Assembly: GCA_041562995.1 (NCBI GenBank) | Contig: JBFFNX010000001.1 | Span: 1-45,171 of the forward strand | Direction: 5' to 3' | DNA length: 45,171 bases | From: Desulfurivibrionaceae bacterium | Lineage (GTDB): Bacteria > Desulfobacterota > Desulfobulbia > Desulfobulbales > SURF-16 | Shown: positions 1 through 45,171 of the stretch, in pieces | How the letters are laid out: the number at the start of each line of letters is the position of its first letter | How positions within the stretch are numbered: position 1 is the first letter of the stretch | Program-made: the position numbers and the translations under genes | Notes under the pieces: generated by a model | Seen by the model: the letters and a program-made list of their open reading frames with translations, nothing else | What the model was told of the DNA's origin: nothing | The model's database searches: none

Positions 1-13
1 AGGACAACCAGGT

Positions 14-2350
14 ATGGATTCCTCACCGGAGAACATCATCGCCCAAAAACTCTATGAGATCATTCCGGCGACAGAGCTCAACAGTTGGGAGATTGAAGAG
101 TTGCTCGCCTGTTTAACCACGCTCCCGCAAGCAAAACAGGATCTCCTTCTCCACCAGATCTCGGTGATCTGGCCGGTGAGCCACTCCCTGTGCTTAGCCT
201 TTCTCGAGGAAGCACAATCGGCCTTGGCCTGTCTTGACGAAGAACAATTCGCGGCCTGGGTCCGCGGTATACTTGATCACTATGAGGCCCAGGGCCTTAA
301 AGAGGCCCGGCGTTTCATGGCCGATCTCGACAACCATTTTGTCTGCACCCTGAAGGGCCAGACCGGCCTGCTGCTCTCGGCCGTCAAGAACAAGCTCAGC
401 CTCTATCTGCGCGGCATTGCCGGTCGCCCCTTTGACCTTGAAAAGGCCGCCCTGCCAGGCACGGATACCGTCACCATCTTTCTGCCCAGAAATATCACCC
501 TGTTTAACACGGACACAGACAACTTTCTGGTCTATAAATTCCTGGCCTCCCTGCAATGGGCCTTTGTCCGGCTGAACCTCTACTGTCACGATGTTGCTGA
601 CGAGAAGGCGCTCTTTGCCAAGCTGGGCTGCCCGGTTCCAGGCGAGGTGAGTTCTGACATCTTCCTCAACAGATTTTTCCACTCCTTTGCCAAGCCCAAA
701 CAGGCCATGGCTATCTACCATTTCCTGCAAACCTTTCGCGCCTTGTCTTTCCTGCAAAAAAAACTGCCGGGCCTGATGGCTGACAGCACCTCTTATTTCA
801 AGAAGATTTCTGCAGAGCTCACCACCAGCATAAACCCCAAAAACCCTCTCGCCGCCGAGTACCGCGCCCTTATCACCCAGCTTTGCGGCAATCAGCCCCT
901 AGAGCTTCCTAACGGTATTGTCCACCAAAACTGTCATCGCCACTCCTGGCAGAATGGTACCCAGATCTTTATTGATACAGCAGAGATTTACCAGAGCTTG
1001 CAAAAGGACGATTACCGTGCTGAGACCTCTCCACCTTTTTTCCAGGGAAGTTTTAACATCGAAGAGGCCCATGCCCGCCGTCTGGCCCGGCGCAAGGAGG
1101 TGGAACAGCAGTTTATCGAGGCTCTGGCCATCCGCATCATGCCCTCTCTTGCCAAGAAAAAAGAAGAGGTCTCGCTGGATAGTGGCCAAGCGGACAGCCC
1201 CCAGCAACCTGACAGCGGTGCCAATATTACCCTCCGTCTTCCGGCCCAACAGGACGAAAGAGAGGAGATGGAAACCACCGATGAGCGGGTTGTCCGCCAT
1301 ATCCGCCTTGATGATGAGAAAATCAGCCTCGATACCAAACTTCAGGAACTGGGCCGGGAAATCCTTGATGACGTAGGTCACCTGCCCCAACTTTATCTTG
1401 ATAGTGCTGAAAAAATGGCGGCCGGCCGCAGTTATGAGCCGAACCTGAACACCAAAGAGCAAGAGGGCTCAGCCCTTAAGGGCGTTAACCTTTATGATGA
1501 ATGGGATTTTCGGCGCCAGGGCTTTCGCCATAACTGGTGTCATCTCCTGGAAAAGGAGATCCCGCCCAGCGGCGGCACCTTTATCAGTACAGCCTTGAGC
1601 GAACATCGGGGGGTCATCAAACAGCTCAAGCGCCAGTTTGAGCAGATGCGCAGCCACCACCGTTTTGTGGGGCGACAGCGCGACGGCGACGACATTGACC
1701 TGGACGCCCTCACCGAGGCCCTGGCCGACCACAAGGCCGGCCTGCCGCCCTCGGAGCGCCTCTTTATCCGCCAGCTCCGTGACCAGCGTGATATCGCCGC
1801 CCTCTTCCTCGTGGATATGTCCTCATCCACCGAAGGCTGGGTGGGCAAGACCATCAAGGAATCGCTGCTGGTCATGGCCGAGGCCATGGAAAGCCTGGGA
1901 GATCGCTACGCCATCTACGGCTTCTCCGGCATGCGCCGCACCCGTAGCGAGGTGTTCAGGGTCAAGGAGATGGAGGAGCCCTATAACGAGACAGTGCAGG
2001 GCCGCATTGCCGCTCTCGGCCCCAAGGATTATACCCGAATGGGGCCACCCATCCGCCATTTCAGCAAAATGCTCGCCGCTGTCGAGGCCAGGGTCCGGCT
2101 GCTGATCATCCTCACCGACGGCAAACCTGAAGATTACGACGATTACAAGGGTGAATACGCCATTGAAGATACCCGCCACGCCCTGATTGAGGCAAAGAAC
2201 GCCGGCATCCACCCCTTCTGCATCACCATTGATCATCAGGCCCAAGACTACATCGCCCATCTCTTCGGTGAGGTCAACTACCTCTTTATTGATGACGTCA
2301 AAAAGCTGCCCAGGCGGATGCCGGACATGTATCGGCTGCTTACCACCTGA
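14..2350 (+). CDS. NorD/CbbO-like von Willebrand factor A (vWA) domain protein
   Basis: 778-aa ORF. The C-terminal vWA/MIDAS-type region (DMSSSTEGW ... LTDGKPEDYDDYKG ... IHPFCITID) is typical of NorD/CbbO partners of MoxR-type NorQ/CbbQ ATPases. Any ATPase partner would lie upstream, outside the window. Confidence 0.75.
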   Translation: MDSSPENIIAQKLYEIIPATELNSWEIEELLACLTTLPQAKQDLLLHQISVIWPVSHSLCLAFLEEAQSALACLDEEQFAAWVRGILDHYEAQGLKEARRFMADLDNHFVCTLKGQTGLLLSAVKNKLSLYLRGIAGRPFDLEKAALPGTDTVTIFLPRNITLFNTDTDNFLVYKFLASLQWAFVRLNLYCHDVADEKALFAKLGCPVPGEVSSDIFLNRFFHSFAKPKQAMAIYHFLQTFRALSFLQKKLPGLMADSTSYFKKISAELTTSINPKNPLAAEYRALITQLCGNQPLELPNGIVHQNCHRHSWQNGTQIFIDTAEIYQSLQKDDYRAETSPPFFQGSFNIEEAHARRLARRKEVEQQFIEALAIRIMPSLAKKKEEVSLDSGQADSPQQPDSGANITLRLPAQQDEREEMETTDERVVRHIRLDDEKISLDTKLQELGREILDDVGHLPQLYLDSAEKMAAGRSYEPNLNTKEQEGSALKGVNLYDEWDFRRQGFRHNWCHLLEKEIPPSGGTFISTALSEHRGVIKQLKRQFEQMRSHHRFVGRQRDGDDIDLDALTEALADHKAGLPPSERLFIRQLRDQRDIAALFLVDMSSSTEGWVGKTIKESLLVMAEAMESLGDRYAIYGFSGMRRTRSEVFRVKEMEEPYNETVQGRIAALGPKDYTRMGPPIRHFSKMLAAVEARVRLLIILTDGKPEDYDDYKGEYAIEDTRHALIEAKNAGIHPFCITIDHQAQDYIAHLFGEVNYLFIDDVKKLPRRMPDMYRLLTT

Positions 2351-2504
2351 TTTTTCTTTAGGTGCGACATTGTACCGCCCATATTATCTATCATAAATCA
2401 TTACAATAAATTTCAACATTTTCAGTCTTCAAGAAAAAAATTGTACTCCTGGTAAAGTTCCATATACACTTTTTCTAGCTACCGGTTGCAAATAGGAGAA
2501 AGTG

Positions 2505-3611
2505 ATGATTATCGGTGTACCAAAGGAAATCAAAGAAAAGGAATTTCGGGTCGGCATTGTCCCGGCTGGCGTCAAGGCCCTGACTGAAGCGGGCCACTCT
2601 GTACTTATCGAAGCAAATGCCGGGGAAGGCAGTGGTATTACTGATCCTGAATACGCTGCTGCCGGTGCCACCCTTGTCTCTTCTCCCGACGATGTCTATG
2701 GCCAGGCAGATCTTGTTATGAAGGTCAAGGAACCCCTGGGCGAGGAGTTGTCCCTCCTCCGGCCAAAACAAATCCTCTTCACCTATCTTCACCTGGCCCC
2801 AGCGCCGGATCTCACCGACAGCCTTCTCAAAAGTAAGATTCGGGCCGTTGCGTATGAAACCGTCCAGCTCGACAACGGTTTTCTGCCCCTGCTCTCCCCC
2901 ATGAGCCAGGTGGCTGGCCGCATGGCCATTCAGGAAGGGGCTCGTTTCTTGGAAAAGGAGGAAGGCGGGCGCGGCCTATTGCTGGCCGGGGTTCCCGGCG
3001 TTGCACCTGGCCATGTCACCATCCTCGGCAGCGGCACCGTGGCCAGCAATGCCGCCCAAATAGCCATCGGCCTTGGGGCCCAAACCACCATCCTCGGTCG
3101 TAACCTGCAAAGGCTGGCCGAACTTGACGCCCTTTTCCAGGGCCGCCTCACCACCCTCGCCCTTAACCAGCATACCATCGAACAGGAGCTCAAAAAAGCT
3201 GATCTGCTGGTGAGCGCCATCTACGTCCCAGGAGGCCGCGCCCCAAAACTGGTGAGCCGTGCCATGCTCAGCCTGATGAAAAAGGGCTCGGTCATTGTCG
3301 ATGTTGCCATCGACCAGGGCGGCTGTATCGAAACATCCAAGCCCACCTATCATTCTGACCCGGTCTTTAAGGTGGATGGCATTCTGCATTATTGCGTGGC
3401 CAATATGCCGGGCGCAGTGCCCTGGACCTCGACCTTTGCCCTGACCAATACCACCCTGCCCTATTGCCTGGCCATGGCCAGCAAGGGCCTTGAAACAGCA
3501 GCCAGGGATGATATCGCCCTCTATCGAGGCATCAACCTCTTTGACGGCCTGCTTGTCAACCGTCAGGTCGCCGAATCTCAGGACAAACCCTGGCAGGAGT
3601 TAACACTCTAA
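2505..3611 (+). CDS. ald: alanine dehydrogenase
   Basis: The N-terminus MIIGVPKEIKEKEFRVGIVPAGVKAL and full-length colinearity match the Ald family. GGAG at 2495-2498 lies 6 nt before the ATG at 2505; the track start at 2502 is GTG. Confidence 0.9.
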   Translation: MIIGVPKEIKEKEFRVGIVPAGVKALTEAGHSVLIEANAGEGSGITDPEYAAAGATLVSSPDDVYGQADLVMKVKEPLGEELSLLRPKQILFTYLHLAPAPDLTDSLLKSKIRAVAYETVQLDNGFLPLLSPMSQVAGRMAIQEGARFLEKEEGGRGLLLAGVPGVAPGHVTILGSGTVASNAAQIAIGLGAQTTILGRNLQRLAELDALFQGRLTTLALNQHTIEQELKKADLLVSAIYVPGGRAPKLVSRAMLSLMKKGSVIVDVAIDQGGCIETSKPTYHSDPVFKVDGILHYCVANMPGAVPWTSTFALTNTTLPYCLAMASKGLETAARDDIALYRGINLFDGLLVNRQVAESQDKPWQELTL

Positions 3612-3627
3612 TCCATAACACAAAATA

Positions 3628-3639
3628 GTTATCGATAAC
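3628..3639. promoter_or_regulatory. perfect 12-bp palindrome GTTATCGATAAC, candidate Fur-family (PerR-like) operator upstream of the Sec-peroxiredoxin gene
   Basis: Palindrome read directly from the sequence. It is embedded in AAATAGTTATCGATAACCATTAC, which shares AAATAGT...TTAC with the reverse complement of the palindrome upstream of the Fur-family gene at 12396-12407. Confidence 0.4.
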
Positions 3640-3818
3640 CATTACCACGCAAAGACAGAGGACCAATTGCAAGGGGTATACATCTACCACCACAGGAGGA
3701 CTTTATGGCAAAAGAAGGCATCACCGGCTGTGCCAGACCTACCGGCGGCCTCGTCGGTGAAGAAAATGAATCCACCCAAGAACAAACAGCTTCCCGCGAA
3801 CCAAAGGAGACGAGAAAA

Positions 3819-4427
3819 ATGTTAATGGTCGGACAAAAGGTGCCTGATTTCACGGCCCCCGCATATCACAATAACGAATTCACCAATGTCCAACTTTCAG
3901 ATCACCTGGGCAAATGGGTTCTCCTTTGCTTCTACCCGGGCGATTTCACCTTTGTCTGAGCCACTGAAATTTCAGCGGTCGCTGAAAAATATGCTGAGTT
4001 CCAGAAGCTCGGCGTTGATGTTCTTTCCATGAGTATCGACAGCATGTTTGTTCATAAGATGTGGAATGATGATGAGTTGAGCAAGATGGTGGAAGGTGGC
4101 ATACCCTACCCCATGCTCTCTGATGCGGGCGGCAAGGTCGGCACGGCCTATGGCGTCTATGATCCGGATGCCGGCGTGGAGACCAGGGGCCGTTTCATCA
4201 TTGACCCTGATGGCGTTCTCCAGGGCTATGAGGTTCTCACCCCGCCGGTTGGCCGTAATGTCAACGAGACCCTGCGCCAAGTCCAGGCCTTTCAGCTCGT
4301 CCGCGAGACCAAGGGCGGTGAGGCCACTCCTTCCGGCTGGACGCCCGGCAAGCCGACCCTGAAACCTGGCATCAATCTGGTCGGTAAGGTCTGGCAGGAA
4401 TGGAAGACCAAGCAGGCCTTTGAATAG
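3819..4427 (+). CDS. selenocysteine-containing peroxiredoxin (AhpC/Prx1 family); in-frame UGA at 3957-3959 read as Sec
   Basis: Track ORFs 3705..3959 and 4029..4427 share a frame and are separated only by this TGA. The TGA replaces the peroxidatic Cys: FYPGDFTFV-[TGA]-ATE versus canonical FYPxDFTFVCPTE. Homology continues through the stop ([27 protein letters not shown]...). GGAG at 3806-3809 lies 9 nt before the ATG at 3819. A SECIS-like hairpin lies downstream. Confidence 0.85.
3970..3987 (+). promoter_or_regulatory. SECIS-like hairpin (7-bp stem UUUCAGC/GCUGAAA, GGUC tetraloop) starting 11 nt after the UGA
   Basis: Read directly: tttcagc-ggtc-gctgaaa. The spacing and the G/U-containing apical loop resemble the bacterial fdhF-type SECIS. 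The hairpin after the fdhA UGA in this window (44584-44602) has a comparable GGUCU loop. Confidence 0.6.
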
Positions 4428-4548
4428 GACTGCTGTGCTGGGCCGGTATCTCCTCCTGCGGCCCTTCTGAGATGCGCCATTATTTCTGGTCAGACCAGGT
4501 GTAATGGCGTATTGTTTTTTACGGATCATAACACAGAGGAACAACGAC

Positions 4549-4908
4549 ATGAAAAGCCCTAGTCCCAAAACCGTCCTCTTTGCCTTCCGTGACGACCCCA
4601 TGTGCTTTATCCACGTCCTCCTCAATGGCATTGATCTCCATGACCGGGGCAGGGAAGGGAAGATTGTCATCGAGGGCGAAGCGGTCAAGCTGATCGCCGC
4701 CATCGCCCAGGACAGCCATGCCCTGAACACCCTCTATAAAAAAGCCAAAGGCCTTGGCCTTATTGCCGCCGTCTGCCTGGGTTGCGCCACCAAACTCGGG
4801 GCCTTGGAAGCTGCCAAGGCCGAGGGCCTGCCCCTGGTGGGCGACATGAGCGGCCATCCCAGCATGGGAAGCTATATTGACGAGGGCTACGTGGTCATCA
4901 CCTTTTAA
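4549..4908 (+). CDS. DsrE/DsrF-like family small sulfur-relay-type protein
   Basis: 119 aa counted from the ATG at 4549, which is preceded by GAGGA. The pattern KTVLFAFRDDPMCF...LIAAVCLGCATKLG...GYVVITF resembles the DsrE/DsrF/DrsH-like fold. It lies 121 nt downstream of the Sec-Prx gene on the same strand. Confidence 0.55.
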   Translation: MKSPSPKTVLFAFRDDPMCFIHVLLNGIDLHDRGREGKIVIEGEAVKLIAAIAQDSHALNTLYKKAKGLGLIAAVCLGCATKLGALEAAKAEGLPLVGDMSGHPSMGSYIDEGYVVITF

Positions 4909-4941
4909 AACAGGCTAACCAGTAAGAGATCTCCCCTATCC

Positions 4942-5784
4942 ATGAAACCGACAACAAAAATTGTCATCCTCTCTGTTGGCCTCGGGCTCATCCTCTGGCT
5001 CACCGATGCCAGCCTGGACCACTACATCTTCCAGACAGGATCATTTCTTGATGTATTGATTTTAGATGTGCCAAGCCGTGGCCTTTGCACCAGAGCCCTC
5101 ATCCTCATCTGCTTCATCATGTTCGGTATTGTCGGGGCCCGGCTTCTTACCCTCCAGAAAAAGGCCGAGCTGAAACTTGCCACTGCCCTTGAGTTTCAAC
5201 AGCAGCTGGTCAACGCTATCCCTGTCCCTGTCTTCTACAAGGATCTCGCTTACCTCTACACAGGTTGCAATAAAAGCTTCACAGACTTCTTTGGCTTTTC
5301 CAGTGAGGACTTGATCGGCAAGGGCGTTGCTGACCTCGTGCCCAAAGAGATTGCCGACGTCTGCCAAGAAAATGATGCCGATCTTGTAAAAAAGGCAGGG
5401 GTGCAAATAGACGAGTTCGATCTACAGCATATAAGCAAGGGCAGGCGCCATGTCCTCTTTCACAAAGCCACCTTTCATAACCCTGATGGCAAGGTGAGCG
5501 GTCTCATTGGCACGATGCTCGATATCACGGAAAGAACAGCGGCTGAGAAGAAACAAGAGACGCTGACTCTCGAACTCCAGGAGGCCTTGAACAAGGTCAA
5601 GACCTTAAGCGGTTTTCTGCCCATCTGTGCTTCCTGCCATAAAGTTCGCGCCGACCATCCCCATGGAAACCAGATTGAAGATTACGTCCAGAAGCATCCC
5701 CAGACCGAGCTCAACCACCGCATCTGCCCGGACTGTATGCGCAAACTCTATCCTGATTTCGCCGAAGACATGGGAGACACATAA
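4942..5784 (+). CDS. membrane-anchored PAS-domain sensor protein with a C-terminal Cys-rich motif
   Basis: Two N-terminal hydrophobic segments. PAS-like core (PVPVFYKDLAYLYTGCNKSFTDFFG...GRRHVLFHKATF...LIGTMLDITERT). C-terminal motif LSGFLPICASCHKVRAD...HRICPDCMRKLYPDF. Confidence 0.7.
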   Translation: MKPTTKIVILSVGLGLILWLTDASLDHYIFQTGSFLDVLILDVPSRGLCTRALILICFIMFGIVGARLLTLQKKAELKLATALEFQQQLVNAIPVPVFYKDLAYLYTGCNKSFTDFFGFSSEDLIGKGVADLVPKEIADVCQENDADLVKKAGVQIDEFDLQHISKGRRHVLFHKATFHNPDGKVSGLIGTMLDITERTAAEKKQETLTLELQEALNKVKTLSGFLPICASCHKVRADHPHGNQIEDYVQKHPQTELNHRICPDCMRKLYPDFAEDMGDT

Positions 5785-5858
5785 CACCTTACTACCCGGA
5801 GTCTTGCCGGCAACCAGCACGCCCTCTCTTTTCACTCCAGCTCTTCACGTCATAATTA

Positions 5859-7004
5859 TCAAAGAGCGAGCTTGAGAATCTCGGCAATGACCTCTTTGCT
5901 GTACATGGCGTCAATCCCCCACAGCTTAGCCAGCTCTGCGGCATTATCAGCAATCATCGCAATATCCTCCCCGGCAATGCCGGCATCCTGCAGCCGGATG
6001 GGGGCGCCGATCTCCTGAAACCATGTTTCCAAGGCCGTAATACCGGCCTCAGCTCCCTGTACCCCAAAAATCTTATCGGCAAAACGCTCAAACTGGGCGG
6101 GATGCTGCCTGCTGTACCAGCGCATCCAGGCGGGCATAACAATGGCAAGACCGGCACCGTGGGCAATATTATAGAGGGCGCTTAACGAATGCTCGATCAT
6201 GTGATTGGGAAAGGAGTAGTCGCCGACTCCGGTTGGGGTTAGACCATTGAGGGCCAGGGTGGCCGTCCACATGAACTCGGCCCGCGCCTCGTAATTATTG
6301 GGATCCGTGTGGATCACATTATGGCTGGCAATCACCGTCTTGATAATGCTCTCCACCAGCCGGTCCTGCAGTCTGGATCCCGGCTGCTTGGTGAAATAGG
6401 CCTCAATGACATGGGCAATGGCATCCACGGCCCCGTAGGTTGAGTAGTCGGCCGGCACGGTGCAGGTCAACTGCGGATTGAGAATGGAGACCTTAGGATA
6501 GACGAAAGGGGAAGAGATATTATACTTCTGCATGGTCTCCACATTGGTCACCACGCTATTGCCGTTCATCTCACTGCCGGTGGCAGCCAAGGTCAAAATG
6601 GTATAGATGGGCAGGGCCGCAGTGACCTCCTTGCCCGTAAAAAATTGCCAGACATCGTCACTGGCCAGAGCACCCACGGCAATGGCCTTGCCCTCATCAA
6701 GCACCGAACCGCCACCCAGCGCTAAAATTGCATCGACCTTCTCTGCCTTGGCAAGCGCCACACCTTTGCGGGTATGGGAGAGAACAGGATTAGAGACCAC
6801 GCCGCCGAACTCGACAAAAGGGACATCGCTCCGGCCCAGGTTCGCCTTGACTCGATCAAGCAGGCCTGACTTCTGGACCGATTGGCTGCCATAGACCAAC
6901 AACACCTTGGCCAGGCCGGCAACTTTGAGCACAGGACCGATACGCTCCTCCTGCCCACGACCAAAAATAATCCTGGTGGGATTATGAAACTCAAAATCAT
7001 CCAT
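5859..7004 (-). CDS. iron-containing (group III) alcohol dehydrogenase, YqhD/BdhA-like
   Basis: 381 aa. N-terminus FEFHNPTRIIFGRGQ, plus GGGSVLD and His-rich metal-site motifs typical of Fe-ADH. GGAGAA precedes the ATG. Confidence 0.9.
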   Translation of the reverse strand: MDDFEFHNPTRIIFGRGQEERIGPVLKVAGLAKVLLVYGSQSVQKSGLLDRVKANLGRSDVPFVEFGGVVSNPVLSHTRKGVALAKAEKVDAILALGGGSVLDEGKAIAVGALASDDVWQFFTGKEVTAALPIYTILTLAATGSEMNGNSVVTNVETMQKYNISSPFVYPKVSILNPQLTCTVPADYSTYGAVDAIAHVIEAYFTKQPGSRLQDRLVESIIKTVIASHNVIHTDPNNYEARAEFMWTATLALNGLTPTGVGDYSFPNHMIEHSLSALYNIAHGAGLAIVMPAWMRWYSRQHPAQFERFADKIFGVQGAEAGITALETWFQEIGAPIRLQDAGIAGEDIAMIADNAAELAKLWGIDAMYSKEVIAEILKLAL

Positions 7005-7044
7005 GTTTTTTTCTCCCTTATGACATTATGGCTCAAGTTGAAAA

Positions 7045-7911
7045 TCAACCTTCAAAAACCTTCTTAACGGCGGCAAAATCTTCATCCCCAAGACCTAAAG
7101 CCATCGCCTCTTCATAGAGTTCCCGCACTGTACTGCCCAGGGGGATTGTTGCCCGGCTATCATCTGCGGTCTTACCAATAAAACTCAGGTCCTTGAGCAT
7201 ATGTTTGACCGGAAAACCGGCTGGATACTCGCCCTGCTTCAACATGTCGGCCTTGGCCTGAAAAAAGCCGCAACCCAAGGGACCGGCGAGGACGGTATCG
7301 AGCACCTCGGCTACCGTGAAACCGCATTTTTCACCAAGGGTAACTGCCTCACCAAGGCCGCTCAACATGATACCAAGGAGCAGGTTAATCACCATCTTCA
7401 TGCTGGTTGCTTGGCCAACCTCGCCGCAATGAACCAATTTCTTGCCCATGGCCAAGAGGAGTGGCGATACCACCGCAAGCTGTGCTGTGTCACCGCCAGT
7501 CAGGATCACCAAGGAACCAGCCTCGGCGGCATCGGTGGAGCCGGATACCGGTGCCTCAAGAAACGTCACCCCTTTATCAAGCAAGCGGCCGGCAAGCTCC
7601 CTATTGTAGGGAGGAGGGACGGTACTCATATTAATGATGACCTCACAGCGCGAGCCAGCACCGACAAGGCCCTGCTCGCCCCATATAACGGCATCAATGG
7701 CCTCAGGGCCGGTGAGCATCATAAAGACAAGACGCACCTGCCGACCTAGCTCCAGAGGTGTGTGTGCCACTGAAGCCCCAGCCCCGGCCAATATGTCCGC
7801 CTTGGCAGGGCTTCTATTAAAGAGCATCACGTCATTATCAGCAGCCATGAGATTGGCTGCCATCCGGCTCCCCATCAGGCCCAGTCCGACAAAACCTATT
7901 TTTTCAGTCAT
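7045..7911 (-). CDS. NAD(P)-dependent beta-hydroxyacid dehydrogenase (3-hydroxyisobutyrate / 6-phosphogluconate dehydrogenase NAD-binding family)
   Basis: Rossmann motif KIGFVGLGLMGSRMA at the proposed N-terminus (Met21 of the track ORF). It ends 40 nt upstream of the ADH gene on the same strand, so the two are probably one operon. Confidence 0.85.
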   Translation of the reverse strand: MTEKIGFVGLGLMGSRMAANLMAADNDVMLFNRSPAKADILAGAGASVAHTPLELGRQVRLVFMMLTGPEAIDAVIWGEQGLVGAGSRCEVIINMSTVPPPYNRELAGRLLDKGVTFLEAPVSGSTDAAEAGSLVILTGGDTAQLAVVSPLLLAMGKKLVHCGEVGQATSMKMVINLLLGIMLSGLGEAVTLGEKCGFTVAEVLDTVLAGPLGCGFFQAKADMLKQGEYPAGFPVKHMLKDLSFIGKTADDSRATIPLGSTVRELYEEAMALGLGDEDFAAVKKVFEG

Positions 7912-8078
7912 GGGATTCGCCCTCGTTGCTAAAGAAGTTAAAAAAAGCCGGAAAAGGGGGGCCGCAGCCAATGGCCATGTTTTTCAAAGCTCGCCCGAGC
8001 CCGGCAAAAAGTGGCTGAAGCCCACGCCTATCACGAGTAGAAAGATTCCACATCACGTCGTCAAGCCGAGTACAGCAA

Positions 8079-9617
8079 CTACTGGTCGCCGTTGTTTCTC
8101 TTAACAATACGGATAATATCGCCAGGGTAGATCCAGTGGGGGTCCTGAATCCGGCTCAGCCTGGCAAGCTCCTCGTACTGGATGGGGTTGCCCAAATATT
8201 TTTCAGCTATATCCCAGAGCGTATCGTTTTTAACGACGATATGGGTAATCATCTCAAGGCTGACCGTTGTTTCTTCCTCGACAACAGGCAGCAGGGCGGT
8301 GGTCTCTTGCTCCTTATCCTGAGGTGCCGGCCGCTCAATGGTCAGGGTGAAATCGCTGGTTTCAACCCGTACCACCTCAATCGGCCTCTCCTCCAGCGCT
8401 AGCCGAGGTTGGTCAACAATGGCCTCTTTTGAGGAGGCCTGCAGGTCGGCCCGCCTCTCCTGGGACTTGCTGGCCGCAGGGGGCTTGGCCGTAACGACCC
8501 GGCCATGCTCTTGCCCAGCCCCTGACGGTCCGTCACTCTCCCTGCCCACCTTTTCGAGCGCTGTTTTGGTCGAGACCGGGGGCTCGCCGGCTGGCCACCA
8601 GATGATTACCACCAGGCCTAGCAAAAGGATGATAGCCGCCCCCAAGATCACTCCTCCCCTGAAACGACGAGAAGGCACCTCTGGTTGATCATGGCCAGGG
8701 AAGGCTGGCGAGTGAGGGACCTGGCCTCTTAGCGTTGCAGGGCCGGTGGTTAGCCTTGTATGTCCCACTGGCTGGCGGGCCTGATGCTGGCGGTGAGATC
8801 CAGCCCGCACCGGTTTTTGTGCTGCCCCCTGCCCCGGTTTCATGCCGACTGCAGCCACGGTGTTTCCAGCCGGCGGAGTTAGAACTTGCGGCCTCGGCTG
8901 GGGAGCAGGCTTGTTCAGCGGATGCCTTGGTGCAGGAGATTCTTGCACCTCTAGCTCTGATTCAAACTGGGGTGGATTCCCGCCCCCTGCTGTCAATTCA
9001 ATTTCAGCTTCAGGTTGTGGTGCACTTTGCCCCTCAGCCTCTGCAGATCCACCTTCGGCTCCCTCCTGATCCCCGGCCTCACCACCACCCTGACCAACCT
9101 GCTCACCCTCTTGCGCCTCGTGGCTGTCCTCAGGCTGTTGTGTCGGCAAGGGGCCCATGATTTCCAGAAGGCCTGTGAGGGTGGCGGCACCGGCCTCGGC
9201 AGCAAAGAGTATTTCGAAATCAGTCTGCAGTATGATCTGCTCGTCGACTAAAACAAAGTGTTTAAAAAAGCGATAGAGCTTGGGGAAGGCAACAGGACCC
9301 GACTTCAGTCGGGAGGCAGGGACAATATCGACAACGACATCGGCCCGAAAGCCGACAAGGCCCGACTCCAACCGGGCAACGATAAAAATACCGGCCCCAT
9401 CGGCGAACTCCGGCAGCCCGAGCTGACGCCGCATATCAATAGCAAGGGCAACATTGCCGCGAAAGACAAAGCTACCTGCCACATGGAATGGGGTGAGGGG
9501 CATTGTCGTGACAGGAGGCGGCATAATAATGCCAAGGACGGTATCCACCGGGGCGCAGAAATGAAAGGAACCGACCTCAAAGATCAGAAAATGTTTCTCC
9601 TCCCCCATCTGCTCCAC
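8079..9617 (-). CDS. CheW-like domain / transmembrane / LysM domain fusion protein
   Basis: N-terminal CheW-like domain (FLIFEVGSFHFCAPVDTVLGII ... VAGSFVFRGNVALAIDMRRQLGL). Long E/G/P/A/Q-rich linker. One hydrophobic helix (VILGAAIILLLGLVVIIWW). C-terminal LysM (HIVVKNDTLWDIAEKYLGNPIQYEELARLSRIQDPHWIYPGDIIRI). Start uncertain: GTG at 9617 or ATG at 9608. Confidence 0.75.
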   Translation of the reverse strand: MEQMGEEKHFLIFEVGSFHFCAPVDTVLGIIMPPPVTTMPLTPFHVAGSFVFRGNVALAIDMRRQLGLPEFADGAGIFIVARLESGLVGFRADVVVDIVPASRLKSGPVAFPKLYRFFKHFVLVDEQIILQTDFEILFAAEAGAATLTGLLEIMGPLPTQQPEDSHEAQEGEQVGQGGGEAGDQEGAEGGSAEAEGQSAPQPEAEIELTAGGGNPPQFESELEVQESPAPRHPLNKPAPQPRPQVLTPPAGNTVAAVGMKPGQGAAQKPVRAGSHRQHQARQPVGHTRLTTGPATLRGQVPHSPAFPGHDQPEVPSRRFRGGVILGAAIILLLGLVVIIWWPAGEPPVSTKTALEKVGRESDGPSGAGQEHGRVVTAKPPAASKSQERRADLQASSKEAIVDQPRLALEERPIEVVRVETSDFTLTIERPAPQDKEQETTALLPVVEEETTVSLEMITHIVVKNDTLWDIAEKYLGNPIQYEELARLSRIQDPHWIYPGDIIRIVKRNNGDQ

Positions 9618-9911
9618 ACTCTTCCCCGCCTCAGTGTCTACTCATTATGATGGCCAAAAAATATTTCTACTCAGCCACCCCTCAGGTTGTTACAGCGCCA
9701 CAAGAAACTCTACAGCTTTCATTCTGACCGGGTCAAGAGAAGCTGCATTTTTCATGAGGATCGCAAGTGGTGATATGATAAGAAATTGAACATTCTCTCT
9801 GCAGCCAAGACAAATATTTCGTGTTATGGTACATTCGTTTTTACAAAAGTGAGCTACTGACATTTTCCCCTTCATAAATTTGATTCACAGTCAAAACAAC
9901 CATACATCTCT

Positions 9912-10775
9912 ATGAGTCAGAAACCAATTGAAGCACTGATTGCCACCATTGACAGCATCCCGCCTCTGCCTGAAATCAGCTCGGCGGTCATGGCCGCCCT
10001 TAATGCTGAGGAAGTCGCCATTGTTGAGGTAGGTGCCCTCATCGAAAAAGACATCGCTCTGTCCTCCCAGATTCTTAAGGTTGCCAACTCGCCGGCCTAT
10101 GGGGCTCGCAATACAATCAGCACCATCCAACATGCCATCATGATGATGGGGCTTGACGAGGTCAGAACCCTGCTGCTGGCCTTTGCCGTGGAGAAATTTT
10201 TCACCACCGATGCCAGGAACACCGCGCTCCGCAAAAGGTATTGGGCCCACTCCCGGGTCTGCAGCTACACGGCTCTTCTTCTGGCCCACCATTTTAAGCA
10301 AGGTGACAGTGGCAGTTTTTTTCTCTCCGGCCTTATTCATGACATTGGCAAACTCATTGTTGACCAGTATCTGCACGATGAATTCGAAGAGATTGTCGCA
10401 TATATCGGCGAACATAACTGCTCTTTCAGCGAGGCGGAAAAGGAGATTCTCGGCATCACCCATTTTCAGATCGGCGGCAAGCTTCTCACCCATTGGAATT
10501 TCCCCAAACAGATTACCATGCAGGTCTTTGGCCACCATCTCCCCTGGAAAGAAAAAGAGTTTACCTCCGGCGCCCTTATCATCTTCCTGGCCAACATCCT
10601 GACCAAAATAGCCGGTTATAGCTGTCTTGCTGAAGAACGCAGCTACACTCTGGACGAATTTGGCAAGTCTAAAGCCATAAAAATCCTCAAACAGCACGGC
10701 CTTGACGTTGACACCGCTGTTCTCCAGCAGTTTCTTGATCAAATCAAAGAGTTTGTCAGTGCGGACACGGCCTAA
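9912..10775 (+). CDS. HDOD domain-containing signalling protein
   Basis: LPPLPEISSAVMAALN...DIALSSQILKVANSPAYG...IQHAIMMMGLDEVRTLLLAFAV is the HDOD signature. A degenerate HD fold follows (GLIHDIGKL). Confidence 0.85.
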   Translation: MSQKPIEALIATIDSIPPLPEISSAVMAALNAEEVAIVEVGALIEKDIALSSQILKVANSPAYGARNTISTIQHAIMMMGLDEVRTLLLAFAVEKFFTTDARNTALRKRYWAHSRVCSYTALLLAHHFKQGDSGSFFLSGLIHDIGKLIVDQYLHDEFEEIVAYIGEHNCSFSEAEKEILGITHFQIGGKLLTHWNFPKQITMQVFGHHLPWKEKEFTSGALIIFLANILTKIAGYSCLAEERSYTLDEFGKSKAIKILKQHGLDVDTAVLQQFLDQIKEFVSADTA

Positions 10776-10778
10776 TTT

Positions 10779-10949
10779 TTAGGCCTTCTTTACGTAGCAG
10801 ACGTCAAAGGCGAGATCCTCGCCCTTGACGTTGGTGCCATGCCGCACCGTTTCACCAACCTTGGTGCCCTGGTCACCATGGCCCTTTTCCGCAATGGGCT
10901 CTTCCGCAGCGCCCTTACTCATCAAATTGCCAGACAGCACCGCCTTCAT
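10779..10949 (-). CDS. possible small protein (56 aa), unknown function
   Basis: Not in the track because it is shorter than 60 aa. Reading the minus strand gives MKAVLSGNLMSKGAAEEPIAEKGHGDQGTKVGETVRHGTNVKGEDLAFDVCYVKKA with GC-rich third positions like neighbouring genes. It follows the MFS gene on the same strand. There is no clear Shine-Dalgarno sequence. Confidence 0.25.
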   Translation of the reverse strand: MKAVLSGNLMSKGAAEEPIAEKGHGDQGTKVGETVRHGTNVKGEDLAFDVCYVKKA

Positions 10950-10994
10950 CACGCGATGCTACGGCTCTTCTCATCAAACAACTAAGACGTCTAC

Positions 10995-12245
10995 CTAAGC
11001 CTTCTTTAGGGTCGGCAAGAAAAAGGACAGCACCACAGCCGCCAAGGCCAGGCTGAAGGCCAGAAAATAGCTCGTGGTGAAACTGCCGGACATCTCGGCC
11101 AGAATCCCGGCGACAGAGGGGCCCAGCACCTGGCCCAGGCCAAAAATAAAGGTGACAAAGGCAAAGACGTGAACCGCTCTTTGCGCCCCGACATAATCAC
11201 CCACCATGGCGGCCATGATGGAGGGGACACTCCAGACGACAATGCCGTAGCAGCCGATGGAGAGATAGAGAAAAATATCACCCATCTTCAGGGCAATAAA
11301 GAGATAGGCCAGAGCCTGAATGGTAAAAACCGCCACCAATGCCTTTTTGCGACCAAATCGATCGGAGATGGTGCCGAATACCGGCCCGGAAAAAATACTC
11401 AAAAACCCGACCCAGGCCCAGAAATTACCGGCCACAGCCTCGCTCATACCCCACTCCTGAACCAGGGTGGTAACAATGAAAGTGGCATAGATGACATAGG
11501 AGAAGCCAAAGAGAAAATAGATGGCAGCACAATGATACAGAACGCTGGCGGCCACCTCCCCGGGCTGATCAAAGGTTTTCCGATAATCAGTGCCCTCAGT
11601 GGCGATACTCCCCACCGGCGACAGGCCGAGATCCTGCGGTCTATCTCGCAAAATCAAAAAACAGATGACCGCCACCACCAGCACAATACCACCCAGGACA
11701 CACCAACTCAGTCGCCAGCCATCATTGCTTATGGAATTCAGGTAAGGAACCAGTTTACCGGACGTGATAATGGCAAAACCATTGCCGCTCACCACAAGAC
11801 CAGCAGCCCTCCCCCTCTTCTTACTGGTAAACCACACAGACATCAGGCCCATGATCGAGACATTGGCCAGGGCACTGCCCATACCGGTGAGGACGTAGAG
11901 GAGGGTAATGAGGTATACGTTGGTGGCCATCCCGATGAGAAACATGGACAGCCCCACCATTGAAAGGGAGGCGCCAATAACCTTCCGCGCGCCGAACATC
12001 TTGGAGAGCCGACCACAAAGCAGCACCGCCACAAGATACCCACCCAGATTAGCTGTACCGATAAAGCCCATCTCGGCGTAAGACAGATCCAGCGCCTCGC
12101 CCATGGACGGCAGCAGCATACCCAGGGCAAAACGGCCAAGTCCCAGGCAGGCAAAAAGACATAAGATACCCGCCACCACGACATACCAGCCGTAATGGAT
12201 GGCTGCTGATTTTTCTTTCTCTATACGGTGCATGGCGACCATCAT
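10995..12245 (-). CDS. MFS transporter
   Basis: 416 aa and about 12 hydrophobic segments. MFS loop motif GRLSKMFGARK between TM2 and TM3, and DRFGRKK in the second half. Confidence 0.85.
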   Translation of the reverse strand: MMVAMHRIEKEKSAAIHYGWYVVVAGILCLFACLGLGRFALGMLLPSMGEALDLSYAEMGFIGTANLGGYLVAVLLCGRLSKMFGARKVIGASLSMVGLSMFLIGMATNVYLITLLYVLTGMGSALANVSIMGLMSVWFTSKKRGRAAGLVVSGNGFAIITSGKLVPYLNSISNDGWRLSWCVLGGIVLVVAVICFLILRDRPQDLGLSPVGSIATEGTDYRKTFDQPGEVAASVLYHCAAIYFLFGFSYVIYATFIVTTLVQEWGMSEAVAGNFWAWVGFLSIFSGPVFGTISDRFGRKKALVAVFTIQALAYLFIALKMGDIFLYLSIGCYGIVVWSVPSIMAAMVGDYVGAQRAVHVFAFVTFIFGLGQVLGPSVAGILAEMSGSFTTSYFLAFSLALAAVVLSFFLPTLKKA

Positions 12246-12258
12246 AAATCATGGCCCT

Positions 12259-12296
12259 AAAAAAAACAGGGAAAACACCGGCTGCCTGGTGTTTTC
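12259..12296 (-). terminator. intrinsic-terminator-like hairpin with a T8 tract (minus strand) immediately upstream of the MFS start codon
   Basis: Minus strand reads GAAAACACC-AGGCAGCC-GGTGTTTTC-CCTG-TTTTTTTT, ending 13 nt before the ATG at 12245. No minus-strand gene lies upstream of it. Confidence 0.4.
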
Positions 12297-12359
12297 TCCT
12301 CCTCTGCCGGCCAAAACCGCTCCCGGGATTTCACCATTTAAAAAGAAACAAAAATATAA

Positions 12360-12388
12360 TTGACAACCGTTAACAAACTCCATATCAT
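12360..12388 (+). promoter_or_regulatory. sigma70-type promoter of the Fur-family regulator gene (TTGACA-N17-TATCAT)
   Basis: -35 TTGACA at 12360-12365, a 17-nt spacer, and -10 TATCAT at 12383-12388, about 35 nt upstream of the ATG. Confidence 0.5.
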
Positions 12389-12395
12389 ATGTAAC

Positions 12396-12407
12396 TAATA
12401 ATTATTA
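12396..12407. promoter_or_regulatory. perfect 12-bp palindrome TAATAATTATTA, candidate autoregulatory PerR/Fur box
   Basis: It lies just downstream of the predicted -10, around the expected transcription start. It resembles the AT-rich Fur/PerR-type inverted repeat (B. subtilis PerR box TTATAATnATTATAA). Confidence 0.45.
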
Positions 12408-12421
12408 CTATTTGGAGCAAT

Positions 12422-12874
12422 ATGAAGCATCCCACCCAACATGATCTGTCGGTTATGGTAGCGGAATTTGAAAACGCCTGCCGCAAGGCCGACCTCAAGG
12501 TCACCCACCAGCGCCTGGAAATCTATCGGGAACTGGCAGAGGCCCTTGATCACCCTTCGGCAGAGATGCTTTATAAACGGATTATCAAACGGCTACCCAC
12601 CATCTCCCTTGACACCGTGTATCGCACCTTGGCAACTCTTGAAAAACATGGCCTGATTACTCGGGTTCAGACTCTGGAAAACCAGGCCCGTTTTGAAGCG
12701 GAAATGGTCAGACATCATCACGCCGTCTGCAGCAAATGCGGAACAATCACTGATTTCAGCTGGAATACCTTTGATGAGGTTCCAGCCCCTGCAGAGCTGA
12801 GCGGCTGGGGAAGAATCATCAAGAGAAATGCCATTCTTGAGGGAATCTGTAACGACTGCACCAAGGGAAATTAA
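12422..12874 (+). CDS. perR: Fur-family transcriptional regulator, probably peroxide-responsive (PerR-like)
   Basis: 150 aa. Winged-helix region (HQRLEIYRELA...HPSAEMLYKRI...ISLDTVYRTLATLEKHGLI). HHHAVCSKCG...CNDC metal sites. It lies directly upstream of katG and rbr. The PerR rather than Fur/Zur assignment rests on context only. Confidence 0.75.
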   Translation: MKHPTQHDLSVMVAEFENACRKADLKVTHQRLEIYRELAEALDHPSAEMLYKRIIKRLPTISLDTVYRTLATLEKHGLITRVQTLENQARFEAEMVRHHHAVCSKCGTITDFSWNTFDEVPAPAELSGWGRIIKRNAILEGICNDCTKGN

Positions 12875-12907
12875 ACTGTTGACCAGGCCATTTTTTTTGC
12901 CTTACTG

Positions 12908-12927
12908 TTAAGAATAGTTATTATTAA
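12908..12927. promoter_or_regulatory. imperfect 20-bp inverted repeat TTAAGAATAG|TTATTATTAA upstream of katG, candidate PerR operator
   Basis: 8 of 10 positions are symmetrical. It contains GAATAGTTAT, which matches AAATAGTTAT upstream of the Sec-Prx gene. Confidence 0.35.
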
Positions 12928-12978
12928 GGAGAGAATCGCAATAAGTAAAACTTCCAATTCATTTCCAACTTATTATAG

Positions 12979-15231
<2,253 letters not shown>

Positions 15232-15278
15232 TCGGAGTGTCGACGTCTTCAAGGGGCTCTGAGAGGGCGCTAAAAAAA

Positions 15279-15317
15279 ATGGTTCAGCGGACGGCGACAC
15301 GCCGTCCGCTGAACCAT
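15279..15317 (+). terminator. 18-bp perfect stem-loop downstream of katG, with no U-tract on the plus strand
   Basis: ATGGTTCAGCGGACGGCG-aca-CGCCGTCCGCTGAACCAT. It is preceded by A8 (15272-15279) and has no T-run after it, so the canonical terminator geometry exists only on the minus strand. Confidence 0.45.
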
Positions 15318-15454
15318 CACCTAACAATAACCGCACCGCAGATGCGTACAGCCCTACCAATTCCACGCGTGCCGGTGAACACTGTTTATTGTGAACCAGC
15401 GGAATATGTCAGGCTAGTGTCACTATCAGATTTGACAGAACTTATATTTTTAAA

Positions 15455-15483
15455 TTGTCAGAGCAGATGTAAATCTTTACAAT
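15455..15483 (+). promoter_or_regulatory. sigma70-type promoter candidate for rubrerythrin (TTGTCA-N17-TACAAT) overlapped by the palindrome TGTAAA-tc-TTTACA (15468-15481)
   Basis: Hexamers and spacing read directly. The 14-bp palindrome spans the spacer and the -10. A further AAATAGTA core (reverse strand, 15529-15538) lies in the predicted leader. Confidence 0.4.
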
Positions 15484-15585
15484 TTATATCTAAAAATCGA
15501 GTTCGCCTTAAATAGCGGCGAGTTAGGCAATACTATTTATTTTACATCCGACTCCATATCAACTTTAAACAGGAAGGAAAGAGAC

Positions 15586-16161
15586 ATGCCCGCATTAAAA
15601 GGAACCCAGACCGAAAAGAACATCCTCACCGCCTTTGCCGGTGAATCCCAGGCCCGTAACCGCTACACCTTTTTTGCCTCTAAGGCCAAGAAGGAAGGGT
15701 ATGTGCAGATCTCCGACATTTTCACTGAAACAGCCGATCAGGAAAAGGAGCATGCCAAGCGCCTCTTTAAACTGCTGGAAGGTGGCGAAGTCGAGATCTC
15801 CGGCACCTTCCCGGCCGGGGTCATCGGCACCACCAGCGAAAACCTGGCCGAGGCTGCTGCCGGTGAAAACCACGAGCACCTGGTGATGTATCCTGGCTTT
15901 GCCGAGACGGCGCGCGCCGAGGGTTTCGACGATATCGCCGCCATCTTCATGGCCATTGCCGTGGCCGAAAAACAGCATGAGAAACGCTATGTGGAACTCA
16001 AGGCCAACGTCGACACGCGCCAGGTCTTCCATCGTGACGCAAAAATGACTTGGCGTTGCCGCAACTGCGGGTATGTGCACACCGCCCATGGCGCTCCGGA
16101 CGTCTGCCCGGCCTGTGATCATGCCAAGGACCATTTCGAGCTTTTGGCGGAAAACTGGTAA
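15586..16161 (+). CDS. rbr: rubrerythrin
   Basis: N-terminal ferritin-like diiron domain (LKGTQTEKNILTAFAGESQARNRY...EKEHAKRL...) and C-terminal rubredoxin-like CRNCG...CPAC. Confidence 0.95.
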   Translation: MPALKGTQTEKNILTAFAGESQARNRYTFFASKAKKEGYVQISDIFTETADQEKEHAKRLFKLLEGGEVEISGTFPAGVIGTTSENLAEAAAGENHEHLVMYPGFAETARAEGFDDIAAIFMAIAVAEKQHEKRYVELKANVDTRQVFHRDAKMTWRCRNCGYVHTAHGAPDVCPACDHAKDHFELLAENW

Positions 16162-16182
16162 ATACAGACGAAATCCACCCAT

Positions 16183-16220
16183 AAAAAAACCCGGTAGCGC
16201 TAATGCTACCGGGTTTTTTT
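16183..16220 (+). terminator. Rho-independent terminator after rbr (bidirectional geometry)
   Basis: AAAAAAA-CCCGGTAGC-gctaat-GCTACCGGG-TTTTTTT. Confidence 0.85.
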
Positions 16221-16346
16221 ATGGGTCATCACCGCGAACAGGAGTTTAACCATTCCCTTAATCTTGACAGGCCTACTGGCAAAGCTTACCCTTTCAAGGT
16301 GTCCATAACACAAAGAAAAATGTCTTTTTAATGGAGCATAGCCGCC

Positions 16347-16790
16347 ATGAACACCTCCCTCCACCTTGTCTGTCCAGCCTGTGCAACCAAAAACCGTATC
16401 CCGCAAGCCCGTTTAACCGATGGCCCCAAATGCGGCAAATGCGCCCAGCCCCTTTTCTCCGGCGCCCCTATTAATCTGACAAGCGCCCTTTTCCCGCGCC
16501 ACATCAGCGGCAATGACATCCCTGTCCTCGTCGATTTCTGGGCGCCCTGGTGCGGGCCCTGTAAAATGATGGCCCCGGCCTTTCACCAGGCCGCCAGCCT
16601 CCTTGAACCCCATATCCGCTTGGCCAAGGTCAATACCGAAGCGGAACAGATCCTGGCCGGCCAATTCACCATCCAGTCCATTCCCACCATGGTTCTCTTT
16701 CATCATGGCAAAGAGATTACCAGACAGCCTGGAGCCATGACCACTGATCAGATTGTCCACTGGGCCCGGCAGCATGGCCAAGGATCGTGA
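16347..16790 (+). CDS. trxC: thioredoxin 2 (TrxC-type, with N-terminal zinc-finger extension)
   Basis: N-terminal CPAC...CGKC zinc-finger motif followed by the WAPWCGPCK active site. Confidence 0.9.
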   Translation: MNTSLHLVCPACATKNRIPQARLTDGPKCGKCAQPLFSGAPINLTSALFPRHISGNDIPVLVDFWAPWCGPCKMMAPAFHQAASLLEPHIRLAKVNTEAEQILAGQFTIQSIPTMVLFHHGKEITRQPGAMTTDQIVHWARQHGQGS

Positions 16791-16967
16791 AACAGAGATC
16801 ACTGACATATTCTGACTGGGGGTGAGAGGCCAACTGCTTTCGCCTCTGCTTCGCCACCACCACCTCCATGGAAGAGGCCTCTCCCTGATTTTCAGCAAGG
16901 GGATGGAAGTCAGAGAAAGTTGCAAGTGCTAGAAAGAACTCAGAAACTTGCGCCCTTATTCAGATCA

Positions 16968-17474
16968 TTACGAGCCTGCCAAGGCCAGCTCATAGGCCCG
17001 GCGGCTCTCGGCGTTAAAACAGGTGAAGATCACCCGTTGCAAGGTGGGGTCAGCAGCCAAGGCCTGCCGGGTCTCGGCCACGGCAATGCGGGCCGCCAGC
17101 TCTTTAGGAAACCCATAAACCCCGGTGCTGATTGCCGGGAAGGCGATGCTGGCAATCTGATGGCTGGCCGCCAGGGCATAGCAGCGTTGATAGCAGGAGG
17201 CCAGCAAACGCTCCTCGTCAGCCTGACCACCACGCCAGATGGGGCCCACCGTATGAATAATGAAATTGCAAGGCAGCCTGTAGGCCTTGGTAATCTTGGC
17301 TTCACCTGTTTGACAGCCCTTCAGTCCCCGGCACTCCGCCAAAAGCTGCGGGCCTGCGGCCCTATGGATGGCGCCGTCCACCCCGCCGCCACCGAGCAGC
17401 GAGTTATTGGCGGCGTTGACAATGGCACCCACCTTGAGAGCGGTAATATCGCCATCAACAAGTTCAATGGTCAT
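16968..17474 (-). CDS. macro domain protein (O-acetyl-ADP-ribose deacetylase, YmdB-like)
   Basis: DITALKVGAIVNAANNSLLGGGGVDGAIHRAAG...ISTGVYGFP macro-domain motifs. AAGGAGG lies 5 nt before the ATG at 17474; the track start is TTG. Confidence 0.9.
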   Translation of the reverse strand: MTIELVDGDITALKVGAIVNAANNSLLGGGGVDGAIHRAAGPQLLAECRGLKGCQTGEAKITKAYRLPCNFIIHTVGPIWRGGQADEERLLASCYQRCYALAASHQIASIAFPAISTGVYGFPKELAARIAVAETRQALAADPTLQRVIFTCFNAESRRAYELALAGS

Positions 17475-17488
17475 CAGTTCCTCCTTGC

Positions 17489-18751
17489 TCAACTTCCCTG
17501 GTTGGCACTCCCTTCTCCAGAGCTGTCAACGCCGGCCACCAAGCTGCCAATGGACAGGCCCTGGCCAACAATGGAAAAAACCACCACCGTATAGGTCATG
17601 ATCAAAATCAAATTCCGTTCCGCGCCGCTGGGCAGGGAAAGGGCGAGGGCCACCGAGATACCGCCCCGCAGACCACCCCAGGTCAAAATCCTGATTACCT
17701 TGGGCGAAAAGGTGCGCCAGCGCTTGAGAATGATGACGGGGATGGCAACACTGACCAACCTTCCCCCCAGGGTAATACAAATTGCCGCCAGGCCAAGGGC
17801 CATGCTCAACGGGCTGAAGTCAAGAATCATGACCTCCAGGCCGAGCAGGGTAAAGAGGATGGCGTTCAAGGCTGAGTCCAGGAGCTCCCAGAAGGTATCG
17901 AGATCTTCCCTGGTCTTGGCTGACATGGCGAATTTCCGGCCCCTGTTGCCGATGAGCAGACCAGCCACCACCATGGCAATGGGCGCGGACAGGTGCAGCC
18001 ACTCAGCCAACACATAGCCGCCGGTGACCAGGGCCAGGGTAATCATCACCTCCACCTGGTAGTCATCGATCTCTTTGAGCATGCGATAGGCCAGATAGCC
18101 GATGGCCAGGCCGAACAGGGCTCCGCCCCCTGCCTCCTGGAGGAGAAGAGCACCAACATGGGTAACGCTGACCGGTGCGCCGGTGCGGACAATCTCCAGG
18201 ATGACCATAAAGATCACCACCCCGACGCCGTCGTTAAAGAGCGACTCGCCGGTTATCTTGACTTCAAGGGACTTGGGGGCCTTGGCCGACTTGAGGATAC
18301 TCAACACGGCAATGGGATCGGTGGGCGAGATCAAGGCGCCAAAGAGCAGGCAATAGCCGTAGGACATGGCAACCGGGGTTAGGGCCAGGACATACCAGAG
18401 CAGAGTGCCGATGAACAGGGTTGAAACCACGACCCCAGCAGTGGCCAGGCTGCCGATCACCCGATATTGCCCCACCAGGTCATCGAAGTTGACATGCAGG
18501 GCCCCGGCAAAAAGCAGAAAGCCCAACATACCATGCATCAGGGTTTCGCTGAAATCGATGCCCCGCAGGAGCTCGACACCCCATGCCTGCACCGCCGGCA
18601 TGATACTGCCCACAGCAATAAACAACAGGGAGAAGAGTAGAGCGATGGTCATGATGCCAATGGTGGTTGGCAGCCTGACCGTGCGCGCATTCAGGAAACC
18701 AAAAACTGCAGCCAGGGTGGTAAGGATTGCAATGATCTCAAAAAAGGACAT
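17489..18751 (-). CDS. Na+/H+ (cation:proton) antiporter, CPA1/NhaP type
   Basis: 420 aa and polytopic. Motifs LISPTDPIAV and ESLFNDG are typical of NhaP/CPA1 exchangers. Its stop lies 14 nt upstream of the macro-domain gene start. Confidence 0.85.
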   Translation of the reverse strand: MSFFEIIAILTTLAAVFGFLNARTVRLPTTIGIMTIALLFSLLFIAVGSIMPAVQAWGVELLRGIDFSETLMHGMLGFLLFAGALHVNFDDLVGQYRVIGSLATAGVVVSTLFIGTLLWYVLALTPVAMSYGYCLLFGALISPTDPIAVLSILKSAKAPKSLEVKITGESLFNDGVGVVIFMVILEIVRTGAPVSVTHVGALLLQEAGGGALFGLAIGYLAYRMLKEIDDYQVEVMITLALVTGGYVLAEWLHLSAPIAMVVAGLLIGNRGRKFAMSAKTREDLDTFWELLDSALNAILFTLLGLEVMILDFSPLSMALGLAAICITLGGRLVSVAIPVIILKRWRTFSPKVIRILTWGGLRGGISVALALSLPSGAERNLILIMTYTVVVFSIVGQGLSIGSLVAGVDSSGEGSANQGS

Positions 18752-19105
18752 GGGGAGGCCTTGCCTAGTGGGGGTAACGGGAAATCAGATCAGACCTCCC
18801 TCTGCTCTTTGGCACACAGGGGAAGCCGCCTAAACCATTATTGGCCTGCACTGAACCATATCCCGCTGACAATTCAAAGAGTGAAGATCAAGGGCGCCCG
18901 TACCGGTCAGGATATCAAAATTCTGCCAAGCCCTGGCGCTATAAGGGGTGAAAGGTTTGCCGAACTCTGGGCCAACGGCGGCAACAACTTGCAAACAGAA
19001 GGACATCTTTGCTGAGGAGGATGGCTCCCAAGGTGATGTATTTTACCGAGAACAGCGGTTATGACCTAAGGGGGGCTGATGAGACCAGGGTGAAAATCAT
19101 AAAAT

Positions 19106-19147
19106 GCCCTTGCCTTGCAAACCGGAAGGGCTGTTTTCCTTTTTTCC
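19106..19147. terminator. weak bidirectional terminator-like hairpin in the gene-poor interval
   Basis: GCCCTT-(14 nt)-AAGGGC followed by TGTTTTCCTTTTTTCC on the plus strand and by ATTTTATGATTTTC on the minus strand. Confidence 0.35.
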
Positions 19148-19393
19148 GGAATTTTATTGCCGATTTCCTCTTTTACATCTGAGACCCTCAATGGATTTCC
19201 GAAAAACAGGAAAACTTACTTTTTTAACACCACAAAAAACATGCCGCAACAGAAGCCCTGCCCCGTACCAGGTCCTACCAGATGCCATACCGTACTTATC
19301 AGGGCACCTAAAAAGTCCAAACGGACCAGGTAGGCAACATACCTGCACGAGTCTAGATGCCTTATCTCTGAAGCTGGCCACCCACAATACCTG

Positions 19394-19549
19394 CTAGTTG
19401 GTATCTGCCTGTACCGAAACATTTGTAATTCTTTCAGGCAGTTGGTATTCCTGTGCGAACTCCAGTACCAGCTTCTTACGCTCAGGCAAGGTGAGACGAG
19501 AATAGATGGGACTCTTCATCAAGATTTGCACAACGTCACGGGCATTCAT
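19394..19549 (-). CDS. possible small protein (51 aa), unknown function
   Basis: Not in the track because it is shorter than 60 aa. Sequence: MNARDVVQILMKSPIYSRLTLPERKKLVLEFAQEYQLPERITNVSVQADTN. GGGGGA lies 7 nt upstream of the ATG. Confidence 0.3.
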   Translation of the reverse strand: MNARDVVQILMKSPIYSRLTLPERKKLVLEFAQEYQLPERITNVSVQADTN

Positions 19550-19838
19550 GGCGCATTCCCCCTATTATTTGAGTTGATGGGTGTCGCCTGACATCTTGCG
19601 ACCAGTACTGTTTGATTTCATCAGTACAACAACAACGACTCTGTAACATTAAATAACAGCACAACCCGTGCCAGCGCGAGGCTAAACTCCCCAGCTGCGC
19701 TTCAAAAAAAACCTTTTTATGTTCCATCAACAGCCTAGGAGCATGGGCTGAACGCACGGCACCATGAGGCATCCTCGCCACAGACAACATTTGTCCCCTG
19801 ACCTGCACATAAAATTAGAAAAAAAGGGGCCGTTTACC

Positions 19839-19857
19839 CTATACTAGAATAGTATAG
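19839..19857. promoter_or_regulatory. perfect inverted repeat CTATACTA-gaa-TAGTATAG, operator-like site
   Basis: Read directly. It lies about 110 nt upstream of the ATG at 19968, in the divergent region between the 51-aa ORF and the 144-aa ORF. Confidence 0.35.
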
Positions 19858-19967
19858 TCGCATGCTTCCGCCCAGGCCAGGCAGCATTTACCCCACCTGC
19901 CGGTCCGGCATTTCAACAATAACCCTTTTCACCTCTACCCGTATTGCCGTTGAGCAAGGAGAACGCC

Positions 19968-20402
19968 ATGGAAATAGCTGACCGAAATTATCATCTGAAA
20001 CTGCAGGAAATGTGTGATTGCTATCTGGATACCGATTTCAAGAAGAAGCTACACGACATGGCCGGCCTGAGCGGCGGGGACATGGACGAGAGCTCGATCA
20101 AATACCTCGCCCTGGCCATCATGTACAGCATCACGGAAAAGGCTGCCAAACTTACGCTGCAGAAGAAGGACGACAAGGTCAGTGTCAAGATGAAAACTGA
20201 GACGGAGATTACCCTGCCGGCGCCAACAGCCCCCCAGTTTGACAAGATGGTGGAGATGATCCGGGCCATCCTCCACATCGAGGCTGATACCGGCGAGATG
20301 CCCTTGGCCCTCGGACTTCGCAGCGGCGACCTGGAGTTGCAGGTCAAGACCAAGCGCAAAGCGGCCAAGGAGTCTATCAAGATAGAATTCCCCGCCCTAT
20401 AA
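19968..20402 (+). CDS. hypothetical protein (144 aa)
   Basis: AAGGAG lies 6 nt before the ATG at 19968. Coding-like composition and no recognised family. The central segment shows a faint resemblance to the N-terminal region of GspE/PilB-type ATPases, at low confidence. Confidence 0.6.
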   Translation: MEIADRNYHLKLQEMCDCYLDTDFKKKLHDMAGLSGGDMDESSIKYLALAIMYSITEKAAKLTLQKKDDKVSVKMKTETEITLPAPTAPQFDKMVEMIRAILHIEADTGEMPLALGLRSGDLELQVKTKRKAAKESIKIEFPAL

Positions 20403-20501
20403 CAGCCTGCTTCGCCCCTTGCAAAACAAAGGGCGCGCCGTTAAGGCAAAGAGCCGGACCCTCACAGAAATTATCCTGCACGGCCCGGACTCAAGGCAGC
20501 T

Positions 20502-21725
20502 TCACATACCGTGCTTCTTCTCTTGGGCAACAAAGATGATCTCCACCGTACGCGGGCCAGTATCACCCGAGATGACGAACAGGCCGCTGTCGCCGGGCGC
20601 CTTATTCTTTACCGCATAGATCACATCAAAATTATCCTGCACGGCAACACCGTCAACGCTGATGATCCGTTCGCCCTTAGCAATGCCACCCACCTCCGCC
20701 ACTGAACCGGGCATAACCCCGGCCACCAGGACGCCGGCCTCCTCATCCTTATCATCAAGGAGCACGCCCAGGCGGACCTCTTTTTTGTCGAGGCTCTCGT
20801 ACTCCTGATAGACCAGATAGTCGGCCTCGGGCATGGGGAACCGAGGCACCTTGACGTCCATCAACTGAGGATCTTTCCCCGCTGCAACCTTTATCGTTCT
20901 ACTGCCGATGATGGTATAGGCCAGGGGCAGACGGCGGAAAACCCGGCGCGGGATACCAAAGCCATATTCGACATGCCAACTGCCGGCAACAACCAGCATG
21001 TGCATGCCCGGATTGGCGTACAGATAGTCGGCAACCGATTGGGCCATGGCTTCATCCCAGAGGGTTTGGCGGCGATGAAAACTCTCCACCATCTTACCCC
21101 CGGCCGCATGGCCGGAAATCATGGCCTCCACCATGGCACGCTGATAGGGATCGTCCATATCCATCACCGGCAGCTGAGCCCGCACCTCAGGCGCCATATC
21201 GGCCAGAGGCATCATGCTGACCTGGTGCCCCAGCTCCTTATCAACATTAAGGCCAATCACCGGAATGCCATTGTCACGGCAAAACTCAAGCAGGGCCCGG
21301 TAGTGGTCGAAATTAAAAGCCCAGCCCTCGGTAAACCAGAGACTCTCGCGCAGGAATTCCTTTTCGGTGAGCGCGCCGGCAACCCAGCGCTGCAATACAT
21401 CCTGCTGCTTGGCGGTGAACATCTCCATGCCCACGGCCACCTTACCCGGGTGACGCTTAACCATGGCCTGCAAGACTGCCAGCTGCAAACGGTGGGAGGC
21501 CGGGTTATCATGGAGCTCCCCCACATAAACCAGGGGCGTCAATAGAGCATTGGCCAGCATCTGTTCCTCACTGACATAATGACCCGTAGCCATATGAAGG
21601 ATATCACCCACCTGGGGTTCGGTGCTAGGCGGATACGGCATTTCACTATTCCACTTCGGCGTGCTGGCACAACCGGCCAGAAAGAGGACCAAAAAAAAGG
21701 ACGTAACTGCTCGAAAATTCTTCAA
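20502..21725 (-). CDS. ChaN-family (Tiki/haem-binding uptake-like) lipoprotein with C-terminal PDZ domain
   Basis: Lipoprotein signal MKNFRAVTSFFLVLFLAGC. ChaN-like core (VYVGELHDNPASHRLQ...). C-terminal PDZ (GVLVAGVMPGSVAEVGGIAKGERIISVDGVAV). TTG start with AAGGAG 9 nt upstream. Confidence 0.75.
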   Translation of the reverse strand: MKNFRAVTSFFLVLFLAGCASTPKWNSEMPYPPSTEPQVGDILHMATGHYVSEEQMLANALLTPLVYVGELHDNPASHRLQLAVLQAMVKRHPGKVAVGMEMFTAKQQDVLQRWVAGALTEKEFLRESLWFTEGWAFNFDHYRALLEFCRDNGIPVIGLNVDKELGHQVSMMPLADMAPEVRAQLPVMDMDDPYQRAMVEAMISGHAAGGKMVESFHRRQTLWDEAMAQSVADYLYANPGMHMLVVAGSWHVEYGFGIPRRVFRRLPLAYTIIGSRTIKVAAGKDPQLMDVKVPRFPMPEADYLVYQEYESLDKKEVRLGVLLDDKDEEAGVLVAGVMPGSVAEVGGIAKGERIISVDGVAVQDNFDVIYAVKNKAPGDSGLFVISGDTGPRTVEIIFVAQEKKHGM

Positions 21726-21882
21726 TTATTTCTTCTCCTTCTAACAAATTCCATAATGGGACAGGGGGCAGGTTTCAAATCACCATCTTTCGGCTTTGAC
21801 AGTGCAGGCAGGTGAAAAGTTTCTTTCCCATATAAAAAAAGATCGTTATCAGGCCGGCACTGTCCGCCTCGAGATATCTCAT

Positions 21883-23028
21883 CTAGTCCAGCAAGATCAG
21901 AGGCACATAGAGTTCCTCTTCGGACAGACCACCGTGCACACCTCTCTGCGCAAACATTTTTTCGCCGATGAGGCGATCTTTGATGATGTAATTCCCTCTC
22001 ATCAACAAGACATATTCACCAACACGCGACGCTAGACGTGGCTCAGGCAGACCCTTGCCGAAATAGCCTTCCGCAATCAGCTCGCTGCTCCTTCTCAGCA
22101 AACAGGCATGGCCAAGATTTTCGGCTACATAGCTTTCAAACTCTTTCCGCCGATCTGAACGCACATAGCAATAGGCGCAGCGTGGTTCTCCGCATAGTGG
22201 CAGGCTCAGGGTGGCGGCAAGCTGCGGATGGTCTTCCAGATAAATAATATACTCGGGACAGGTATCAATCAGGCCATGATCGGCGCTGATCACAACCGTG
22301 GCCCCACCCTTCCCAAGAGGGGACAAGCTATCTCGGCACCCCTTGTCCAGTTCGTGGAAATGGGCTGCCACCTCGGTACTGCTTATACCATGGACATGGG
22401 CCAGACTATCCAGCTCCGGCCAATAGGCAATGATAAGGCCAGCCTTATTGGGCTGGGCCAACATTTCAACACAGCTGAACATGTCAGCCAAAGTATCAAA
22501 GCCATGGCGGCTGGCCTGCCCACAGAGGGCCTGGCTATAATCGGAATCAACGAGGTAGTTTGGCAAAACAGCATGGCAGGGACAAGCCAAGGTAGTAAGC
22601 AGGGCGTCGTGGCCAATAAGCTGCTCAGGGGAAATGCCCGCCTCTGAAAAACAGGCGCCGCGATAACGGGGCATGAAAGGCAGCACCGTGGCCACCACAC
22701 CCAACTCCTTAAAATAGGTGTGCCAGCCGGTAATGGCGTGCTGTTGAGGCGCAACACCGGTAAAAAAGCTGGTCACCGCCGCCGCCGTGGTGGGTGGGAA
22801 AACCGAGGTCAGTCGCCCTTTCCGGTGCCGGCAGAGGAAACTGTCGGGGAAACCCTGCAAAAACGTATCGCCCAAGCCATCAAGGACGAGCAGGATCAGG
22901 GGCTGTTCGCCAAGACCCATGGTCTTCAGCTCAGCAAGGGGCGCATAGTCATTCTCTTCGGCCCCCAGGCCCTGGGCCAGAGAGGAGATCAGGTTGACGA
23001 TACTGTTGCTATAATTCGGTTTCAGCAT
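21883..23028 (-). CDS. alkaline phosphatase superfamily protein (nucleotide pyrophosphatase/phosphodiesterase-like)
   Basis: The metal-site pattern LILLVLDGLGD...FPPTTAAAVTSF...ISADHG is typical of the type I phosphodiesterase / AlkP-core family. Start ambiguous: ATG at 23028 or GTG at 23034. Confidence 0.7.
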   Translation of the reverse strand: MLKPNYSNSIVNLISSLAQGLGAEENDYAPLAELKTMGLGEQPLILLVLDGLGDTFLQGFPDSFLCRHRKGRLTSVFPPTTAAAVTSFFTGVAPQQHAITGWHTYFKELGVVATVLPFMPRYRGACFSEAGISPEQLIGHDALLTTLACPCHAVLPNYLVDSDYSQALCGQASRHGFDTLADMFSCVEMLAQPNKAGLIIAYWPELDSLAHVHGISSTEVAAHFHELDKGCRDSLSPLGKGGATVVISADHGLIDTCPEYIIYLEDHPQLAATLSLPLCGEPRCAYCYVRSDRRKEFESYVAENLGHACLLRRSSELIAEGYFGKGLPEPRLASRVGEYVLLMRGNYIIKDRLIGEKMFAQRGVHGGLSEEELYVPLILLD

Positions 23029-23228
23029 AGTCACGCAAGAACCCGTGTGGAAAACATGTTAAAAAAAGAAGGGCCGCGACGACCACAAATCTTCTCACCC
23101 TGGCCCTTGCTGCCTATGCATCATTTTTTATACGTGACTCTGAGAAAAGACTCCCTGCCAATTTGTAAACGCCCCAAATTTCAAGAGAGCAGGTGTTCCT
23201 CCCTTACCCTCAACACAGTCACCCTGGT

Positions 23229-23585
23229 TCAGTTATGGCATTGGCCGCCTTCGACCTTGGGGAAACCGGCAAGGCTGAAGCTCTGGCCGCAGCCGCAGGT
23301 GGTTTTCGTATTGGCATTGGTAAACTGTAGACCACCATTGATCAAATCGTCGGAATAGTCAATGACCAGGCCATCCAGGAACTTCAAACTGTCGGCATCT
23401 GAAACGATCCTGATCTCCCCGTCCATATGAACCACACTCTCACTGTCCTTCATGCCCTTGGCTATTTCAGCACTATACGTCAGACCGGCACAGCCTCCTT
23501 CAGTAACCCCGACCCGAACAAACTGGTCCGCCGTCAATTTGGTGTTCAGCATCGTCTTAGCTTGTTCTTTAATAGTGATATTCAT
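23229..23585 (-). CDS. IscA/HesB-family iron-sulfur cluster insertion protein
   Basis: VRVGVTEGGCAGLTY ... CGCGQSF signature. GGAGG lies 6 nt before the ATG at 23585. There is a short C-terminal extension ending ...GGQCHN. Confidence 0.85.
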   Translation of the reverse strand: MNITIKEQAKTMLNTKLTADQFVRVGVTEGGCAGLTYSAEIAKGMKDSESVVHMDGEIRIVSDADSLKFLDGLVIDYSDDLINGGLQFTNANTKTTCGCGQSFSLAGFPKVEGGQCHN

Positions 23586-23849
23586 AAAATCCTCCATCAT
23601 TAAGTTTGTAATAATCGTAGTTAATAACAATTGGCAGGCAACCGGGAAATGTCAAGGTCCCGGGGAGCAATGGCACACAGGGCTGGCTGCACAAACTCCA
23701 TTTTGCGATGCCCTTTTCTGCTCGCCATCTTTAAAATAGGGCCCTTCAAGACTTTTTGAGCGGGGAGATGGCGAAAAAACGCAAAGCCGCTTATTATATG
23801 GCCAGATTATTTTTGACACCAACTTGCCACGCGCAGGAAATACAGACGG

Positions 23850-24467
23850 ATGACAAAAGACATGACCCAGAGCAAAACAGGCCGGCCGGGCTTTGACCGG
23901 CGCATGAGCAAGGAAGAGATCAATGCCTGCCCTATGGTGGGGTGGACCGGGCCGGTGAACGTGGTGCGGACCAAGGATGAGCTGGCTGCAGCAATGGCGA
24001 AGCTTGCCGGCCACACCCTGCTCGGCTTTGACACGGAAACCCGACCTGCCTATACCAAGGGGGAGAGCTACCTGCCCTCGCTCCTGCAGTTGGCAAGCGC
24101 GACAGATGTTTTCATCTTCCAGTTCAAACAGTTGGGTTTGGCCAAGCCCCTGCGGGATCTCCTTGCCGATCCGGCCATCATCAAGACCGGGGTGGGCCTG
24201 GAATACGATCACCGCGAGCTTACCAAGATATCCCCCTTCAAGGCTGCAGGTTTTGTGGATCTGGGCGATCGTGCCAAGAGGGCGGGCATCAAGAACCACG
24301 GCCTGCGCGGCCTGGCCGCCGTGCTCCTGGGCTTTCGCATCTCCAAGGGGGCACAGACCTCCAATTGGGCCAAGGATGTACTCACCGAGCAACAGGTCCA
24401 GTACGCAGCCACCGACGCCTGGGTGGGGCGCAAGCTTTACCTGGCCTTGCATGAGGGCACGATATGA
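23850..24467 (+). CDS. 3'-5' exonuclease domain protein (DEDDy, RNase D/WRN-like)
   Basis: [10 protein letters not shown] (ExoI), [14 protein letters not shown] (ExoII-like) and [16 protein letters not shown] (ExoIII with Tyr). Confidence 0.85.
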
Positions 24468-24772
24468 CCACTCCCCAGGCCAACAATCCCCTGCACGGCC
24501 TCACCCTGGAGACGATCCTCACCCGCCTCGTTGACCATCTGGGCTGGCACCGGCTGGGTAACACCATCGACATCAACTGTTTTACCAAGACTCCCTCCAT
24601 CAAATCGAGCCTCCAGTTTCTCCGCCGGACCCCTTGGGCCCGAGAGCAGGTCGAGAAGCTCTATCTAAAAACGCAGTTTCCCAAAAAGATTATGGACAGC
24701 GTCCCCAAGCCTAAAGCCAAAGCGAAACCGATTAAAAAGAGAATATACTTACCCTCGAAAAAAGATAAGTAA
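24464..24772 (+). CDS. VF530/DUF2132 family putative DNA-binding protein
   Basis: [25 protein letters not shown]...INCF...[25 protein letters not shown] matches the DUF2132 family. Its ATG overlaps the exonuclease stop (ATGA). Confidence 0.8.
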
Positions 24773-25106
24773 GGCCTCGGCAAAATCCGGAATTTCTGCG
24801 GCCCATAATACCATAAGCCAAACATGTCCCTCGCCCCTGGGGCAAGACAGCGTTGTCAGCTTTTTTCGCCGCCAGGGAGCCGCCCGCGGTCATGCCCTCC
24901 CCCTCCTTTGCTGGATTCGGCCCTGTTATCCGCAATGCCTATTTTTTTTTGCTTCGGGAACATTTTAGGCGTATCATTCGTTTATAAGAAGAGTGATCCC
25001 TATTCCGTCTACATTTTTCGGCCGCGGCCCCAACAACGCTTCCCCTGGCACAGCGCTACGCAGGTGCCAACCCATGCTGCACCGCCCCGGCTTATGAGGA
25101 GGTATC

Positions 25107-26465
25107 ATGAAGACAGCCACCATCTTCCATCTGGCCCTCGGACTGTTCACCCTTGCTTTCTCGTTTGCCTGTCTTAGCTGGCCACCGCAGCTGGCCCAAG
25201 CCCAGGACAATGGCCCCCTGGAGGCCTCTGATAAATACAGTCATGAGGAGCTCGCCCAGATGCTGGCGCCCATTGCCCTCTACCCTGACGCGCTCCTGGC
25301 GCAGGTCCTGATGGCATCCACCTATCCCCTTGAAATTATCGAGTCTGACCGTTGGCTCAGGAAATACCCGGAGCTGAAGGGCGAGGCCCTTGATGCGGCA
25401 CTTTTGGACAAGGACTGGGATCCCAGCGTCAAGGCAATCTGCCACTTCCCATCCATCTTGGCCCTGATGAGCGAGCGGGTCAGCGAGACTACCAACCTCG
25501 GCAACGCCTTTCTCGCCCAGGAGGCCGAGGTCATGGACACGGTCCAGGAACTGCGCGCTAAGGCCTATGCCCAGGGCAACCTCACCACCACCGACAAACA
25601 GAAGGTCATTGTTGAACGGGAGACGATCATCATCGAAGCGGCCAACCCCAGGGTCATCTTCGTGCCCTACTATAACCCCTGGTACATCTACGGCCCGTGG
25701 TGGTATCCCGCTTACCCGCCTTTTTTGTGGGCCCCTCCGGGGGTAAGCATCACTGTCGGCATCTCATACTGGCCCACTGTCTATTTCGGATTCATCTTCG
25801 GCACCTGGAGCTATTTCGATTGGCCCGAGCGCATAATCTACATCAATGTCCACAACCGGCCACGTTTTGTCAGGCCAGCCCATTGGCTCGCCAAACCCGG
25901 GCCCTGGGTTCACGACCCAAGGCACCGGCGGGGTGTCGCCTTCCGCGATAAGGCCACCGCCAGGAAATATGGCCAGGCTGTCCCCCGTTCGAGGGATTTC
26001 CGGCGTGACACCCGTGGCTTTCCTGAACTCCGGGAGCGAGATCGGCGCGGGGATGACCGACCACTAATCGACAGTAATCGCCAAAAACAGGAACGTTTTG
26101 AACGGGAAATGAAGGCCCGGGAACGGGCTGAGCGCGACAGGCAGGAGCGACAACGGATCGACCGTGCCAAACAGACACGGGAACGGGTTGAACGGGACCT
26201 GAAGGAGCGCACCAGAATCGACCGCGAGAGAACACAAAGGGAGCGAGTTGCACCCGCCCCGCAGATACAACAACGGGCTGAGCAGGAAAGGCAGGCACGG
26301 GAACGGCTTGAACGAAGCAAGGTCCGACCAGAAGGGCGGACTTCTGGCCCAAGCCCAGATAATATATTTGACCGCATCGATAACGGCAGGATGGAACGGG
26401 ACTCAAGCGAACGGGGCCGAAGCAGCCGGCAAGGCCGCGGCGACCGAGGCAACAAGAGGTGGTGA
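25107..26465 (+). CDS. DUF3300 domain protein with an Arg/Glu-rich repetitive C-terminal tail
   Basis: Signal peptide. DUF3300 core (LAQMLAPIALYPDALLAQVLMASTYPLEIIESDRWL...WDPSVKAI..FPSIL). The tail carries degenerate RER-x-ER repeats (26088-26320). GAGGAGG lies before the ATG. Confidence 0.8.
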   Translation: MKTATIFHLALGLFTLAFSFACLSWPPQLAQAQDNGPLEASDKYSHEELAQMLAPIALYPDALLAQVLMASTYPLEIIESDRWLRKYPELKGEALDAALLDKDWDPSVKAICHFPSILALMSERVSETTNLGNAFLAQEAEVMDTVQELRAKAYAQGNLTTTDKQKVIVERETIIIEAANPRVIFVPYYNPWYIYGPWWYPAYPPFLWAPPGVSITVGISYWPTVYFGFIFGTWSYFDWPERIIYINVHNRPRFVRPAHWLAKPGPWVHDPRHRRGVAFRDKATARKYGQAVPRSRDFRRDTRGFPELRERDRRGDDRPLIDSNRQKQERFEREMKARERAERDRQERQRIDRAKQTRERVERDLKERTRIDRERTQRERVAPAPQIQQRAEQERQARERLERSKVRPEGRTSGPSPDNIFDRIDNGRMERDSSERGRSSRQGRGDRGNKRW

Positions 26466-26513
26466 GGCCGTGAGCCCAGCCATGATTCCATCCACACAGA
26501 GAGGGACGCAGAG

Positions 26514-27485
26514 ATGGTACGGAAAACATATACAGACACGATGTTGCGGCTATTCCCCGGTGTAACGGCATTACTCTTTGCCATGGCCGTCCTGGCCGCC
26601 CCCCACGCTCTGGCCGGAGGGCCAGCTGAACAGAGGAGTTTCCCCTCCCCGCAACAGGCGGTGGCCGCCCTGGTCGCGGCCGTCCAGGACAACACCGATA
26701 CCGAGCTCCTCGCCATCTTAGGCCCGGGCTCAGAGGATCTCATCTCCTCCGGCGACAAGGTCGCCGACCAAAACGGCAGAGCGCGCTTTATCAAGGCCTA
26801 TAAAGAGAAAAACGGCCTTGAGCAGCAGGACGGGGACCGCACCGTGCTCCTCATCGGCGCCAAGGAGTATCCCTTCCCGTTCCCCCTGGTGCGCCAAGGG
26901 AAAGCCTGGCGTTTCGACACCCAGGCAGGAACCGAGGAGATCCTCAACCGCCGGATCGGCAGAAACGAGCTCCATACCATTGAGGTGATGCGCGCCTATA
27001 CCGACGCCCAGCGTGAGTATGCCTGCATGAAACGCAACAGCGGTGGTCCGGAGTTCGCCCAGAAGTTTACCAGCAGCATGGGCAAAAAGGACGGTCTCTA
27101 TTGGCAGCCAGAGGAGGGTGAGCAGGAAAGTCCCTTCGGACCGCTGATCGCCAAGGCTACCAAGGAAGGCTATGCGCACGGCCCTAATGAGGAGTCGGTC
27201 GAACCCTTCCATGGCTATTATTTCAAAATCCTCAAGGCCCAAGGCGAGCATGCCACCGGCGGCGCCTTTGACTATGTGGCCAATGGCAAAATGGTCCTCG
27301 GCTTCGCCCTGCTCGCCTATCCCGCCAAATACGGGGTCTCGGGCATCATGTCCTTCATCGTCAACCAGGAAGGCGTGATCTATGAAAAAGACCTGGGCAA
27401 GAACACAGCCACGGCGGCGGCGGCAATGACCACCTTTAACCCCGACGACACCTGGTACCAGAACAAAGAGCCCGCTGACCTGTGA
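26514..27485 (+). CDS. DUF2950 domain protein (secreted)
   Basis: Signal peptide ending ALAG. FPSPQQAVAALVAAV..., GYYFKILKAQGEHATGGAFDY and GFALLAYPAKYGVSGIMSFIVNQEGVIYEKDLG match DUF2950. Start could be 26514 or 26541. Confidence 0.8.
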   Translation: MVRKTYTDTMLRLFPGVTALLFAMAVLAAPHALAGGPAEQRSFPSPQQAVAALVAAVQDNTDTELLAILGPGSEDLISSGDKVADQNGRARFIKAYKEKNGLEQQDGDRTVLLIGAKEYPFPFPLVRQGKAWRFDTQAGTEEILNRRIGRNELHTIEVMRAYTDAQREYACMKRNSGGPEFAQKFTSSMGKKDGLYWQPEEGEQESPFGPLIAKATKEGYAHGPNEESVEPFHGYYFKILKAQGEHATGGAFDYVANGKMVLGFALLAYPAKYGVSGIMSFIVNQEGVIYEKDLGKNTATAAAAMTTFNPDDTWYQNKEPADL

Positions 27486-27501
27486 CCATAGGACCCAAAA
27501 T

Positions 27502-27544
27502 GAATGCCGGGGGGAAATCACATAAACTGCCCGGCATTCTTTTA
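27502..27544. terminator. bidirectional terminator hairpin between the convergent DUF2950 and DUF504 genes
   Basis: GAATGCCGGG-(18 nt)-CCCGGCATTC followed by TTTTTA on the plus strand. Confidence 0.6.
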
Positions 27545-27799
27545 GCCCTTATACCGTTGCCAAATGAGCTGGCCATCCTTCCAAACCATCCTCACCCTAT
27601 GCCATGGGATTGAACACATTTCGCCGTCTACATTAAGGAGCTGAAATGAAAAATGGTCGCCACTCTCCACCACGAGTTCCTGGAAGGGCACAGTTATGAT
27701 TTTATCTGCAACCCGGTCATAGTAACCAATAGCAAAATCACCCTTCCCGAAATCTTCGTCCCACTGAATCCTGCTGATCAATTCCTGAATGGGTATCAT
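27542..27799 (-). CDS. DUF504 (MJ1316-type RNA cyclic-phosphate end recognition domain) small protein
   Basis: 85 aa. RIQWDEDF...GYYDRV...IPWHRVRMVWKDGQLIW carries the IPxHRI-type motif of PF04457. Confidence 0.65.
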   Translation of the reverse strand: MIPIQELISRIQWDEDFGKGDFAIGYYDRVADKIITVPFQELVVESGDHFSFQLLNVDGEMCSIPWHRVRMVWKDGQLIWQRYKG

Positions 27800-27959
27800 C
27801 TGAAAATCCCCAGCCTGAAGCAGAGTGCCTTGGTAGCGCCCCCAAACCTGTTACAACAGGTAAAGATCTGCCACCAAGGCAAGATAAGTAAGGTCACCCC
27901 GAAATTCCTCAGCCGGCCCGGTCAGAAAAAGCACCATTGATCAGCCTCGAGTTCCCTTG

Positions 27960-28793
27960 TCATTCGACAATCTTGATGCCATTTATGTCGATGGCGATAC
28001 GCCTCTTTTTGTAGAGGGCGCCTATCGCCTTTTTGAATACTTTTTTACTTACCCCGAACAGGGCGTAGATATCTTCCGGCCTGCTTTTATCCGTAACGGA
28101 AATAGTGCCGCCATGCTCTTTGATTGTCCCGAGAATGGCCTGGGCAACATCATCAACGCCTTCAAAGCCAGGTTTCTGGAGGGTTAAGTCAATTTTATGA
28201 TCTTCGCGTATTTTTTTTATGTAGCCTTTGAGCTCCTGGCCGATGTTCAGCCTCTGAAAGACCTCATTTTCATAAAGCATGCCGCCATGGGCATGGTTGA
28301 CAAGGGCCCGATAGCCCAGATCCGATTTCTCAAAGATAACAAGATCAACCTCTTCGCCCTCTTCATAGTTAGGGGGCTTGGTACTCAAAAATTTATCCAG
28401 CTTTGAAGAGGCGGCGATGCGCTTGCTTTTTTCATTGAGGAAGATGAAGACAAGATAGGATTTACCTTCCTTCATCTGCTCCTGCTGTTCACTCCTTGGC
28501 ACAAACAGATCCTTCTCCAGCCCCCAGTAGAGGTAGGAGCCCGATGAAGAGTTTTCCACCACCCGTAATTTGGCAAACTGACCCACTGTCGCATAGGGTT
28601 TCAGGGTGGTGGCCAGCAGATGATCATCCCGATCACCATAAACAAAGACCTCAATCTCATCGCCGGGCCGGCATTTCTCCGGATCATACTTGCCTTTCAG
28701 GAGAATATCACCGAACTCACCGCCATCAAGATGGAGGCCATATTCCCGCATTCTCTTTATCGTAAGCTTATTTATCCTGCCGATCTCTACCAT
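27960..28793 (-). CDS. S1-like RNA-binding protein, CvfB/YitL family
   Basis: Repeated S1-like modules and a C-terminal winged-helix region. The colinear pattern LHLDGGEFGDILL...VFVYGDRDDHLLATT...GLEKDLFVP matches the YitL/CvfB family. ATG at 28793; the track start is TTG. Confidence 0.8.
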   Translation of the reverse strand: MVEIGRINKLTIKRMREYGLHLDGGEFGDILLKGKYDPEKCRPGDEIEVFVYGDRDDHLLATTLKPYATVGQFAKLRVVENSSSGSYLYWGLEKDLFVPRSEQQEQMKEGKSYLVFIFLNEKSKRIAASSKLDKFLSTKPPNYEEGEEVDLVIFEKSDLGYRALVNHAHGGMLYENEVFQRLNIGQELKGYIKKIREDHKIDLTLQKPGFEGVDDVAQAILGTIKEHGGTISVTDKSRPEDIYALFGVSKKVFKKAIGALYKKRRIAIDINGIKIVE

Positions 28794-28849
28794 GTTGTTC
28801 CCTGCCAATCGTTAACGTAATAGCTGTGGTCCAGCCCACCCTCGCCAGC

Positions 28850-29326
28850 CTATGCCCCAAACTCCGGCTCATAGCCCACCGTGAACGGGCTCGAGGTGGT
28901 ATTGCCGAGACTCAAGAAATGGGCGTTCTTTTTAGCAAAGGGACAAATGGGCATGGCACAAGGCTCAAAGCCAAACTTCTTATAAAAGGCGGGCTTCCCT
29001 AAAACAAAGATGGTGTTTGCCTTGATGACATCCTGCCGCAAGGCAAAGCGCAGCAGCTCAGAGCCTATGCCCTGCTTCTGGAACTCCGGCTTCACTGCCA
29101 GCGGCGCCAAATGCAAGCCACAAACCTCAGGGCCGTTATAGGCCTTGGAAAAAGCGATATAGGCGATGACCTTACCCACATGAATACACACCCACTCGTG
29201 GATAGCCGTGCCATTCCTGTGGAAATTTTCGACTAATTTCACTTCATAGCTGCTGCCAGGGAATGCCTGCAGCAATAAGGCCGAAACCTTGGGATAATTT
29301 TCAGGGGTGAGTTTACGTATTTTCAT
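28850..29326 (-). CDS. GNAT family N-acetyltransferase (YhbS-like)
   Basis: Acetyl-CoA motif A, LAPLAVKPEFQKQGIGSELL. ATG at 29326; the track start is TTG. Confidence 0.8.
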   Translation of the reverse strand: MKIRKLTPENYPKVSALLLQAFPGSSYEVKLVENFHRNGTAIHEWVCIHVGKVIAYIAFSKAYNGPEVCGLHLAPLAVKPEFQKQGIGSELLRFALRQDVIKANTIFVLGKPAFYKKFGFEPCAMPICPFAKKNAHFLSLGNTTSSPFTVGYEPEFGA

Positions 29327-29368
29327 TGCTTTCCACTGGTCGCTTATCAACCAGGAGTACCATCATTA

Positions 29369-29845
29369 TTATTCCGGCGTTGACTCATGTAAAACCAACA
29401 CCGTATCCTTATCGCGACTGGCTATCTGGCGAGCGACCTTGGCCAGCACCACCTCATAGCTCGCGCCCAGTTTGACAATGGCAGCCTGGCCGCGGCTCAG
29501 CTGGTCGGCGATCTCAGCTGCAACATAGATTCGCTTTATCTTGTTGCCATCGACAAAATTATAGGCCTCGCCCCGATCATCCTTGTCCAGGCGATTCTGC
29601 TCGATCAGCTGCTTTACCTGGGCCAACCGCTCGCGCTGCCGCTTCTCGTCAGCATGCTGGCGGTTCAGCTCCTTGTCGCGTTTTTTCTGGGCGGCCAGTT
29701 CCTGGGCAATTTTGCGCGCCGTCTCCGTGTCCTTGCTGTTGTTATGCTGCTTTTTGCTGACCCGTTTTTCATGCTGGGCCTTGTTAACCTGCTTTTTATT
29801 GACCAGCCCGGCCTTCAGAAGCTGGTCCTGAAATGGATTTCCCAT
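29369..29845 (-). CDS. DUF2058 (YaiL-like) protein
   Basis: FQDQLLKAGLVNKKQ..., a Lys/Glu-rich middle region and VKQLIEQNRL...YNFVDGNKIKRIYV are colinear with the E. coli YaiL family. Confidence 0.8.
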   Translation of the reverse strand: MGNPFQDQLLKAGLVNKKQVNKAQHEKRVSKKQHNNSKDTETARKIAQELAAQKKRDKELNRQHADEKRQRERLAQVKQLIEQNRLDKDDRGEAYNFVDGNKIKRIYVAAEIADQLSRGQAAIVKLGASYEVVLAKVARQIASRDKDTVLVLHESTPE

Positions 29846-29924
29846 GCTCTTGCTCCACCACGATCATGCAAAGATGAACGCGTTCTCCTGATTAATGAAC
29901 ATCTACCTGCCCCGCCAGGACAAG

Positions 29925-30290
29925 CTATTTCTGCCCTTTTAACAGGGCAGCGAGGGCGGCAAAGGGCTGCTGGGTGGTGTCGTCTTCCCGGTCCCGTTGT
30001 CCCCCGGCCCCGCCATGCTCGCTGGCCAGTTCCCGGGCGTGGATATTGTCGTGACAGTAGATGCACAACAACTCCCAGTTGCTGCCGTCGGCCGGGTTGT
30101 TTTCATGGTTGAGATCCCGGTGATGGACCGTGAGTTCTTTAAGTTTTTTGCCGGCAAACTCCCGGCCGCACAAACCACAGACCCAGGGAAACAATTTCAG
30201 GGCCCGCTCGCGATAGGATTTTTCCCGCATTGCCTTGTCGCGTAGGGCCTCGGCCATCACCCCTTTGCCGGCACCACTCTTATCCTGCAT
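29925..30290 (-). CDS. yajD: YajD-family HNH nuclease-fold protein
   Basis: CGLCGREF...LTVHHRDLNHENNPADGSNWELLCIYCHDNIH is the YajD-type HNH motif. ATG at 30290 preceded by GGGAGAGAG; the track start is TTG. Confidence 0.85.
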   Translation of the reverse strand: MQDKSGAGKGVMAEALRDKAMREKSYRERALKLFPWVCGLCGREFAGKKLKELTVHHRDLNHENNPADGSNWELLCIYCHDNIHARELASEHGGAGGQRDREDDTTQQPFAALAALLKGQK

Positions 30291-30318
30291 ATTCTCTCTC
30301 CCAAAAACTCCCCTCAAC

Positions 30319-31239
30319 TCAGCGATGCCAGGATTTTAACCCGGCATCAGCCTCCTGTTCAAGCCTTTCAAGCAACGCAGGGGTGTTGAATAATTTTTCG
30401 CATAATTCGCATTTTCTATACTGGACAATTTCCCGGGCCGGAAAACCGGCAAAGGAGGCAATGGCACTTATCCCCAGGTTCCGGATGTGGTTATACAAGC
30501 TGTTCGTTTCACCCTTAGTGAAAAGCTCCGCAACACTGCTGGCCTTTAGATTACCCAGGTGAAAAAAATTGGTGTTTGTAAAATGGCTGCCGGCATCGCA
30601 GCAGGCATACATATCAAGGGTGGGCGCCAGATACGGGTTCATCGGACAGCAGTTTTCCTGGTAATCGGTGCGGATGGGCAGACGTTCAAAGCCTTTGGCC
30701 CGGCCGGCAAAGATGACTGGTTCCGGGAAAAACTTCAGGCCCTGCTCCCGGAGATACTGTTCACAGGCATCATCCTGGGCCGAGAAATCCGTGACAAAGG
30801 AGATGAAATAATCCAGACCCTGCTTCTGACACCCTATGGCGGCGTTCAAGATATTCTGGCGATCGATATTTTTCTGGTGCCAGCGGCTATAGCTCAGGCG
30901 CAATTGCGACAGCCCCTTTCCCTTGAGCTTGGCGATATAACTCCCGGCAAGCTCCGGAGTTTTGGCCCAGAAACTATTGGTGACCACCCGGGTGTACATG
31001 CCATAGTCGTGACAAAGGCCGACAAGTTCAGCAATATCATCGAGATAGATAAGCGGTTCACCGGCGGTAAAGCTGATACCCTGGACCTGGGCCGCAGCCA
31101 GTTCGGCAATGATCGCTTGAGCCCGGGCCAGCTCCATCTTTACATTTTCAGGGATGGCGTCGGCAGCAACACAGTGTTCACATTTGATATTGCACCGTGT
31201 TGAGTAGCCAAAGGCGATTGTTCTCATCCGGCCGTTCAC
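30319..31239 (-). CDS. radical SAM enzyme with a Cys-rich C-terminal (twitch/SPASM-like) region
   Basis: CNIKCEHC (CxxxCxxC) near the N-terminus and FTAGEPL (the GGEP-like SAM motif). C-terminal CCPMN...ACCDAGSH. The GTG start overlaps the upstream stop (GTGA); an alternative ATG lies at 31227. Confidence 0.85.
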   Translation of the reverse strand: MNGRMRTIAFGYSTRCNIKCEHCVAADAIPENVKMELARAQAIIAELAAAQVQGISFTAGEPLIYLDDIAELVGLCHDYGMYTRVVTNSFWAKTPELAGSYIAKLKGKGLSQLRLSYSRWHQKNIDRQNILNAAIGCQKQGLDYFISFVTDFSAQDDACEQYLREQGLKFFPEPVIFAGRAKGFERLPIRTDYQENCCPMNPYLAPTLDMYACCDAGSHFTNTNFFHLGNLKASSVAELFTKGETNSLYNHIRNLGISAIASFAGFPAREIVQYRKCELCEKLFNTPALLERLEQEADAGLKSWHR

Positions 31240-32579
31240 CTGTGACAGAGCTGATCAACAAGCCGTTTCAGGCGGACATGGGCGACATCGATATCGGCAA
31301 GACAGGCAAAGGCCTTGACGTCCTCAGGGTGGCCCATATCAAAACCGCTTTGCAGGGCATGACGGCCGAGGAGGGCGGCCACGAAGGCACGCTCCAGCCG
31401 ATCCCCCGACTCCTCCGACTGCTCGGTATCAGGCAGCTCATACCAATCCCGGAATTGGGGGTCACGCAAGGCCTTGCGCACCTCTTGCTGAAGCCCCTGG
31501 GTGGCGGCAAAGCCGTGCCTGAACAGATCGCTTATGTACCAGACCTCAAGCAACGCCGCCGCCTTTGCTGCTGCTTCCGGGCCGTCCAGCGGACAATCTG
31601 GATCTTGCTTGGCGATCAATGCTTCCAGGCCCAGGCAAATGGTGTCCCGTACCCGCTCGGCAATATCGGTGATCTGTTGTGTATCCTTTGTCTTTTCGCC
31701 ATAGGCAATGATGGCGCTGTTGATGGCCCAGACGATTTCCTGTTCAAGGCGGGCCAGACATTCCTTGTCAGTGATCAGGGACAGGGCCTGCTGCAACAGG
31801 GTGGACTCGATTAAGGGGACGGCATAGACCGACGGGACCCGGCTGACGGGACTGTCCACCGGCTTCTGCGGCCTAGACAACGGTTGCCGCGTAGCGGGCC
31901 GGGAGAAGAGGACATCGGCCTCGTCTGGAGTGACAAAGCCGATATCCTGCATACGGCCGTTGCGGAAGCGCAAGGCCTCTTCTTCGACCTGACTCGGCAG
32001 CTCCACCCGGACCTCACTCAGCAGCTGATGGGTGGCGGCGAGGTCGTATTGGTACAGGGCATCCAACACCGTAAAGGGATGGATCTTCATCACCAGGTCA
32101 GTCTTTAGTTCCAGGAGATAGAAGCCGTCCGGGGTCATGGCGCGGACCGGTGCATCCTCATCCTCCTCGTCCTGATGCGGAACCTCATCCGTATCTGGAT
32201 CATACACCGTAACGGTCTGGGCCAGAAAGAGGAGCTGCACCACATAGTCCAGGGCGAAAAAACCCTGGGCCAGGGCTTCGGGGCCGGCAAGGGCAAAGGC
32301 CGTCAGCCATTCGTCAAGGCTGTCGGCGGCAAAGTCGTGGCGGCTCCAGCAGTCCAGATCGACACAGGCCTCCAACTGTTCCTCGTTGAGCTTAAGGAGG
32401 ATGGGCAGGGACTGCCCCAGGCCGATCTCCCTGACAATATAGTAGGCCTCTAAGGGTTCGAGGGCTGCGACCTCGTCAGCCAGATCGGTGGAGGCCAACA
32501 GGCGCTCGCCCCGCCGGGCCAGGGCCCGGGCCAGATCGGCGCGGAACGGGGTTAATTCGATGATCTTGTTATCGGCCAT
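31236..32579 (-). CDS. hypothetical 447-aa acidic protein (possibly DUF6178-like, unverified)
   Basis: Long ORF with coding-like composition. The N-terminal helical region is reminiscent of MgtE-N-like repeats (LEAYYIVREIGLGQSLPILLKLNEEQLEACVDLDCW). Translationally coupled to the radical SAM gene. Confidence 0.65.
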   Translation of the reverse strand: MADNKIIELTPFRADLARALARRGERLLASTDLADEVAALEPLEAYYIVREIGLGQSLPILLKLNEEQLEACVDLDCWSRHDFAADSLDEWLTAFALAGPEALAQGFFALDYVVQLLFLAQTVTVYDPDTDEVPHQDEEDEDAPVRAMTPDGFYLLELKTDLVMKIHPFTVLDALYQYDLAATHQLLSEVRVELPSQVEEEALRFRNGRMQDIGFVTPDEADVLFSRPATRQPLSRPQKPVDSPVSRVPSVYAVPLIESTLLQQALSLITDKECLARLEQEIVWAINSAIIAYGEKTKDTQQITDIAERVRDTICLGLEALIAKQDPDCPLDGPEAAAKAAALLEVWYISDLFRHGFAATQGLQQEVRKALRDPQFRDWYELPDTEQSEESGDRLERAFVAALLGRHALQSGFDMGHPEDVKAFACLADIDVAHVRLKRLVDQLCHR

Positions 32580-32602
32580 GTTCTCATATTAATAGAAAGT
32601 GG

Positions 32603-32640
32603 GCGAAGCTGCCGCACCACACAGGGGGCGGCAGCTTCGC
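32603..32640. promoter_or_regulatory. 13-bp perfect GC-rich stem-loop in the leader of the 447-aa/radical SAM operon
   Basis: GCGAAGCTGCCGC-(12 nt)-GCGGCAGCTTCGC, located 24-61 nt upstream of the ATG at 32579. On the plus strand it is followed by TTATTTTA. Confidence 0.4.
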
Positions 32641-33092
32641 TTATTTTACAAACGGAGTCAGATCTGAACCTGTCACGTTTTCGAACTGGTAATTTTGGTG
32701 AGTTTGCCGAGGTTAATCTATGCCATGATTATTACATGGAAAGGGGACTTGTGTGAAAGATAAAGTTTAAGGCTGAAGCATGTCCCCGAACAGGGGCTCT
32801 TAGCATTTACCTCCTTAACTGCCAAGAGGTATCTGCATTATTCCTGTGCTGGCAACATGTCATACCGGCAAGTCACAGTTTCTCACACCTTGCCCTGGGC
32901 AATTCTTGTTTTTTAGTCTGTGCCCCCTATCTTTCACAGATGACGCGTTCCCGGAAATTGACAGGCGCGTAAGAGCAGCCTACAATCAACTGACAATATC
33001 TGTTCACGCCTCTTTCCTAAAAACAGCAAAGGGTGAGGCCTCCAGCCAGACCCAATCCCTTTGCTGGCAACCAAGAGTGCTTACAGTGTCCC

Positions 33093-34373
33093 ATGGAAAA
33101 TATCCCGCCAGAAGCCTCTCTCTTTGAACTGATCATCCCCATCGCCAAGGCCGTGGATGTCATGTGCCCGGAGGTCGCCAGCCACCACATGCAGGTGGCC
33201 TACCTGGCCCTGCGCATCGCCGAGAGCCTGGGCCTGCCAGAGACGGAACTTCATCAGCTGGTCATCGCCGCGGCCCTCCATGACATCGGCGCCTTTTCCA
33301 TGCAGACCCGTCTAGACATCCTGGCCTTTGAAGATATCAACCCTGGCCAGCACGCCCAAGCCGGCTATCTGCTGCTCCGGGATTTCCCTCCCCTGCGGCC
33401 CATGGCCGACCTGGTCCGCTTCCACCATCAGCCCTGGCTTCATGGCAAGGGGCTACTCTGCAAAGAAACCCGGATCGCACCGGCCACCCACATTCTCCAT
33501 CTGGCCGACCGGGTGGCGGTCTTGATCGACCGCGGCAAACCCATCCTTGGCCAGGTGGCAGCGATCTGTGAGAAAGTTGCGGCCAAGTCGGGAAGTTCTT
33601 TTGTCCCGGAGCAAGTCCAGGCCATGCTGGCCCTGGCGAACAAGGATTATATCTGGCTGGAAGTTACCTCGGAGACCATTGCCCATCTCCTCAAAACCAG
33701 GTTACAGAAGCAAAAAATACCACTCAGGGGCAGTAATCTGAAGGCCTTTTCGAAACTGATGAGCCGGATCATTGACTTCAAAAGTGTATTCACCGCCTCC
33801 CACTCAAGCGGTGTGGCGGCAACCAGCGTGGCCCTTGCCCGACTTATGGGCTTCAACGCCCAGCAGCTGGAGCTCATTGAGAGCGCCGCCTATCTCCACG
33901 ACCTCGGCAAACTGGCAATCCCCTCGGAAATAATCGAAAAAAAGGCAAAACTGAGCGCGGACGAATGGTTTATCATGCGTTCCCATGCCTACTATACCCA
34001 CGAGGTCCTTGATGAGATTGATATCTTCAGGGAGATCAACGCCTGGGCCTCACTCCATCAGGAACGCCTAGACGGCAGCGGCTATCCCTTTGGCCTGAAA
34101 AACGGCGAGATTCCCCCGGGGGCGAGGATCATCACCATTGCCGATATCTTCACCGCCCTCACCGAAGACCGCCCCTATCGCTCGGGCCTGAGCCAAGGGG
34201 AGGTGATGGAAATCTTCACGGATCTGGTGGCTGAGAAGAAAATTGATCAGGGATTGGTGGCCTTAATGGCCGACAACTTCGAAGAGCTGAACAGATTGCG
34301 CCATGAGGCCCAGCAGCAGGCGATCAGTGAGTATGCCGACTTTTCCCAGCTGCTTGACAGGGCTGCCGCCTGA
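33093..34373 (+). CDS. tandem HD / HD-GYP domain phosphohydrolase (putative cyclic-di-GMP phosphodiesterase)
   Basis: First HD domain: HHMQVAYLAL...AAALHDIGA. Second, canonical HD-GYP: HSSGVA...AAYLHDLGKLAIP...HQERLDGSGYPFGL. Start uncertain: ATG at 33093 or GTG at 33033. Confidence 0.8.
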   Translation: MENIPPEASLFELIIPIAKAVDVMCPEVASHHMQVAYLALRIAESLGLPETELHQLVIAAALHDIGAFSMQTRLDILAFEDINPGQHAQAGYLLLRDFPPLRPMADLVRFHHQPWLHGKGLLCKETRIAPATHILHLADRVAVLIDRGKPILGQVAAICEKVAAKSGSSFVPEQVQAMLALANKDYIWLEVTSETIAHLLKTRLQKQKIPLRGSNLKAFSKLMSRIIDFKSVFTASHSSGVAATSVALARLMGFNAQQLELIESAAYLHDLGKLAIPSEIIEKKAKLSADEWFIMRSHAYYTHEVLDEIDIFREINAWASLHQERLDGSGYPFGLKNGEIPPGARIITIADIFTALTEDRPYRSGLSQGEVMEIFTDLVAEKKIDQGLVALMADNFEELNRLRHEAQQQAISEYADFSQLLDRAAA

Positions 34374-34386
34374 GTTTGCCGAGGTC

Positions 34387-34419
34387 GGTATTTGCATACC
34401 ATAGCGGCTTGCAAATACC
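34387..34419 (+). terminator. stem-loop after the HD-GYP gene (10-bp stem, no U-tract)
   Basis: GGTATTTGCA-(13 nt)-TGCAAATACC, 14 nt after the stop codon. Confidence 0.3.
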
Positions 34420-34591
34420 CCCCTCCTCCCCTTTGACTGAGGGGATGCCGAACTATCGAGGCATTGCCCAGCTTGCGCCAGCCCCTAATTAAGTTTAGGA
34501 TAGGTCGCCCAGTAGCCAATACCGATAACCTCAATCAACAGATCATGTCCTTGTTAAGAGTTGAACGTATAGACTTCGAGAAAATCGTCCC

Positions 34592-36685
34592 ATGAAGGTT
34601 ATTATTGCCGAAAAGCCATCTGTGGCGCGCGACATTGCCGCGGTTCTCGATATCACCGGCAAGAAGAAGGGCTATATCGAGGGGCGCGGTTGCGCCATCA
34701 CCTGGGCCTTCGGCCATCTCGTCACCCTGCAGGAGCCCGGGGAATATGATCCGGCCCTCAAGCGCTGGAGCCTCGACACCCTGCCCTTTGTGCCGGAGGA
34801 GTTCAAGCTCACCCTGATCAAAAACCGCGGCGTGGACGAGCAGTTTCACATTATCGAGACGTTGTGCCAACAGGCCGATGAGATCATCTGCGCCACGGAT
34901 GCCGGGCGCGAAGGCGAGCTGATTTTTCGCTACATCCTGGCCATGTGTAAATGCGAGGATAAGCCGATCCGCCGCCTCTGGCTCAACTCGCTGACCCCCG
35001 AGGCGATCCAGGAGGCCTTCAAGGACCTCAAGGATGGCCACGACTACGACGCCCTCTATGCCGCGGCCCGCTGCCGCAGCGAGTCTGACTGGATTGTCGG
35101 TCTCAACTCCACCCGTTACTACACGGTCAAACACGGCCGGATCGGCGGCGGCAATGATCGGGTGCTGTGGAGTATCGGCCGGGTCCAGACCCCGGTGCTG
35201 GCCATGATCGTCGAACGGGACGACACCATCAGCCAGTTCCGCCCCCAACAGTTTTGGGAACTGGCCAGCCGCTATCGCGAGGTGGTGTTCAAATACACGG
35301 GCAAGCGCTTTGAAAAAGCAGAGAAGGCCCAGGCCCTGCTGGAAAAAATCACAGATCAGCCCTTTGCCATCACCGGCAGTGCCGGCAAGGAGAAAAAAGA
35401 GCAACCACCGCAGCTCTTTGACCTCACCACCCTGCAGCGCGAGGTCAACAAACGACACGGCCTGTCGGCGGCCGACACCCTGGCCGCCACCCAGAATCTC
35501 TACGAAAAAAAGCTGGTCACCTATCCCCGTACCGATTCCCGCTATCTCAGCCAGGACATGAAGCCCCGCATTCCCCAGATCCTCACCCAGCTCAAGGCCA
35601 TCCGACCTGACGACATCGCGCCGCTCAACCTGGCGAAGCTGCCCTTCAGCAAGCGGATCATCGACGACACCAAGGTCACCGATCACCACGCCATCATTCC
35701 CACCGGCGTCAGGCCGCAACACCTCGGCGCCAACGAGCAGCTGGTGTACGACGCCATTACCAGCCAGTTCATCGCCGCCTTCTATCCGGTCTGCATCAAA
35801 AACATCACCACAGTGAACGGCGTCAGCAATGAGGTAAAGTTTCAGGCCAAAGGCACCCAGGTTGTCGAGCCGGGCTGGACTCTGCTCTTCCAGAAAAAGA
35901 CTCAGAGCGCCGATGCGGCCGACGACCAGGCCCTCCCCGCTTTTGAACAAGGCGAAACCGGTCCCCATGAGCCTTACCTCCACGAAGGCAAAACCAAACC
36001 GCCCAATCACTTCACCGACAACTCGCTGCTGGGCGCCATGGAGGCGGCCGGTAAATTTGTCGAGGATGACATTCTGCGCGAAGCGCTCAAAGAACGCGGC
36101 ATCGGCACCCCGGCCACCCGGGCGGCCATCATCGAAACCCTGCTGCGCCGCAACTATATCCGGCGTGAAAAAAAACAGCTGCACTGCACCGATATGGGAC
36201 GCTGCCTGATTGCCCTGATCCAGGATCCGCTCTTGAAATCACCGGAGATGACCGGCGAGTGGGAGGAAAAGCTCAAACAGATTGAGCGCAGCCAACTTGA
36301 CCCTGCCGATTTTATGGCCGGCATTGGCGACTATATCCGCGGCCTGATCCAGAAGAGCCCTGCCGACCGCTTAGACAGCGAGCACTGGGCCAGCTGTCCG
36401 CTCTGTGGCCAAGAGGTAGTTAAAGGCAAGAGGGCTTACGGCTGCTCGGCCTGGCAAGAGGGCTGCCCCTTTGTTCTTGAACCTGAGTGCAAAGGAGTGG
36501 CCCTCAGCCCCAGACAGGTTCAGACCCTGCTCCAGCAGCGCATCCTGCCGCAGCCGGTACGCATCGCTGATGAACCGCGCATGCTCATCCTCTCCACCCA
36601 GGGCATGGCCATGGATCTGCGCCTGCCCTCGGCCGACCGCCAGCAAAAAGAGAAAAAAACGGAGCGCCCTACCCCCAAAAGCTGA
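34592..36685 (+). CDS. topB: DNA topoisomerase III
   Basis: TOPRIM N-terminus (MKVIIAEKPSVARDIA...ITWAFGHL), the active-site region YPRTDSRYL, and a C-terminal Cys4 zinc-ribbon (CPLCG...CSAWQEGC). Confidence 0.95.
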   Translation: MKVIIAEKPSVARDIAAVLDITGKKKGYIEGRGCAITWAFGHLVTLQEPGEYDPALKRWSLDTLPFVPEEFKLTLIKNRGVDEQFHIIETLCQQADEIICATDAGREGELIFRYILAMCKCEDKPIRRLWLNSLTPEAIQEAFKDLKDGHDYDALYAAARCRSESDWIVGLNSTRYYTVKHGRIGGGNDRVLWSIGRVQTPVLAMIVERDDTISQFRPQQFWELASRYREVVFKYTGKRFEKAEKAQALLEKITDQPFAITGSAGKEKKEQPPQLFDLTTLQREVNKRHGLSAADTLAATQNLYEKKLVTYPRTDSRYLSQDMKPRIPQILTQLKAIRPDDIAPLNLAKLPFSKRIIDDTKVTDHHAIIPTGVRPQHLGANEQLVYDAITSQFIAAFYPVCIKNITTVNGVSNEVKFQAKGTQVVEPGWTLLFQKKTQSADAADDQALPAFEQGETGPHEPYLHEGKTKPPNHFTDNSLLGAMEAAGKFVEDDILREALKERGIGTPATRAAIIETLLRRNYIRREKKQLHCTDMGRCLIALIQDPLLKSPEMTGEWEEKLKQIERSQLDPADFMAGIGDYIRGLIQKSPADRLDSEHWASCPLCGQEVVKGKRAYGCSAWQEGCPFVLEPECKGVALSPRQVQTLLQQRILPQPVRIADEPRMLILSTQGMAMDLRLPSADRQQKEKKTERPTPKS

Positions 36686-36741
36686 TTTCCAAGACGTTAC
36701 AACTTCACCTTCAATCAAATATTTTCACAAGAAGGATCCCC

Positions 36742-37674
36742 ATGAACAGGTACCTCGTTTTCATTTTGCCGATTTGGGTCAGCGCCTGCCTGAACCTGCC
36801 AACCCTGGCCCAGGCTGCGGCGGCTGATGAGCAACCAGCCCAACCGCCCGAAGGCACGGGCGCTGAAACGAAAAAAATCGGGCTGCTCAAAAAACTGGCG
36901 GGCAACGAGCCCTCCTATTTCGTCTATGCCCGGGACAACAATAACTCCTTCAACCACATCGAATTCTACCTCTCCGTGGAATATCCAATGCTGGAAGGAC
37001 CTGTCCACCGGCTCTTCGGTCTCAACACCGATCTCTACTTCAACTACAACGGCAAATATGACTTCTATCTCGGGAAACGATACTCATCGCCGGTTATCTC
37101 CCGGCAGCAGAACCCCGGGGCCATGTTCGAGTACCGTCTGGACCAGCCGTCTTACGGCCTAAGCACCATCAAAACCGGCTATTTCCATGAATAAAACGGC
37201 CAGACCATTGATAGCGCGGAGGAATACGCCACCACCGACAACGCCCAAGACTTTGTCAGCCGAGGCTGGGATTACATCCCCCTGGAATTAAAGTTCGAGT
37301 TCCCGGAAAAGCTGCCCGGTTTCTCTTTTTACCTTAAAGGCCGTTACTTCCTGCCCAAACAGCTGCTCATGAACGACAAGGAGGACACGATCTTTTGGGA
37401 TCGCTCCGACGACTCGAAGATTGAAGATTATGCCGGAATCTCTCTGTTGATCCGCAGCCAGACCTTGGTCGACAACCGCTATATCGAGGGTTTCAAGCTC
37501 GCCGCCATTTATCGTACCGGCTACACCGATTTCAATCTTTCCCAGCGCTATGAAGCGACCTTCAGGACTTTTGGCCTGCCGCTCTACATCTTCTACTTCA
37601 GCGGTTACGGCAATGAAATTTCAAACTATCAGGAGCGCGGCTATACCTTGGGTGTGGGTGTTGAATTCTGGTAA
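36742..37674 (+). pseudogene. pldA: outer-membrane phospholipase A (OMPLA/PldA family) interrupted by one in-frame TAA at 37192-37194
   Basis: Track ORFs 36742..37194 and 37369..37674 share a frame. The reading frame is GYFHE-[TAA]-NGQ where OMPLA has the catalytic H-x-S-N-G. The C-terminal YFSGYGNEISNYQERGYTLGVGVEF matches the OMPLA C-terminal strands. Signal peptide present. Confidence 0.75.
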
Positions 37675-37784
37675 AGCCAACAGAGCGCCATTGCCACGTA
37701 AAAACCGGTTCATACCGATGTATCAGATACTTTTCGCCCTCATTGCCAACACACGCCAACCACAACCGTGGTCCCACAGGTGAA

Positions 37785-37863
37785 TCAATACCCCCTCCTG
37801 CCGTTATCAGGCAAAGCCTGGGCCTGATTGCGGCTCTCTCCGGCACTGGTGACGATGACTGCC
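37785..37863. repeat. 79-bp direct repeat, copy A: orphan copy of the last ~25 codons plus the stop of the polyferredoxin gene
   Basis: About 87% identical by hand alignment to 38787-38865. The minus-strand translation AVIVTSAGESRNQAQALPDNGRRGY* compares with AVIVTSAGESRNPAQALPDTGRMGY* at the real gene end. It starts 7 nt after the DUF4405 stop codon. Confidence 0.8.
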
Positions 37864-37870
37864 CTCCTAA

Positions 37871-38704
37871 CTACTTTGCCCCATGGGCAATCTTCTGAAG
37901 GATCTCAAAAATAGCCATCGGATTGCTCTGATTCTTTGCGCCGATCTCCTTAACGGTGTCCTCTTCCTTTGCATTCAAACCTGCTTTTTTAAGGGCAGCC
38001 ATCACCTCAACAAGGGGCAGATCATAGACTTGGCAGATTTCTTTGATTGATTTTTGGCCAAAACCAGGTGCTGGGCTGTCTGGGAAAATAGGCTTCTCCG
38101 TTGCCATGCCCGTGCTGGCAGGTTTGAATATGTCGTAGAGCTGTTGCGGTGTTTTGCCATTTTTATGGGCGAGTTCGGCGATGGTCTCTTCCGGGCCCGT
38201 AATTTTTATCCCCGCTGCCTTAAGCAGTTCAACCGCCCTGCCCACATCAATATTCATCTTAGTGCAAAACATCTTAAGGGAAGAAAGCTCGGCATGACCA
38301 TACGGCGGCTCACCATATTTTTTATTACCCAACTCCGTAAGATAGTCACCAAACTGAAGCACATAATTCATCGGGGGGAGATTGTAGAGTGTCCCGCCAG
38401 TTACGTATAAGGTGATGATAAGCGCGATATTGAAGCTCTTATTAAAGACGGTAATTTTTTTGGCCTTATTTTTGAGATAGGCAGTTATCGAACTCCAATT
38501 GTAATAAATATGAAGGGTGGCAATGACGAGCAGGAGGGTGCCGACGGTAATATGAATGTCAGCCCACTGGTTTTTGTTCAGACCAAGCAGATGATATTCA
38601 GACCAATAGGCCACCCTCCCCGCCGGGATGAGATAGAGCACGACACTGGTAACAAGCTCAATAAGTCCTGATATAACGAGTGTTAACGAAGTAATTTTGC
38701 GCAT
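37871..38704 (-). CDS. DUF4405-type membrane protein with a duplicated soluble C-terminal module
   Basis: Four hydrophobic helices with conserved His (WADIHITVG, LHIYYNW), as in DUF4405. A C-terminal internal repeat of about 58 aa occurs twice. Confidence 0.7.
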   Translation of the reverse strand: MRKITSLTLVISGLIELVTSVVLYLIPAGRVAYWSEYHLLGLNKNQWADIHITVGTLLLVIATLHIYYNWSSITAYLKNKAKKITVFNKSFNIALIITLYVTGGTLYNLPPMNYVLQFGDYLTELGNKKYGEPPYGHAELSSLKMFCTKMNIDVGRAVELLKAAGIKITGPEETIAELAHKNGKTPQQLYDIFKPASTGMATEKPIFPDSPAPGFGQKSIKEICQVYDLPLVEVMAALKKAGLNAKEEDTVKEIGAKNQSNPMAIFEILQKIAHGAK

Positions 38705-38786
38705 AGTATACGTTTCCTTTCCTGAGAAAGAGCAGCTACAAAGCCTGCCCCCATGAGCTGAAAAATAAAGATGTCGCCTTTGTCAA

Positions 38787-38865
38787 TTAATACCCCATCC
38801 TGCCGGTATCAGGCAGGGCCTGGGCCGGATTGCGACTCTCGCCGGCACTGGTGACAATGACCGCC
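38787..38865. repeat. 79-bp direct repeat, copy B: the authentic 3' end of the polyferredoxin gene
   Basis: See copy A. The two copies are offset by exactly 1002 bp and bracket the DUF4405 gene. Confidence 0.8.
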
Positions 38866-40364
38866 GAGGCCCCGGGCAAGGGACACTTGGTTTCGCAGAT
38901 GCCGCAGCCCACGCATAACTTATCCACCAGATACGGCTGCTTGACCGTCACCTTCTCGCCCCGGCTGTTCTCCACCACTGCCTCGCGAAACTTGATGGCC
39001 TTGTCAGGGGTGGGGCAATGCTCCTCACAGACCATGCAGGGGATACCCTTGGCATAGGGCAGGCAACGGTTGCGGTCAAACATGGCATTGCCGATCTTCA
39101 CCTTCTTCTTGTCCGGTGCAGACAATTTCCTGATCGCGCCAGAGGGACAGACCTGGCCGCAGAGGGTGCAGTTGTACTCACAATAGCCAGTGCGGGCCAT
39201 GAGGACCGGGGAAAACATACCCTCTAAGCCGCCTTGCAAAAAGGCAGGCTGCAGGCCGTTACCGATGCATACCTTCATGCACTCACCGCAGCGCACGCAG
39301 CGCCCGACAAACTCCCCCTCGGCCAGGGCCCCGGGTGGCCGAATAAGCAGCGGGTCGGGTTGCAGGGCCATGGTCCTGCTTTTCAAGATAAAGGGCAGGG
39401 TCGCCCCCAGGGCCAGGGCTCCGACAAAGGTCCGGCGGGAAAGGGCAAAGTCCGGTTTACCCTTAGACATCCACCCGAACTGAAAAGATATCTTATTGCC
39501 AGGGCAATGATGGATACAATCCAGACAGAGGTTGCAGTCAAGGGGCGAGATGATGCGCTTATCATCAATGGCACCCATCCGGCAGACATCCTGACAGGTA
39601 TGGCAGCTCCCGCATTTGCGGCCGGCCTTACCGCGCAGCAGGGCATAACGGGCTGTCACCGCCAGCAGGGCGCCCAGGGGGCAGATATTACGACAGAAAA
39701 AGCGGCGCTCCAGCCTTTCCAACAAAAAGATCACCAGAAGAAGAGCCAGGGACAGCAGGGACAGCTCATAATATTTTTGATTAAAGGGCAGGATGGTGGC
39801 CTTCAACAAGGTGTAGAGAGGTTCGGTCAGGCCATTGACCCAGGCCGGCGCCTCCTGATAGGTGTAAGTGAAAATGGTGGAGGACAGGGCATTGATAGCC
39901 GGATCAACGGCCAGGGACAAGGCCCGGACCAGGATGGAGAAGGGGTCAACAAAGCCTGCCAGTGGCAGGCCCAACCAGGCCCCGACCAGCAGAAAACCAA
40001 GGAGATAGAACTTCAGGGCGCGGTATTTCTTCTCCCTGCCCTGCCCCTTGGCTGGAATCATGGTCTGGCAGCCATCAAGCAAAGTGCCCATGGGGCAGAC
40101 CCAGCCACAGAAAAAACGGCCGAAAATCAAGGTGAGCAGCAAGGTCAGCACGGCCGGCAGCATCAGGACAATAAAGAAGCCCGCCGCCACCGAGGCACAG
40201 AGGGCCAGCAAGGGATCAAGCCGAAACAGGATATTCACGGCATACTTGATCTCATCACTGCCCGCATAGTCGGTGTGGATAAAGAGAAAGAAAAAGAGGG
40301 CCAGGCAGGCAAGCTGACTCAAGCGCCGCCAATAATATGGGGGAATTGATTTGGGATTCTTCAT
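38787..40364 (-). CDS. NapH/MauN/YccM-like membrane polyferredoxin (multiple 4Fe-4S motifs)
   Basis: N-terminal TM helices with CGWVCPMGT and FCRNICPLGA motifs. Several CxxCxxCxxxCP ferredoxin motifs (CVRCGECMKVC, CTLCGQVCP, CMVCEEHCP, CVGCGICETKCP). Confidence 0.85.
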   Translation of the reverse strand: MKNPKSIPPYYWRRLSQLACLALFFFLFIHTDYAGSDEIKYAVNILFRLDPLLALCASVAAGFFIVLMLPAVLTLLLTLIFGRFFCGWVCPMGTLLDGCQTMIPAKGQGREKKYRALKFYLLGFLLVGAWLGLPLAGFVDPFSILVRALSLAVDPAINALSSTIFTYTYQEAPAWVNGLTEPLYTLLKATILPFNQKYYELSLLSLALLLVIFLLERLERRFFCRNICPLGALLAVTARYALLRGKAGRKCGSCHTCQDVCRMGAIDDKRIISPLDCNLCLDCIHHCPGNKISFQFGWMSKGKPDFALSRRTFVGALALGATLPFILKSRTMALQPDPLLIRPPGALAEGEFVGRCVRCGECMKVCIGNGLQPAFLQGGLEGMFSPVLMARTGYCEYNCTLCGQVCPSGAIRKLSAPDKKKVKIGNAMFDRNRCLPYAKGIPCMVCEEHCPTPDKAIKFREAVVENSRGEKVTVKQPYLVDKLCVGCGICETKCPLPGASAVIVTSAGESRNPAQALPDTGRMGY

Positions 40365-40437
40365 CTCAACTCATCAACCTGTCATTCCCGCACAGGCGGG
40401 ATTGACGAAAGAAATGCGGGAGTGGCGCCTAGACCAA

Positions 40438-41349
40438 TCAGGCCTTGATGATCTTCATCTTCTGAAGATCCATCTCACCCAGGCCCAGGGCATGGGCGGC
40501 GACCGTGGAGTCAATTTCCTTGGGCTGCAAGCCGAACAGGGTGGTGGCGTAGGCATCGGCTGCCACCGGATCGGCGGAGGCAACCAGGGTATCGAGCACC
40601 CTGACGTCTTTCAGGTTGCCACCTTGGGGGCCATTGGCGAGAAGAATGCGGGTGGCATCGATGACGGTGAGTTTTGGTTGCACCACCGTGGCCAGATCTG
40701 CCAGCTTCTGCCCCAGGTTATGGTGCATCGCCCCCCGACGGCCGCCCAGGACACCCATACTATTCTTGAGGCCCATGGTCAGCCGGCTCAGACCGTGGTG
40801 TTTGGCCACCGGCACGTTAATGTAACTGTCGGCCTCCAGGGCGTCGCGATAGATATCCAGCCGGTTGACCGCCTTGCCCCGCCTAATATCCACCGGCACA
40901 TATTTGCGCTCATCCGGGTGGAAGAACCTAAGGCGCTTGTCCTTGATCCCGGCCAGGGCATCCTGGATGCCGCTGTTGACATAGCAGCGCCGCTCCTCAT
41001 TACATGTCCGGTCAAAGACCAGGACCTGGCCGGCCCCGGCATCCAGGGCCCGCTGCACCAGGGCCAAAACCACCTGGGGATGGGTATTGGCTGCCTGGTC
41101 CGGCTGACGATCCCAGCCGATATTGGGTTTGATCACCACCTTGTCACTGGGCCGGACAAAGGCATCCATGCCGCCCAAGGGCCTGAGAACTCGATCAACC
41201 AAGGCCAGGTAGTCCTTACCCGTGGCATGGGCCAGCAGGGTTTGCGAACTCTCCGCCGCCAGCGCCTCACAAATCCGAAAATGGGGCACACTTAAAGTCA
41301 GTCCTGCCGACCACAGGGCCACCTGCTTGAGAAACTCACGCCTTTCCAT
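40438..41349 (-). CDS. DUF362 domain protein with twin-arginine (Tat) signal
   Basis: MERREFLKQVALWSAGL is a Tat-type signal. The DUF362 core includes VVIKPNIGWDR and INVPVAKHHG. Confidence 0.8.
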   Translation of the reverse strand: MERREFLKQVALWSAGLTLSVPHFRICEALAAESSQTLLAHATGKDYLALVDRVLRPLGGMDAFVRPSDKVVIKPNIGWDRQPDQAANTHPQVVLALVQRALDAGAGQVLVFDRTCNEERRCYVNSGIQDALAGIKDKRLRFFHPDERKYVPVDIRRGKAVNRLDIYRDALEADSYINVPVAKHHGLSRLTMGLKNSMGVLGGRRGAMHHNLGQKLADLATVVQPKLTVIDATRILLANGPQGGNLKDVRVLDTLVASADPVAADAYATTLFGLQPKEIDSTVAAHALGLGEMDLQKMKIIKA

Positions 41350-41402
41350 ATCAGCACCTCACCCGTTGTTGTCCGTCTCGGCAACGCTCTTCTCAAAGGA
41401 TA

Positions 41403-41431
41403 ATTATGGTCCAGGGCGCTGACGTTGTCAA
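41403..41431 (-). promoter_or_regulatory. sigma70-type promoter (TTGACA-N17-CATAAT) for the DUF362/polyferredoxin/DUF4405 cluster
   Basis: Minus strand reads TTGACA (41431-41426), an exact 17-nt spacer, then CATAAT (41408-41403), about 55 nt upstream of the ATG at 41349. Confidence 0.5.
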
Positions 41432-41571
41432 AGCAAACCCTCCGTCTTCATGACAGGGAGTAAAATGAATGTAGGGATCGACAACGAAGGATGCAACGAA
41501 CTGTTGTTGGAAGATAAAAAAATTCCAGAAAGGCTCAGGTTAAAAAGTAATCTCCCCTGGCTTTACTAAAC

Positions 41572-41610
41572 AAAAAAATAAGGCGGCTGGCATAATGCCA
41601 GCCGCCTTAT
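41572..41610 (-). terminator. Rho-independent terminator after the DUF805 gene
   Basis: Minus strand reads ATAAGGCGGCTGGCA-tta-TGCCAGCCGCCTTAT, overlapping and continuing into TTTTTTT. Confidence 0.8.
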
Positions 41611-41643
41611 TTGGGCACATAATTCCCACAGGACAACATCCAA

Positions 41644-41964
41644 TTACATTTTGGGATCTTGGCCAAATCTATTTTCACCGGAACTGCCAGCGCTGCACGC
41701 CAAAACCAGGTTATAAATGGGGATTAACAGAAACCAACCACTCTTATCGACATCGTGCATACGCCGGATACCCACAGCAATACTCGGAATAAAAACAGCT
41801 AAGGAATAGAGAAAATAGAGAAATCCTAAGTTTAAAAGGCCATCAACAAAACCCAGGCAAAAGGCAAAAATCATATTGAACAGAATAAACAGCCAGTATT
41901 CCTTTCTCCTGGCTCTCCCACCAAAAACCGCATAATTTTTCAAAACAGCAATGTAATAACTCAT
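41644..41964 (-). CDS. DUF805 (YhaH/YhaI-like) inner-membrane protein
   Basis: GRARRKEYWLF...GIRRMHDVDKSGW...GENRFG are DUF805 hallmarks. Confidence 0.85.
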   Translation of the reverse strand: MSYYIAVLKNYAVFGGRARRKEYWLFILFNMIFAFCLGFVDGLLNLGFLYFLYSLAVFIPSIAVGIRRMHDVDKSGWFLLIPIYNLVLACSAGSSGENRFGQDPKM

Positions 41965-42209
41965 CCGTAGTTCTCCCTGTTGGTAACTGATTATTTCAAT
42001 TTATTGCCTGACGAAAAAACATACTATTACACAAGCAAGCTGCCAGGCAAGGGAAAACAACTCTTGCCCCTTGTGGATCTGACCACCAGCTCAAGCAAAG
42101 CCGATTCACGTACCGTGAAACTCATTGTTCTGTCTTAGGTTTCGTAACCAACAACTGCCCTGTCAAGACCTGAGCTGACGGAGATGCCTCGGACACCATG
42201 GGCTGAAAA

Positions 42210-43607
42210 TTATCCCTGGCCCTCTTCCTGGTCCGCCGATTCTTCGGCCGCCACTTCCGGTCCCTCTCCAAAGCCAAGGGATACCCAGACCATTCGCCCC
42301 ATCCAGCGTACAGGCTGGAGCGGCCGGACCAATACATCGAGATAGGGCAGATCAGGCAGCACACCTTCTTCCGGCAGTTTTTTCAGGAGAAAGGAAACCG
42401 AAACCCCCAAGACAATTGAAATCACAAAGCAGAGGCGAAAGCCCAGCATGCCGAAATGATCAATGAGCTGGCCGGCCAAGATGGGCGGGATGCCGTTTGC
42501 CAGGGAAACCCCGATGATCCACAGGGAGGTGTAGCCGATCCGGCCCTCGCTTTTCACCTGACCGAGCATGGTCCGGGCCGCCACCGTAAATAAGCTGATA
42601 CTAAAAACCATGCTGCTGACCAGGGCCAAGACGGCAAGGGCGAAGCCGAACCGGCTACCGGGCAGGAGGAAAAACCAGCAGATGGTTGAGGCCGCATGGA
42701 GGAGCAACATCCTGGCCATCACCCGGTTGCTGCCCTGCCTTTCAGCACGATTTGACCAGGAGCGGACGGACAGGGCCACGGCAATGCCGCCGATGGCCGT
42801 GATGAACATGATTCTGCCGTCGGCAAAGAGCATGATATCCCGCAGGTACATGATGGAAGCACTCCCCACCCACATCAGCGAGGAGAGGGTGACAGAGATC
42901 ACGATGATGAATTGGCGGTACGGTTTGTCGGCAAAGGCCTTGTAAAACGAATCATACCGCCTTTCACTGCCTGCCAATTTGGGGATCTTCCTGCCGCCAG
43001 GCATGAAAAAAAGCATGCCGACACTGACAAGGCCGATCACCACCCCGGCGCCATAGACATAGTAAAAAGAGGAGAGATCGCTCGAGTGCGCCAACACCTG
43101 GGCAATCACCACCGCCAGCACAATGTTTGTCACCTGGACAAGGATCGTCTCGGAATTGAAGTAATCCGCGATATTATCGTGGGGAACAATCTCGTGGAGC
43201 CAAGGATACCAGGCGCCAACGCCAAAGGCCCTGGTCAGGGCAAAACCGAGGACCGCAAATAACAGCATCAGCCAGGCTGCCTGCTGACCATAGTGGACAG
43301 TGACCGCAGGGATAAAAAAAACCGTGGAAATAAGAAGGTTGCGCAGAAGCCAGGTGGTGATCAACAATTTCCGAGGCCCAAAAGATTCCACCGCCGGAAT
43401 ACTTAACACCACCAGGAGCATGGAGAAGGGGACAAAGGAAATGAGCAGGCCGACAAGGTCAGCCGGCATGCCCAGGGAACGGGCAAACAGGATCAACACC
43501 TGGCCAACGACACATTGCCAAGAGACCAGGTTGACGATGGCAAAAAACAAAAAAGCGCGTGGTGCCGGCGTCAGACTTGTAAAAGATTTATGGAAGGTAA
43601 AACCCAT
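42210..43607 (-). CDS. MFS transporter
   Basis: About 12 hydrophobic segments. ATG at 43607 preceded by GAGGG; the track start at 43640 is TTG. Confidence 0.75.
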   Translation of the reverse strand: MGFTFHKSFTSLTPAPRAFLFFAIVNLVSWQCVVGQVLILFARSLGMPADLVGLLISFVPFSMLLVVLSIPAVESFGPRKLLITTWLLRNLLISTVFFIPAVTVHYGQQAAWLMLLFAVLGFALTRAFGVGAWYPWLHEIVPHDNIADYFNSETILVQVTNIVLAVVIAQVLAHSSDLSSFYYVYGAGVVIGLVSVGMLFFMPGGRKIPKLAGSERRYDSFYKAFADKPYRQFIIVISVTLSSLMWVGSASIMYLRDIMLFADGRIMFITAIGGIAVALSVRSWSNRAERQGSNRVMARMLLLHAASTICWFFLLPGSRFGFALAVLALVSSMVFSISLFTVAARTMLGQVKSEGRIGYTSLWIIGVSLANGIPPILAGQLIDHFGMLGFRLCFVISIVLGVSVSFLLKKLPEEGVLPDLPYLDVLVRPLQPVRWMGRMVWVSLGFGEGPEVAAEESADQEEGQG

Positions 43608-43652
43608 GGTTGCCCTCAGCCACAAGGCCTGTGACGCCAAGACGTGAACCTC

Positions 43653-43929
43653 TTAAGCCAGTCTGTTTTGCAAAACATCTTCTGCCACCTCAAGGTCGTA
43701 ACGGCCTTGCGCCTTTAGCCAGCATTACGGTGACATAGAAGAAAAAACGGCCACGCCGCCATGCCGGAACTGCTGTGTCAGCTCTTTACCCATGGCCAAT
43801 TTCATTGATCCGGCGTGGAGCTACGCTGCCGTCTCTGACCAGCCGGTAAGGGCTCATGCCAAGCGGCACAAAAAGCTCTTTCAAAAGTATTTCCCCTGGA
43901 TCTATTGGCGGAATCCTCTTTGTGGCCAT
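43653..43929 (-). pseudogene. higA: HigA-type antitoxin (HTH/XRE) remnant with an in-frame TAA and a later frameshift
   Basis: The minus strand reads MATKRIPPIDPGEILLKELFVPLGMSPYRLVRDGSVAPRRINEIGHG-[TAA]-RADTA...GRFF. After a frameshift it reads WLKAQGRYDLEVAEDVLQNRLA*. These are colinear with the HigA consensus (IHPGEIL...LGxSxxxLAxxLGVxxxRINEIxxGKRxITADTALRL...FWLNLQxxYDLE). AAGGAG lies 7 nt before the ATG. Confidence 0.6.
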
Positions 43930-43940
43930 GCTCCATCTCC

Positions 43941-44107
43941 TTAATGATAATCCACTTACTCAACATTAACGACTCGCCTTATCAATGTCCACCGTTAACA
44001 CCAACACGAGGAGAGCAAGAGGGGCGAAGGCTAAAAAAGTCCTGCCCCCGCCAGCTCACAACGGATCAGGCCTGGAAAAATCTATTTGCGTTGCCAAAGA
44101 TGCTCAT
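43941..44107 (-). pseudogene. higB: HigB-like (PF05015 killer protein) toxin remnant, truncated with several stops
   Basis: Minus-strand fragments are MSIFGNANRFFQA*, ...FFSLRPSCSPRVGVNGGH* and RWTLIRRVVNVE*VDYH*. They resemble MIxSFxxKxLExFF, FRLHPLKG...WSVRVNxNWRI and ...DVxLVDYH of HigB. Only 167 nt remain, against about 280 nt expected. Confidence 0.4.
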
Positions 44108-44170
44108 TTTCTAATACGATAGATACAAGGATTTATTCATGAAAAAATACCAACACCAAGGATCAATGCC

Positions 44171-45171
44171 ATGCCTGACATTTTGACCACGTGTGTCTAT
44201 TGCGGCTGCGGCTGCGGGGTGTACCTCCATGAACAAAATGGCCGGGTCGTTGGCTCCACCGCCAGCCGCAACCACCCGGTTTCCCGCAACAACCTGTGCG
44301 TCAAGGGTTGGCACCTGCATGAATTTATCCACCATCCGGACCGCCTCACCGAACCGCTGATCAGGAAAAACGGCGTGCTTACCCCGGCGAGCTGGGACGA
44401 GGCCCTGGACTATACGGCCACAGAACTTGGCCGCATCCGCGATAAAACCGGAGGCGAGGGCATCGGCGTGCTCTCCTCGGCCAAATGCACCAACGAAGAA
44501 AACTTCCTGCTCCAAAAATTCACCCGGGCGGTGCTGAAGACCAACAATATCGACCATTGCGCCCGCCTCTGACACGCTCCCACGGTGGCAGGTCTTGCCT
44601 CCACATTCGGCAGCGGCGCCATGACCAACTCGATCAATGAGATTGAAAATGCCCAGGTTATCCTGGTCACCGGCTCAAACACCACCGAGGCCCATCCCCA
44701 GGTGGCCCGAAGGATGCTGGATGCCGTTGATCGCGGCGCCAAACTGATCGTCATTGATCCCAGAAAAACTCTTTTGGCCGAATTCGCCGACATCCATCTC
44801 GCCATCAGGCCGGGCACCGACATCCCCCTGCTCAACGCCATGATGCGCATCATTCTGGACGAGAACCTGGTTGACGACCTCTTTGTGGAGATGCGCACCG
44901 AAAACTACCACAAGCTGCGCGACATGCTCTACCGCCTGGATCTCGTGGAGGTAGCCAAGATCACCGGCGTGGATCTGGAAAGCATCAACAAGGCGGCCCA
45001 GCTCTATGCCCAGGCCCAAAAAGCGGTTATCTGTTATTGCCTGGGCATCACCCAGCATATCTGCGGCACCAGAAACGTCCAGGCCCTGGCCAATTTGGCG
45101 ATGATGACCGGCCACATCGAAAAAGAAGATACCGGGGTTGACCCCCTGCGCGGCCAGAACAATGTCCAGGG
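44171..45171 (+). CDS. fdhA: formate dehydrogenase alpha subunit, selenocysteine-containing (UGA at 44570-44572), 3'-truncated by the window edge
   Basis: N-terminal 4Fe-4S motif TCVYCGCGCG...C. NIDHCARL-[TGA]-HAPTVAGL compares with the fdhF-type DNCARVUHGPSV. The molybdopterin-oxidoreductase sequence continues in frame to the window end. No Tat signal, so it is probably cytoplasmic. Confidence 0.9.
44584..44602 (+). promoter_or_regulatory. fdhF-type SECIS hairpin (GGUGGCA-GGUCU-UGCCUCC with one U-U mismatch) starting 12 nt after the UGA
   Basis: Read directly. It closely parallels the E. coli fdhF SECIS apical stem-loop GGUUGCA-GGUCU-GCACC. Confidence 0.7.

Follow-up and report, generated by a model that had tools for sequence, protein, structure and literature searches.

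A PrxU-type selenocysteine peroxiredoxin from a probable Desulfobulbales genome, with two further invariant cysteines and a candidate internal start

In the window (the whole stretch of DNA that was analysed, 45,171 nucleotides), the region 3705–4427 encodes, with a probability that we put at about 0.88, an orthologue of PrxU, a selenocysteine (Sec) peroxiredoxin of the AhpC/Prx1 subfamily in which an in-frame TGA is recoded as Sec. Since PrxU is already curated and has an equivalog model of its own, this finding is the rediscovery of a known selenoprotein family, and the gene described here is an ordinary member of it; the family was already known in 2001, and hundreds of anaerobe genomes encode it. 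The comparison of related loci revealed three further features, an N-terminal cysteine motif, a cysteine placed ten residues before the peroxidatic position and an internal start, all of them family-wide and not peculiar to the window. The features are collected in Table 1.

Table 1. Position of the features in the window, with the observation on which each one is based.
Feature	Position	Strand	Basis and remarks
Shine-Dalgarno AGGAGG of the long form	3694–3699	+	5 nt ahead of ATG 3705; read from the sequence
prxU, full-length open reading frame	3705–4427	+	240 codons including Sec85; stop TAG at 4425–4427
N-terminal motif, from Gly8-Cys9 to residue 19	3726–3761	+	Conservation; Cys9 codon TGT at 3729–3731
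Variable acidic/Lys-rich linker, residues 20–38, predicted disordered	3762–3818	+	Sequence and length differ among loci; AF2
Internal in-frame Shine-Dalgarno AAGGAG	3804–3809	+	9 nt ahead of ATG 3819
Internal ATG (Met39), candidate start of a 202-aa short isoform	3819–3821	+	Codon conservation
Cys75 codon TGC, peroxidatic position minus 10	3927–3929	+	Alignment; LLCFYPGD, end of strand β3
UGA for Sec85, peroxidatic residue in PxxxTxxU	3957–3959	+	TGA in 76/76 related loci with the motif
Bacterial SECIS hairpin	3970–3987	+	Fold, covariation and RNAalifold; 7-bp stem UUUCAGC/GCUGAAA, apical GGUC
GEATPSGW, site of the canonical C-terminal resolving Cys	4317–4340	+	Aligned to solved peroxiredoxins; here Thr208 (4326–4328)
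PerR	12422–12874		In the window, cluster 8–12 kb from prxU
KatG	13018–15231		PerR-KatG-rubrerythrin cluster
Rubrerythrin	15586–16161		PerR-KatG-rubrerythrin cluster
TrxC-type thioredoxin	16347–16790		In the PerR-KatG-rubrerythrin cluster
fdhA, 5' part, truncated by the window end	44171–45171	+	Translation CVYCGCGCG..., NIDHCARL-U-HAPTVAGL, GQNNVQ; UGA at the canonical Sec position, 44570–44572

A selenocysteine peroxiredoxin, compared there with PrxU, had already been proposed in a first, sequence-only reading of this DNA, and the assignment to PrxU was borne out by the NCBIfam equivalog NF040737 ('peroxi_PrxU', thioredoxin-dependent peroxiredoxin). The protein translated from ATG 3705 scores 414.2 bits with this model (cutoff 270) and spans profile positions 2–232 of 233. 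With U replaced by C, the Pfam models AhpC-TSA (7e-39), Redoxin and 1-cysPrx_C are matched. The closest solved structures by sequence are typical Prx1/AhpC enzymes, to which residues 40–229 align with E-values between 1e-48 and 1e-41; no other type of enzyme stands among the top PDB matches, and in sequence and fold the protein belongs to this subfamily. The AhpC model TIGR03137 gives 195 bits, under its cutoff of 272. The Prx6-type NCBIfam models NF009669, NF009668 and NF009670 reach 98–127 bits against cutoffs of 211–374 (127 against 261 for NF009669), values that place the protein outside the Prx6 subfamily. Alignment to the PrxU and AhpC families upheld both the U/C column and the missing canonical resolving Cys.

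A scan with one genome per species found relatives in at least 591 species genomes. From this set of at least 591, the best 80 loci entered the locus-level analyses, and 76 of them showed a recognisable active-site motif. The best matches of the window protein come from Desulfocapsa and Desulfobulbaceae MAGs (75–90% identity), and its genome is a probable member of the Desulfobulbales. The PrxU of Eubacterium (Peptoclostridium) acidaminophilum and the NF040737 family share with it the AhpC/Prx1-type fold, the Sec as peroxidatic residue in PxxxTxxU, UATE in place of CPTE, the lack of a canonical C-terminal resolving Cys and a SECIS hairpin right after the UGA, and no defining feature differs. 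In reviews of the prokaryotic selenoproteome, Prx (TxxU) counts as a selenoprotein family with experimental verification, for which Söhling et al. 2001 is the reference given (PMC13188914, PMC9312934). The peroxiredoxin of C. sticklandii, annotated with Sec84 of 240 aa (PMC3091704), has the same architecture as the window protein, with Sec85 of 240. Typical 2-Cys peroxiredoxins (PDB 4fh8, 5zte, 1qmv and the S. typhimurium AhpC 1yep) have in common with the window protein the PxxxTxxC/U active site and the C-terminal GE..P.GW, whereas the latter carries Sec for the peroxidatic Cys, Thr208 for the resolving Cys and Cys for Phe at the peroxidatic position minus 10. Its 38-residue extension with Cys9 lies outside the listed PDB matches, which begin at query residue 34 or later. 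The Prx-like UxxC/UxxU selenoproteins and the Prx6-type 1-Cys peroxiredoxins belong to the same thioredoxin-fold superfamily, some of them with Sec and some without a resolving Cys; the Prx-like selenoproteins show a UxxC motif of thioredoxin-like type in place of TxxU (PMC1088965).

Translation of the frame 3819–4427 gives an AhpC/Prx-type sequence whose sole interruption is the TGA, placed at the position of the peroxidatic Cys as the sequence-only reading had stated, with the local reading PGDFTFV-U-ATE. The Ala that stands there for the Pro of CPTE, also pointed out in that reading, follows U in 113 of the 121 family members. The codon is TGA in all 76 related loci with the motif, which come from many lineages, and the frame downstream is kept (with an identity of 68% or more among the loci listed) and completes the Prx domain; orthologues ending at this codon with no conserved frame behind it, the pattern that had been named as an argument against Sec, are not what these loci display. 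The chance that the TGA is a true stop (through a pseudogene, a sequencing error or a split gene) is negligible in view of this conservation and of the covarying hairpin that comes after the codon, even though TGA is the usual stop in the window and gene callers split prxU-type genes into pieces of ~83 and ~122 aa on long contigs.

In the public protein entries of the 120 best homologues the Sec column reads W in 104, C in 14 and G in one, and the W and G entries, taken at face value, would speak for an alternative genetic code in which TGA means Trp or Gly. They result from TGA being translated with codes 4 or 25. Read with table 11, the loci from which the W entries derive carry TGA, the column otherwise holds the catalytic Cys, and in the window TGA ends 15 of the 29 family-matched genes, at the expected lengths and as the commonest ordinary stop, so it is not a general sense codon here; a Trp or Gly reading can hardly be entertained. 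Public protein catalogues mostly hold PrxU in a mistranslated form, in which the Sec codon is rendered as Trp or Gly.

A closer inspection of the RNA downstream of the UGA recovered the hairpin that had been proposed from the letters, a 7-bp stem with an apical GGUC beginning 10 nt past the TGA, as part of the minimum-free-energy fold. The fold of the single sequence is not significant (z = -1.57), and an Rfam scan of the whole window gave no match at the gathering threshold. The alignment of 76 homologous sequences is more informative: 98.8% of the cells are paired, against 88.1% in column shuffles, none of which (0/500) reaches the observed value, and slid registers of the hairpin pair at most 68.5% of the cells. 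Four of the seven stem pairs are dictated by the peptide S-A-V-A-E, and the wobble positions are the informative ones. Compensatory changes are seen at three wobble-position pairs, that is, at synonymous sites, and the double-change cells in the hairpin amount to 84. Thus, the pair 18–27 appears as GC (35), AU (32), UA (3), CG (1) and GU (2) and is never unpaired; the pair 15–30 appears as UA (53), CG (14) and AU (5); and the loop-closing positions 21/24 are GC (45), AU (27) or GU (1). G22 and U23 of the apical loop are invariant. RNAalifold, as an independent prediction, returned the same stem. All eight pairs are intact in 70 of the 76 Sec loci and in one of four distinct Cys-form loci, the latter being a small control.

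A scan treating TGA as a sense codon located the 5' part of fdhA in the window. Its UGA is followed by a GGUC hairpin, in line with the likeness between the fdhA and prxU elements drawn in the sequence-only reading; counted from the U of the UGA, GGUC occupies nt 22–25 in fdhA and nt 21–24 in prxU. None of selA, selB, selC and selD is found in the 45-kb window, and a tRNA scan returned no tRNA in it. Within the window it is fdhA that points to the Sec machinery, from which we infer that the source genome would decode Sec, and prxU would likewise mark the genome as Sec-decoding.

The start of prxU is very probably ATG 3705 and not ATG 3819, where the gene had first been taken to begin, as judged from the family comparison. 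This placement, 114 nt further upstream, is preferred because the family profile covers the 38 residues so added (from ATG 3819, NF040737 drops to 391.7 bits and to profile positions 35–232 of 233), because the homologues are full-length and because the upstream frame is kept open in all 77 DNA sequences (76 related loci and the window). The homologues are 237–240 aa long, with a query coverage of 100% for most full-length ones, and tblastn matched residues 1–240 in most of the best 80 loci. A Shine-Dalgarno-like match lies ahead of the first Met in 73 of the 77 sequences. For annotation, prxU is to be called as a single 240-codon reading frame with Sec85 and not as two fragments.

The downstream ATG may be in use as well. 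Ahead of the internal codon a Shine-Dalgarno-like match is present in 75/77 sequences, most often at a distance of 8 nt, and the codon itself is ATG in 73, GTG in two, ATT in one and GTT in one. In the seven codons that precede it, GAG outnumbers GAA (85 versus 29, compared with 456 versus 672 elsewhere in the genes; Fisher p = 3.5e-12, kinship ignored) and AAG outnumbers AAA (82 versus 43, compared with 596 versus 661 elsewhere; p = 1e-4, kinship ignored). Moreover, AAGGAGG is retained at this site in two loci of 29–33% GC. The biased GAG and AAG codons and the retained AAGGAGG point to selection at the nucleotide level for an internal ribosome-binding site, a pattern in the DNA which suggests that a tail-less isoform of 202 aa (~22 kDa) is made alongside the 240-aa form (~26 kDa). 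The short product of the sequence-only reading may therefore exist as a second isoform, given the conserved internal Shine-Dalgarno and ATG. The E. acidaminophilum PrxU of Söhling and co-workers (2001) is reportedly a protein of 203 aa and 22 kDa, which we take to correspond to the internal start, that is, to the short form and not to the 240-aa reading frame.

At the C-terminus, GEATPSGW aligns with GEVCPAGW of 4fh8 and EVCPAGW of 5zte. In the family column at Thr208, T is found 106 times, A 12 times and C twice, so the loss of the canonical resolving Cys that had been remarked for this protein is family-wide, and the GEVCP hallmark of typical 2-Cys enzymes is missing. The N-terminal extension, on the other hand, carries a cysteine of its own. 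All 105 proteins with the extension have Cys9, and all 77 DNA sequences encode it; Arg11 and Pro12 are equally constant (77/77 DNA sequences), and the motif takes the form GC(A)RP(TGG). Its synonymous codons are free to vary, with Arg using all six, and therefore selection acts on the peptide and not on the RNA. For P0012, a Cys-form homologue with 70% identity, an AF2 model (pTM 0.83) has pLDDT values above 90 over most of the Prx domain, ~60 for residues 1–20 and below 50 for residues 19–36. In this model, the linker joining the Cys9 motif to the Prx domain is probably disordered.

The second conserved cysteine, Cys75, is found in 119 of 120 homologues, and typical Prx1/AhpC enzymes have Phe at the matching position. 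Cys-form relatives of the PrxU clade contain exactly three cysteines, namely Cys9, Cys75 and the peroxidatic Cys. In two relatives (P0123 and P0127), tail and canonical resolving Cys are both missing, but the minus-10 Cys is retained. A mechanistic 1-Cys enzyme would have no second conserved cysteine, and this description does not readily fit the family, where Cys9 and Cys75 are invariant. Cys75 is residue 37 of the short form and lies inside the region described in the sequence-only reading, which makes no mention of it. Literature searches for the N-terminal extension and for a dual start gave nothing relevant, and the minus-10 Cys is likewise undiscussed in the searchable papers, a set outside which Söhling et al. 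2001 falls.

The catalytic cycle that we propose would begin with the insertion of Sec85 by SelB and Sec-tRNA. The Sec85 selenolate would reduce H2O2 or an organic hydroperoxide and be converted into a selenenic acid, which an invariant Cys would then attack to form a selenenylsulfide, and thioredoxin would reduce this bond and regenerate PrxU. In the short isoform, deprived of the tail, the reduction would be direct or would pass through Cys75. Judged from conservation, a one-selenol cycle is no more likely than such a two-residue (Sec/Cys) one. As the resolving residue we tentatively favour Cys9 on its N-terminal tether, because in the sequences its appearance goes together with the C-terminal resolving arm being lost, because the linker, disordered in the model, would be long enough to swing, and because Sec enzymes with a resolving Cys of their own have a precedent in MsrB1. 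In mammalian MsrB1 (SelR) a catalytic Sec and a Cys on a flexible N-terminal segment, Cys4, form a selenenylsulfide reducible by thioredoxin. The parallel is one of analogy only, as MsrB1 differs from PrxU in fold and reaction and is not homologous to it, and a Cys9-Sec85 bond in PrxU is accordingly put forward as a candidate. The need of Sec enzymes for their own resolving Cys has been discussed (PMC1278935). The Cys9 motif is more conserved than a plain resolving Cys requires, which counts against a purely resolving role; this excess of conservation suggests another or an additional role.

The sequence-only reading had described the protein as a one-selenol peroxidase, in which the Sec selenenic acid is reduced directly by an external dithiol, e.g. 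thioredoxin, and no protein Cys takes part. One half of that description holds, the C-terminal resolving Cys being missing throughout the family; the other half, the absence of a partner thiol, is at odds with the invariant Cys9 and Cys75, and a single selenol with no resolving residue is therefore not established. The direct route agrees with the tail-less isoform that the conserved internal Shine-Dalgarno and ATG would yield, and with the general chemistry of selenoenzymes, where thiols readily reduce selenenic acids (PMC8533274). It leaves aside, however, two further cysteines that are invariant across hundreds of sequences and that the Cys-form relatives keep, together with the peroxidatic Cys, as their only ones. 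The N-terminal motif is moreover under clear purifying selection at the protein level, and the proposal placed the start 114 nt too far into the gene and did not take Cys37 of the short reading frame into account. On balance, we regard direct reduction as somewhat less likely than resolution by Cys9.

Resolution of Sec85 by Cys75, with the tail serving another role (partner docking, regulation or protection of the Sec), appears improbable. Cys75 is conserved in 119 of 120 homologues and is common to the long and short isoforms, and its retention in the two relatives without tail and canonical resolving Cys fits this role, although it fits a true 1-Cys mechanism as well. In the AF2 model, however, this residue falls within a central β-strand (residues 71–76), where it would probably be buried and immobile. 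To our knowledge, no peroxiredoxin class uses a Cys at the peroxidatic position minus 10 for resolution.

Returning to Cys9 as the resolving residue, the conserved tail and the conserved internal start could be brought together in a scheme that we offer as speculative: PrxU as a two-isoform tethered-thiol system, in which a long form, made from the conserved first Shine-Dalgarno and ATG and with Cys9 as a swinging thiol for resolution or electron shuttling that takes the place of the lost C-terminal resolving Cys, exists next to a short form without the arm, made from the equally conserved internal start. Long and short subunits might be mixed within the Prx oligomer. Should the tail Cys resolve the selenenic acid, PrxU would represent a new mechanistic subclass of peroxiredoxins and a simple bacterial model for the way in which Sec enzymes acquire resolving thiols of their own.

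With regard to the surroundings of the gene, a palindrome, GTTATCGATAAC (3628–3639), was considered as a PerR/Fur operator and discarded, as katG, rbr and perR lack it and other loci do not conserve it. No fixed partner gene was found beside prxU across the loci, and the comparison showed no conserved synteny. The neighbours that recur in other loci are genes for catalase, KatG, rubrerythrin, Fur/PerR, flavodiiron protein and glutaredoxin. Together with the PerR-KatG-rubrerythrin cluster of the window, this context fits peroxide defence in an anaerobe.

In the peroxiredoxin PrxU, whose selenocysteine is Sec85, a motif at the N-terminus, G-C-A-R-P-T-G-G-x-V-G-E, is invariant across phyla in protein sequence while the synonymous codons that encode it vary freely. 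This degree of conservation is more than a simple resolving cysteine, a role for which Cys9 of the motif is one candidate, would be expected to need.

The 5' part of the gene holds an in-frame Shine-Dalgarno sequence followed by an ATG, the start adopted in the sequence-only reading, 38 codons downstream of the first start. The arrangement is conserved at the matching position among the best 80 of at least 591 prxU-related loci and in two further relatives of low GC (L086 and L089). At this site the codons AAG and GAG, which match the Shine-Dalgarno sequence, are favoured, including in genomes of 29–33% GC. Taken together, the conserved internal site and its codon bias suggest dual initiation of prxU, which would yield a long and a short isoform.

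In public predicted-protein collections the Sec codon was read as Trp in 104 and as Gly in one of the best 120 homologues, and on long contigs PrxU appears as pieces of ~83 and ~122 aa; the selenoprotein is systematically mis-annotated.

Features in and around prxU and elsewhere in the window
Feature	Position	Strand	Basis or remark
Putative sigma-70-like promoter of prxU	TTAACA 3600-3605; AATAGT 3624-3629 (putative -10)		sequence
Perfect 12-bp palindrome GTTATCGATAAC	3628-3639		upstream of prxU
PrxU N-terminal motif	3726-3761		protein-level invariance
Internal Shine-Dalgarno (AAGGAG/G) and ATG	3804-3821	+	sequence; conserved
10-bp hairpin AUGCUGAGUU...AGCUCGGCGU	3991-4015	+	terminator scan
ORF immediately 3' of prxU	4504-4908, likely start ATG 4549	+	without family match
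Oxidative-stress cluster (PerR-like regulator, catalase-peroxidase KatG, rubrerythrin, TrxC-type thioredoxin)	12422-16790	+	
fdhA 5' part (formate dehydrogenase alpha subunit)	44171-45171	+	cut off by window end

Upstream of the gene, the palindrome overlaps the putative -10 element; no copy was seen at katG, rbr or perR, and it is not conserved 5' of prxU in other loci. The ORF on the other side has no match in Pfam or NCBIfam; among the 80 related loci, 4 carry a relative of it adjoining prxU (five including the window).

The thioredoxin of the oxidative-stress cluster is a candidate reductant of PrxU. Divergent genes lie 5' of prxU in low-GC relatives, encoding a glutaredoxin in L086–L088 (1784-2047 in L086) and a FUR-family regulator in L089 (2395-2814), a possible sign of reductants that differ between lineages and of PerR-type control.

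In fdhA, the UGA at 44570-44572 occupies the canonical Sec position (NIDHCARL-U-HAPTVAGL); the hairpin that follows it contains GGUC in the apical part. Within the prxU coding region, a second hairpin was seen immediately 3' of the SECIS stem.
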